Shown here one piece after another: positions 1 through 64,000 of a DNA stretch of 64,000 nt. This stretch comes from Octopus vulgaris. Its lineage: Eukaryota. How positions within the stretch are numbered: the stretch's first letter is position 1; every line of letters starts with the position of its first letter. The stretch is from assembly GCA_951406725.2 (NCBI GenBank), contig OX597821.1, positions 74,214,001 through 74,278,000 of the forward strand, in the 5' to 3' direction. Position numbers and translations under genes: made by a program. The notes under the pieces were generated by a model, which was not told the origin of the DNA, ran no database searches, and saw nothing but the letters and a program-made list of their open reading frames with translations.

Positions 1-195
1 TTCGGGGTCGATTAAATAAGTACCAGTTACGTACCGGGGCCGATGTAATCTCCTTAATCCGTTTGTCTGTCCTTGTTTGTCTACTCTGTGTTTAGCCCCT
101 TGTGGGTAGTAAAGAAATAGGTATTTCGTCCGGCGTTATGTTCTAAGTTCAAATTTCGCCGAGGTCAACTCTGCGTTTCATCCATTTGTGAACGA
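1..195 (+). mobile_element. tRNA-derived SINE family A, partial head-to-tail dimer
   Basis: Central GGGGTCGATTAAATAAGTACCAG motif and tail ...GTAGTAAAGAAATAGG run directly into the next unit TATTTCGTC...GTTCAAATT (B box). Same sequence recurs more than 10 times in the window. Confidence 0.85.
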
Positions 196-307
196 TGAAA
201 GAAATATCAGCTGAACACTGGGGTGGAGGAAATCCCCTTCTCTCTTCCCTCAAAATTGCTGACTTCATATAAAAATTTAAAACCCATATGTATGTACATA
301 TGCCTGA

Positions 308-527
308 ACTTGTTTCAGTCGTTAGACTGCGGTCATGCTGGGGCACTACCTTGAAAATTTTTAGTCGAATGAAACGACCCAAAACATTTTTTAAAACGTG
401 GTTCATATTTTGTCGGTCTCTTTGCCGAACCGCTACAATATGGGAGCGTTAACACACCTATGCTTGTTGTCAAGCGAGGTGGGGAGAAACAGACACAAAC
501 ACACATATACACACATTTACGACGGTC
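308..527 (-). mobile_element. 3' half of SINE family C (CORE-type head seen at 30345-30512 and 57928-58082)
   Basis: Minus strand ends GGTAGTGCCCCAGCATGACCGCAGTCTAACGACTGAAACAAG. The GACGGTCTTC at ~521 resembles the GACGAGCTTCTT junction at 30349. Confidence 0.65.
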
Positions 528-530
528 TTC

Positions 531-844
531 ATTCACGTGCAAGAGGCTGAGCACTCCACAGACACGTGTACCCTTAACGTAGTCCTCGGAGAGATTCAGC
601 GTGCCACAGAGTGTGACAAGGCTGGCCCCTTTCGATATACAGGTACATCAGAAACAGGAAGAAAGAGTGAGAGAAAGTTGTGGTGAAAGAGTACGGCAGT
701 GTTCACCCCACCCCCCTGCCGGAGCCTCGTGAAGCTTTAGGTGTTTTCGCTCAATAAACACTCACAACGCTCGGTCTAGGTATCGAAACCGCTATCCTAC
801 GACCGAGTGTCCGCTACCCTAATCACTGGGCCATTGCGCCTTCA
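531..844 (-). mobile_element. tRNA-derived SINE family B
   Basis: Minus-strand head GGCGCAATGGCCCAGTGATTAGGG...GGTTTCGATACC has A and B boxes. Homologous to 48765-49365, 52335-52712 and 63380-63575. Confidence 0.85.
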
Positions 845-1397
845 CTATCCTTATTCTCCATTGCAGCTTTCTGCTCAGAATAACTTCACTTGTATCCCAC
901 TGATATAGTTTTAGTTGCCGTAAGTTTCACAAAAGACTTGTGGCTTTAGAATCTGCTCAAACAATTTTCATTGTTATTTGTAGTGTTCTGATGTACGAAT
1001 TACTTACAAGGGGCTCATAACCTACTTGTGTTTATTGCGATGTTTACACAAGGTCAGCTGAGTCGATTCCATATATTGAATTTACAATGACACAAAAAGA
1101 ATCCGACCACTGTCAGTGATTACAAAAGTTCCTTCCAACTGCGATCGCCTCATCTTCTTTCCAATGTGCAACAGACCTCGGCTTTGTAAAACTATAAGGA
1201 TGTGGATGATACTTGTAACTGCTCGCATCACCATATAAATCTTCCCCCATTGGTTTGTTGGTCAGAAAAGACACCATAAGGCCTTGTGCTCCATATTTAC
1301 ATCGAAGTATTCTTGTCAGTGAGAGTCAAGTGGTTTAAGGTTGGACATTGTAGACGAACAGGGTTTGAACCACCGATATTGCATGCAGAAAACGAAA

Positions 1398-1577
1398 GGC
1401 GGCGAGCTGGCAGAAACGCTGGCGTTTCGTCCGTCAGGAGTTCAAATTCCAACGAGGTGGACTTTGCCGTTAATCGCTTCGGGGTCTGTAAAATAAGTAC
1501 CAGTTGAGTACTGGGGTCGATGTAATCGACTTGCTTCTCTCCCGAAATTGCTGGCCTTCTGCCAAAATTTGAAACCG
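1398..1577 (+). mobile_element. SINE family A (short-tail variant)
   Basis: GGCGGCGAGCTGGCAGAAACG head, GAGTTCAAATTCC B box, GGGGTC...AAAATAAGTACCAG centre. Confidence 0.85.
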
Positions 1578-1779
1578 ATATTACATGCGGCAATTCTACC
1601 CATTGGCCCACACCTTCTGACCACTTTGTTACAGTCGATGCCATTGCATCAACTCTTTAATAAACGGTTATACATCACATTTTTAGACTTGTTAGATATG
1701 AATTCTTATAAAAAGATTTCCCAATGACCACCTCCACCCTCTTGCGTTTTGTCCCTAAAATTGAAATTATTGTTGTTCA

Positions 1780-1960
1780 AGTCCCAGGTCAGCCCTGAAT
1801 GAACAGGTCTATGATCCAAAGTATTCCATATGTAACCATCTGTCCCTTTTTTCTCACCCACCACTCACATTGTTCCACCCTTGAAACAATCGAAAGAGAC
1901 CATTTCTTTAAAGATCGTTAGTTCCCATTTAAGGGAGATTTCCCTGCTATTTCTAGCATA
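1780..1960 (+). repeat. Ancient degenerate dispersed repeat
   Basis: CTATGATCCAAAG...TTCC...ACCATC and GAGATTT...GCTATTTCTAGC motifs recur degenerately at ~4415-4565 and ~57720-57890. Confidence 0.45.
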
Positions 1961-2490
1961 CCAGTTTAATGAAACATATATTGACAATCCGTCGTTAGCT
2001 CGTCTGACCCTACATCCTGCTGGTGAACATAATTAAAGAGCAGATTTTACATGTGAAACTTGACCCAATATATTTATCCACTCGTAAAATTTAGCAACTT
2101 TATGTCAAATCACAATTAAAAACAAAAGCTAAACAACGAAAATACAAACCAGTCTCCGCGCAACACACTTTTTTTTATTATGAAAGTCATCTAAATGTTT
2201 AAGATTCAATCTGCTTTCAACATCTGAAGACAAAAGTTGGGAAAAATCTGTTCACATTTATTTTATTCAATGCATTTTTTTAAAGAAGAGATTCTCAGAA
2301 CAACATACATTTCTCTTTCCTTATTTGTCTCTGATTTACCGTTTCTCACTGGGGCATACGCAAATTTCTAGGAATTAATGAGATAGAGAAATAGAGACAC
2401 AGATATATGTTATAGCCTTTATATACACACACACACACATATATATGTGTGTGTACATAATTATATACAAATATATATATGTGTGTGTAC

Positions 2491-2540
<50 letters not shown>

Positions 2541-2583
2541 ATATGTGTATATATACATGCGGAGATAGAGAGAAAGTGAGAGC

Positions 2584-2618
<35 letters not shown>

Positions 2619-5139
2619 TAATGAAAACTAAGCAGAAAGAGAGAGAATAAAGAAAACTCTTCGAATGTATTCCTGTTTCCTTTTTAAATATTTGACTACT
2701 TGCAAAAAAAACAAAACAAAAAACACGTTAGGATTCTTCTTCTTCTTCTTCTTCTTCTTCTTCTTCTTCTTCTTCTTCTTCTTCTTCTTCTTCTTCTTCT
2801 TCTTCTTCTTCTTGTTCATCTTCTTGTAATTCCCCACAGAGACGGATGTTACATTCTTGAAACCATGTTCAAAGTAAGCTGGCACCATATGAGGGAAAAG
2901 TTTTTTCCCACCATTGTCCTAAGAGACACATACTGATAGGTTTTGAACTACACAAGGAAAGAATCTTTAACTTTCCTGTCTATCATTTGCGTATCATTGT
3001 TCACCTGAATCAATTTGGTTTTCTTAAGATTTTAATCAATCATTCACTATCTGGTGAATACAACACGAGTCGTTTGCAACAACACTACCTTAGGCAAGGT
3101 TACATCCCGTTAGGGATAAGCTATCACCAGTTCCATCTCTGATCACTCCAGCTGATTTCACATAAGTGCAGTCAAACATATGACAAAAGGAAGTTTCTTG
3201 GAATCAAATAATGTAAACATTTGCACACAACAAGTTGTTTGTAGATTTATTAAGATTGTATAAAGTTTGAAAGATATTAACATGTCTACATCATTGATAT
3301 ATATGTTTGGCTTTCTGCTAGAATATTATAAGGATTTATGAGAATAAGTAGACTTTAAATTATGCTAATTGCATAAAGTTGGAAGCGATGAGGCAGTAGA
3401 AACGGTAGAAACGGTAGAATCGCAGAAAAATTGTCTTCAGATTATATATTTTATCGTTCGGTTGGGAAGGCATGAGTGGTACACGTAAGCGTTTCGTTTT
3501 GCTGGGTGGAAGTCATCCAATGCCGGAGATTTGGCCTGAAGGTGTCCACGGACCAAAATGTCCTGTTTCAATCCTCTCCCGCCGAAAAAAAAAAAAAAAG
3601 AAAGAAAATACTCCGAACACAGAAAACCGGAACAAGCATCGCAAGTTTTCTAATCCTCTGCTCTAACCGTTCTGCCAACCCATAACTCGACATCGGTTTT
3701 TAGCAAGTTCCTTATTTGTTTTTTTCTTTCCTTTAAATATTGTCGGGAACGACATTTATAAACCTGATGTAGTTGCTTTGAGGATACCCCTCCTCAAACA
3801 CACATACACAGACATCTACCACCACAACCACCACCACCACCACCGCCACCACCGCCACCACCACCATTTACAACTACAAAAACAAAATGGTGGGGGGGTC
3901 TTGTGCTTATATTAGAAATTCATAGAATATGCATCATGATTGCAAGGAAAGGATTTCGATAATTCTGCTGATTGCGATTGATCAAGTAGAAAGAATTGGT
4001 ATTTGAAGTTTCATTTGATTTGCTATGTGAATGTAATAAATAATTTATAAGCGAAATCAAGGGAAGAACACATGGAAGATCGAATTAGTAAGCAGGTAAG
4101 CAGGTAACCACGTCATTGGGCGGCGACGGTCCGCATACTGTCGGCAGCGCAGTGTGGTTTTTAGTGCCGGACACCTGAGTTAACAATATAAAGAGTGCAA
4201 CGTCTCTATTGGCTGCATAAATCTCCCCCCCCCTCAAACCAAAAACCTTACCGTAATTAAATTTTTTGCGGTCTTTGAGGCTTTGGGTCAGAAGTAAAAG
4301 AAGAAACGATGAGTTGGTCAAAGACTGAATGCCTTTCATTGTAAGCTTACTAATCAAGAAATGAAACTGGCCGAAACAACAACAATAACAACAACTTGCC
4401 TTAAGTTGTATTTTACCTCCAGACCATTCCTGAGTGACTAAAGAGCTATGGTCAAAGGCGTTCCGACCGTGAGCATCCCGTCTCTTTGCGTACATTACCC
4501 AAGGTATTGTATTTTTTAAAAGACAGTAGGGTGTGGTGTGAGGTTAATTTCGCATCTATTTCTCACTGGGTAAAAAAAACGCCTTTCGTATTTGGTGGCC
4601 CCCTTCATTGATTTATAGATAGGAACGCTGCCTTAACTTACCCGTGGAGGTAAGTAGAAGCACTATCAAAGCCCTTGTGACGCGTCTTTTACTTGCGGCT
4701 CTAAATCCTGCTCGTGACCCCTTCTACCCCTATGCCCCTCTTTGCTTCTTTTTCCACACTTCCCTTCCACACGCTGAAGGAGACGATCTTTCTTAGGCTA
4801 GCGTTTTATCCCATTGCTATTTCCCTCATATCTGCATAACGTATGTCAGAAAAACCGGAAGTGAGCACTGCCCCTCTGTGTGTGTGCATGTGTGTGTGTG
4901 TGTGTATTTATGTGTGCATGTCTGTGTATGGAAGCAAAAATTTTACACAACACGGAAAAAACTAGTGATAAACTGGTGCGTCGATCAAAAGTACTTTATA
5001 GCATTTGTTCTGCTCGAGTCGCACTCAAAAGCTTTATTACTCTCACTCTGAAAATTGCGATAAGCTGATCATTGATCGATTACTAATTTATAACCAATAT
5101 CGATATTCATAATAAAATGCTTTATGAAATGCTGGTTAC

Positions 5140-5313
5140 AAATTTTGGGTGAGAGAATAAAACGATTGCATCAACTCCTCTGTTCAACTGGTACTTATTT
5201 TATCGACCTCAAAAAGATTGAAAAGCGAAGTCACCTCGGCGGAATTTGAACTCAGAACGTAGCGGCAGTAAGCATTTCGCCCGGCGTGCTAACGTTTCTG
5301 CCAGCTCGCCGCC
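5140..5313 (-). mobile_element. SINE family A
   Basis: Reverse complement of the family A head and centre (CTGGTACTTATTTTATCGACC...GCCAGCTCGCCGCC). Confidence 0.85.
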
Positions 5314-6099
5314 TTGCTAAAAATCTAAATTTATAGTCAAAATGGTGTATATGCAGATTTTTCATCGTTTTCACACCTGGTGTTGTGTTTTTCACTTATC
5401 ACTATGATGATATATCCTGGGCAACTGTTTTAAACTAGCATGCATAAATTTATTCTCCCTCTCTCTCGCTCTCTGTCCCGCAACATAACGTCTGGTCAGC
5501 TGCGATCATATTTCATTGAAGGCTTGGCAAGGACATTCCACCAGTATTGTTCGTTTGGAATTGTCCGTGATTATGCCCTCCACAGAATTATCCTTTTAAC
5601 CAATTTCATTATATAACGTTCTAAACACGATATCATGCTTGATAATAATGTGATTCGAGGGCGGCTCCATATGATGTATTTGATTTCTCAGTTAATTCTA
5701 CAAAGCCTGCATCGATTCGCGCACCAAGGTCCTTTACCTGAATCCGCACACCCTTTCGAAACCTGATATTTTGTGGTATTTACTGCTCCTGTATTGCAAA
5801 AGTATTATCTGCAGAGTGAGAGCTAATATCCCGGATGTCAGTCCAGTGCCCAATATTTTGGTTGTAAACGTTGCAAAAATATGTAGTCATGCATTACTTT
5901 TTACCTGGTGTACGAGTGTATGCAGCCTCTCATCTGATGACTTGTTGCAGTAAAGTTTGTGTAATTGCTCTGTGTATCGTGGGTCATCACCCAGGAAACA
6001 CTAACTGAAAAGCGCCACTCCAACACCCATGTTGTTATCGACATGAGCTATAGCGGGCCTGACCTATAGCAGGACTTCGACTTTTGGGGGTTTGTAGAT

Positions 6100-6101
6100 G
6101 G

Positions 6102-6133
<32 letters not shown>

Positions 6134-6572
6134 TGTATGTATGTATGTATGTATTATGTATGTATGTATGTATGTATGTATGTATTTATGTATGTATTAT
6201 GTATGTATGTATGTATGTATGTATGTATGTATGTATGTATGTATGTATGTATGTTTGTATGTGTGTGTGTGTATGTATGTATGTATGTATGTATGTATGT
6301 ATGTATGTATGTATGTATGTATGTATGTATGTATATATGTATGTATGTATATATGTATATATGTATGTATGTGTGTATGTTTGTATGTATGTACGTATGT
6401 ATTTATGTTTGTATTTATTCATGTACGTATGTATTTATGTATGTATGTATGTATGTATGTATGTATGTATGTTTGTATTTATGTATGTATGTATGTATAT
6501 ATGTATGTATGTATGTATGTATGAATGTATGTATGTATGTATGTATGTATGTCTGTATGTATGTATGTATGT
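6100..6572. repeat. (TATG)n microsatellite
   Basis: Directly visible. Further large arrays at 6685-6752, 6915-7000, 7324-7430, 14115-14622, 14935-15158, 35525-35640. Confidence 0.98.
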
Positions 6573-7322
6573 CGTTATTCAGTTTATTTCAAGATTTGTT
6601 GCCAATAGAGAAAGAACCGGTTTCTAATCTAGATCCGAGGTTCCTTCATTCCAATTTCAACAACACCAACAGCAGTGTAGTTTTGTATGTATGTATGTAT
6701 GTATGTATGTATGTATGTATGTATGTATGTATGTATGTATGTATGTATGTATGTTACAACTACAGCCGGCTATTACCGGTAAAGGTATTAGTTGCCAATT
6801 CTGTACAAGACATTGTAGATCTTTAGCTGGGCTAAAAAGTCACATTCGATCACAGCATCAGTAACAGTTACGCTTCGTGCAATGGCCATACTCGATAACG
6901 AGGGAGCAGCCATAATGTATGTATGTATGTATGTATGTATGTATGTATGTATGTATGTATGTATGTATGTATGTATGTATGTATGTATGCATGTATGCAT
7001 GCATGAGCAGATTTGTATGTTTTGATTTATGTATGTATTCTCATGCATATAGTTGCATATCTAAACATGCTCATATATATTTAAATGATAAACTTCTGAA
7101 AGATTTACATATTTTTACAGTTCCAGTGATGGACCGGATCTGTAGCCTTCGAATTAGCTTTCCCCTTTCTGATTTTGTAATGCCTATTTTCTCAAAATTG
7201 GTATTTAGGCAGTGTGTTACATATCCCAGGGCCCCGTTAATTACAAGTATGAATCTGAACTTCTAATCTGGATAACTAACTCGCTGCAGATTTCTCAATA
7301 ATTCAGCGCAGGTATTCTCCTT
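6572..7322 (-). mobile_element. 5'-truncated RLE-type non-LTR retrotransposon (R4/Dong/NeSL-like) 3' end
   Basis: Minus strand 7320-7081 translates ENTCAELLRNLQRVSYPD*KFRFILVINGALGYVTHCLNTNFEKIGITKSERGKLIRRLQIRSITGTVKICK, the GALG C-terminal RLE region. 3' UTR shared with 14622-14931. Both ends abut (TATG)n. Confidence 0.75.
6753..6915 (+). mobile_element. RTE-clade LINE 3' fragment nested in (TATG)n
   Basis: 6793-6864 encodes CQFCTRHCRSLAGLKSHIRSQHQ*, a C-terminal C2H2 finger of the RTE type, followed by a short 3' UTR with a CTCG-ATAA-CGAG hairpin. Confidence 0.65.
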
Positions 7323-7529
7323 TTGTATGTATGTATGTATGTATGTATGTATGTATGTATGTATGTATGTATGTATGTATGTATGTATGTATGTATGTAT
7401 GTATGTATGTATGTATGCTTGTATGTATGTATAGAAGTATATTTGTATCGTTATTCTTCTTGTACTGTGGTCCGCATCAAACCATTTTTTGACGGTTCAG
7501 TTTGCTTTTGTTATGCAAAGAAAATTCAT

Positions 7530-7745
7530 GTGGAGAGCTTGCAGAAATGCTAACACGCCGGACTAAATACTTAGCGGCATTTCTTCCGGTTTTACTTTCT
7601 GAGCTCAAACCCTATCGAAATCAACTTTGTCCTTCATCAATTCGGAGTCAATAGACTAATTACCAAAATCAGTCCTGGGGTCAATGAAATCTACTGGGTC
7701 CTTTCCCTTAAATTTCAGGCTTTGGGTCTATCGTAGAAACAATTA
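7530..7745 (+). mobile_element. Degenerate SINE family A
   Basis: GAGAGCTTGCAGAAATGCTAACACGCCGG...CTTAGCGGCATTTC...CTGGGGTCAAT. Confidence 0.7.
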
Positions 7746-8080
7746 TGCATACAGAATGCTCACCCGACGAACAATCCCTTCCATTTCTGGAGAAGGAGTT
7801 TTATTTGTAGAAAAGTTGAGACAAAGTAAGTTTAAGAGAGGGAAGTGGTTAAATATGGAACCATCGAATCTCACGAAAGGAATGGTTAGCGGGGTTGAAA
7901 GATGAACTGAAGAAATGGCCACATAAAACACGGGTGGTTATATATAAAATGAGGGGTGGTTAGGGGCAAAATATAGATCGGCTGATTAATTTAGAAAAAG
8001 GGTGCGTGCAGGAATTTGATTTTCTGCTTGTCTGTCTCTATGTCTATGTCCGTAATTCATCTATCTATCTATCTATATCT

Positions 8081-8173
<93 letters not shown>

Positions 8174-8645
8174 AAGCTACCTACCTACCTACCAACCTAC
8201 CTACCTACATGTATGATAAATGATCGTATGTACTCAGTGTCGCGATTCCGTATTCCTACCTCCATCAACCTCTGCCACACGCAACACATCTTTCTCTTTC
8301 CACCTCCCTTCATGTGTGCCCCCCTCCACACGCCTTCTTTCCTTATGTCCATACTCAGCCACTCGGGGTCGCTCATACCTTGGCACATGCATATAAGAGG
8401 AGGCGGTTAAATGATAAGAGATGCGCGCCTAATATACATAAATTGGCAGATTGATAAATCCATGTGTGTGTGTGTGTGTATGTGTATAGATAGATAGATG
8501 GAAGGTTAGATAGATAGATAGACATATAGATAGATAGATAGATAGATAGATAGACAGATAGATGGATATAGATACATACCTACATACATAGATGCATAAA
8601 TATATATGTATATATATGTGTGAGTTTGTGTGTGTATATATATAC

Positions 8646-8704
<59 letters not shown>

Positions 8705-8803
8705 TACATATATACATACGTATATATATATATACATATACACATATATATATATACATATATACATCCATACGTACATTCACACACACTGACACACACA
8801 TAT

Positions 8804-8849
<46 letters not shown>

Positions 8850-9472
8850 ACATAGGAATAGATAGATAGGCGATTAGATAGGCTGCGAGAATAGATAGCT
8901 TGATAAAGAAATAGATTGCAAAATGCATAGACAGATAAAGTATGCAGTAGAGATAGAGAGATAGATAGATAGATAGAGAGAGAGGGAGAGAAAGAGGAAG
9001 TAAGAGAGAGGGAGAGAAAGAGGAAGTAAGAGAGAGGGGGAGTCCGGAATCAAAAGAAGATGCAAGTTTATTTGCTACATCAGTGGGTAGATAGATAAAT
9101 TGATCGTTCAAAAATCATTAAATATTTTTATTGTTGTTATTATTGCTGTCGTTATTGTTGCTGCTGTTGTATTTGTTATTGGCTTGATAAAATAAAACCC
9201 CTTATTCCTGTCCTGATATTCGTCGACTTGCTAGTATTTAATGCGTTTATATCACTAACGCACATTTAAAAATCTTTTGAAATTGATATTCTCCTGCTTT
9301 GCTTCAGCAATTTGAAGCCTGATCTAAAAAAGTTATAAATTCAACAAAGAACTCATTTAAACAGATTGTTTGGGATTTTAATTTTTTTTTAAAAACCAAT
9401 TTAATTACTATAAAAATGAAGTAGAACGATGCTTTTTCCATGTAATAAAGAGAAGGGGGTTGGTGGTTAAAA

Positions 9473-9537
9473 CGATAATAATGATGATAATAATAATAAT
9501 AATAATGATGATGATGATGATAACACTACAATTATAA

Positions 9538-9621
<84 letters not shown>

Positions 9622-9635
9622 AAAATTATAAAATG

Positions 9636-9684
<49 letters not shown>

Positions 9685-9731
9685 TAATAATAATAACACT
9701 GAAATTATAAAATAATAATAATAATAATAAC

Positions 9732-9787
<56 letters not shown>

Positions 9788-9813
9788 TAATAATAATAAC
9801 AATTATAATAATG

Positions 9814-9864
<51 letters not shown>

Positions 9865-9880
9865 GCAGCAATAATAAAAC
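9473..9880. repeat. (AAT)n compound microsatellite with higher-order ACACT-N-AATTATAAAA spacer
   Basis: Spacer recurs at ~9523, 9617 and 9696 between AAT runs. Confidence 0.9.
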
Positions 9881-10101
9881 ATAAAAATATCCCAAACTAA
9901 GTAAAACGAAAAAAAAAAAAAAAAACTAGAAATTCTTCATCGTAGTCTTTCTAGGTAACGCTATGAAGAGATGCTAAAATTTCCTCTTCCCAAACCAAAC
10001 TCTCCCTCCCCATCTCCCCACACTTTTCCTGCTCCTCTCTTTAGCGTATCCCTCTCCCTTTCCCTCTCTCTCTCTCTCTCTCTCTTTCTCTTCGCTACCT
10101 C

Positions 10102-10342
10102 GCTACCCGTACTGCTATAACGTTCGTCTGATGACCTACCCGTGCACAGGCGTGCTGATGGCTGTTTTAGCGGATGAAAATCCCCTTTAGGTCATTAACG
10201 AAAGTTCTTTGATCAGCCCCGCGCTCTACGGATCGCGGCAGCAGGCAAGCAAGACTCTCTATACAGTAATAGCTGTTTTTTCGTGAACGAAGCTTGATCG
10301 CTTCAAGTCTATGGCCCAGAACGGCATAGCAGAACGAGTGGT
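10102..10342. ncRNA. Candidate structured RNA or conserved non-coding element (unidentified)
   Basis: Ungapped closing stem 10102-10125/10319-10342 (20 of 24 positions pair), 10-bp stem 10129-10138/10188-10197 and seven small hairpins. No other copy in the window. Confidence 0.4.
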
Positions 10343-10515
10343 AAGAAGGATATCAAGTGTACGAAACAGCAACAACAACAACAACAACAACATAATCAAG
10401 GCAAAGAGAGAAGCGGGGTGGCTGGTAGTGCTGGAGAGAAAGGTGAGGAAAAACCAGAGGAAGTGAAAACAGAAAAATATAAAATAAAACATTCCCGAAA
10501 ATTACTGTGATTTTA

Positions 10516-10592
<77 letters not shown>

Positions 10593-10979
10593 TATTATGA
10601 AGTGAAAAAGAGAGGGAGAGAGTGTAAATAGTGATGTATTAAAAAATCAATGATTAGAAAGTTAAGAGTGAAACCCACTCTAAACTAAAAGTAAAAAAAA
10701 ACGACAACAAAAAAAAAGCAGAAAGATAAATGAAAAGACCTAATGGAGAAGGAGAAGCGGAAGAGAGACTGAAATAAAGAAAGAGATAGAGGGAGGGGGG
10801 AGGTTTGTGGAGAGAACGTGGTGGAAATATGGCTGGAAAAAAATAAGCAAAAACAAAAAAGGACAATATACTAAGAGTGTTAATGAAATTGAAGGGGAAA
10901 TAGTGGTGGTGGGGGAAGGATGGTTAGAATGGTATGAAGGGAGGAAGAGAGGTTGGTGGTTGTTTAGAGTTATGTCAAG

Positions 10980-11018
<39 letters not shown>

Positions 11019-11861
11019 CTGTGAATTATATAATGTAAAGAATATCGTTCAACTAGAAACGTAAAAAAAAAGATGGCGCAATAAGTTATAGAACCACTTC
11101 TCTCTGTCTGTCTGTCTGTCTCTCTTTCTGTCACTTCTTCTCATATAATTTTCTGTCTCTCTCTCTCTATTCTGTCTCTCTCTCTCTCTCAATTCTGTGT
11201 CTCTCTCTGTCTCTCTGTTATTCTCTCTATTTACCTTCATCGGTATCATCTCTACCTCGGTCTACCTCGGTTCTCAGTCTCTCCCTCTCTGACAACTTCT
11301 CTTTCTCTCGCCTTCTCTGTGTCTCTCTTTCTCCTTTTTCTCTCATTCTATGCCTCTCTCACTCTATGATCTCTCTCTCTCTCTCTCTTTCTCTCTCCCT
11401 CTCTCTCACACACACATTTGTCTATCTTTATATCTCACTCTCTCACTGACTTTGTTCTATTCTCTCTCTCTCTCTCTCTTTTTCTCTACGTCTCTCCTCC
11501 ACAATGTTTTCCTATATTTTACCATTTCTGTACTGCAAACTCTTTCACTGTATCTTTCTTTCAATATCAAAGTCTCTCCCACTCTCTCACTCTCACCCGT
11601 ACAATGTGTCCCAATGTATACAAAACATATAATATAATGCACACACGCACACACATATATACACACATGTATCATGTATGTGTATATATACATACGTGTA
11701 CATATAAGTGTATATATACATACATCTACATATAAGTGTATATATATACATACATGTACATATGTGTGTATATGCATACATGTATATATGTGCATACATA
11801 TATACATGCATACGTAATACATACATACTATACTTACTACACACACACTCATAAATATATA

Positions 11862-11905
<44 letters not shown>

Positions 11906-11925
11906 TTATCTGCGTGCGTCTCTTT

Positions 11926-11979
<54 letters not shown>

Positions 11980-12624
11980 TTGCCACTGCCACTGCTACTA
12001 CTACTTACTTCTCTACTCCCCCCATCCCCATCCCCACCGCCAAAATATTAAGCAATTGATGAGGATGAAGAGAATGGCTCTCTCAGAAATGTTTCTACTA
12101 TCAAAAGATTTAAATGATTCAACCTGTCCAACTCCTATAACCACACACACACACACATACACACACAATAACTTGCCTCTTACTCTCAAATTGAACTATA
12201 ATAAATATAATAATATATACATACACATATATAATATACATATGCCCTATATATATATATGTGTGTATATATATACATATACACACACACACATATTACC
12301 ACGATATATTGGTGAAATATGTAAAAGCTTCTACTCACTAACTTCAGTTGCTTTATGTTTTTTGTTTTTTTTTCTGCTATTTGATATGTTTTTAATGTAT
12401 TAAATAGATGAGAGCATCGGGTGTTTATGTCTTTGCTAATTGCAGCAGCTCTCTCCTCTAACTGTTTCATGTGTGTTTATGTGTTTCTCTGTATGTTTAA
12501 TAGTTAAGAGCAGTTAAGAGATATTAGGAGGAAATTCTCGCCGTTCAAGTTTTTACAAAGAATCACTTTCACTTAGCGTTGATGATTCCTCGCTTTCACT
12601 GTTCTTTCATTATTTTATTTCTCA

Positions 12625-13050
12625 AGGTAGAGAGCTGGCAGAATCGTTAAGCTCGCCCGTTAAAATACTTACCGACATTTCATCTGCCTTTTGGTTCTGA
12701 TTTCAAATTTCGTCGTGTACGACTTTACTATTCGTTTCTTCAGGGTCGATAAAATAAGTACCAGTTATGCACTGTGGGGCCGATGTAATCAATTTAACCC
12801 ATCCACCAAACTTTCCGCCCTTCTCTCAAAAGAGCGATGATTTGGCAGTATCGTTAGCACGATGGGCCAACTGATTAGCCCCATTTTTGTCTGTCATTAT
12901 GTCCTGGGGTCAAATTACGCCGAGGTCTACTTCGCTTTTTATCGTTCTGGGATCGATGAATTAAGAACCCGTGGAGCACTGGAGTTCGACATAATCGAAG
13001 TACTTTACCCTTAAAACTGCCGGCCTCGTGCTAAAATTTGAAACCAGTAT
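12625..13050 (+). mobile_element. Two degenerate tandem SINE family A copies
   Basis: GAGCTGGCAGAATCGTTA...GGGTCGATAAAATAAGTACCAG, then TTGGCAGTATCGTTAGCACG...AAAATTTGAAACC. Confidence 0.75.
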
Positions 13051-14532
13051 TATTTTATTTCTCCAACCCCATTCACTGATTTGAGAGATATGCGAATATG
13101 TATAGTAAATACAGTTTCTTTCCTTGTTGAAAAATTTTAGGGTATTATTGTCTTTTAGAATAGTTTTGCCTTTTGTATCTGCTAACAGCACCCATGAAAA
13201 TTCCAAGTATATTTTGAAATAAGACTCTTTGAAGTTCATACACAAAAATGAAATTCAGTTTCTTTTGAACCTATTTTTTTACGCAGATAAACCTAAAGGG
13301 GGGAAAGTTTAGAGGAAAACATTTTTAATAAACTATATTCTTTTTTATTCCTTTGTCATCATTTTCATCTTCCCACCAAAATTTTGATTACACTCCTGGA
13401 AGCGTCTAATACAATGGTCCATGGGAAAGTACGAGTTCACTTCTCTTGGTAACATCATAATGATGTTTATTATTTTTATATATAAAATTACTGAAAACGT
13501 GTTGAAGGTATATCTGTAGCAAGCAACTTAGACAATCGCAACAAAGGAACAAAATAGTTAGCGTTACATCATTCTACTAAAGTGCCAACAGCTATGTATG
13601 TATGTATGTATGTATGTATGTATGTATGTATGTATGAGCTGCGCCGCGTCGGACACCGGAATGATATTTGATCACTCTGTGGAGCGTTTGGGTGTCAGTT
13701 TTGTGTCTGGCACGGGACAATCAACCTCATGGGCAGGTTGAGGCTCTTTAACCTTGGTTGGTAATCTACGTAGGAGAAAGAAATCTCCAAAATAAAACCT
13801 GAGGCCTTGGTAGTTCCCGGTTTTGTCAATTCTCATGTTACACCGTCGAAAATCTTCTTGGGCCAATAGGTGGGGGTAGTGCAGTGAAAGCTACACCCAC
13901 TGAAAATTATTCATCTGCACAGGTACAGTTTATACACCAAATCTTAGTAAAACCCTTGAATTGGTTGGCAGGAACCAAAAAATGCACTTGCACCTTCGGA
14001 TATGCAATCTATGAGGGTGTCGTGTTTAAAAATCCACATCAGACGCATTGATAGATTTAAGGTGTTGGTACAAAAAGTTCTCAGACTCTGCATAAAGAGT
14101 AGACAAGCACCATGTAAGTACGTACGTATGTATATGTGTATGTATGTATGTGTGTATGTGTGTAAGTATGTATGTATGTTTGTATGTATGTATGTATGTA
14201 TGTATGTTTGTATGTATGTGTATATGTATGTATGTATGTTTGTATGTATGTGTATATGTATGTATGTATATATGTATGTATGTATGTATGTATGTTTGTA
14301 TGTATGTATGTATGTATGTATGTATGTGTGTGTGTGCATGTATGTATGTATGTATGTATGTATGCATGTATGTATGTATGTATGTATGTGTGTGTATGTA
14401 TGTATGTATGTATGTATGTATGTATGTATGTATGTATGTGTGTGTGTATGTGTATGTATGTATGTATGTATGTATGTATGTATGTATGTGTGTATGTATG
14501 TATGTATGTGTGTATGTATGTTTGTATGTATG

Positions 14533-14564
<32 letters not shown>

Positions 14565-14621
14565 TGTATGTATGTATGTATGTATGTATGTATGTATGTA
14601 TGTATGTATATATGTATGTAT

Positions 14622-14931
14622 GTCATTATTCAGTTTCATTTCAGGATTTTTTGCCAATAGAGAAAGAACCGGTTTCTAACCTAGATACAAAGCTCTTTCA
14701 TTGGAATTTCAACATCAACAACAGGATATTTTTTTATGCATGTATGTATATATGTATGTATGTGTAGATTTGTATGTTTTGCTTTACGTATGTCTTCTCA
14801 GGCATATAGTTGCATATCTAGACATGCTCATATATATTTAAATGATAAACTTCTGGAAAGTTTTACAAATTTTTACAGTTCCAGTGATGGATTGGAATTA
14901 GCTTTCACCTTTCTGGTTTGGAGAAGCCTAA
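14622..14931 (-). mobile_element. Second, shorter copy of the RLE-type element in (TATG)n
   Basis: Encodes QSITGTVKICKTFQKFII* and has the same 3' UTR as 6572-7140. Confidence 0.75.
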
Positions 14932-15096
14932 TGCATGCACGTATGTATGTATGTATGTATGTATGTATGTATGTATGTATGTATGTATGTATGTATGTAT
15001 GTATGTATGTATGTATGTATGTATGTATGTGTGTGTGTGTATGTATGTATGTATGCATGTATGTATGCATGCATGTATGTATGTATGTATGTATGC

Positions 15097-15129
<33 letters not shown>

Positions 15130-15160
15130 TGTATGTATGTGAATGTATGTATTTATGTAC

Positions 15161-15366
15161 TAGGGGTTGGTGAGAAGTTTCTGGTTTAAGGGTATCGCAG
15201 AAGGGTTGGTTGGAGGCCCTAATTTTCGGGTTCTTTTACATGGCTTAGAAAAACTGAAGGACCCCTGCGATAAGTGTCTCAATCTGAGTGGGGGAATATG
15301 TTGAATAAAATTATAATTAACTGTATTTTCTTTTACCCAAAGCCAGGAACTTTTTAACACCCCTCC
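15161..15366. mobile_element. mariner-type MITE
   Basis: Imperfect TIRs AGGGGTTGGTGAGAAGTTTCTGGTTTAAGGGTA and TACCCAAAGCCAGGAACTTTTTAACACCCCT, with TA at or near both ends. Confidence 0.65.
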
Positions 15367-15409
15367 TATATGTGTATGTATGTATATTGTGTGTGTATAT
15401 ATACATACA

Positions 15410-15479
<70 letters not shown>

Positions 15480-15856
15480 TATATTTATCTGTGTGTTGTG
15501 TTTGTGTGTGACTGTATAAGCTTGATTTACGCGTTCGCCACCACAGCCTCGTTTAATCCTAGCAGCCCTTCCTGTTTGTTTTCACTGTCCTGTTTCTGTT
15601 ACCAATTTTGCACCCCCGCCCAAATATTAGCTGATTTGCTTTGCGGGAGCAACTGTTTCATCGAAAGCGTATATTGCTGTTAAATGCTCAAAATGCGAGA
15701 TTATAAAAAACAGCCAAAACTGATGAAGGGTCGTTCTTTAGGTTGTTTGTCTTGGTTTCTATTTGTGTCTTTTGTTCTTCGAAAAAATAGTTCATTTTTT
15801 TGTTGTACACATTCCGGGGGGCCTTCTGCCCACATATGCATATAGATATTTATATA

Positions 15857-15908
<52 letters not shown>

Positions 15909-15991
15909 TATATATATATATACGAATAGATTTAGGTATATAGATATGCGTATGTATATATGCATGTACATATATAATATATATATACTTT

Positions 15992-16028
<37 letters not shown>

Positions 16029-16977
16029 TCAGACACATATATATAGACACACATATATATTTACATCTGTGTGTTAGTATCAATATGACTTCGTGCGTTA
16101 TAGACTTATATTCGTGGTTTCCATTGTACAGTCTGCCGGGTCCAGACTTAAATCCCACACATAGACCATCCCTTGCTCACCGAGGGTTGAAAGCTATCGG
16201 TTACCCTCACCATGGTTTTTGCCGGCCTGGGAAGCTGTTGCCCAGGATGTGGCCGCTGTTGTTAGCAGACAACATAGAGGAGCTACGAGTGCGAGCTGGG
16301 CGTCATGTGATGACCAAAGCGGACGAACCATTCTAAAGAGTACCACATGTTCCCCCGTCAGAGGTACTACCTCACTCTGATACCCCATCCGCCCGGACAC
16401 ACTGTGCCCCGTCTTACTCCTCCTTACGATGACCTTGGTTATCGCCGAATACTACGAATGGACTAATATAGACTATTATTTCTCTCGCAGTCCGTGCAGG
16501 AAGCAACCGAACATCTTTCCACATCCACCCTTATGTCTCTGCATGGTGTACAAGATGCTCTGGGGTGACCACTGACATGCATGAACCATCAAGCTGCAAG
16601 TCCCCAACCGTTGTCAATACCCTGGCGTAGAATCCTCAAAGCACATCATTTTGTTCCACTTAAACGACTCTTGGATGATTTGTGGGAAACAAGAGAGACA
16701 TTTCACATGAAACGAGATACGAACATATCTGTACTAACTGTTGAGGTATTTCTTTAGTCAGCATCAGTGAAAAAGAACGATGCCTGCACTCTTCGAAAGC
16801 AGCTACAAAAGATGGATGAAGGTGAACTAATGTAGCGTCAGTGAACCGCTCAACGGATAGACTCGTTGCACCAGCGTCACAAGAACTGTTGTGAAGGATG
16901 GAAGCGGATTCATAATGCCTTCGTGGTTCTAACTAAATTTTTTTATGTATTTGGCAAATCAAGGTTTTATGTATATA

Positions 16978-17189
16978 CAGGCTGGCCCAAAAATGGTTTA
17001 CAGTTATCACGTAGGCACTTTAAATTTCTTTTAAAACATTTCATTACATCTAAATTTCTATCTTACAATTAACTAGATTAGCAAGGAACAATGGTTTCAT
17101 ATATTTTTAATAATTAAGATCTAAACTGTTGATATATGAATGCGTATGAGATAGTTGAATAACTGTACACCTACTTTTGGGTCATCCTG
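16978..17189. mobile_element. Tc1/mariner-superfamily MITE
   Basis: TIRs CAGGCTGGCCCAAAAATGGTTTACAGTTAT and ATAACTGTACACCTACTTTTGGGTCATCCTG, TA target duplication. Confidence 0.75.
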
Positions 17190-18034
17190 TACATATAAAT
17201 ATATATGTGTGTATGTGTGAGTGTGTGCACGTGTGTTTGCGTATGTGCGTACCGAAAAGTGATGGAGCATTTTGAAGCAAATAGTGTAATGCTTATACCA
17301 CACAGTTTACAAACCAATAAAAGGTATTTTTTTCCACCAAAGAGCATAGAGTTAATGACTAAGCGACAATCCGAACAGGCGCTATGTATGTATATGCTGT
17401 TTCATACAGCTCATAGGAGTTGCATATTCAACCTTGCATGCTTTACGAATTTTGGAAAGGCAACAGAGCAACGGGTGTACTGGAAAACATGCCCAAGGTG
17501 GTTGAGCAAATGAAATAACGGTGATTTCGATCTTTTGCATGGGTATCGATCAATAATTTCGCAGTGAAAAGCAGGACTGAAATGGATCTGCGTCAACGGA
17601 TAGGGGGACTTCTCCCGGAGGTTTAACCCAATTTAACCCAGGTTAACTCTGTCGAAAGTTTGAAGATAGTTATATAAATAGGGATAACAATCATACGGAG
17701 GCGTTCAGTTAGCCTTTATTGCAGTAAGTAAACCAAATACAATGGTTAAATAACTACAACCAGCACTATTTTGCGTCCAGTTAACCTTTATAAAAGTAAT
17801 TGAACCAATTACAATTATCCTCAAACGAGGACAGTGGGTTGATATGGGTTAATAAACCTTGATCCATTGTGCGAGATCCTCTCAGGCAGATTGGGAAAGA
17901 ATACACAGAAAGGATATACGTTGCTAATCTGAGAACATGTATACAACCACACACACACATGATACATACATATACACACACGTGCGCACACATACACACA
18001 CAAGTATATATATACATATGTATATATACATATA

Positions 18035-18190
18035 TACAGTTGAAATTTATAGAAAAACAAAAGACAGGTGTATGAACCACAATCAAGTGTATCAGTTTGA
18101 CGCTCGAGAAAATGAAAGATTCTTTTACGTTTCGAGCCTACGCTCTCCAACAGAAAGAAATAAGAGAAAATAAACAGAGAGAGAAAAAAC
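18035..18190 (-). mobile_element. Penelope-like pseudo-LTR fragment with degenerate minimal hammerhead
   Basis: Minus strand CTTT-CTGTTGG-A-GAGC-GTAG-GCTC-GAAA-CG-TA-AAAG. Downstream sequence homologous to 60067-60165. Confidence 0.6.
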
Positions 18191-18379
18191 GTATACAGTT
18201 CAGCAGAACAGCATGGCGAATGATTGGAAAAGAAAAGGTTGAAAGAAAGGGAGGTAATAATAAAAAAAGAAGTCGATAATAATAGGGCTAGTGATCCCAA
18301 CAGGAGAAGGTGCGCGTGCGTTTATGTGAGAATGGTGTGTGCGAGTGTGTATGTGTGAATACGGGTAAGTGACTCTGAC

Positions 18380-18412
<33 letters not shown>

Positions 18413-18622
18413 CCCGCGTGAGTAACGTGTGTTCGTGTGCTTATGCACGTGGTGTGTGCACATATGAGTGTGTATGTGTTTGTGACCAAACAGAGTGCAT
18501 GTGTATGGTGTATTTTTGTGGGCGAATGTTATCTTGGTCCAAGTATGTTGCGTGTGTTCAAGCGTGTTGCTTCTGTGTTTATGTATGTATGTACGTATAT
18601 ATATATATATATAAAGAGAGAG

Positions 18623-18709
<87 letters not shown>

Positions 18710-21637
18710 TAGAGAGATTTGGAATTTTGGCTTGGGCATAGCGAAGCTCAAAACCTGATGTTAGAACTGAATATATCAATGTTTCAGAATATGACTTTAG
18801 TCGAGAACAGAACGTAATATGGAATTAAATTTAAAAAAACAAACAAACGACAATCTCCGAAGAACCTTTAAGGTGATGCATTACCATTCAGACATAGCTA
18901 TAACCTCATGAAGTTGATTATGTAATATATATTCCCTTGACATTTCTTTAATTTCATTTTGCGCTCTGTACTCGACTAACGTTTTATTCTCGAACATGGT
19001 CTCAAGACTGAAGAATATATATCGCCCAAATTTCATTTATAGACATCAGCACAAGGTCTACGTCAGTAATCGAAATTTGGCAGGAGTGTCTAATCAATGA
19101 AATCAACAGCAGTATTTGATTAGCAAATATTTTATCACATCCGTAAGGGTGAAAGGTAAAGTGGATTTCGTTGGGATTGAACTTAGAATGTAAAAGGACG
19201 TAATTAAATATCGAAATATAATGGTTCACCTGTGCCTCCCCGAAGTCAGTCACCCACTTTGATGCTAATTAACATTGGCAATTTTTCTTTTACAATTATT
19301 TAAGCGGAAAATTTCTTCAATTCCATTAAACTCGAATGAATGACCCTGATATATTTAAAATTATTGTTTCTTGTTTAAAATTAGTATTTTTATTTTCCCT
19401 TCTGAATTTTAAAATTTCAACAGGTATTGTTAGGAAATATATGTATATATGTGTATATGTGTTTGTATGTGTGTTTGTGTGTTATTTGTATGTGTGTTTG
19501 TGTGTGTGTCTGTGTATTTGCTTTATCGTCAGATTGTGAGAATAAAAAAACAAAAGTTCATGAGAAAAATTTACCCACCAATCTTTCCTTTATTTTGCTT
19601 TATTCATCTTTATTTTTTTTATTGTTTTCTAATTATTTTCTATTTTATTTCAGCATGTCTAATTATCAAAAATAAAAATAAAAAAAAATTGTGTGATCTC
19701 CATACAAGAAACCAGCTGAAAACAATGTAAAGAGAAATAGGTCAGAGTTTTTATATATATTTTGTAGTTTTTTTTTCATAAGGCCAGTCTTTGGCGTGAA
19801 ATAATTGTAAAACACACAATGGTTATTTGTCTCACGCCTCTAATGCACGCATCCGATTTTTATCTATTTTGCTAGCAGAACTTTGAATAAAACATTTTGT
19901 TTTTGTTCTTTTTTTTTTCTCGACTTTCCCAAATGTATAGCTTTTGACGACGTTTGTTGTGTTGTTTGTGATGTTAAAAATTCCCACGATACTTGTTATT
20001 ATATTTTTTACTAAATGTCTAAAGAAGAACGAATCATAGCTTCAGGCAGAAAATCACTTAAATATTGATTTGTTGCTCGCAGTTTTTATGAGAAAATATA
20101 AATGATCAAAAGTTACGTGGAACATACATACATACGTACGTACGTTCATACATACATAAATGAATATATTCATGTGTGTGTGTGTATACATATATATATG
20201 CATACACATGGTACCACACTGTCCTAGGATGGCTGTATGAAAGTAAAATTGTGTATACGTAAATGTATATAAACCTATGTGTATGAAAATCCATCTGCAC
20301 ACGTAAATATGCAGAGTTAACACTTGTGTGTTTAGGATGCTACTGCACTCTGTCTACGAATTTAGGAGTAATCGATGTCTCATCAAGTGGTGAAGCTAGC
20401 TCTGCAGATGTTTCACTCTTTCCTCCTACGACACCAGGGATGCCCCGAAGCCGTCCACGGCTGCAGGGGAGAAGACTCCGGCATGACAACATGAGCTTTG
20501 TGGAGTGAAATGTTGTGACTTTGGGCCAGATGTTTCCACCATCCTCAATGTTCGTTCCAGTTGCATCACCCGTCCTCTCTCTGGAGTCACATGTAATGGT
20601 TTGCTTTTTCAGCGACTTGCAAAAATTTTCTCCCAACATCTTTTTACTCTTTCACTGCTAGTCCAAAACTCCTGGGCATCAAATAAACCCTGCTTCCAAC
20701 AAAACTTTTAACACCTACCTCTACAAGAACGCATATTGCCTCCCATCCATTGTTTATACAGAGTTCAACTAGATTCATTGGATTTTCTCCCTTTCCTAAA
20801 GAAAACGCCCTCGATACTTGCTTCTCAAGGAACTTTCAGCTCTACCACCACACACACAAACATCTCCCCCCACACACACGCACGCACACACACACACACA
20901 CGCATGCACACACGCATCTAGAGACATTGACAAGCCGTTTTGAATGAAGAACACAGAGCAGGAAATATCAAAATCCAGATTTGAATCGATAACCATGAGT
21001 CCGACAAAATTTATTTCGTTTTGACTATGGCTTCTTTCAGAACTGGAGAAAACAATGAGAGCATTCCTGCCGTCAACAAAAACAGCATTACATTAGATTT
21101 ATAAGAGTAATCGAAAATATATGTAAGCTTTATTGAATCATCAGTTATTCAACACCTAATTAGATACTTTTATTCATCTTTTCAGTGAAACATTTACCTG
21201 AACGCCCCCAAAATATTCTGCTATTTGGCTTCTTTCCCACTTGCCATAATATTATCACTCACTGTTGTTCTTTATACAAAAGAGTCTTACTTTTTTTCTG
21301 TTTATTTAAAGCAATGTTTCTGAAGAGCAACCTAACATATAACAATGGGTATTGGTACTCGGGTTGAATGCATGTCTTCTATCAATTTAGCGAAGATTTC
21401 TTCTCTTCTTTTAGACTAAAGTTTTTGACAGGAACAAACAAGGAGTATGCACTGGACTCAGGATTGACCGTTGAATCTGTGAAAGGCAGATCCTTTATAA
21501 GCTCTCTTGTCATGGAACTAACAAAATACCTCTTTGTGTTTCTTTGTGTTTAGTCCAGGCAATTGATTACATAAATAACCAAAATGGACGCCATCTTTGT
21601 TCAGTGATTTTAGTCTAGCATTTTTTATGAAATAGGG

Positions 21638-21680
<43 letters not shown>

Positions 21681-21702
21681 GTTATTATCATTATTATCAT
21701 TA

Positions 21703-21853
21703 TTATCACTTCTGCCTTAGCGAAGGCGGAGGTATCGTTTTCAGTCGTGTTTGTTTGTTTGTTGGTTTGTTTTCCGTGGAAAAGATATCTCAAGAATCGC
21801 TGGATGGATTCGGATGAAACTTTCAAAGATGTTTGGCCTCTTGACTGCCACGC
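21703..21853 (+). mobile_element. Helentron/DINE-1-like non-autonomous element, 5' part
   Basis: Terminal palindrome ACTTCTGCCTT-AGCG-AAGGCGGAGGT, (GTTT)n, then GATATCTCAAGAATCGCTGGATGGATTCGGATGAAACTTTCA core. Confidence 0.6.
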
Positions 21854-21887
21854 ATATTATTATTGTCATTATTATTATCATTATTGT

Positions 21888-21954
<67 letters not shown>

Positions 21955-22051
21955 TGTAGTAGTAGTGGCAGCAGGAGCAGCAGTAGCAGCAGCAGTAGTA
22001 GTAGTAGTTGTAGAATTATCCTGGAAAAACACTGCATTTCATTAGTTAGGG

Positions 22052-22312
22052 TAGGGATTCTCAAATGGAGTTCAAATGACCTTTGGGAGGTGGTGCGTAT
22101 ATAAGATCATGTCGTTAAAATTCATGTGACATAAAGTGGTTATGCTTCTACGGTACACAAATATTTTAATAATCTTTTATACAATTCCAGACAATATTTA
22201 GTTATAAAAATATAATAGTAACTTTTGAACATCATTTGGATGAGAGGGCCATCCGTGGAAAATAGGAATCAAAGGAGTTCATAGGCAAAAGAAAAATGGT
22301 TGAGAACTCCTG
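22052..22312. mobile_element. hAT (Charlie-like) MITE
   Basis: TIRs TAGGGATTCTCAA and TTGAGAACTCCTG. Degenerate 8-bp TSD AGTTAGGG/ATTTAGAG. Confidence 0.6.
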
Positions 22313-22799
22313 ATTTAGAGCTTTTACAACAAAACGATACTATTTTTGGTTTTGGTGACTCAAGTATATCCAAGAGTCTACATAATTTCCAAGGCCACAA
22401 AATGGAGGGACACCTGAGGTCCTTAATGTTAATATGTAAGGGTTTGAACCAGCATATAAAATGTCTACGCTCTCTTTGAAACTTGTGTTTGTAAGGCAGC
22501 ATCTGTGGCATAATTGATTACTTAAGCAAAACAGACCCGAATCGTGAATGAAATTAAACAGAGGCCACCACATCTGAGAAAGAACATTTGCTGTTTATTT
22601 CCTAGTCATCTGTAACCGATGATCAAGGACGTATCAACCTTGACTCTTCCATCATTTTCCCAAACTCTGTCTATGAAGAAAAAAAATTAACTAACGCAAC
22701 ATTCCATCTTTTGAAGAAGGGTTTATGTTAGGGTTTTTTAACCGACTCGTTCATTCATTTTTCATAAAAGAGTCGAAAATATTAATTTCTATGATCTGC

Positions 22800-22995
22800 A
22801 CAAAATTACATATTTTGGCAGATAGTATAATCAATTAAATCGGAGCAGTATATTACTGGTAAAGCCTTATTTTTAATTTAGAGGGAACGATGATAAGCAA
22901 AGTGGGCTTCGATGGGATTTGAACTTAGAAAGTAAAAGGCTGTAACTAAACATTGCAAAGCGTTTCGTCCGCCGACGCTCTCACAATTTGGCCAA
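22800..22995 (-). mobile_element. Degenerate SINE family A
   Basis: GCAAAGTGGGCTTCGATGGGATTTGAACTTAGAA...CGTTTCGTCCGCCGACGCT. Confidence 0.55.
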
Positions 22996-23666
22996 TTCAC
23001 AAAACATTCACCAATGTTTGCTACAACCGGTTTTACCTCGCTAAACATAACCACGTATATAAAACAGACAAACACAGACACTCACATATATCTATGTGTG
23101 TGTATGTTTGTACATACACACATAGATACATACATGAAATATACATATATACACACATGCGTACATACATTCATACATACATACACTTATAAATTCACAC
23201 ATGAAGTCCGAGAAAAATGATGTAAGTGTGTGTCACCCAAAATATTGCATTGTCAACTGGTCATTCCAAAGCGAATACCATTAGACTCAGCTGACTGACC
23301 TTTAACACAAGCGTCTTTCACTGCGACAACAGAACAATCTGAATAACTGTTTCTTTGTCTGTTGTGGCTCTCAAAAGAAACAAAGACGTTGTTAAACTTG
23401 TTGGACGATAAGGTGCCACCAGCAGTTCTCGCTTAAGTAACCCTTCTTTCGTTTGTGTTTACGTATTTTTTTACAGGTGAAGAGAAATTCGTGTCGTGTT
23501 TTACTCCGCTTCTCCAGTTTTCTAATCAGTGTATTGCCACGTGATAAATATGTCGAATGTTTGCGGAGCAATGATATCTACTTGAGGAAAAGCGCCAAAA
23601 TATATCAAGGAGAACCACCGAAATATATCAAGTTTACATCTTCATGATGGTTCAACTTCCTAGATA

Positions 23667-23901
23667 CCTATTTCTTTACTACCCACAAGGGGCTAAACTG
23701 AGAGAGGACAAACAAGGACAGACAAATGGGCTAAGTCGATTATATCGACCCCAGTGTGTAACTGGTACTTATTTAATCGATCCCGAAAGGATGAAAGGCG
23801 AAGTCGACCTCGGCGGAATTTGAACTCACAACGTAACGGCAGACGAAATACGGCTACGCATTTCACCCGGCGTGCTAACGTTTTTGCAGGCTCGCCGCCT
23901 T
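23667..23901 (-). mobile_element. Full-length SINE family A with 13-bp TSD
   Basis: AACTTCCTAGATA occurs at 23654-23666 and 23903-23915. Confidence 0.92.
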
Positions 23902-25931
23902 AAACTTCCTAGATATAGCGAGCAAATTTTTTTCAGACTGTGTTTTAAAGGAACACTCATAGCGTTGTAGATAAGTTTGCTTCGCAAACACGTAGTAACG
24001 GGTTCAATTCTACTGCATGGCGCCTTAACTAAATGTTTTCTCCATTCGCGTTGACCGATTGCAGTTAAATGTATATATACAATCATACAAATAACATGAC
24101 TCATCCCAATTTCTGAGTCGGCGTTTCGACAGGGAATTCGAGGAATGGTGACCCATAATGCTGCGAAGCGTCCTGGTACCAAAGAAGTTTATGTGGATAT
24201 TAAGGACCCTGGGCAGTGACCAAGTCTTGCGACTATAGACCAGGACAGGAAAGACTGCTAAAAGCGGACTACCTTAAAAGAAAAAGAAAAACAGGAGACT
24301 AGAGAATTTAGTTCGAAGTAAAAACAAACGCCCTAATATTTGGAAACATTACGAGCGATTAAATGGTGTTCTATCCAAACGGTGTGATTTATATTTCTGT
24401 AGCTTTCGACATGGTATGGAGTCTAAACATGGTTCACAAATGTCCCTGTCAATAACTGAGAATATTTCAATTTGTTTTATATCAATCGTTTAATTCATGA
24501 CCTATGTTTATACGTCCGTGTCTCCATTCTGTAAATATTTACAAGTACCCATTACTCGTCATTGAACAATAGACGTTAATTTAGGTGTCTCTGGTAATTA
24601 GCGTTTGAATGTTGTTGGGGTTTGAGACATTAGAAAGGCGGGTTGCAGTGTAATAATGCATATGTCGTGTATCGTTACCGGTGTTCTATGATCGACGGAT
24701 TAAATGATTTGACTCATGGATACACTGAAGGGTTCTTGCTATGATTCACCACTGTGCCTTGGGAAAGCATTGCCCAATTGATGAAGGTTCTGTTACCTTG
24801 TACTAATGAGTTAATATAGCAGGGTATTTACAGTTGCTCCAGCAAACACGTACATTATTTGGCGCTCGACAATTAGCTACAACTAACGTTACCAGCACCA
24901 GCACCAGAAGCACCAATAACACCAACACCACTACCAAACCAGTACCAACACCAACACCCTAACGCCTCATCTCCACCCCAGCAACTACCTCCTCTGCTCC
25001 CATATACTCTTTTCCTGCATAATGGTTAAATGGTTGAGTAAAGTTAATACAATATCTTGTTTAAAAGAGAGAAAAGGAAAAAATAAACGTATTTATTCAG
25101 TGAAAAGAAAATCGACTATCGTTTCTCATTTAAATGAAAATATAGACAATTAATATAGACAATAAATATTTCTTTCTCACAAATTTATGTTTTTGATTCC
25201 AGCATTATTAAAGCCATCTTCAGGAACATATGATCAGAAATGGAACTGAAAACTCGCGATAAGAATTCATTGCTGTATTAATTGCAATCGCTATGATATT
25301 TCATTTCTGTCCAGGGCGATTTTCTATTATATGTGGGTTTTTTTTTTAATATTCATTTAATATACAATTATTCATTGTATTCTGCAAAACCGGACACGCC
25401 ATCGATGATTCTTATCTGCTGTTTTCTTCCAACAATTTTGTCCTGGCATTCATCGAGCAGAAAATATTAGTTGTTACTCAGTACAAATTTTAATTCGATA
25501 AATATTTGATTATTTTTTTCTTTTCCCTACATCTCTACCAGCAAAAAGAAAGGAAACGAAAATTAAAAAAAAGCAAAGGAAAAGAACAAAACAACAAAAA
25601 ACAAAACCAGATTAGCAACACTAGTATTATTGTTGCCACAACGTATTTTGATAGCGCTATAATGATTAAAAGTCGACGAAGTATCCCAGCGTACGTACAA
25701 AAAAAAAAAAAAGAACTATGTTGGACATTTAAAAATTCTTGCAGTGCAACTATCGTAAAATTATTTCATTGAGAAATAACCATCAATTTCTAATTTATGT
25801 TTTAGATATCATTCTTGGAAAAAAGTATCGTCTGGAAACTCAGCAAAAATAAAAGTATGTTGCTAAGTTTGCCGAATGAAAGTTTTTCTATTACAACTGT
25901 CGGCGTTTTGTTTTAAAGTTATTTTCTCTGA

Positions 25932-26048
<117 letters not shown>

Positions 26049-26125
26049 TATATACAAATATATATACATATATACATACATACATACATATATATATGTA
26101 TATATATATATATATATATGTATAC

Positions 26126-26184
<59 letters not shown>

Positions 26185-27365
26185 GATGTATATGATATTT
26201 CATACTAGAGTGAGCTTCAATATGATGGAGAAGAACTGAACGTTTTAAACTTGAGAATTGTTTGAGCATCGTATAAAATATACGTCGGTATTTTGTTCAA
26301 ATTTCATCCCCATTTTTGTCCTTCCAGAGACTATACATAAGTACCCAGATATTGAGTTCCATTTCATTGGATATCTCTTCCCCCAGAAATAATTAAGGTT
26401 ACCAAAATGTAGTATCGCATTTTCATGGAAATAGCTTAATGTCACACCATAATAGAATCCGCGTCAAAGTATCGGGGACTTATCCCGGAAGTTTGCTAAA
26501 TCTCGGTCCACTGCGCATGGTCATCTGAAGCAGATTGGTAAAACTATATAAAGAAGTGAATCGTGTATCCCACGAGTTGGTCTTGGAGAATAGATCAGTG
26601 CCTTCATGAAAATAACTCAAGAAAAGATTAATTTATTAGGTTCCGGGTCTCTATATTTATTCTCCCTGCACACAAACGTACAACCATCACATTTTCACAT
26701 ATTCCTGTCCCTTTCCAGTAACTAAGTATTCAGAAGAAGAGACATTATCGAAACAACACTACAGACGTTTACCAATTCCAAAGAAGTTGGTTTTCTTCCC
26801 CGAGGAATCAGAAAACTGCTTTCGGGGAGGGAAAATATTATTGCTAACAATTTGCGACATGTTTCATACAAGTTACATGCAATGAGTCATTACTTTTCCG
26901 TAGCCCTAAAAGTTTCTATATGCCGATATTTAAAACAAATATATTTGGGAAGAAATATGATAGTCGAAATACAGAGACAGTACTAGAGGTGAGTAAATGG
27001 TTGGAACGGTTCGTTCGTATTATGTAGTGGTATTTATTTTTAAGCAGATTAAATTGAAGAATCGTTGAATTTGTTTCAATACAGCGTCATATTTATATTT
27101 TATTTGATTTTTATTATTTCTACAAGTGAAAAATTGACGGTAAACTGAAACGGACGAGTCAGTATTAAGAATTCTCGATCGGCACTTTTCGGACGATTAT
27201 GGTCCCTGTTAGTGTATATGTTTTCATTCAATTGCGTTAAGAACAACATTCGAACGGTTTTGCTTTTGTTTCTTGTAATGTAGTTTTTTCCTAACATCCT
27301 AAACGCATTTAGTGACATTTGTAATTCTCCTTTTTGTGGAATATTGCAAAGTGCTGTATATATAT

Positions 27366-27411
<46 letters not shown>

Positions 27412-27579
27412 ACATACACACATATATATGTATGTATGTATGTATGTATGTTTGTATGTATGTATGTATGTATGTATGTATGTATGTGTATAACTACATA
27501 AATAATACTTTTATAAACAAACCGGGTCATTTGTTTATATTTAAAAATTATCGTTTTAAAATCGGAGGATAAATATCAT

Positions 27580-27695
<116 letters not shown>

Positions 27696-29540
27696 GTGTG
27701 TGTGTGTGTATGTGTGTGCGAGTGCGTGTGTATATATATATATATTATATATATACACACACATGCAAAACTAGAGAAAGCAAAAAGTATAAATATACAA
27801 ATATTCATATTAATAGATCTAAGTACAAGCGTTAGGGAAAACTAATTGGGAGGAGGAAAGATGACATAAGTCCAACAGCTGTTTCTAGTGTGGCGGGGAT
27901 CCATCAGAATGTTGGTAGATGTAGTTTATCACAATCGACGGCCGTTATGGTAGCAATCAGCATTGACTAAATCGAACGTCCGTCATCAGGGTAGAAAAGA
28001 TCTTATATTTGAGATCATCAAGCACAAAAATTGTGTAATGGTTTCATACAAAAGAGGCAATCGTTTCAACGATTTAGAAAGAAATAAATATCGCCGCTAG
28101 CATAGTCGGTGGACAGTCACTAAATTTAAAACACACACACAAAATATATAACTTCATTATTTTGGTTAGGAAGTAAAATCCTATATATGCCGCGATACAT
28201 ATAGTCATGTGGGAAAATACTTTTTGAGATATCACTACGCGTGAACAACGAAACGACATCCTTCGTGTAATATGGGAACCCTAGTGAGGAAATCGCCGTT
28301 TAAAAAACTTACAATAAGGATCTGCCGAGCTTACGCTTCGGTGAAATGTTTTGTATATTTTGGCAGAGATGAACGTGTTACAAAGATCCTCTAAAAACTG
28401 TTCCAACAGAATCTTACTGAAATGAAATCAGTTCTGTTATTGAAAATTTTGGCCTAGTTTTAGCTATTGAAGTTTCATTATATCTAATATTAAAGAAATC
28501 TTTAACATGAACCAATATGGAACTCACTAGAAAAGCACCAGAAATTCCCACGCGAAGCTCCTAACATTACAAACCTATAATCTAACAATGCACCTGATAC
28601 AGGTAATAATGGCCTGAATATTAAAATACTCGCTATGGCAATATTTTAGCGCCTTCGATCATAACTCTGCTTGATCTGTTTACAAAAGAGTTTTCAATAA
28701 CAACAGCAGAAGATTTAGGGTATTGCTGCACCCTTATGAAATTTGAATGAATTATAAAATAAACGTTGTTTTGGGTAGAGAAAAATATTTTCTTGGATTA
28801 GTGTAAGTTAGTCATGTGAAGCACTTTCTAAATGTGTTCACAACACACGCCAAATACTTTATTATAATCCTGAATGCTCACAATGTTACGGTTGGTATGA
28901 ATTCGAAGCTAAATGTATTGGATAATATATAAGATAATTCCACACACCGGAAAGAGACTAAAAACTTAGTGATGGGAAACAAAATGCTGAACCTACGACT
29001 ACAAAGCCGAACCCTACCCACTCGAACTCACTTCAATAATTTTCTAATAAAATATTCCTTAACAAAATTATTAAGCAATATCGAATTTATATAACTCTCT
29101 TCTTAAGAGAAAAACTAAAAATATGCTTGAAAATATCTTACGAATGTTACCTTGGGTAATTTTTCTTTTTTGAAAAGATAAGGAATGGAAAATCATGTTA
29201 GAAAATATTTAACCAAAATAATGTTTGCAGATTTGCAAACCAAAAATAATTCTTGAGGGGATTCTGTAACCAAATTGATATAGATATAAGGCTCGCAGAC
29301 AGAATTAAAACATTATCAATTTACACATGTACATAAACATACATGCACAACACATGTAAATGAGAGTGCGTACGTGTTTGCCTTTTCGCGTGTGTGTATA
29401 TATAAGTATACACATACATACATACATACATACATATATGTGTGTGTGTATACATAGATATATTTGTTATGTAGTATGTACACACACACACACACTTATT
29501 CACACACACACACTTACATGCACACACACACAAACATATA

Positions 29541-30300
29541 CAGTATGTGACAGAAAGTTTGCAAGAAGTCTAAAATGATATATTTCTAATTTTAGCAATA
29601 ATTTAATAATCAACGCGAGTGTAACTTTCAAACCGACTTTTAGAAATTAAGTAGAGAGAAAAAGTAATTCCAGTTACGTCCAATATTTTATTGGATCCCC
29701 ATTAGAAGGATCAACAGCGTTTATTCTCCGGGGTTTATATTCCACCAGATTTTCGCATATTTCCTTTATTTCATCAAACTCTGTGCCGCAATTGAACAAA
29801 AGATTGAATGATTTCTTCTTTCATTCGAAGTCGCAGTGGTTTTATTCACATTTTGCGTTTGTTCCAGTGGTATTTAGATTTAAATCTGGTGAAGACGGAG
29901 GCCAATCAAGTGATGTTACTCCATGTTGACGAAAGGAATCCATTGGATTCTTGTTAACACGAACTGGTGTGTTATCTTGCTGAATAATGCCGGCACAATT
30001 TGGAAACACACGACACCCGATGTGTCCTTTAACGTTCACGATCAAACTTACCTTCAACAATCTGACTCATGACTACATACAGTTTCTCCCTTAACTAAAA
30101 TCATGCCCAGATCATTATTAGCGCCTGATGTTTTGGTGGTTTTCAGAAATGTCTGATGTTATCGGATGGACATCTACTACTATTGAGCAATCATTTATAA
30201 TCTGACTCATGATCTCGCCGCTGAAACCAAAGGTTTGCCAATATTCCACAGCTCACAGTCCAGATCTGGTGATCTTTCATATCGTTTGGTCATCTGCTAT
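29541..30300 (-). pseudogene. Decayed Tc1-like transposase and terminal repeat
   Basis: ORF 29842-30060 contains IIQQDNTPV...LDWPPSSPDLN (Tc1 QDN and WPxxSPDLN motifs). TA-CAGT end at 29539-29544. Confidence 0.75.
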
Positions 30301-30312
30301 TTAGTAAGAAGT

Positions 30313-30344
<32 letters not shown>

Positions 30345-30348
<4 letters not shown>

Positions 30349-30512
30349 GACGAGCTTCTTTCAGTTTCCGTCTACCAAATCCACTGACAAGGCTTTGGTA
30401 GGCCTGGGGCTATGGTAGACGACACTTAGCAAGGACACCAAGCAGTGGAACCGGACCCCAAACCATTTTGTTGGAAAGCAAGCTTCTTTCCACACGGCCA
30501 TACCTGCACCTA
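30345..30512 (-). mobile_element. SINE family C head (CORE-like)
   Basis: Minus strand GGTGCAGGTATGGCCGTGTGG...GGGTCCGGTTCCACTGC...CCTTGCTAAGTGTC. Homologous to 57928-58082. Confidence 0.8.
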
Positions 30513-30710
30513 TATGCATATATATGTTTCTTTTTGTCACCTTTTAAAAATGAATTTTACAGGTACAAATTCTGTTTCCATTATGTATAAGAGACCAGAA
30601 TTTTGTCAGCCGTACTCGACAATCTTTCCCAAGAAAGTTAACCATCGATACAGCTTCGCACCAGCGTCATTGTAGGTGAATTTAAAACGTACAGAGCTGA
30701 GTCAAATATT

Positions 30711-31343
30711 CTTTTCTACTCTAGGCACAAGGTCCGAAATTTTTGGGGAGGAGTCCAGTCCATTAGATCGACCGCGGTACACAAAGCTCGACTTTGCCTT
30801 TCATCCGAAAGGATTACATCAATCCCAGTGCGTAACTGGTACTTAATTTATCGACCCCTAAAGGATGAAAAGCAAAGTCGACCTCGGCGGAATTTGAACT
30901 TAGAACGTAATGGCAGACGAAATACCTATTTTTTTACTACCCACAAGGGGCTAAACACAGAGAAGACAAACAAGGACAGACAAACGGATTAAGTCGATTA
31001 TATCGACCCCAGTGCGTAACTGGTACTAGTTTAATCGACCCCTAAAGGATGAAAAGCAAAGCCGACCTCACGGAATTTGAACTTAGAACGTAACGGCAGA
31101 CGAAATACCTATTTCTTTACTACCCACAAGAGGCTAAACACAGAGAGAACAAAAAACAAGGACAGACAAACGGATTAAGTCGATTATATCGACCCCAGTA
31201 CGTAACTGGTACTTGTTTAATCGACCCCGAAAGGATGAAAGGCAAAGTCGGCCTCAGCGGAATTTGAACTCAGAACGTAACGGCAGACGAAATGTCGTTA
31301 AGCATTTCGCCCGGCGCGCTAACGTTTCTGCTAGCTCGCCGCC
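30711..31343 (-). mobile_element. Tandem array of SINE family A (about three units, one complete head)
   Basis: A unit of roughly 180 bp repeats, with the junction GGCAGACGAAATA|CCTATTT at ~30924 and ~31108. Confidence 0.92.
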
Positions 31344-32087
31344 CTAGCCGGGTCAAATATTGCTTCTCATTTCCAGAAGGTGCTAAAAACACGCATTCCT
31401 TCCCCGAACGTCGCTCTCTTTGGCCTAAATTCCCAAACCAACATTTTGTAAATCCCCGTACTGATTATACAACATCGGAGCGGAGGCTCTCTCGGTTAAC
31501 ATACACGTCTCATGGAATAACGTACACCCAACCACATACAAACGCACTCTGTTACTTTCACTCATTCACTCATACGGGTGGCCGCATCCCCCACGCACAG
31601 TCAGTGCACCCACAACACACATCATCGAGCAATGCGCATTTACATACACATAATACTTACACTACACACATCACTTGTACTCTACAGACACCATACATAA
31701 ACACACAGAAGAAGCACGCATACATAGACACGCAATCCACCCACATACTGCACTGTACGTATACGCATGCATAAAAACACCACACGTTACATATACGCAT
31801 ACACACACACTCAACTCACCAGCATATCCAGCGCACATAGAGATATATACAGGAAATATAGGCTCGCATACGCGCGCACCCACATTCAATACTTACGTCC
31901 AGCACACATGAACACGCGCGCAGATGCGAAATGCACACATTCGCCAAAACGTACACACACAGTCCCAGGCACATATACGCACATGCACTCCGTAACATAC
32001 TTCGTAATAGACTCATGCCGCACTCAAAGAGCTGCACTCAACACATCGCGCATGCATATAACTACATGACAAATATCAACACACACA

Positions 32088-32122
<35 letters not shown>

Positions 32123-32265
32123 TCACATACTCACACTCACACATAAATATCATCGTTTGACACTCGTACGTATTCCACATGCTCTCACAACTTTCAATCG
32201 AATACACACACACCCACTTTTGCTATGCGCCCTCAGATATATACAGAACATGTATATATGTCTAA

Positions 32266-32475
32266 AGCGGCGACTGGCAGAAGCGTTATCGCGCCGGGCG
32301 AAATGCTTAGCGGTATTTCGTCTGCCGCTACGTTCTGAGTTCAAATTCCGCCGAGGTCGTCTTTGCTTTCATCATTTCGAGGTCGATAAATTAAATACCA
32401 GTTGCGTACTGGGATCGATCTAATCGACTGGCCCCCTTCCCCAAAATTTCGGGTCTTGTGCCTAGAGTAGAAATG
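32266..32475 (+). mobile_element. SINE family A (short-tail variant)
   Basis: Complete head, B box GAGTTCAAATTCC, tail CCCCAAAATTTCGGGTCTTGTGCCTAGAGTAGAAA. Confidence 0.9.
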
Positions 32476-32590
32476 AACATCTAAACACATCGATTAAGGA
32501 ACCCACACAGATACAAATCATACCCAACACCTTCTCGCCGGCGCTGTAGCTTATAAACGACACGCATTCACACTCTTCCTCTACTAACTT

Positions 32591-33106
32591 TCACAGCCGC
32601 CGTTCTCAACCACCATTTGCAACCGCCGTTCACAACTACCGTTTGCAACCGCCGTTCACAATCGCCATTTGCAAGAGCCGTTCACAGCCGCCGTTCACAG
32701 CCGCCGTTCACAGCCGCCGTTCACAGCCGCCGTTCACAGCCGCCGTTCACAGCCGCCGTTCACAACCGCCTTTTGCAACCGCCGTTCACAGCCGCCGTTT
32801 GCAACCGCTGTTTGCAACCCCCGTTCACAACCGCTGTTCAAAACCACCGTTCACAACCGCCGTTCACAACCACCGTTCGCAACCGCCGTTCGCAGCCACC
32901 GTTCACAACCGCCTTCACAACCGCCGTTCACAACCGCAGTTCACAATCGCAGTTCACAACCGCCGTTCACAACCGCAGTTCACAACCGCCTTCACAACCG
33001 CCGATCGCAACCGCTGTTCACAACCACCGTTTGTAACCGCCGTTTGTAACCGCCGTTTGTAAACGCTGTTTGTAACAGCCGTTCACAACCGCTGTTCACA
33101 ACCGCA
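32591..33106. repeat. 13-bp GC-rich minisatellite (GTTCACARCCGCC)n
   Basis: About 40 units directly visible, most homogeneous at 32680-32765. Confidence 0.95.
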
Positions 33107-33659
33107 CTCATGCAACGCACTTGCATATCGACCTTTGGTCATTTTGCTCCCAGGTTGATCTTTTCGAACACTCTCTCACACAAACACACACACAAAATCA
33201 CTTTCAATCGATCTTGACTTTCTTTTTTCCCTTCCAAAATAAGGTTTTCCAAAACACACACTTATCCCTCTGATTTTTTTTTCTGTTACATTTTCCCTAG
33301 ACCTGTGCATTCCATGATGCACGCACTATGCGTACAGACACAAACGAACCAAAACAAAGGCTTCTTTTACTTCTACTCCCCTGCATTGACATAGCATAAC
33401 GCAATCTTACTCTTGTACTGACGTTGCACATTATGTTGAAACGGACCATCTACAGTGTTAGGGATTATAGAACATTAAATATACAGCAAAAAATATATTG
33501 GTTTGAATTATTATTTGGTTACCTGTAACGACTTGTAACAGATGCATTCCTCACATGTTCTTCTTCCTTACATACGTTGTATTAACTAACTTCCCTATAG
33601 ATATACATATAAGTTACATTTATATATGCAAGCATATATATATATATACATATGTAAGG

Positions 33660-33691
<32 letters not shown>

Positions 33692-33711
33692 GATGTATGT
33701 AAGTATGTATG

Positions 33712-33742
<31 letters not shown>

Positions 33743-33902
33743 ACATATACATATACATATATATACATATATATACATAAATACATACATTATATACATG
33801 TATACATATATATACATATACACATAGATGTACATATATATATATATGTATATACATATATATATATGTATATACATATATAAGTATATATTTATACATA
33901 AG

Positions 33903-33941
<39 letters not shown>

Positions 33942-34053
33942 AAAAGAGAGAGAGGGGGGTGGAGGCCGCAGAAACAGGTAGAGTTACGTACTCAGAGACT
34001 CGCGTACGTATATATGTATGATAGATATTTAATAGGGAATATGGGATACACAC

Positions 34054-34137
<84 letters not shown>

Positions 34138-34240
34138 TTATAAATAAGTATATATATATAAGTATATATATACAAGCATATGTATATTTAAGTATATATA
34201 TGCATATATATTTATACGTATAATTATATGTACATTTAAG

Positions 34241-34273
<33 letters not shown>

Positions 34274-35639
34274 ATGTGTGTGCTTGAATGTAAAAATCTA
34301 GGAATGTATTTAAAGAAATTTATACGTTCACGCATCATACCCAAAGACGGAAGTACGCATATAAATGAATGTGTCCATGTTTTGTGTGTATTTGTGTACG
34401 AGCATGTCTGCACGCCGGTGTGTCTGTGTGTCTGTGTGTCTGTGTGAATGCTTGAACGTGTTTAATATCACTTCAGGCGAATACACACACAATCGCACGA
34501 ACACACACACATACACACGCACGCAATGCACACGTATAATTACATATCATTTTGCAAAGGTAGATTGTTATTCACGCTCCCTTGTTTTTTATAACCAGGC
34601 GACTTTCACACAGGACTACAGTGAATCCTTTGAAGTTCGGTGATGGGATTTTTATAGAAGCAGTTACCCCGCAACTTTTACATCACGCATCACCTAGATT
34701 TCCTCCTGTTCCATTACAACCTATAGGAAGTCCATAAAGGGTTCTTTTGCTGCTATTTCAACCGTGATGGCTAACATGGAAATTACAACTATTTCTTTGG
34801 AAGCCAAACAACTTTATCGTCATTCAATGGCGTAGTTCACTGCTATTTATTGTTTACGACAAACAATTAAGGTTGATTTTTTTTCGTTCAAAATTATCGC
34901 CGTACAATAAACGAATATGTAAGAAAAAAGGCTTTAAACAGAAAGCAATAAAACCGTATATATAAACTGCTAAAGGAAATTCTGTTGCTAAACGAACGAA
35001 CGAACTTGCTTACTATATAACAATTCTGTATTTTCTGATTTAATTTCAGTTTGCACATGAATTGCTCATATTTTTAAAGATGAAACAAGGAAAAAATACA
35101 GAAAACAAACAAAACAAAAGCAGACAAGTCGTTAGTCTTTGTAGTGTTGTGTATTTGTGTGGTCTTTTCTTTGCCGGTGTCCAGTGTTTTCAATTTCCCA
35201 GTTGACGAAAGGTCCACCTGTGGCTAAAACCAAATCCAATTACATGAAATCAAAGAAGACATAAAACCGTTAGCAAAGCGATGCTATTTTAAAGCTAATC
35301 AGTTCATTAGGTGTGTTGCATGACTGACATTGTTTCTCTCATTATTTAATGTTTTCATCTAGTTCCTTTTTTTTCCTTCCACGTAAGAATGTTCTTCTTC
35401 TCGCCATATTGTTTTTTCCTATTCTATTGTGTTCAATGTTTGTACATATTGCAGCATTCACCGTCCTCCTATTTCGGTTAATATTAATACACAGGGAATC
35501 AAAATAACATCTACATCCACACATGTTTGTATGTATGTATGTATGTATGTATGTATGTATGTATGTATGTATGTATGTATGTATGTATGTATGTATGTAT
35601 GTATGTATGTATGTGTGTGTATGTATGTATGTATGTATG

Positions 35640-35698
<59 letters not shown>

Positions 35699-35709
35699 GT
35701 ATCTATCTA

Positions 35710-36258
35710 CGAGGGTGAGTCAAAAAGTAATACCATTTTGTTTAGCACAGGTATAATTACCAACACAGGAACATGTATCATACATGAAAATGAAGCTGGT
35801 CCTCTGTGGATCACATCCCTACTTCTCAACATAATCACTGTTTCTCTCAATAGCAACGTTCCAGCTTCGAATGAGAGCATGTATCCCTGCCCCGTAAAAT
35901 TCTGTTGACTGTTCTTTGAGCCACTTCTTCACTACAGTTTTCACTTCCTCGTCACTAAACTATTATCTCTTTGGCCCTATGAAAGAGGGTTTGATAGGCA
36001 AACATTATTCCAGTGACGAGGAATTGAAAATTGTAGTGAAGAATTGGCTCAAAGAAGAGTCAACGAAATTTTACGGAGCAGGGATACATGCTCTCATTCG
36101 AAGGTGGAACATTGGTATTGAGAGAAACGATGACTATGCTGAGAAGTAGGGATGTGATCCACAGAGCACCAGCTTCATTTTGATGTATGATACATGTTCC
36201 TGTGTTGATAATTATACATGTCCTAAACAAAATGGCATTACTTTTTGATTCACCCTAG
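35710..36258. mobile_element. Fold-back mariner derivative made of two inverted transposase 3' ends
   Basis: Arms 35710-35956 and 36012-36258 are inverted copies. The spacer and right arm encode YYLFGPMKEGLIGKHYSSDEELKIVVKNWLKE...FYGAGIHALIRRW (mariner C-terminus). Confidence 0.88.
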
Positions 36259-36544
36259 TGTGTGCCTGTGTGTATCTGTGTGTCTGTGTGTTTCTGTGTT
36301 TCTGTGTGTCTGTCTACAAGAATTTCCGACTCGTGTGAAATATAAAAGGTGCCACCAAATTGTTGATAGAATGTCTGCATAAATGGAGTCAAGAACGGCT
36401 GGTTTGTACTGGAACAGAGTCGCATTAGTGTAAGTATGTGTGTGTTGGGTATATTAGGCTTTGTACCCCAGCGCCACTTTGATGGCGTGTTCTGCTCTCT
36501 CACTCAATAATGATGTATGTGTGTATGCATGTTTTGTATGCATG

Positions 36545-36578
<34 letters not shown>

Positions 36579-36660
36579 TGTATGCATGTATGTGTGTGCG
36601 TGTGTCTGTGTATGTATACCTACCCTAAACAAAATAGCATTACTTTTTGACTCATCCTTG

Positions 36661-36691
<31 letters not shown>

Positions 36692-37032
36692 CATAAAGAA
36701 AAATTTTAATCGTCACTAAGTTTTTCTGTTATGATTATTACGTGGCGCCTAGCTGCTTATATCAATTTTTAGTACACACACACACACACTTACACACAGA
36801 AACACACATACACGCATATCTTTGTATAGGTATGTATATATAAACAGTAAAGCGATTAGCCAGATCAAAGTGGCAGATGAATGTTACTACTAGTTTAACC
36901 CCAGGCGGATTCTCTACCAGCTGGTTTTCGGTTCAAGTTCTGCACCCTTTATATACAATACATCGCTAGCAGGGGGAGCGAACCCCTACTACCCTCCAAC
37001 ATCTGACAGGATCGTGGAACCGGCCGGTTACG

Positions 37033-37358
37033 AGCTATTTGGCTCTCGTCAGCCGCGCGCACATGCGCAGTGGCGTTCTGTCAGCGATATATTGTAAAGA
37101 AAGTGACCAATGGTCACTTTGATTGCAACAGGCAAAGTTATAAAATCCCAGGAAGAGATCAGAGTAGTGACGGATTCTCGCTTTACTCCTTAGTATCCGT
37201 CACTACTCTATCTCTTCTTGAAATTTTATGATTAGCTATTTTGCTTGTTGCAAATCAGTGACCAACAGTCACTTTGTTTACGATATATCGCTGACAGAAG
37301 CGGATCTTAGCTTCACGCCACTGCACAGGTGTGCGCGGCTGACCAGAGCCAAATAGCT
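37033..37358. mobile_element. Fold-back palindromic MITE-like element
   Basis: AGCTATTTGGCTCT...AGAGTAGTGACGGAT / ATCCGTCACTACTCT...AGAGCCAAATAGCT, arms about 140-160 bp. Confidence 0.8.
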
Positions 37359-37509
37359 TCTCGAGATTATATAATTATGCATATAAAGTAACAATCGAAG
37401 GGGAAAATTCCTTCGAAGGATTGTGTAAAACATTCAATTCAGAGGCGCGTCGGTTGAATACAACATAACTATGGGTATAATGCAAATCACAATAAAATAA
37501 TAAATAAAT

Positions 37510-37757
37510 GCGCCCTTTTTAAAGCTTAGCCAGGTTCATGGGACCGGTTTCCCGGTTTCAATGGCGTATCTGTTCCCCAGCTGGACGGGACGCCAGTCCA
37601 TCGCAGTGTTACTCATTTTTACCAGCTGAGTGGACTGGAGCAACGTGAAATGAAATGTTTTGCTCAAGACCACAACATGTCGCCCAAGCCACGAATCGAA
37701 ACCACCATTTTACGATCATGATGCTGACACCCTAACCACTAAGCCACGTGCCTCCAC
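37510..37757 (-). mobile_element. tRNA-derived SINE family E (CORE-like centre, V-domain-like segment)
   Basis: Minus strand GGAGGCACGTGGCTTAGTGGTTAGGG...GGTTTCGATTC...GTGGTCTTGAGCAAAACA...GCGATGGACTGGCGTCCCGTCCAG. Confidence 0.8.
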
Positions 37758-38422
37758 AATGCAAATCACAAACAATAAATTAAATAGAAAGATACAAAGT
37801 GACAATCCAATAATTTATCTAAATTTTTGGATTGTCACTTTCTATTTAATTTTCTTTGTAACTACGCATACATATTTCCCGCTCGTTTATCTCCCCTGTA
37901 CCTTTCTCTTTGTCTCTCCTTCCACTTGACCGGTGTCCGGCCAGCCATTATCTTTCTTTCTTGGCCTGACTTGCCGACCGCCAACACCTCTTATGTCCAT
38001 TTCCTATGTTCCTGCCTTTTGGCCTTCACTTCATACACGCCAGCTCTATTTGATTCGTTCTCAGTCGAAAGACGCCTGTTGTTATTTCTTGTTGTTTGTA
38101 TTCGTAATTTTGTACCATGTTCTCCGTTTTATTGTTAGTTTGTTTCTTTTTGTCTTTGTTGCCGTACACATTCGCTAGCTTCTTACAAAGGGGTCTAATG
38201 CTCTTAGCTTAGACTTTTTTGTGGGCAACCAGACCCAACCACCTCAATTGTATCTGCCCGAAATGGTCGTGACTTCTGGAACTTGACTGAGTAAAGAAAG
38301 CCACGAATGACCCGTTTTTCTTGCCTGTCCTTCTAATTGATGTTTCTCCTGTCTGCCTTTGTATAGTCTATCTGTCCGAATGTTTTAATGTCATCTATTG
38401 GGCTTTTGCTCCATTTCTTTAC

Positions 38423-38494
<72 letters not shown>

Positions 38495-39269
38495 ATATAT
38501 ATATATATATATATATATGCGTACATATTTACACGCCTTCACAGACATACTGGCACAAAGACACACATACATACACGCACATACACGCACACATACACAG
38601 ACACACACGCACACACAGACACACACGCACACACAGACACACAGGCACGCACATGCCCCCCACACACACACATAGACAGAAATACTCAGATGAAACTCTG
38701 TGTAGATTTGTTGCGGCGACATCGACGCCATGTTGTTTGAAGACCTACAATCCGATCACACAATATCTTTAGGATTGGGTTCTTGAATTCTTTCTTGGTT
38801 TTCGAATGTTTCTTTATTTTTCCTACTTCTGTTTCTTTTTCTACATACATACATACATACATACATACATACATACATACATACATACATACATACATAC
38901 ATACATGACTGCATACGTACATGACTGCATACGTACAAAAGGATAACTATGAGTAACTGTTCTGAAACCTCCTCCTTCTATGCCCAGACTACAAATTGAC
39001 ATTTATACCAATAATAATTGGTGCTCTTGATTTGTAACTAAATGCCTAACTGACAAACTGGATTAGCTCGGGTATTTTAGAAAAAGAAATCAACCAACTG
39101 ATTTGCATATTCGCAAACTCAGTCTGTAAGTGGAACGGTAAAAATATACAAGACTTTTCTCAAGATTAGAATGTAACATTGTTTTGGTTATCCACAAAAT
39201 GGAGGTCTTTCCTCAAAAGAAGAATTTAAATAATTAAAAACAGAGAGCATACTAATGTACTTACATATG

Positions 39270-39334
<65 letters not shown>

Positions 39335-39355
39335 CTCTATCTATCTATCTATCTA

Positions 39356-39394
<39 letters not shown>

Positions 39395-40300
39395 TCCAGC
39401 AATACACACCAACACCACTTCATCCAGAAGATGAGACTATGAAAGCATTTCCATGACTTCTATACCAATATGTGTGCTTGAATGAATATATTTTTTTATG
39501 TATATTTTTATATGTATATATGTATATTTCTGTGTGTCTGGATCTAACAGATTTTAGATATTATTCTCATTTTTTTTCGATGTTTTTTGGCGATTTCTTT
39601 TCATTTGTCCGCAGTTGTTGTTTTTGCTGTTGTTGTTGTTGTTGTTGTTGTTGTTATTGCTTTTGATTCCCTCTTTCATTGCATTTGTTTTTGTTTGTTT
39701 GTTTGTTTGTTTGTTTGTTTTTTACTTTTGTTTTCGAAAGTTTTGCCTTGATTGATTGATTCGATAAAGCCTAATCTCCGGCCACATCTGTATCGAGTTC
39801 GTTTTGTCAGGCCAGTTCACTGCTTGTTAGCGGTGATTTGAATTTCATGAGATGCTACATTTTGCAGGCTGGCAACCCACCACCACCACCACAACCACAA
39901 CCACCACCGCAACCACCACCGCCGTCGCCACGTCCGCCGCCGCCGCCACAAATACAACAAACCACCACCACCACCACCAACAACGCCAATATCACTCTAT
40001 CCAATGCCCCAAAAGGTTGATTTCCATTTTTTTGCGATGGTTCTCAATGTTTTGCTCAGTCTTATTTGTTTTTTTTTTTTGCTTTTTTTTGCTGTGATTT
40101 TTGTTGTTGCTGTTCGTCTCCTTGTCCTTTTTGTTTGTTGTCCTGTTTTGCTTGCTTTGTGAAGGATTGAAACTAAGAGAGAGAGAGAGAGGAAGGGAGC
40201 TGAGAAGGAGGAAGAGAGAGAGGGGAGAGAGAGGGAGGAAGAGAGAGAGAGAGAAAGAGAGAAAATGAGGAAGAGATAGAGAGGAAGAGAGAGGGAGTGA

Positions 40301-40336
<36 letters not shown>

Positions 40337-41298
40337 TAGAGAGAGAGAGAGAGCGAGTGATTGAAGGAGAGCCAGAAACAGAAAGAAACAATGTGCGTGT
40401 GTGTGTAATATGTGTATGTGTGTATATATGCGTACATGTGTGTGTGTATGTGCGTGTGACAGAGAGTGAGAGAGACAGAGTGAGAGAGTGGCTGAGTGAG
40501 AGAGACAGAGAGAGTGGGTGAGAAAGAAGGATGGAGAGAATGGGAAAGAGAGGAAGAGAGGAAGAGAGAGTGAGAGAAAAATGAAATATCAATTTAGTGA
40601 AATTTAGGGAGGTGGAGGCTATAGTGGTAGTGGTAGGAGTTGTGAGAGAACTGTGGGGGGCCAATGGGGAGGTTGGTTGGAAAATCATGTTACAGATAAG
40701 GGGGGGTTGAATGAGGGGGAGGGTGGTGGTTTAAGCGATGGCAGTGTGAATTTTGCTGCTATTTATGATGTTGTTGGTGGTGATGGTGGTGGTGGTGATC
40801 GTGATGGTGGCAGTTGTGAAAGAAACTTTATGGTGGAGCTGGCAACGGTGGTGGGAATATCATGGTGGGGAAGGTGGAAGACGTTATTTTGATTATGATG
40901 ATGGTGGCGGAGCTGAAGTGGTGATGGCAGAAAAATCAGAGGGAAACTAAGAGAGAGAGAGTGAGAGTGAGACAGAGAGATAGAGAGAGAGGGAGACAGA
41001 GAGAACGAGAGGATGAGAGAGAAAGGGAAGAAAAGGAAAAGGAGGAGAAATTGAAGCACGTTTAGCGAAAAGGTAAAAAGGGAGCGAATAATGATTGATA
41101 GAAATGATGATGGCAACCGACTGAGTGACAAAAGATTGATGGTAGTGAATCAAAGAGAGGAAGAAGTGTGCATAAAAGAGAGAGAGAGAGAGAGAGAGAG
41201 AAAGAAAGAGAAAAGAGAGAGAGAGGTAAAATTCTGCATTTATTTGTGCATCTGTAAATGCATATATATATATATATATGTGTGTATATATATGTATG

Positions 41299-41436
<138 letters not shown>

Positions 41437-41545
41437 GGGCTTAGTAAAATAAATTACTTTGCCACATACTGAACTTTCTAGAAATAGCAGCCTTGGTGAA
41501 ATTGATTAATAACTAATTAATTTTACCCTCAATTGTTGATATTAT

Positions 41546-41775
<230 letters not shown>

Positions 41776-41811
41776 TTGGGTGAGTTGTATCCAGTTTTGT
41801 TCAAGTATATG

Positions 41812-41890
<79 letters not shown>

Positions 41891-41893
41891 ATG

Positions 41894-42118
41894 CAGTAAT
41901 CCCTCACTATTTCGCGATTTACCTGTCTCGGATTATTATTTATGCTTACGTCGATTCCTCCGTGATGTTGTTTTTGCATTTATAAGAAAATAAATATATA
42001 CAAATTATAAAATATTAAAAAAGTATATACATAGTACAATACTCTCTCTACTTCCCGGATTTTCACTTATCGCGCGGTCTTTCGGAACGTAATACGGGTG
42101 ATAGTCGAGGGATTCCTG
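41894..42118. mobile_element. Tigger/pogo-type MITE
   Basis: TIRs CAGTAATCCCTC and GAGGGATTCCTG, internal CACTTATCGCG subterminal motif. Confidence 0.65.
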
Positions 42119-42134
42119 TGTATATTCCTGGTAG

Positions 42135-42305
42135 GGTTCATGTGGTTAGCGGGTTACTACCGGTAACCTTAGGTATCCACAAGTTTTCAGCTGTTTTTCA
42201 AATGCGTAGAACCCTCATGAAAATCCTTGCTGTCCCTAAGAGTCAATCTTTCTTTGGGAGCTCTACCGGTCATTCAATTTCAATCTCTTTCTGCCATTTG
42301 TCTAT
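42135..42305 (-). mobile_element. R4/Dong-like non-LTR element 3' fragment
   Basis: Minus strand IDKWQKEIEIE*PVELPKKD*LLGTARIFMRVL resembles the LQKxxLLGTARILRxVL C-terminus. Abuts (ATC)/(ATT)n. Confidence 0.7.
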
Positions 42306-42430
<125 letters not shown>

Positions 42431-42435
42431 CATTG

Positions 42436-42466
<31 letters not shown>

Positions 42467-42474
42467 CATTATTA

Positions 42475-42515
<41 letters not shown>

Positions 42516-43541
42516 GAGTGAGAGAGCAGTGCATGCCATCAAAGTGACACTGGGGTAAAATATACGAAGCCCAATATATCCATCATGACTACCCGTCTGA
42601 TAAGGGTACACCAGGCACATGCATCACAACGATATGTGCGCGACATGGTGATCTCATATCAAGATAAACAGCGCATGACCTTGCAGGTGGGGCCCAGTTA
42701 GAATTTTCTTCAGGTTGAGTAGCCCATCCCGCTCAAAAGGTCCCTGAATAAGGGTTGTTTAAGGATGTTGAAAGAACCACCCATGTTTCCAGAGGTGAAT
42801 TATTCAAACCCCAAAGAATCCCTCTCCACACATGGCTATGATGCTCCCCCACTACTTCTGCTCGTGATCAGAGATGCACATATCGTCAGCCACTAAGGGA
42901 CATGCTCAACTGGTTAAGTTCAAACAACTGACAAGCAAATCTGTGGTATTGAGCAGAATATTTGCTGTAGCCCATCTTTTATACCAAGACAAGAGTGCAG
43001 TGCATGCTATCAAGGTTAGACTGGAGTAAAATATATGAAGCCCAGTATAGCCATCATAACTACCCGTCTGATAAGTGTAACCAGGCACATGCATCACAAC
43101 CATATGTGCGTGACATGGTGAACTCATATCAAGATATGCAGTGCAAGACCTTGCAGGAGGGGCCCAGTTAGAATTTTCTTCAGGTCGGGTAGCCCATCTC
43201 GCTCAAAAGGTCCCTGAATAAGGATTGTTTAAGGATGTTGAACGAAACACCCATGTTTCCAAAGGTCTATTATCCAAACCCCTAAAGGATCCCTCTGAAC
43301 ACATGGCTATGATACTCCCCCACTACTTCTGCACATATTGCCAGCCACTAAGGACATGCTCAACTGGTTAAGGTGAAACAAATGACAAGATCAACAATCG
43401 GCAAGCAAATCTGTGGTAATGAGCATAATATTTTCTGTATTTGCCCATCTTTACACTAAGAAAAAACAAGGTACATGATCACACTTCTGATCTGTTAGGA
43501 TCAGAAGCCATGAGAGCCACTGCCTGGTGCTATATTAGGGC
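42516..43541 (-). mobile_element. Tandem pair of a non-coding retroposon (family D) ending in (TAA)n
   Basis: Direct repeat units 42516-42992 and 42993-43541. The tail CACTTTGATGGCATGCACTGCTCTCTCACTC-AATAAT also occurs, slightly diverged, on + at ~36470-36510. Confidence 0.8.
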
Positions 43542-43549
43542 ATAAAAGA

Positions 43550-43668
43550 CGTTTACAGCACCTAAGTTTCCCAAGCGGTCACCCATCTAAGTACTAACTA
43601 GGTTCGACGTTCCTTAACATAGGTGATCGGACGAGAACCGCTGTTGTCATCGTGATATGGCCGTAAAG
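43550..43668 (-). rRNA. Divergent full-length 5S rRNA copy (probable pseudogene)
   Basis: Minus strand CTTTACGGCCATATCACG...CGGTTCTCGTCCGATCACC..GTTAAG..ACGTCG...GTTAGTACTTAGATGGGTGACCGCTTGGGAA...GGTGCTGTAAAC, followed by GTCTTTT. Confidence 0.9.
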
Positions 43669-44046
43669 CGGTAACAGAACCTAGTTGTTGTTGTTGTTGT
43701 TATTGTTGTTGTTTTTGTTGTTGTTGTTCAACGTTTGATAGCCTGAGGTAAATTTTTACAGTGTGCAGCACTGTTTTTTGTTGTTGTTGTTGTTGGGAGT
43801 ATGCAAACTCTTCCCGGTATTGTACTGCGTTACTTTCTTTTCTTTTTTGAGGTATGGTGCAATCTTTTTAGTGTTTGTATTGTGTGTTGTGTGTATAATG
43901 TGTATAATGCGTTGGTTATCTAGCCTGTTGGTGCAAGTTTATTTCATTGGATATTTTCTTCCGATCTTCCTTCCTGTTTCGTTTCGTTTCGTTTCGTTTC
44001 CTTCTTTCTTCCTTTGTTTTTTCATGTCTTTCTTACTTGCTCTTTG

Positions 44047-44125
<79 letters not shown>

Positions 44126-44209
44126 ATATCTATCTGTCTATCTGTCTGTCTACTGTCTGTCTATCTGTCTGTCTATCTATCTATCTATCTATCTACCTAT
44201 CTCTCTCTC

Positions 44210-44325
<116 letters not shown>

Positions 44326-44634
44326 CATGTACGTATTGATTCCGTTTCTCTGTGTGCGTACCCAAATACATTATGTACAAAAAAATCAAAACATACGTAG
44401 AGCGTATTCATTATTGTATTATAGCATCTTTATTCCATGTTTGTGTAATTCAGAAAGGGCGAGGAGGAGAGGCACAGGATGAAATGTACGATAATATTAA
44501 GAACGACAAAAACAGCAACAACAATAATAATGGCAATGATATTATTTATAACATTATTAATAATAATAAGAATAATAATAATAATGATAATAATAATAAT
44601 GATGATGATGATAATAATGATAATAATAATGATG

Positions 44635-44692
<58 letters not shown>

Positions 44693-45570
44693 TGATGATA
44701 ATAATAATAAAGAATGAAAGAAGGTGGAAGAGGAAAGTAGAAGAGATGGAAAGAAGAGGAGGCGAAACGAACAAAATGGAGGACAAAATCATTTTTTGTT
44801 ATCAAACATATTTTCGTTTTCCTTTTCATTAATTCTTGATTTCTTTTGTATGTTTTTATGAATGAAACGGAGGCTTTTAAAAAGCATTTCAAATCATAAC
44901 TGGTATTATTACAATTCATTTTTCTGTCTGGGATGTTTCCTCTCGCATACACCACCACCCCACCCTCCATCACCGCTTTGTCGTTATCGTCGTCGTAATC
45001 CGAACACACACACAATCACCTTGTAAATCACTTCTCTATCTATCTATCCAATACACTGTTGGTTTAACTTGGCGTTCGCAGATAATGGCATGTCATTTCC
45101 CATAGATTAAACTGAATATTTTTGAAAATATTATTTGGTTTTTTTTTTGTCCTTTTCTTTTGCCAAAAGAACAAAAGTAGATAGCTTTTTGCTTGATTTC
45201 TTTTTTCTTTTTTTGTTTATTTTATTTTCTATTTCGCTCTACCCTTGCAGCAATTAAATAACAATTTTATTGAAATGAAAATTGGGGAAAACATGTACAG
45301 TTAGAAACCGCCGTTATTGCAACAACAACAACGATAACTGCAACAACATTAACAACAACAACAACATTTTCTTTCATAGGAAATAAAACGGCGGAACACC
45401 GAAGCAGGCATACGACTCTACGCGGTCATATACACACAAACACGAAAGTTGTGCATACACACACATGCATAAACACACACACACACGCACACATACACAA
45501 ACATACATACATTTATGTAAGTGTGTGTGTGTAATATATACCCATATATATATATATATATGTATGTATG

Positions 45571-45684
<114 letters not shown>

Positions 45685-45856
45685 GAGAAAACCACGATAT
45701 GATTTTATCCCTTTCTATATCGCTGTTGCATTTGAAACTCTGGTTCCAAGTATACGTGTTTGTATCTATGTGTATAGACATGTACATATATGCATATTTA
45801 TATGCACAATCAAATATAAATGAATATATATATTCGTATACAAACGTGCATATGTG

Positions 45857-45920
<64 letters not shown>

Positions 45921-45954
45921 TACATAAGTATCCTTTTATATATGTATGTATCTT

Positions 45955-45987
<33 letters not shown>

Positions 45988-46016
45988 ATATATATGTGTG
46001 TGTGTGTGTGTGTATA

Positions 46017-47171
46017 CAGGGTGCGTAAGGAATTTGAGGAATACCTTTCTTGTGCCATTGCTGCGTTTTTTGCTAATTCTGTATAATCATTGTTTCAGAA
46101 AATAATAATGGCAGACCCTCAGCTTACTTAAGAAATGAAGAGGCATGCTGGTATTGTGGTCATAAAGGCTAAGCATAGCGATTTAGAAATATCTCGATTT
46201 CTATAAGTTGTTAGATCCTTCGTCTACAAAGATTGTAAGGAGCTAGAGACTGAAGATGGAAACATATCAAATGTATCAAAGCATAAAAAGCATTCTAAAC
46301 GCTCTGAAATATTGTCCACGAATACATCGATATAAATCTTATATGATGAGGAAAGGTCAATTTGTCAGAAAAAGGAAAAGAGAATCGCTACATCAGATCT
46401 CAACAGCTCTTAAACAAACTGAAAAATCCAACAGAAGAAAATTTGATTTGGTTTTTCTCAAACGAGAAAGACTTCGTCCAAGATTAAAAATTTAACAGAA
46501 GAAATAACAGATGGTTATGTGCAGAACCCTTCTAAAATTCCAAGTGTTATGTATACAAAATTTCCTGCAGCTGTCATAGTTTTAGGAGTTTTCAGCAATG
46601 AAGGACATGTGATGCCTCCTCACTTCTTTCCACAAGGACCTATAGTTAACTCTGCTGCTTACATGAAGGTCTTGGAAATAATTGTTAAGTCCTGGATACA
46701 CAATGTATGCAATGGAAGGCCATATGTGTTTCAATTATACTCTGCACTATCACACATGGCTCTTGTGACACAGGAATGCGTGGTTGAAAATTCTCATGAC
46801 CACATAACGCCTAACATTTGGCTTCCTAATTCCCCAGATCTCAATCCATTGGGCTATTACATATGGAGTGTTGTTGAGAGAGAGAAGGTCAATGAACATG
46901 CCCATAACACCAAAGATTCTTTGAAAGCTGCCTTAGTTAGAATAACGTCCAAAATGAACTAGGACCATTTGATTTGAGCATGTAGATGATTTAGATCTCA
47001 TATAGAAGCAGTTGTTGAAGCTGAAGGTGGCTTTACTGGATAACATTAATAGAAAAGAAGGTTTATTTTTATCCTCATAGGGTTTTCTGATAAATAAAGT
47101 TACTATCTGTTATTAGACATCTGTTTATTTTTATAAATATAAATCTATCCTTAAATATCTTACACACCCTG
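46017..47171 (+). mobile_element. Decayed maT/DD37D-like Tc1-mariner transposon with both TIRs
   Basis: TIRs CAGGGTGCGTAAGGAATTTGAGGA and TCCTTAAATATCTTACACACCCTG, TA TSD. ORF 46519-46962 has TKFPAAVIVLGVFSNEG...RPYVFQ...WLPNSPDLNPLGYYIW. Confidence 0.9.
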
Positions 47172-47205
47172 TATATGTGTATATATATATCAGGTTGTCC
47201 GGTAT

Positions 47206-47259
<54 letters not shown>

Positions 47260-47299
47260 CGTTTTTAAACCGCAATAAAGGATAAAAATTTTTAGACAT

Positions 47300-48005
47300 A
47301 CTCTCATCGTTATATATTTAAATAATTTCCATTGTTTTCTGCGACCTTAGTTCTGGTAAGCAGTATAAATATTCCATCGGCATGAAACTCAATTACTTTT
47401 GAGGAAAAGAAATCATCTAAGTGGATTTTGTCACCATTTAAATCATTAAACGATTTTCCTTTCACAGAGGTCTGTAGAGACAAAAACAAACGTTGCGCTA
47501 GATGGCGCAATATCAGGGTAGTATTGTGGATGGGGGAAAATATTCCGGCCTAGTCCATACAACTTTGTGTGGGCAGCCAAAGACACTGGTGGTCGAGCAT
47601 TGTCCTAGTGGGACGCAACCCTTTTCCTGTTGGAGAACACTGACCTCAATTCTTTGATCTTTTGTTCTAAATTCGCCACCTGACAACAGTACACATCAGA
47701 ATTGCTGGTCTGATTTTTGAGAGTATCTCATAGTAAACAATACCTTTGAAATCCTATCAGACACAAAACATAAACTTTTGAATGAATATTCTGCTTTGGA
47801 AGCTATTTTGGAGGATCCCCACGCAAATTCCAGGTTCTTTTTCACACTACATCATCGTAAACAATCCATTTTTCATCTCCAGTTAACATTTGTTTCATGA
47901 AAAGCTTATTTTCATTGCGTTTCAGAAGCATATCACAGACGGAATACGGGTCCATGCAGCTTTGTTCTGACTGTTTGTGTGGCACCCAAACACCCAATTT
48001 TCACT
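47300..48005 (-). pseudogene. Decayed mariner (DD34D) transposase
   Basis: Minus strand WVPH (~47977-47988), LTGDEKWIVY (~47857-47886), DNARP (~47591-47605) and C-terminal LFLSLQ..KGKSF..DDFFSSK..EFHADGI..ENNGNYL. Confidence 0.85.
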
Positions 48006-48387
48006 AAGCGTACATGAGCAGTAGTTTTGGAAAGTTCCAACTACTCTGCAAGTTCTCTAGGTTCTCTGGTTGTAATATTCGAGTTTTCTTCAATGATTTT
48101 GTTGAAGTTACAAGGATATGTCGTATGTGGAGTCCCACTTGTAGAAAATATAAATAAACAGTCCCGACTGCTATTTCTAACTTTTTCGGTATGCGGCTAA
48201 GCAACCTGTTGTCCGCCCCTTCTATTTATATACAATATATATATACTGAACTTTACAGAAGTTCCTACCATTAATGGTTATATTTACATGCCGAAATCTA
48301 CCAGTAAATAATTGTTTGTTTTTTGAAAAACCATCGAAGAAATTATTTACTCTTATTATATATATATATATATATATAATTTAACAA

Positions 48388-48453
<66 letters not shown>

Positions 48454-48725
48454 CATACAAACGTATGTACATCTCTCTCTCTCTCTCTCTCTCTTTCTAT
48501 TTATCTCGGTAACCTAGACCTGAATGAGACGGCCTTCTCGTAGAAGCCCGTGAAGCTTTTAGTCACGTGGAGCCTAACGTTAGATGTGTTTTCGTTGGTA
48601 AAGTTATGAAATGAGCCTGAAAGATTACTAGGAGATGGAGTCATGTTATATAAATCTGAAAATTTAATGAATCTTAAAAACATAAAACTATTACCAGCTC
48701 TTTTGTAATTGCATATATTAAATGA

Positions 48726-48756
<31 letters not shown>

Positions 48757-48764
48757 CGTGACAC

Positions 48765-49365
48765 TCCGTCGGTTACGACGACGGGGGTTCTAGTTGATCC
48801 GATCAACGGAACAGCCTGCTCGTGAAATTAACGTGCACGTGGCTGAGCATTCCACAGACAAGTGTACCCTTAACGCAGTTCTCGGTGAGATTCAGCGTGA
48901 CGAGGCTGGCCCTTTGGAATACAGGTACAATAGAAACAGGAAGAAAGAGTGAGAGAAAGTTATGGTGGAAAAGTACAGCAAGGTCCACTACCGCCTTCTG
49001 CCGGAGCCTCGTGGAGCTTTTGGCGTTTTTGCTCAATAAACACTCACAACGCCCGGCCCTGGAATCGAAACTGAGATCCTACAACCTATTTCTTTACTAC
49101 CCACAAGCGGCTAAACACAGAGAGGACAAACAAGGACTGACAAACGGATTAAGTCGATTGTATCAACCCCAGTGCATAACTGGTACTTATTTAATCAACC
49201 CCGAAAGGATGAAAGGCAAAGTCGACCTCGGCGGAACTTAAACTCAGAACGCAGCGGCAGACGAAATACGGCTACGCATTTCGCCTGGCGTGCTAACGAC
49301 TCTGCCAGCTCGCCACCTACAACCACGAGTCCACTGCTCTAACCACTGGGCCATTGCTCCTCCAC
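48765..49365 (-). mobile_element. SINE family B with nested SINE family A (49085-49317)
   Basis: Family A interrupts the family B tRNA head. CCTACAACC occurs at both junctions. Confidence 0.9.
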
Positions 49366-50356
49366 GCATATGTATATACTGCATGAGTACCCTGATTAGT
49401 ACTACTTTTCTTTTGCTACTTTTCCGACCGAACGGAAACTGAATCCATCTTTATCTTCATAATAACTACATTCTCTTTCCTTACATTCCCTTGAGTAACA
49501 AGTTCTAATCTCACGTGGTTGCACTGACAAAATCTGAAATTCGACCTGACGCTGAAGACGTTCATCTAAGATGGAATTTCACATATGGTACTAAAAATGA
49601 TGACTTTTCTAATTGCTGTCGCTATGAAATACTCAGATACAATTCTACAGTGAAATTGTATTTTTGTTCTTTGGAATACATAATTATGAAATAGTTTCTC
49701 CTCTTCATAAAAAAGCTAAAATAAATGACCCAAGACATACGACGAAAATACTAGTAGTTACTAAGATCGCATTTTGTTTTTTCTCCAAATTTTATTACTA
49801 GTTAGTGTTTCACAGCTTCATCCATTAAAATATTAATACTAACTTGACTAACAATTTCTTAGAAGAAAATGTCGAAGTTCGTTGAGGAGATTGGAAAGTT
49901 GTCGATTATTATCGACTCCCGTAAATGTTTGGTCCTGATTTTATCGACCATAAAGGGATGAAAGGCAAACATTTCGGTAACATTTGAATGCAGAACTACG
50001 TGCTTGTAGTCAGTCGTTTCTGCCACGCCAGTGCTGCCCTCTTTCGCATGGATAACATTATATTTTCGTCATCCTTTGAATTGAAGAAAGATTTTTTCCT
50101 TTACGAAACATAAACACGCGCTTCTAAAACACGCTTTAATGTCTTTTTATGTGGATTCTTCGACACACATGTGAACCTTCTCACAGCAGTTTGGTTTCAC
50201 TTAACCTCGCAGTCACAAAATTTTACATTAAATGTCTCAACGTCTATAACGTTTTCGAATTTAATCGCCATATACACGCGCACATACGCACAAACAGACA
50301 TATATATATACATGTCTATGCATATATATATATAAATGCATATACATACATATACG

Positions 50357-50408
<52 letters not shown>

Positions 50409-50449
50409 CACACGAACATACATACATACATAGATGCATACATACATAT

Positions 50450-50532
<83 letters not shown>

Positions 50533-50821
50533 TTGCACATATATTATTTGAAATTATATTACCAAACAATTTTATTTTTAATCAGATATCTTCTAAATAA
50601 ATTTCTCTCTCTAGTTTTCATGTATAAACAACAAAAAATCCAGGTGTATCAAAATAATATCTGTATATCTGTGAATATGTATACACACACACAAACACAC
50701 ACACACATACACACACGCACACACGTACGCATATAAACATACGGTAAAGTGGTACGTACAAAATATATGATACACATATACGCACACAGACACACAGACA
50801 TAGACATACATACATACATAC

Positions 50822-50854
<33 letters not shown>

Positions 50855-50886
50855 CGTATATATATATGTGTGTGTATGTATAATGA

Positions 50887-50925
<39 letters not shown>

Positions 50926-50964
50926 CACAATTTCTCACATGCACACTCACACATACACATATGC

Positions 50965-51047
<83 letters not shown>

Positions 51048-51358
51048 TACATACATGCATGGTAGTGATCCATTACCCGTATCGAGATCATAGAAGCCGG
51101 TGTTGCCATCATGATGAAGAAGATGAATTCTGGCTCCAAGTTGCAACAGTAAAGTTAAATTATTCTGAAAGTGATGCGAAATAAATTCTTTTGAAGTAAA
51201 GATTGAGCAAGTTTTATATTATAAAATCTCACTTGCTCTCCCTTCCACATCTCAACGGTTTCGATCCCTCTCTATGTCAGTCGGTCGCTCTTTTTTTCTT
51301 TTTCTCTCCCTCTCTCTTTCCTTCTCTCTCTGTCACCACCTCTGTAAATATATATATG

Positions 51359-51393
<35 letters not shown>

Positions 51394-52334
51394 ACGTATG
51401 TGTGTGTGTATACATACATACACACACACATATATATATATATGCACCTATATACGTATGTATACACATATGCGTGCATATATATTCACCATCACTACAT
51501 CTATGTTTGTGTGTGTATGTGCCTGTGTTTTTGCATCTTTATGTATGCATCATTGTTTTTCTATGCATGTGCATAGCCATCTTGTTAAACTGGCGCTGTC
51601 TCCAATAAAGAAAAAAAACGACTTCCACTAGTTGCCCAGTTTCATATTCTTGTTGTGTATGAACGCACATGTGAGGCAAGCATGTGTATACGTCTGTCTG
51701 TATGTATGCATGTGTGTATGTGTGTGCGTGTGTGTGTGCGCGCGTGTGTGTGTGTGGTAATTTGAATGTTACTGTTAACTTTTATTCACTCCTACGTGTT
51801 ACAGTGCCGGGTAGTCGGTGGTTAATCCATCTCACCCCCGGGTGAGTTGTGGGAGAAAAGTACTACGGAGAAGAGTAGTCGAAACCTACCCGGACAAAAT
51901 TAAAATATATCAAAGTGTTTTACTGAGGAAAGGGTGAACCACTATCAATGGAAGAACTTGGTGAAGAAAGAACCGTTCAAGGCACTTTGATAATAATATG
52001 GTAGTAGCACTTCTTAGATGATCTTTCCGGGTGGTGAATTAAATAGGGTCCACAGCGTTGTTTGAAGCGGCCTATCCACGCGACCCTTGTACTTTTTGAT
52101 AGAATACAGAAATATGAACGTTAAAGGACCACGCCCTGAAAGACAAAAAAATTGTGGTATTCTGCTTCATTGTGATTTCCGAAAGACTAGATTTCCGCTT
52201 GGTTGTTGTCAGCGAGTGAGCTGACATCTTATCAAGTTTGACTGCGTCAACTTCATAAGGTGTCAACTTATACGCTGAAAGATGCACTGCCCGCTGCTGT
52301 GTGTTCCTGCTTAAGTAACATAACACAAACATCG

Positions 52335-52712
52335 TGGCAGTACGTCGGTTGCGATGACGATGGTTCCAGTTGATCCAATCAACGGAACAGCCTGCTCGTG
52401 AATTTAACGGACATGTGGATGAGCACTCCACAGACACGTAAACCCTTAACGTAGTTCTCGGAGAGATTCAGCGTGACAAAGATTATGACAATGCTGCCCC
52501 TTTGAAATACAGGTACAACAAAACAGGAAGAAAGAGTGAGAAAGTTGTGGTGAAGGAGTACACCAGGGTTCGCCACCACACCCTGCCGGAGTCTCGTGGA
52601 GCTTTAGGTGTTTTTGCTCAATAAGCACTCACAGTGCCCGGTCTGGGAATGGAGACCGCGATGCTACGACCGCGAGTTCGCTGCCCTAACTACTGGACCA
52701 TTGTGTTTCCAC
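52335..52712 (-). mobile_element. SINE family B, full length
   Basis: Homologous to 48765-49365. CATAACACAAACAT flanks both sides (52320-52333 and 52712-52725) as a TSD. Confidence 0.9.
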
Positions 52713-53720
52713 ATAACACAAACATACTCTGAACATACATGCCGGATTCCTGCGTTTATCTGGATTCAGATGAAAATTTGAATCTTTAATATAGAACTGG
52801 TGTAAAATTTGGTATAATTCCCAAGTGCCATAATTAACAAGTTAATGATTTGCAAACAACGTTAATCACCTATCGAGTTTTAGGTTCAAATTGTATCTTG
52901 CGCTGTCTTTTTTTTTCTCCATCTAGAACTATTTGGCTTATGTATTTCCATAATAAAGAAAATATACAAACATATTTTGACACCTCTGAATTAATATCCA
53001 ATAAATAGAATACTAATCTGTTAATTGAATTATAAATAATATAAAAACACATTCCTGTTAGGAACGCTATAAACTTGTTCGAATTCGGCTCCATTCGGAG
53101 GAATACGTAAGAATGAAATGAGCGACAAAATAGTTTTTATTTAGTTCTTAAAATTCTAAAGATATAGCCTGGCTAGAAAATAACTTTTATCGACAATTGC
53201 GTATATAAACACAGCTATGTAAATTCACAGTTTATTTAAAAGGAAAAGCACTCTTCTGAAAATCACGTGGTTATGAGTTTATAAAGATTTGAAGATAGAA
53301 AAAAATGATTTTGTTTTTCTCCCAGTTGGTATGAATTGGGGTGCACTTACAATTTACATTTTGGCGTTTGTTGTGATTAAATATTAATATGTATTTTCAT
53401 CAATCGTAATTTAATCAGCAATTAGTTTGTTTTAAAACGGGATCAGTAGGCTAAATACTAATTCATTAATTTATTCAAGAATTGGATTTGTTGGCTTTAA
53501 TATCTTCCCACCATAATTAACATAAAACTAAAAGTTAATTTGACTCACTACAGTTAGCGATAGCCTCATTCTTTGGGCGTTTCCTTTGTCCATGCATCGG
53601 ATAGAGTATATTCTGATCAACTACAGAGCATGCTTTTTACTAATTAGCAATTTTAAACTTATCATACGTTTAATTAACGCTAGATTTAGAGTATACTTAC
53701 ATTGATTCATTTCTCTGGAT

Positions 53721-53907
53721 CGGTGGTTCTTAACCTTTTTTTTACCTATAGATTCCTTTGACTCCTATCTTACACGGGTGGATTCTCGCAGCCATCCGAT
53801 GTTTAAAAAAATTCTATTATATCTTTATAATTAGATATTATTAGGAATTATATTAAAAAATTACATGGACCCGTTAGGGCCGTATGGACCCAGATTGAGA
53901 AGCCCTA
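53721..53907. mobile_element. hAT (Charlie-like) MITE
   Basis: TIRs CGGTGGTTCTTAACC and GATTGAGAAGCCCTA, internal ATGGACCC repeats, degenerate 8-bp TSD CTCTGGAT/ATCTACAT. Confidence 0.6.
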
Positions 53908-54559
53908 ATCTACATGGAGTTAAGAATATTTGTTTCCTTTGGCGAAGTCAGAGGAGAAAGGGCCACATTCTTGCCGTGTTTCCTCTTTTCTTATGACAAA
54001 TAAAGAGAATTATCCTCGGACCAAAAATCTGGTTTCAAGGCTTGCAGCAAAGTTGACTCCGCTAAACTCGTCCATACTCCACGTGGTAATGTTAAACTGG
54101 GCAATGGATCGGAGCAGGGTTTACCAACCGACAACAAGAACGTTTCTTTTCAAGGTGCTTTCGCAGTTTCAGTTTACCAAACTTCACTTGGAGGTTTTCG
54201 CTTGACTGTAGGCTATTGTAGAAGACACGATCTAGAACTAAGCAAACTGGTATTGGTCTGTGAAGACAAAATATTTATAAAATTTCGCCGGAGAGAAAAA
54301 TTCGACGGATTCCTTCTTCAGAGAGGACAAATATAGAGGCGAATACTTTGGTGTCTATGATACAAAAGAGAGAAAGAAGAGTTGAAAGAGAAGTGTGGTA
54401 CGTGTTGGGGGAAGGAAGGGGTAAGATTCTGAGTTGTGTGGGAGGAGAACGATACGGAACGAACTTGCAATGCATCTCCGTTTTGATAGACAATCCGAAA
54501 CTAACCACGAACTACCCGGTCATTTCACTGTAAAGACCTTGACATCGTTGTACAATCGA

Positions 54560-55400
54560 AGCAAATGCGCCATTTTTACCTCTTACAGGAATATCCTCAA
54601 AATATCATTGGCTTCAGATTTCATCGACTCCACGAACGGTATTGATGCACTGACACCACGCATTCATCGTCCTGCACTTCAAATTCACTTTCTCCTCAAC
54701 TACTTCATTGCTCTCCTTCTGCAGTCCCTGCTTTCCTCTCTGTGACCCCTATTGTACACTTATCTTCACTCATTTCCCTTAAACCGATGTGACCTCCTAC
54801 TCCGTACTTCCCTCATCCCAGACACACGATGTCGGTTTGAAATCTGACACGAATTATCAAGATACAAGTAACACTTTCCCAATATTCAGATGGCTTCCAG
54901 TTCTCTATGTCAAGTACCCTAATTGGCATTTTCTGATTTCGTCGCCATATTTGGTTTTCATCTGCCATCTAACTAGAAGAGTTGGCTTCCATTCGAATGC
55001 TAAAGAGATCGATCACTTGCGTTGTAACTCTTCCAACCTGGTATACACCGTAACTCGTACGCCCTGCCATACATTAGACCTGTAGCGCATATCACAGTTT
55101 GTGAAACAGGTCCCTAATATAGTTGCTGGGTCCTAAAAATAATAAAGTCCATGACATCCTCGACACTCTAGCTTATCATTTCAACGTGCTTAGTCATTCC
55201 TTACCACTTTTCAGGTGGCAGAACTCTTTAGCATCATGGTTGTTTTGAGACCCGAGACCATCAAGGACACCGAGCACACATTATCTTTAACCTGGGTATA
55301 TCTGCACTGCATGGCCTAGTTGCATAGCCCACCTCCTTTTCATTCTGCCTTCATTTCTCATCCTTTGCTGCTATATTTTCACCTGTTTTTGTTTATACTT
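54560..55400 (+). pseudogene. Decayed Penelope-like element (RT C-terminus and GIY-YIG linker)
   Basis: HRPALQIHF-like RT segment, CTTCCCTCATCCCA (SSSH-type) motif, and LRCNSSNLVYTVTRTPC resembling the CxSxNxVYxIxCxxC motif that precedes GIY-YIG. Confidence 0.6.
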
Positions 55401-55594
55401 TGCTATATATAGCTATGTATAATTAACAATGTATGTATATGTATATAAATTAATTACTCTGTGTGTATACTTCATTTCCATGATACTTACGGCTTAGTCG
55501 TAATTCTCATGTTATCTTTCCATGCGTTATTTTTTACTTTTACTTTCAGTTTTACAGTTTTCAACCAGGATCTATGACCGTACTGGTGCATTGC

Positions 55595-55670
55595 CAATGG
55601 AGGCTTGATATTTTTTAACTTCGGTGATCGAGATGGAACAGGTGTAGAAACTGTATTATATCTGCAGTTC
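55595..55670 (-). pseudogene. Very degenerate 5S rRNA 5' fragment
   Basis: Minus strand ACACCTGTTCCATCTCGATCACCGAAGTTAA resembles 5S CACCGGTTCTCGTCCGATCACCGAAGTTAAG. Confidence 0.45.
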
Positions 55671-55766
55671 ATGCAGACATGGTACTTATTCACCGACATA
55701 TTTTTAAGATCATATTTAGGTTCTATTGGCCTGCGTAGTGGTACACACACACAAACACACGCACAA

Positions 55767-55798
<32 letters not shown>

Positions 55799-56071
55799 AC
55801 ACCCGTGTGCACGCAAACATCTATGCATCATGCTAAACTTTAATACATCGCACAGAAGCAGTTGAGGTCAATATATTACATTAAACTCCTACAGGCTTTT
55901 TATCAGTATTTTCATTGTCCAATGTCTGAGCCGTAATTCTTCTTCATTCTTCTACCCATGTACTATTAATTTACCATTTTTAAATTTTCCTGACACGAGA
56001 GAACACTTCAATTCGTTGTTTCCTTATTACCCGTAGTAGTTGTAGTAGTAGTAGTAGTAGTAGTAGTAGTA

Positions 56072-56239
56072 AATTATTTACATTATTTACATTTGACGGT
56101 CATTTGTCGTCATCTTATTTGTTGTTAACACAACCTTTCGGCTGATATACCCTCCGGCCTTCATTAGTTGTCTTGGGGAAATTTCGAACCTGGGTTCTCA
56201 TTCCTAAGGTATTTTTCGATGTTGTTGTTGTTGTTGTTG

Positions 56240-56270
<31 letters not shown>

Positions 56271-56271
56271 A

Positions 56272-56320
<49 letters not shown>

Positions 56321-56393
56321 TCACTGCCTGGAATCGAACTCGGAATCTTGGGGGTTAGTTGCCCGCGCTCTTAACCACTACGCCATATGCCCG
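56072..56393 (-). mobile_element. tRNA-headed SINE family F carrying a hammerhead-like motif
   Basis: A box TGGCGTAGTGG, B box GAGTTCGATTCC, internal (AAT)n(AAC)n, hammerhead-like motif at 56127-56172, tail (TGTAAATAA)2. Confidence 0.75.
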
Positions 56394-56887
56394 TAATTTT
56401 AATTATAATTTTTTTTTTTCCTCTTTTCGAAGACGACATTTCTCAATTTGAACCTGAACACATCGGGATTACATTTCAAAGAAACTCCATACTGTCTCAC
56501 AAAACTTAATACGGAAAATTATTTCGTGTGTAGCTGTGTCGATATTGACGACTGTCTGATTCTTTCTGCCGTTGATCATTCTTCCCCGTTCTTTAATTTT
56601 CAGGCAAATTATCTCCAATTTTACGACGTTCCACTCTTTATTACCGAACATCATGGCGGTTTATTTCGTCGTTTTCTAAAATACGCTGTCAATCATCCAA
56701 GATGTTTTTCTTTATTTTAGAAATGCTTTCCAACAAATACATCACATAAACCTATATATACGAGGGCTTATGTATGTATACATATGTGATTTGTGTATAT
56801 ATGTTAGTGTGTCTACGTCTATGTATGTATGTATATATATGTATATATGTGTAGATAAATGTGTAGATAAATAATGCCGAAGTTTAC

Positions 56888-56972
<85 letters not shown>

Positions 56973-57050
56973 CATATATATATACATATATATATACATA
57001 TATATATATTTATATATATATATATATATTTACACTCGCATAAACACATG

Positions 57051-57091
<41 letters not shown>

Positions 57092-57927
57092 ATGTACATG
57101 TGTGCTTCTGTACTTCTGTGTGTGTATGCTTGTATTGCAATTACGCTCTGTATTTTCACATTTCAAATTTTACTCGCCATTAAAACCGTCTCGTACCTCA
57201 TTTTATTGTTAGAGTTTTTGATATCAAGTCCCACCAGCGACATTCTTTTATTTTCAGTTTAGAAACATTTCCCCCCTCCAACCCCTCCGTAAATTTTCTC
57301 TCTCTAACTCCTCCTTACATTCACTCTGTTCGATAGTTCTTCTTTCTATTTCCATCCCTTTTGTATATATTCAATTTTATTGTCTATTTTTTAAAAATTT
57401 TATTGCAATTCCTCTGCCCACTTCCCGATGATCATAGTAGTCGATAACTTTATCGTGATTTTCTAGGTGCAGATCATGTCACAAGGTTTTACAATTGTCA
57501 GTAATCCAAGACGGAGAAAGATAGAAATCTCCGCTTTCGTTTAGTCGAACCGATCTTAAAGCCCTTATCTATTTATCTATATAAAAGAAAATAAGGGAAA
57601 TAACTAAAAATAATAAAATATTTATGACCTTCCGTTCAAGGATACAGAGATCAACAATAATTTAGTATTTTAATTACATTTTAAAATGATGTTTCTGTTA
57701 TTGTTGCTATTGTCTACCTCCACTTCAGCTCTTTTAAAACAGGTGTAGCATCAAAGATGCTCTATGCATGACCATCCCTATTTATTTTCCCAATGTCGTA
57801 TATTTAAGATCATCATTTCCAATATGGCATTCATGAAATTTGAAGAACTTTAGGTTTATATGTCTAGCTTGTTAAGTGATCACTTCGAATTCCCGATGCT
57901 TATTGTTTTGCATAAAGGTCACTTATA

Positions 57928-58081
57928 GGCGTAGGAGTGGCTGTGTGGTAAGTATCTAGCTTACGAACCACATGGTTCCGGGGTCAATCCCATTGCGTGG
58001 TACCTTGGGCAAGTGTCTTCTACGGGCCGACCAAAGCTTTGTGAGTGGATCTGGTAGAAGGAAACTGAAAGGAGCCCGTCG

Positions 58082-58082
<1 letters not shown>
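57928..58082 (+). mobile_element. SINE family C head (CORE-SINE-like)
   Basis: GGCGTAGGAGTGGCTGTGTGGTAAG...GTGGTACCTTGGGCAAGTGTCTT contains the CORE motif CCTTGGGCAAGT. Confidence 0.85.
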
Positions 58083-58115
<33 letters not shown>

Positions 58116-58164
58116 CAATTTTGTTTTAATATATTTGGAATATCAACTTAACTGCAACAACTTT

Positions 58165-58600
58165 GATAGGTTTCGGCCAGTAGAGACCTAGGCTATGTCT
58201 AACCTAATAGCACCACCTGGTGAAGTCATTTAGTCATATATGGCCCACTCTAGCAAAGAGTTATTATTTATGGTGATATATCCGGAGGAAGGTGGCTGGT
58301 CCGGGATTTTGTGAAGAAATTTGTCCAGTGAATTTTTGAACTTTATGGGATCCGTTTCCGTTTTGGTGTATTTTGGTGAGGTAAAGTAATCGTGGCGTAA
58401 TATTGTTATGTGTCCTGAGTTCGAGTTTTGTAGTGGGAGGATACCACGGGGTCCAAGTCTTGGGTGAATTTTAAAATTGATGCCAACATCATTTGTGCAA
58501 TATTGATGGAATATTTTCTACATCAAACAAATGATGTAGCGCTGCCGGAAGCGTTGGAGAGAGTAGAGATTGAACAATTGCATTTGCGAAACATCTTTAA
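58165..58600 (-). mobile_element. CR1-like LINE 3' fragment
   Basis: Minus strand LFNLYSLQRFRQRYIICLM*KIF. Homologous to 61500-61985 including the 3' UTR. Confidence 0.8.
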
Positions 58601-59075
58601 GGCCGCTTGTGTAAAGGAGACGATAATATTTGAACAGCAACGATAGAGATTTTACAAGACGAAATAACATATTTCACTAATGAGGAAATATTAACTAACT
58701 GGTTGTTAAATAGTTGGTTACGTTTGTATCCCTAAGGTATTAATCAAACAATATTGTGTGGTTAAAGCGTGATATTTCATAATAGACTAGGATTGGTTTA
58801 GGGATTAACAATTTCCAAGGAAAATCTTTGGTAAAAATATTTAATTAGAAATTGCTCATTAAAGTATTTGGAGGACAAACAAGGAGTATTTGGAGTTTGC
58901 TTTTAGTTAGGTCATAGTATTTAAACAGAATGTTGGAAGACGTTAGTTTAGAAAGTGAATCTAAAATGAATTGAAATAGTAATAGTGTATAAAGTTTCTA
59001 ATCGGGAAAATAAATGAGAAATTGGAGATAGAAGATTCTAGATAAAAGATTCTATCAAGATAAACGTTGCTAATT

Positions 59076-59159
<84 letters not shown>

Positions 59160-59278
59160 ACGAAACTCAGAGTTTTATCATGGCTATTGAATAATTGTAC
59201 ATATTATTTTACAGATACATTTCATCTATTTACATAATATTGAGGTCTCTTTCTTACTTTTGTTATCTTACCGTTTTT

Positions 59279-59373
<95 letters not shown>

Positions 59374-59388
59374 GTGTGTGTGTGTGTG

Positions 59389-59419
<31 letters not shown>

Positions 59420-59424
<5 letters not shown>

Positions 59425-59580
59425 ATCCAAACAAGAAAACAAAAAAACACAACAACGCGAGGACGTGGAACAAATATAGTATTATTGGACGCTCAGGAAA
59501 GAAGGGAAGAAGGAGAGTTTAACGTTTCGAGCGGAGCTCTTCGTCGGAAACATAGGGGAAGGAAAGATCCCGAGAAGGGA
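59420..59580 (-). mobile_element. Penelope-like pseudo-LTR fragment with minimal hammerhead
   Basis: Minus strand GTTT-CCGACGA-A-GAGC-TCC-GCTC-GAAA-CG-TT-AAAC at 59551-59517. Confidence 0.7.
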
Positions 59581-59669
59581 AGATATGTATGTATTCGACC
59601 ATTGAATGCAATACTTATTTTTCGAAAATTTTGTAAATCTCACAACATGAGATATTCAGCAACAGTTCT

Positions 59670-60029
59670 TTGTAGTAAATTTGTTTGCCAACATAACATG
59701 GCAGTCCTGGTTTAGGACGAGTGTTGTTGTAATATAGCCCCAGCTGACACCGTCTCTAGCTGGCTGTACGACACGATCTGTGTCCTTATTTATTCGAACA
59801 AGAGAATCTAGCGCTCCGACTCAGTTCAAAACAATATCTGTGAAGGGAAATAACCCGAAAATCGCGATACATATTGTTTTGGACTGAGTGGGGGTACTAG
59901 ATTCCATTGTCCGAAAATATAAAAACAAAGATCGTGTAGCTGGAGACGATGATCCTGGGGCTAAATTACAGCAACATTCGTCCTAAATCAGGACTGCCAT
60001 GTTATGTTGGCAAACAATCTTTACTACAA
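59670..60029. mobile_element. Fold-back palindromic element
   Basis: TTGTAGTAAA..TGTTTGCCAACATAACATGGCAGTCCTGGTTTAGGACGA... inverted against ...TCGTCCTAAATCAGGACTGCCATGTTATGTTGGCAAACA..TTTACTACAA. Inner ACTCAGTTCAAAACAATAT/ATATTGTTTTGGACTGAGT. Confidence 0.85.
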
Positions 60030-60569
60030 CGTTTTTTTTCCATTCTCTCACTATTTCCTCCTATTCCTCTCTGTCGGAGAGCGGAGGCACGAAACGTAAA
60101 ATACTTTTACATTTCTTCCCGGGCGTTAAACTAATACACTTGCTTGTTGTTCTTACACCTGCGTTCCCTTCATCATATATGCAGTAATCACATTCGGTTA
60201 AAATGTCTTATTGGTGTGCTTTGTTTATCTTTTCCTTCTCCTGATGAGAAGATTGCATTGTTTTTCATTATTTTATTTCTTCTGGAATAATACCAATGTT
60301 TTCATCGAAACATGTGTTGGAAGTATAATGATTTGAATAACAACTGCGCTTAACTCCATATATGTATATATATATATATATATATACCATAAATCATCAG
60401 GTATATTGATGGATGTTTAAACAGAAGATAAAGAGTTATTGGAAATGTAACTTTAAAAAGTACAATCGACAGACTATTGACATTTTGTATTGACAAAAGA
60501 AGTCACTTTAGAATTTCCAATGACATATATTGATTTAGTATACACGCATATATATATATGTACATGCAC

Positions 60570-60697
<128 letters not shown>

Positions 60698-61499
60698 CGA
60701 AGTTAGTTCAGTATATATGCGAAGATAGTTCAGTAATCCCTACGGGACGTGAGAAAATTTATATAGGGAGTACTATTGATTTAAAAAAATAGATATAGGG
60801 GACCCAAGAATTCCACGACATTAGCATCATACATAAACATCCACGACATTAACCACCATACATGAACCAGCTGAAAGTGTCTAACATTGAGTATAATTAA
60901 CGATGATCAATAATTACTGAATCAATACCATAGAACACACATGCTAAATCTTGTAGGCTTTGCATAATGGAATCGAGTATTATACTATACGCTAGTAATA
61001 GTAATAAAAACATATTATTAAATAAAATTACAGACATTTTAGTATGTTGTAAGCATAAATATCTAGTGTCTTATAATTTTCTTAAACATTAAAATTAGAT
61101 TTTTAAAATGTAAAACTTTAAAGCATTTTTAAAAATACTATCTGGATTAGATCCAATGAAAACTTATGCACAAATCTAAAATCTTAAATTATTTCTTTGT
61201 TATAGTAGTATATATCAGTACAGAGTGGAATATTCCCATTGGCTATATTTGCATGATTAACCTTTCAATGAATTTCATTTCTTATTTAAACGTGGTAATT
61301 ATCTTGAAAATCGCAGAACCTGATTTTATACTGTCATATATATAAGTATATATATATATAAAGTATATATATGCATATACATATATATAAGTATATATAT
61401 ATGTATATATATAAGTATATATATATGTATATGTATATGTATATATAAGTATATATATATGTATATATATGTATATATGTAAATGCATATAGATGGCAT

Positions 61500-61985
61500 G
61501 TCAGACCTCGACTAGAAAAACTGAAACTCTGTTCATTCCTACGACGCCGTGGACGCTACATTATTTGTATGATGTGGAAAATATTCCATCAGCACTGTCC
61601 AAATGATGTTGGCATCACCTTCAAAATACACCCAAGACTTGGACCCCGTGCTATCCGTCCAAAACGAAAATCTAAATCGCATCTCATTACAACAATACGG
61701 CATATTTCACCTCAATTGGCCCCACTCTCTTCAACATTACACCAGGACACGTCAAAAGAGAAACTGACCACACAAAATTCAAGAAGTCTTTGGACAAATT
61801 CCTTTTAACAGTCCCGGACAAACCACCCACACCCGGATATGTCTCCGCAAACAAAAACTCTCTTTTCGAATGAGCCTTGATGCCCAAATCCTGAATTGAA
61901 AGACTTCACCAGGTGGTGCTATTAAGTTAGACATGGCCTGGGCCAACACTGGCCGAAACCTTTCTAAGTTATCTAAGTTAAGTTA
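61500..61985 (+). mobile_element. CR1-like LINE 3' end
   Basis: RYIICMMWKIFHQHCPNDVGI and KFKKSLDKFLLTVPDKP motifs, 3' stem-loops, (CTAAGTTAT)-like tail. Confidence 0.8.
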
Positions 61986-62018
61986 TGTATATATATGTAT
62001 ATGTATATATAAGTATAC

Positions 62019-62051
<33 letters not shown>

Positions 62052-62400
62052 AATTAAATTAGATATAAACCACTATTAGGCAACTCAAATTAAATTTAAT
62101 AATTACAAAATTAAAAAATTTATAAATTTAAAAATTTTTTAAAAATATAAAAATTTAAGGATATAAAAATAAAAAAAAATGAAATTTTAATAATTTAAAT
62201 TTTAAATTTTATATTTTATACATATATTATATATTATATAAATTATATTTATTTTTTATTTTTTATGTTTTGGTTTATGTCTATCACTGTTTGAGTTGCC
62301 TAATAGTGGTTTTATCTCTAATTTAATTTATATTTATACTGTGAAATTTGATTTAATCCAAAATCTAATTTTTCCCTGTAAGTTTGGATATACTCCCTAA

Positions 62401-62485
<85 letters not shown>

Positions 62486-62739
62486 TAAATATATATATAT
62501 ATATACATGTATATACATACATGTATATATATATATATGTATACATATACAAGTATATATATGTATATATGGATACACATACATATATATACGTATATAG
62601 ACATAGATATACACAATCAAAGACTCAGACATGCACTCATACACACATACACACACATTATTCTATCTATCTATTTGTTTATCTATCTGCCTATCTATCT
62701 CTCAATGTATCTATCTATCTATCCGTCTATTTGTCTGTC

Positions 62740-62825
<86 letters not shown>

Positions 62826-63099
62826 CTAAACTATGTAACCAAGTCTCGCATTACTTGAAGATTCGTAGACGTAAATTTCTACGTCTGACGTGTGAAACTC
62901 GTAAGGTGGGAAAATAAAGAAAAAAAAATGGCTTCAGAGTGAGAAAGTGTAAGGGCGTACGTTGGTCGGTTAAACTTACGTGTTGAAGTTGAAAGGACAT
63001 CGGCGATAAATATTGTTATGTGATAATCTAATACGGTTAGACGGACAGGAAACTGTCACCAGCTCTTCTTTTGTTACTGAGAGGTGAGACATGTATCAC

Positions 63100-63575
63100 C
63101 GCTACCTCTGCTCTTCTGGCCAAGGTTTAAAGACTACCGAAATCAGGTTACTTGGTCGTACATTGTAAGCAGTTACATTTCTTTCTGGTACTTGCTGTTG
63201 CTGTTGAGCGAACGGTCTTCGTCTCAGAGCTCGCAAGATGGAAGAAGTCCGAAATGTGGTCCTTTGCTATTCGTAAGACCCGCACAAGAGAAAGCAGGTC
63301 AACCTCCGACACTGAGAGCATTGACGGATGGAAGAATGCGCATCCAGGCTCAACGGTTGCGTAGGAAGTCGGGGACAAGAAACAGGAAGAAAGAGTGAGA
63401 GAAAGTTAAGGCGAAAGAGTACAGCAGGGTTCGCCACCCCACACCCCTGCCGGAGCCTCGTGGAGCTTTATGTGTTTTCGCTCAATAAACACACACAACA
63501 CCCGGTCTGGGAATCGAAACTGCGATCCTCTGATCGCGAGTCCGTTGCCCTAACCACTGGACCATTGCGCCTCCA
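63100..63575 (-). mobile_element. SINE family B head (63380-63575) joined to a different body
   Basis: Head matches the other family B copies up to GAAACAGGAAGAAAGAG. Sequence 63100-63378 is unrelated to the other B bodies. Confidence 0.7.
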
Positions 63576-64000
63576 CTTTCCGGTGCTAGTCAATAGTAGC
63601 CAAAGCTGGTGGCCGGCGGAAGCGAGAAATGTTATTATGAGCCAGCAGTGACTATCATACATTTGTATATATCTTGTGTAGTTTTAAACTGGTTTTTTAT
63701 AGATTATAGCGGACAATGATTAAAAGTTAAGACGTTTCTTTAATGGCAACATAATGTTAGGTGTGTTTCCTGGATATTGCAATATGCGTAATTTCTCAGG
63801 GAGGTACAATTGGAAAATACGGATTCTAGGTGAGTAAAGAAGATACTATCAAGGATGCTTCCTATGATATTTCTTGCTGTGTTGTTTTCACACAGAAACA
63901 CACACAATTATACAGACCGGCACACTTGTTGGAACGATGTTATCTTGGCTCGAGAAGCTAATCTTGAAGTTATAGCCATTAAAACATTGTACACTACTCG

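What the first reader, a model, noticed from the sequence alone, without database searches (positions are those of the whole stretch)
10102..10342. Unique ~240-nt island folding into a closing stem plus two three-hairpin domains: candidate novel structured RNA
Seen: the ends pair without gaps (10102-10125 with 10319-10342, 20 of 24 positions). Domain 1 is the stem TGATGACCTA/TAGGTCATTA enclosing GCAC-aggc-GTGC, GCTG-ttt-TAGC and GGAT-gaaa-ATCC (GNRA loop). A middle hairpin is CCGCG/CGCGG (10219-10238). Domain 2 is AGAC/GTCT enclosing ACAG-taatag-CTGT, TTCG-tgaa-CGAA and CTTGA-tcgct-TCAAG. An alternative pairing of TTCGT (10123-10127) with ACGAA (10198-10202) competes with the closing stem. The island is CpG-rich and complex, lies between (CT)n and (AAC)n tracts, and has no TSD or second copy here. 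I cannot match it to any snRNA, 7SK, SRP, RNase P/MRP or miRNA. Inference: an ncRNA or an intronic splicing/editing control structure. Alternative: an enhancer (TGACCT/AGGTCA half-sites, GGGGATTTTC Rel-like site). Strand is undetermined.
Basis: partly seen in the sequence, partly recalled or inferred. Interest (0 to 1): 0.8.

Follow-up and report, generated by a model that had tools for sequence, protein, structure and literature searches.

The report
Conserved island in octopus POU3 desert
A single-copy, non-coding stretch of about 270 bases, shared almost letter for letter with several other organisms, lies 233 kb upstream of a POU3 nerve-development gene in a gene-poor region of an octopus genome and is likely a long-range control element for that gene; its predicted RNA fold is only modestly better than chance.

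Summary
The described helices are in the sequence, but only two exceed chance: the closing stem (20 of 24 pairs) and the domain-1 stem. Whole-island folding z is -2.7 (+) and -2.4 (-); domain 2 (-0.8), the middle (+0.4) and the hairpin count are ordinary. The island is single-copy, has stops in five of six frames and matches no Rfam family; RNase P, MRP and 7SK genes lie elsewhere. Runs of seven organisms hold 62-100% of its sampled words; one contig from another organism differs at 3 letters plus a 2-nt gap in 278. The divergence between those organisms is uncalibrated, and there are too few changes to test covariation. New: the only cellular gene recognised in 864 kb (330 ORFs scanned) is an intronless POU class 3 gene, 233 kb downstream. 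Best reading (0.5): a distal enhancer-type conserved element of POU3, whose stems arise partly from oppositely oriented factor sites. A structured RNA or lncRNA exon stays open (0.25): the end-pairing is the best of 18 comparable islands, and a splice donor sits at the stem's end.

The parts
10094..10364 (.). Unique, non-coding, cross-organism conserved island (the element as a whole)
   Evidence: Unmasked unique stretch 10108-10364; single copy; 62-100% of 29 sampled words in 20 runs of 7 organisms; organism G contig over 10103-10380 with 3 other letters and a 2-nt gap
10064..10093 (.). (CT)n tract flanking the island; the POU3 promoter region has the same layout of CT tract followed by a CpG-rich unique island
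10102..10125 (.). 5' arm of the closing stem P1
   Evidence: 18 WC + 2 G-U(+) + 2 A-C(+, G-U on -) + 2 mismatches of 24; pair probability 0.93 on +, 0.83 on -
10319..10342 (.). 3' arm of the closing stem P1; overlaps the candidate splice donor
10123..10202 (.). Domain 1: 10-bp stem 10129-10138/10188-10197, extendable by 10123-10127/10198-10202; the only sub-domain above shuffle level
   Evidence: z -3.2 (+), -3.6 (-); stem pair probability 0.95 (+), 0.57 (-)
10132..10138 (-). TAGGTCA extended nuclear-receptor-type half-site (motif recalled); forms 7 of the 10 pairs of the domain-1 stem with its inverted partner
   Evidence: two copies, reached in 2 of 3000 shuffles; motif chosen after seeing the sequence
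10188..10194 (+). Second TAGGTCA half-site, overlapped by a TTAATGA homeodomain-type site at 10192-10198 (-)
   Evidence: TTAATGA in 102 of 3000 shuffles; motifs recalled
10172..10185 (.). GGAT-gaaa-ATCC hairpin; the same bases read as an octamer-like ATGAAAAT (10174, +; one mismatch) and a kB-like site (10176, -)
   Evidence: hairpin probability 0.83; motifs in 36 and 72 of 3000 shuffles (motifs recalled)
10207..10213 (+). CTTTGAT, TCF/LEF-type site
   Evidence: 408 of 3000 shuffles, not significant; consensus CTTTGWWS from the abstract start of PMC4267635
10219..10238 (.). Middle hairpin CCGCG/CGCGG
   Evidence: pair probability 1.00, but region z +0.44
10252..10310 (.). 'Domain 2': three small hairpins; not above chance; holds both listed differences of organism G (2-nt gap at 10255, C>T at 10288)
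10311..10346 (+). ATG plus 10 codons ending in phase 0 at a consensus-like splice donor G|GTAAGA (10340|10341); use as an exon end is untested
   Evidence: GGTAAG occurs 13 times in the window against 21 expected and in 360 of 3000 island shuffles
10353..10359 (+). TCAAGTG, NK2-type site (motif recalled), outside the closing stem but inside the conserved stretch
   Evidence: 77 of 3000 shuffles; covered by the organism G contig
10365..10392 (.). (AAC)n tract flanking the island

Best explanation
This single-copy, non-coding, cross-organism conserved island lies 233 kb upstream of an intronless POU class 3 gene in a gene-poor domain, and it likely works as double-stranded DNA, a distal enhancer-type element that would bind a cluster of transcription factors and loop to the POU3 promoter. 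Shown: uniqueness, non-coding state, sharing across organisms, position. Inferred: purifying selection, factor binding, POU3 as target.
For: Context: of 330 top-ranked ORFs scanned from 864 kb, the only cellular gene recognised is POU3 (Pou E 1.5e-39, Homeodomain E 2.5e-19; class 3 by PDB matches; 443-aa single ORF); the other significant hits are reverse transcriptase or transposase-type domains. Distance 233,371 nt; 510 kb searched on the other side. Vertebrate POU3F genes carry conserved distal enhancers up to 1 Mb upstream (PMC3013142 abstract; PMC3595034 passages); CNEs cluster in gene deserts around developmental regulators (PMC5728398 passages); squid POU3 is expressed in developing ganglia (PMC4407788 abstract). 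Conservation. The fold is modest: 8 of 90 other unique GC-matched tiles nearby reach the island tile's + strand z of -2.2 (four of the eight are neighbours in one locus); 85 of 794 unique tiles hold a stem scoring as high as P1 (most are more AT-rich). No strand asymmetry of G-U pairs. The conserved stretch runs on past the closing stem to 10380. Several factor-type motifs are packed in 270 nt.
Against: No chromatin, contact or reporter data. The motifs were recalled and picked after seeing the sequence, so their shuffle counts are optimistic; the TCF and Helper matches are not significant. The ends of this island pair better than those of all 17 other GC- and CpG-rich unique islands nearby (12.5 against at most 9.5), and only 15 of 500 islands reach 13. 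Conservation is uncalibrated: four events in 278 nt have P 0.002 at 5% neutral divergence but 0.35 at 2%. Only 330 of about 7,200 ORFs were scanned, so a host gene with small exons is not excluded. In squid, very few CNEs overlapped ATAC peaks (12 of 1187; PMC9023564 passages).
Confidence: 0.5

Rival explanations
1. The island is transcribed and works as a folded RNA: a stem-closed module of a long non-coding RNA from the POU3 domain, or a stand-alone polymerase II RNA. The closing stem would mask the splice donor at 10341 or serve as an ADAR substrate, and pairing of 10123-10127 with 10198-10202 would compete with it.
For: z -2.7/-2.4; P1 probability 0.93, kept at 0.67-0.77 with flanks; best end-to-end pairing of 18 comparable islands; domain 1 z -3.2 with a GNRA-loop hairpin; both listed differences in organism G are compatible with the + model, one in a linker and one G-C to G-U; P1 holds two A-C mismatches on + (10119/10325, 10337/10107), the type ADAR prefers (recalled); a structured lncRNA, Pnky, is named after vertebrate Pou3f2 (PMC12424948 passages).
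Against: Domain 2, the middle and the interior are at chance level; no compensatory change, and 76% of transitions would be tolerated anyway; no G-U strand bias; no Rfam match, no box B, no Sm site, no telomere template, and a T6 run inside on + that would stop polymerase III; no structural paralogue of domain 1 in 674 kb of held loci.
Confidence: 0.25
2. The island is a promoter plus first exon of an unannotated + strand transcript: CT tract, TATAA at 10116, start near 10145, a short reading frame from 10311 and a donor at 10341, spliced to a far downstream exon (a lncRNA, or a distal leader of POU3).
For: Same CT-tract-then-island layout as the POU3 promoter; TATAA at 10116; consensus-like donor in phase 0 after ten codons, at the edge of the stem; no AG between 10046 and 10147, which would also fit an internal non-coding exon 10150-10340.
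Against: TATAA and GGTAAG are common (1241 and 360 of 3000 shuffles); no protein matched the 42-aa frame (1 candidate, none at E <= 10; weak test); 6 of 7 POU3 cluster members start at MAASATS, the seventh at a later Met, none with this peptide; a start near 10145 would leave out the 5' arms of both stems, so this reading cannot explain the pairing.
Confidence: 0.13
3. The island is neutral unique DNA or an old transposon remnant with decayed terminal inverted repeats; it looks conserved only because the organisms that hold it are very close relatives.
For: Divergence between organisms A-G is not given; the search lists only best holders; the neighbourhood is full of retrotransposon and transposase remnants; P1 resembles an imperfect terminal inverted repeat.
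Against: No second copy (the tool warns that no match does not prove rarity); no target-site duplication among the direct repeats; twelve runs of three organisms (E, F, G) all share the same 0.62 of words; 18 CpG are retained.
Confidence: 0.12

Closest known systems
Conserved non-coding elements of genomic regulatory blocks, in particular the distal enhancers of vertebrate Pou3f4 (HCNR 81675, 81728, 82478; PMC3013142) and the paralogous CNSs of POU3F2/POU3F3 (PMC3595034)
   Same: Short, unique, non-coding, conserved; far upstream of a POU class 3 gene in a gene-poor domain; dense in factor-type motifs.
   Different: No sequence homology to the vertebrate elements was tested; enhancer activity untested; conservation depth unknown; carries an end-to-end inverted repeat that is no defining trait of CNEs.
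Coleoid cephalopod CNE candidates (PMC9023564: 1187 squid-octopus candidates at 0.95 similarity and at least 100 bp)
   Same: Same class of object in the same clade; regulatory role likewise unproven.
   Different: Whether this island is among them was not checked; supplements were not read.
Pnky lncRNA (Pou3f2 intergenic; PMC12424948)
   Same: A structured non-coding RNA from a POU3 locus: the model for the RNA reading.
   Different: Pnky is a demonstrated transcript with probed structure; here neither transcription nor structure is shown and no homology is claimed.
RNase MRP (RF00030), nuclear RNase P (RF00009), 7SK (RF00100)
   Same: Similar length and a stem joining the two ends.
   Different: No match to the models; each has its own genes elsewhere in G000.

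Membership tests
CNE / distal enhancer of a regulatory block | Non-coding and single-copy | tested here: met
   Stops in five of six frames across 10102-10342, the sixth broken by the 2-nt gap in organism G; no Pfam family at curated cut-off for five island ORFs; one copy
CNE / distal enhancer of a regulatory block | Conserved above the neutral rate | tested here: inconclusive
   About 98% identity in organism G and 62-86% of words in six other organisms; no neutral control was available
CNE / distal enhancer of a regulatory block | Lies in the gene-poor domain of a developmental transcription factor | tested here: met
   POU3 233 kb away; no other cellular gene among 330 ORFs scanned in 864 kb
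CNE / distal enhancer of a regulatory block | Open chromatin, promoter contact, reporter activity | not testable with these tools
   no chromatin or reporter data
Structured non-coding RNA | Folding better than shuffled sequence | tested here: inconclusive
   z -2.7/-2.4 overall, only P1 and domain 1 contribute; 8 of 90 nearby tiles do as well
Structured non-coding RNA | Compensatory substitutions | tested here: inconclusive
   one listed substitution (G-C to G-U), none double-sided; no power
Structured non-coding RNA | A transcript exists | tested here: inconclusive
   the two RNA runs laid were no valid test by the tool's own statement
Any Rfam 15 family (snRNA, snoRNA, SRP, vault, Y, miRNA, ribozymes) | Covariance-model score at gathering threshold | tested here: not met
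RNase P / MRP / 7SK | Family model match; role not already filled | tested here: not met
   no match; separate genes at 104.8, 116.2 and 55.5 bits elsewhere
Polymerase III / Sm-class small RNA, telomerase RNA, tRNA | Box B, Sm site, telomere template, tRNA cloverleaf | tested here: not met
   motifs (recalled) absent; ARAGORN found 0 genes in the window
MITE / non-autonomous transposon | Many copies, terminal inverted repeats, target-site duplication | tested here: not met
   one copy; no flanking duplication; only the imperfect inverted ends fit

The most novel reading that the evidence does not exclude
An uncatalogued, stem-closed, multi-branched RNA of about 240 nt, conserved in octopods and transcribed from the POU3 regulatory domain, whose closing stem masks a splice donor and carries editable A-C mismatches, so that ADAR editing or the competing helix would switch splicing of a POU3-domain non-coding transcript during nervous-system development.
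Probability: 0.2. Interest if true: 0.75.

Novelty: new member of a known kind. Interest (0 to 1): 0.36.

Why it matters
As an enhancer candidate it is a concrete, testable handle on how POU3, a regulator expressed in developing cephalopod ganglia, is controlled from a distance; the regulatory role of cephalopod conserved elements is still called unclear (PMC9023564). That is useful but ordinary in kind. If the RNA reading held, it would be a new structured RNA family in an animal clade known for heavy RNA editing (recalled), next to a neural regulator whose vertebrate counterpart also has a structured lncRNA neighbour.

Tried and rejected
Expression: no RNA holder listed in the run search; two RNA runs of organism E (about 6 in 100 of each read) laid 0 reads, which the tool calls no test; neither is used as evidence. 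The contig run of organism F laid nothing although the search gave it 0.62 of the words, so only one orthologue could be read. Viral or prokaryotic origin: one viral pattern hit is a cloverleaf that I read as a phage tRNA, sharing only the stem arms; metagenome patterns gave 0 and 39 loci, all GC 0.61-0.79 and matching at most 41 nt around the pattern; phages no match; plasmids two chance matches at E 0.7. The 7-bp core of the domain-1 stem at this spacing is common: 147 places against 211 for the reversed control. A covariance model of domain 1 built from this one sequence found only itself in 64 held sources; it could not be run on the whole genome. Hammerhead ribozyme: CUGAUGA and GAAA are present but stem II cannot close between them (read from the sequence; motif recalled). 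Coding exon: rejected. Long-range complementarity to the neighbourhood: nothing better than E 2.3. Bacterial promoter/terminator scan 0 (not suited to this organism). DNA folding z -2.0. The minus-strand column is invalid (it used + strand shuffles) and was dropped. Earlier scan notes: nothing near, nothing by sequence, eight unrelated prokaryote or phage findings by words. Literature: no description of this element surfaced in the searches (0 papers); the library lacks most subscription papers and no supplements were read.

Full report
Observation. The closing stem P1 (10102-10125 with 10319-10342) has 18 Watson-Crick and 2 G-U pairs in 24 positions. One detail fails: the domain-2 closing stem and its last hairpin share base 10307. 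The island folds better than shuffled sequence on both strands, z -2.73 and -2.40. The signal is uneven. P1 has mean pair probability 0.93 and domain 1 has z -3.2 (3 of 500 shuffles). Domain 2 has z -0.84, the middle +0.44 and the interior without P1 +0.05; the domain-2 closing stem has probability 0.08; five perfect small hairpins compare with a shuffle mean of 3.3, reached in 426 of 2000 (all). So what stands is a closing stem and one long inner stem, not two matched cloverleaves.

How unusual is that locally? A stem scoring as high as P1 arose in 33 of 1000 shuffles and in 85 of 794 unique 241-nt tiles of the neighbourhood. Eight of 90 other GC-matched unique tiles reached the island tile's + strand z of -2.2 with 24 shuffles each; four of the eight are neighbours in one locus (its minus-strand column is invalid and was dropped). 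A fairer test asked for pairing between the two ends of each unique island: this island scores 12.5-13.5 depending on boundaries, 15 of 500 islands reach 13, and it is the best of 18 GC- and CpG-rich islands, the next scoring 9.5. G-U pairs do not fix a strand: the model has 4 on + and P1 gains 2 others on -.

Identity. There is no Rfam match at gathering score in the island, and only E 1.1 and 9.6 matches with relaxed filters. RNase MRP, RNase P and 7SK each have genes elsewhere in G000. Box B, an Sm site and a telomere template (motifs recalled) are absent and a T6 run lies inside the + strand; ARAGORN finds no tRNA. Three DNA queries find one copy only, with the tool's caveat that this does not prove rarity. 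Five of six frames have stops, the sixth is broken by a 2-nt gap in another organism, and no protein relative was found for the one plausible + frame. Viral, plasmid and metagenome searches gave only chance matches.

Conservation. Twenty listed runs from 13 studies and 7 organisms hold 62-100% of 29 sampled words; two may be the source of this DNA. Twelve runs of organisms E, F and G all show 0.62. Of four runs laid, one gave sequence: a contig of organism G, at depth 3.8, covers 10103-10380 with 3 other letters and a 2-nt gap; the listed differences are C>T at 10288 and the gap at 10255 (the tool warns that a difference in one low-depth contig may be an error). The substitution turns a G-C pair into G-U on the + strand, but it is a CpG transition and 182 of 241 transitions would be tolerated by the model, so it carries no weight. 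Four events in 278 nt would have P 0.002 at 5% neutral divergence and 0.35 at 2%; the real divergence is not given and no neutral control could be run. Selection is likely, not shown. The conserved stretch continues past the closing stem to at least 10380.

Context. I read 864 kb around the window, ranked unique ORFs by composition and scanned 330 of about 7,200 against Pfam. All significant hits were reverse-transcriptase or transposase-type domains except one: a single 443-codon ORF with POU and homeodomain, class 3 by its best solved-structure matches. Sources name the protein as a POU class 3 factor of the genus Octopus. Its start codon is 233,371 nt downstream of the island on the same strand; no cellular gene was recognised in 510 kb on the other side. 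A host gene with small exons could have been missed. The POU3 promoter region has the same layout as the island, a CT tract followed by a CpG-rich unique stretch.

Mechanism, best reading (0.5). The island is likely a distal enhancer-type element of the POU3 domain. Conserved elements cluster in gene deserts around developmental regulators (PMC5728398, passages); vertebrate Pou3f4 is driven by conserved enhancers up to 1 Mb upstream (PMC3013142, abstract); POU3F2 and POU3F3 share paralogous conserved elements (PMC3595034, passages); squid POU3 is expressed in developing ganglia (PMC4407788, abstract). The island holds two TAGGTCA half-sites in opposite orientation, which by themselves make 7 of the 10 pairs of the domain-1 stem, plus homeodomain-, NK2-, octamer-, kB- and TCF-type words and six AACG. 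These motifs are recalled (the TCF consensus is from the abstract start of PMC4267635) and were picked after seeing the sequence, so they suggest and do not prove. Factor binding, looping and the target are inferred. Against: very few squid CNEs overlapped ATAC peaks (PMC9023564, passages), and the end-pairing is left to chance.

Rivals. A folded RNA (0.25) explains P1 and domain 1, the donor G|GTAAGA at the foot of P1 and the two A-C mismatches in it, and has a precedent in Pnky at vertebrate Pou3f2 (PMC12424948, passages); it lacks covariation, strand bias and support for half of the model. A promoter plus first exon (0.13) fits the CT tract, TATAA at 10116 and the donor, but these words are common, no POU3 cluster member begins with the ten-residue peptide, and a start near 10145 would remove the 5' arms of both stems. 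Neutral DNA or a transposon remnant (0.12) cannot be excluded without a divergence control.

Comparison and novelty. It works most like a conserved non-coding element of a genomic regulatory block, and meets the two features that could be tested firmly (non-coding single copy, position); conservation above neutral is inconclusive and activity is untestable here. It is not a member of any Rfam family or a MITE. In the part of PMC10735318 that I read (part 1 of 5) POU3 is not among the genes named with pan-bilaterian elements, and the search listing shows no occurrence of 'pou3f' in that paper. No description of this element surfaced in the searches; supplements, such as the CNE tables of PMC9023564, were not read and may bear on this. 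Verdict: a real, probably functional conserved element, new member of a known kind, with a one-in-four chance of being a structured RNA. Interest 0.36.

Noticed in passing
L138:413-1744 (+), G000:C8:74457713-74459044: Intronless POU class 3 gene, 443 aa; its upstream region (L046:9360-9712) has a CT tract and a CpG-rich island with two CCAAT words.
   Followed up: yes
L066:6140-6345: Unique CpG-rich island folding as one long imperfect hairpin, + strand z -5.7, stronger than the finding itself; possible miRNA precursor, editing substrate or inverted-repeat remnant.
   Followed up: no
L009:130-432, L014:5100-5250, L043:6952-7157: Further long inverted repeats in unique DNA of the same gene-poor domain (stem scores 23, 24.5 and 25).
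   Followed up: no
window 43550-43668 (-): Isolated 5S rRNA-like copy, 83.4 bits, with several non-standard pairs; probably a dispersed or degenerate copy.
   Followed up: no
L022-L030: RNase MRP (8 matches over cut-off), RNase P (4) and 7SK (3) each occur in several copies in G000.
   Followed up: no
L088:4586-4892, L089:945-1338, L094:8584-8961, L010:2616-2877, L040:6517-6773, L041:4500-4810, L049:9215-9445, L054:6068-6380: Other GC- and CpG-rich locally unique islands in the POU3 domain; candidates for further regulatory elements, conservation not tested.
   Followed up: no
L072:3814-7056 (+): Long open reading frame (1081 aa) with a reverse-transcriptase domain, a LINE-type element.
   Followed up: no
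L031:301-379: Chance viral pattern hit: a cloverleaf, read as a phage tRNA, whose outer stem has the same arms as the domain-1 stem.
   Followed up: partly
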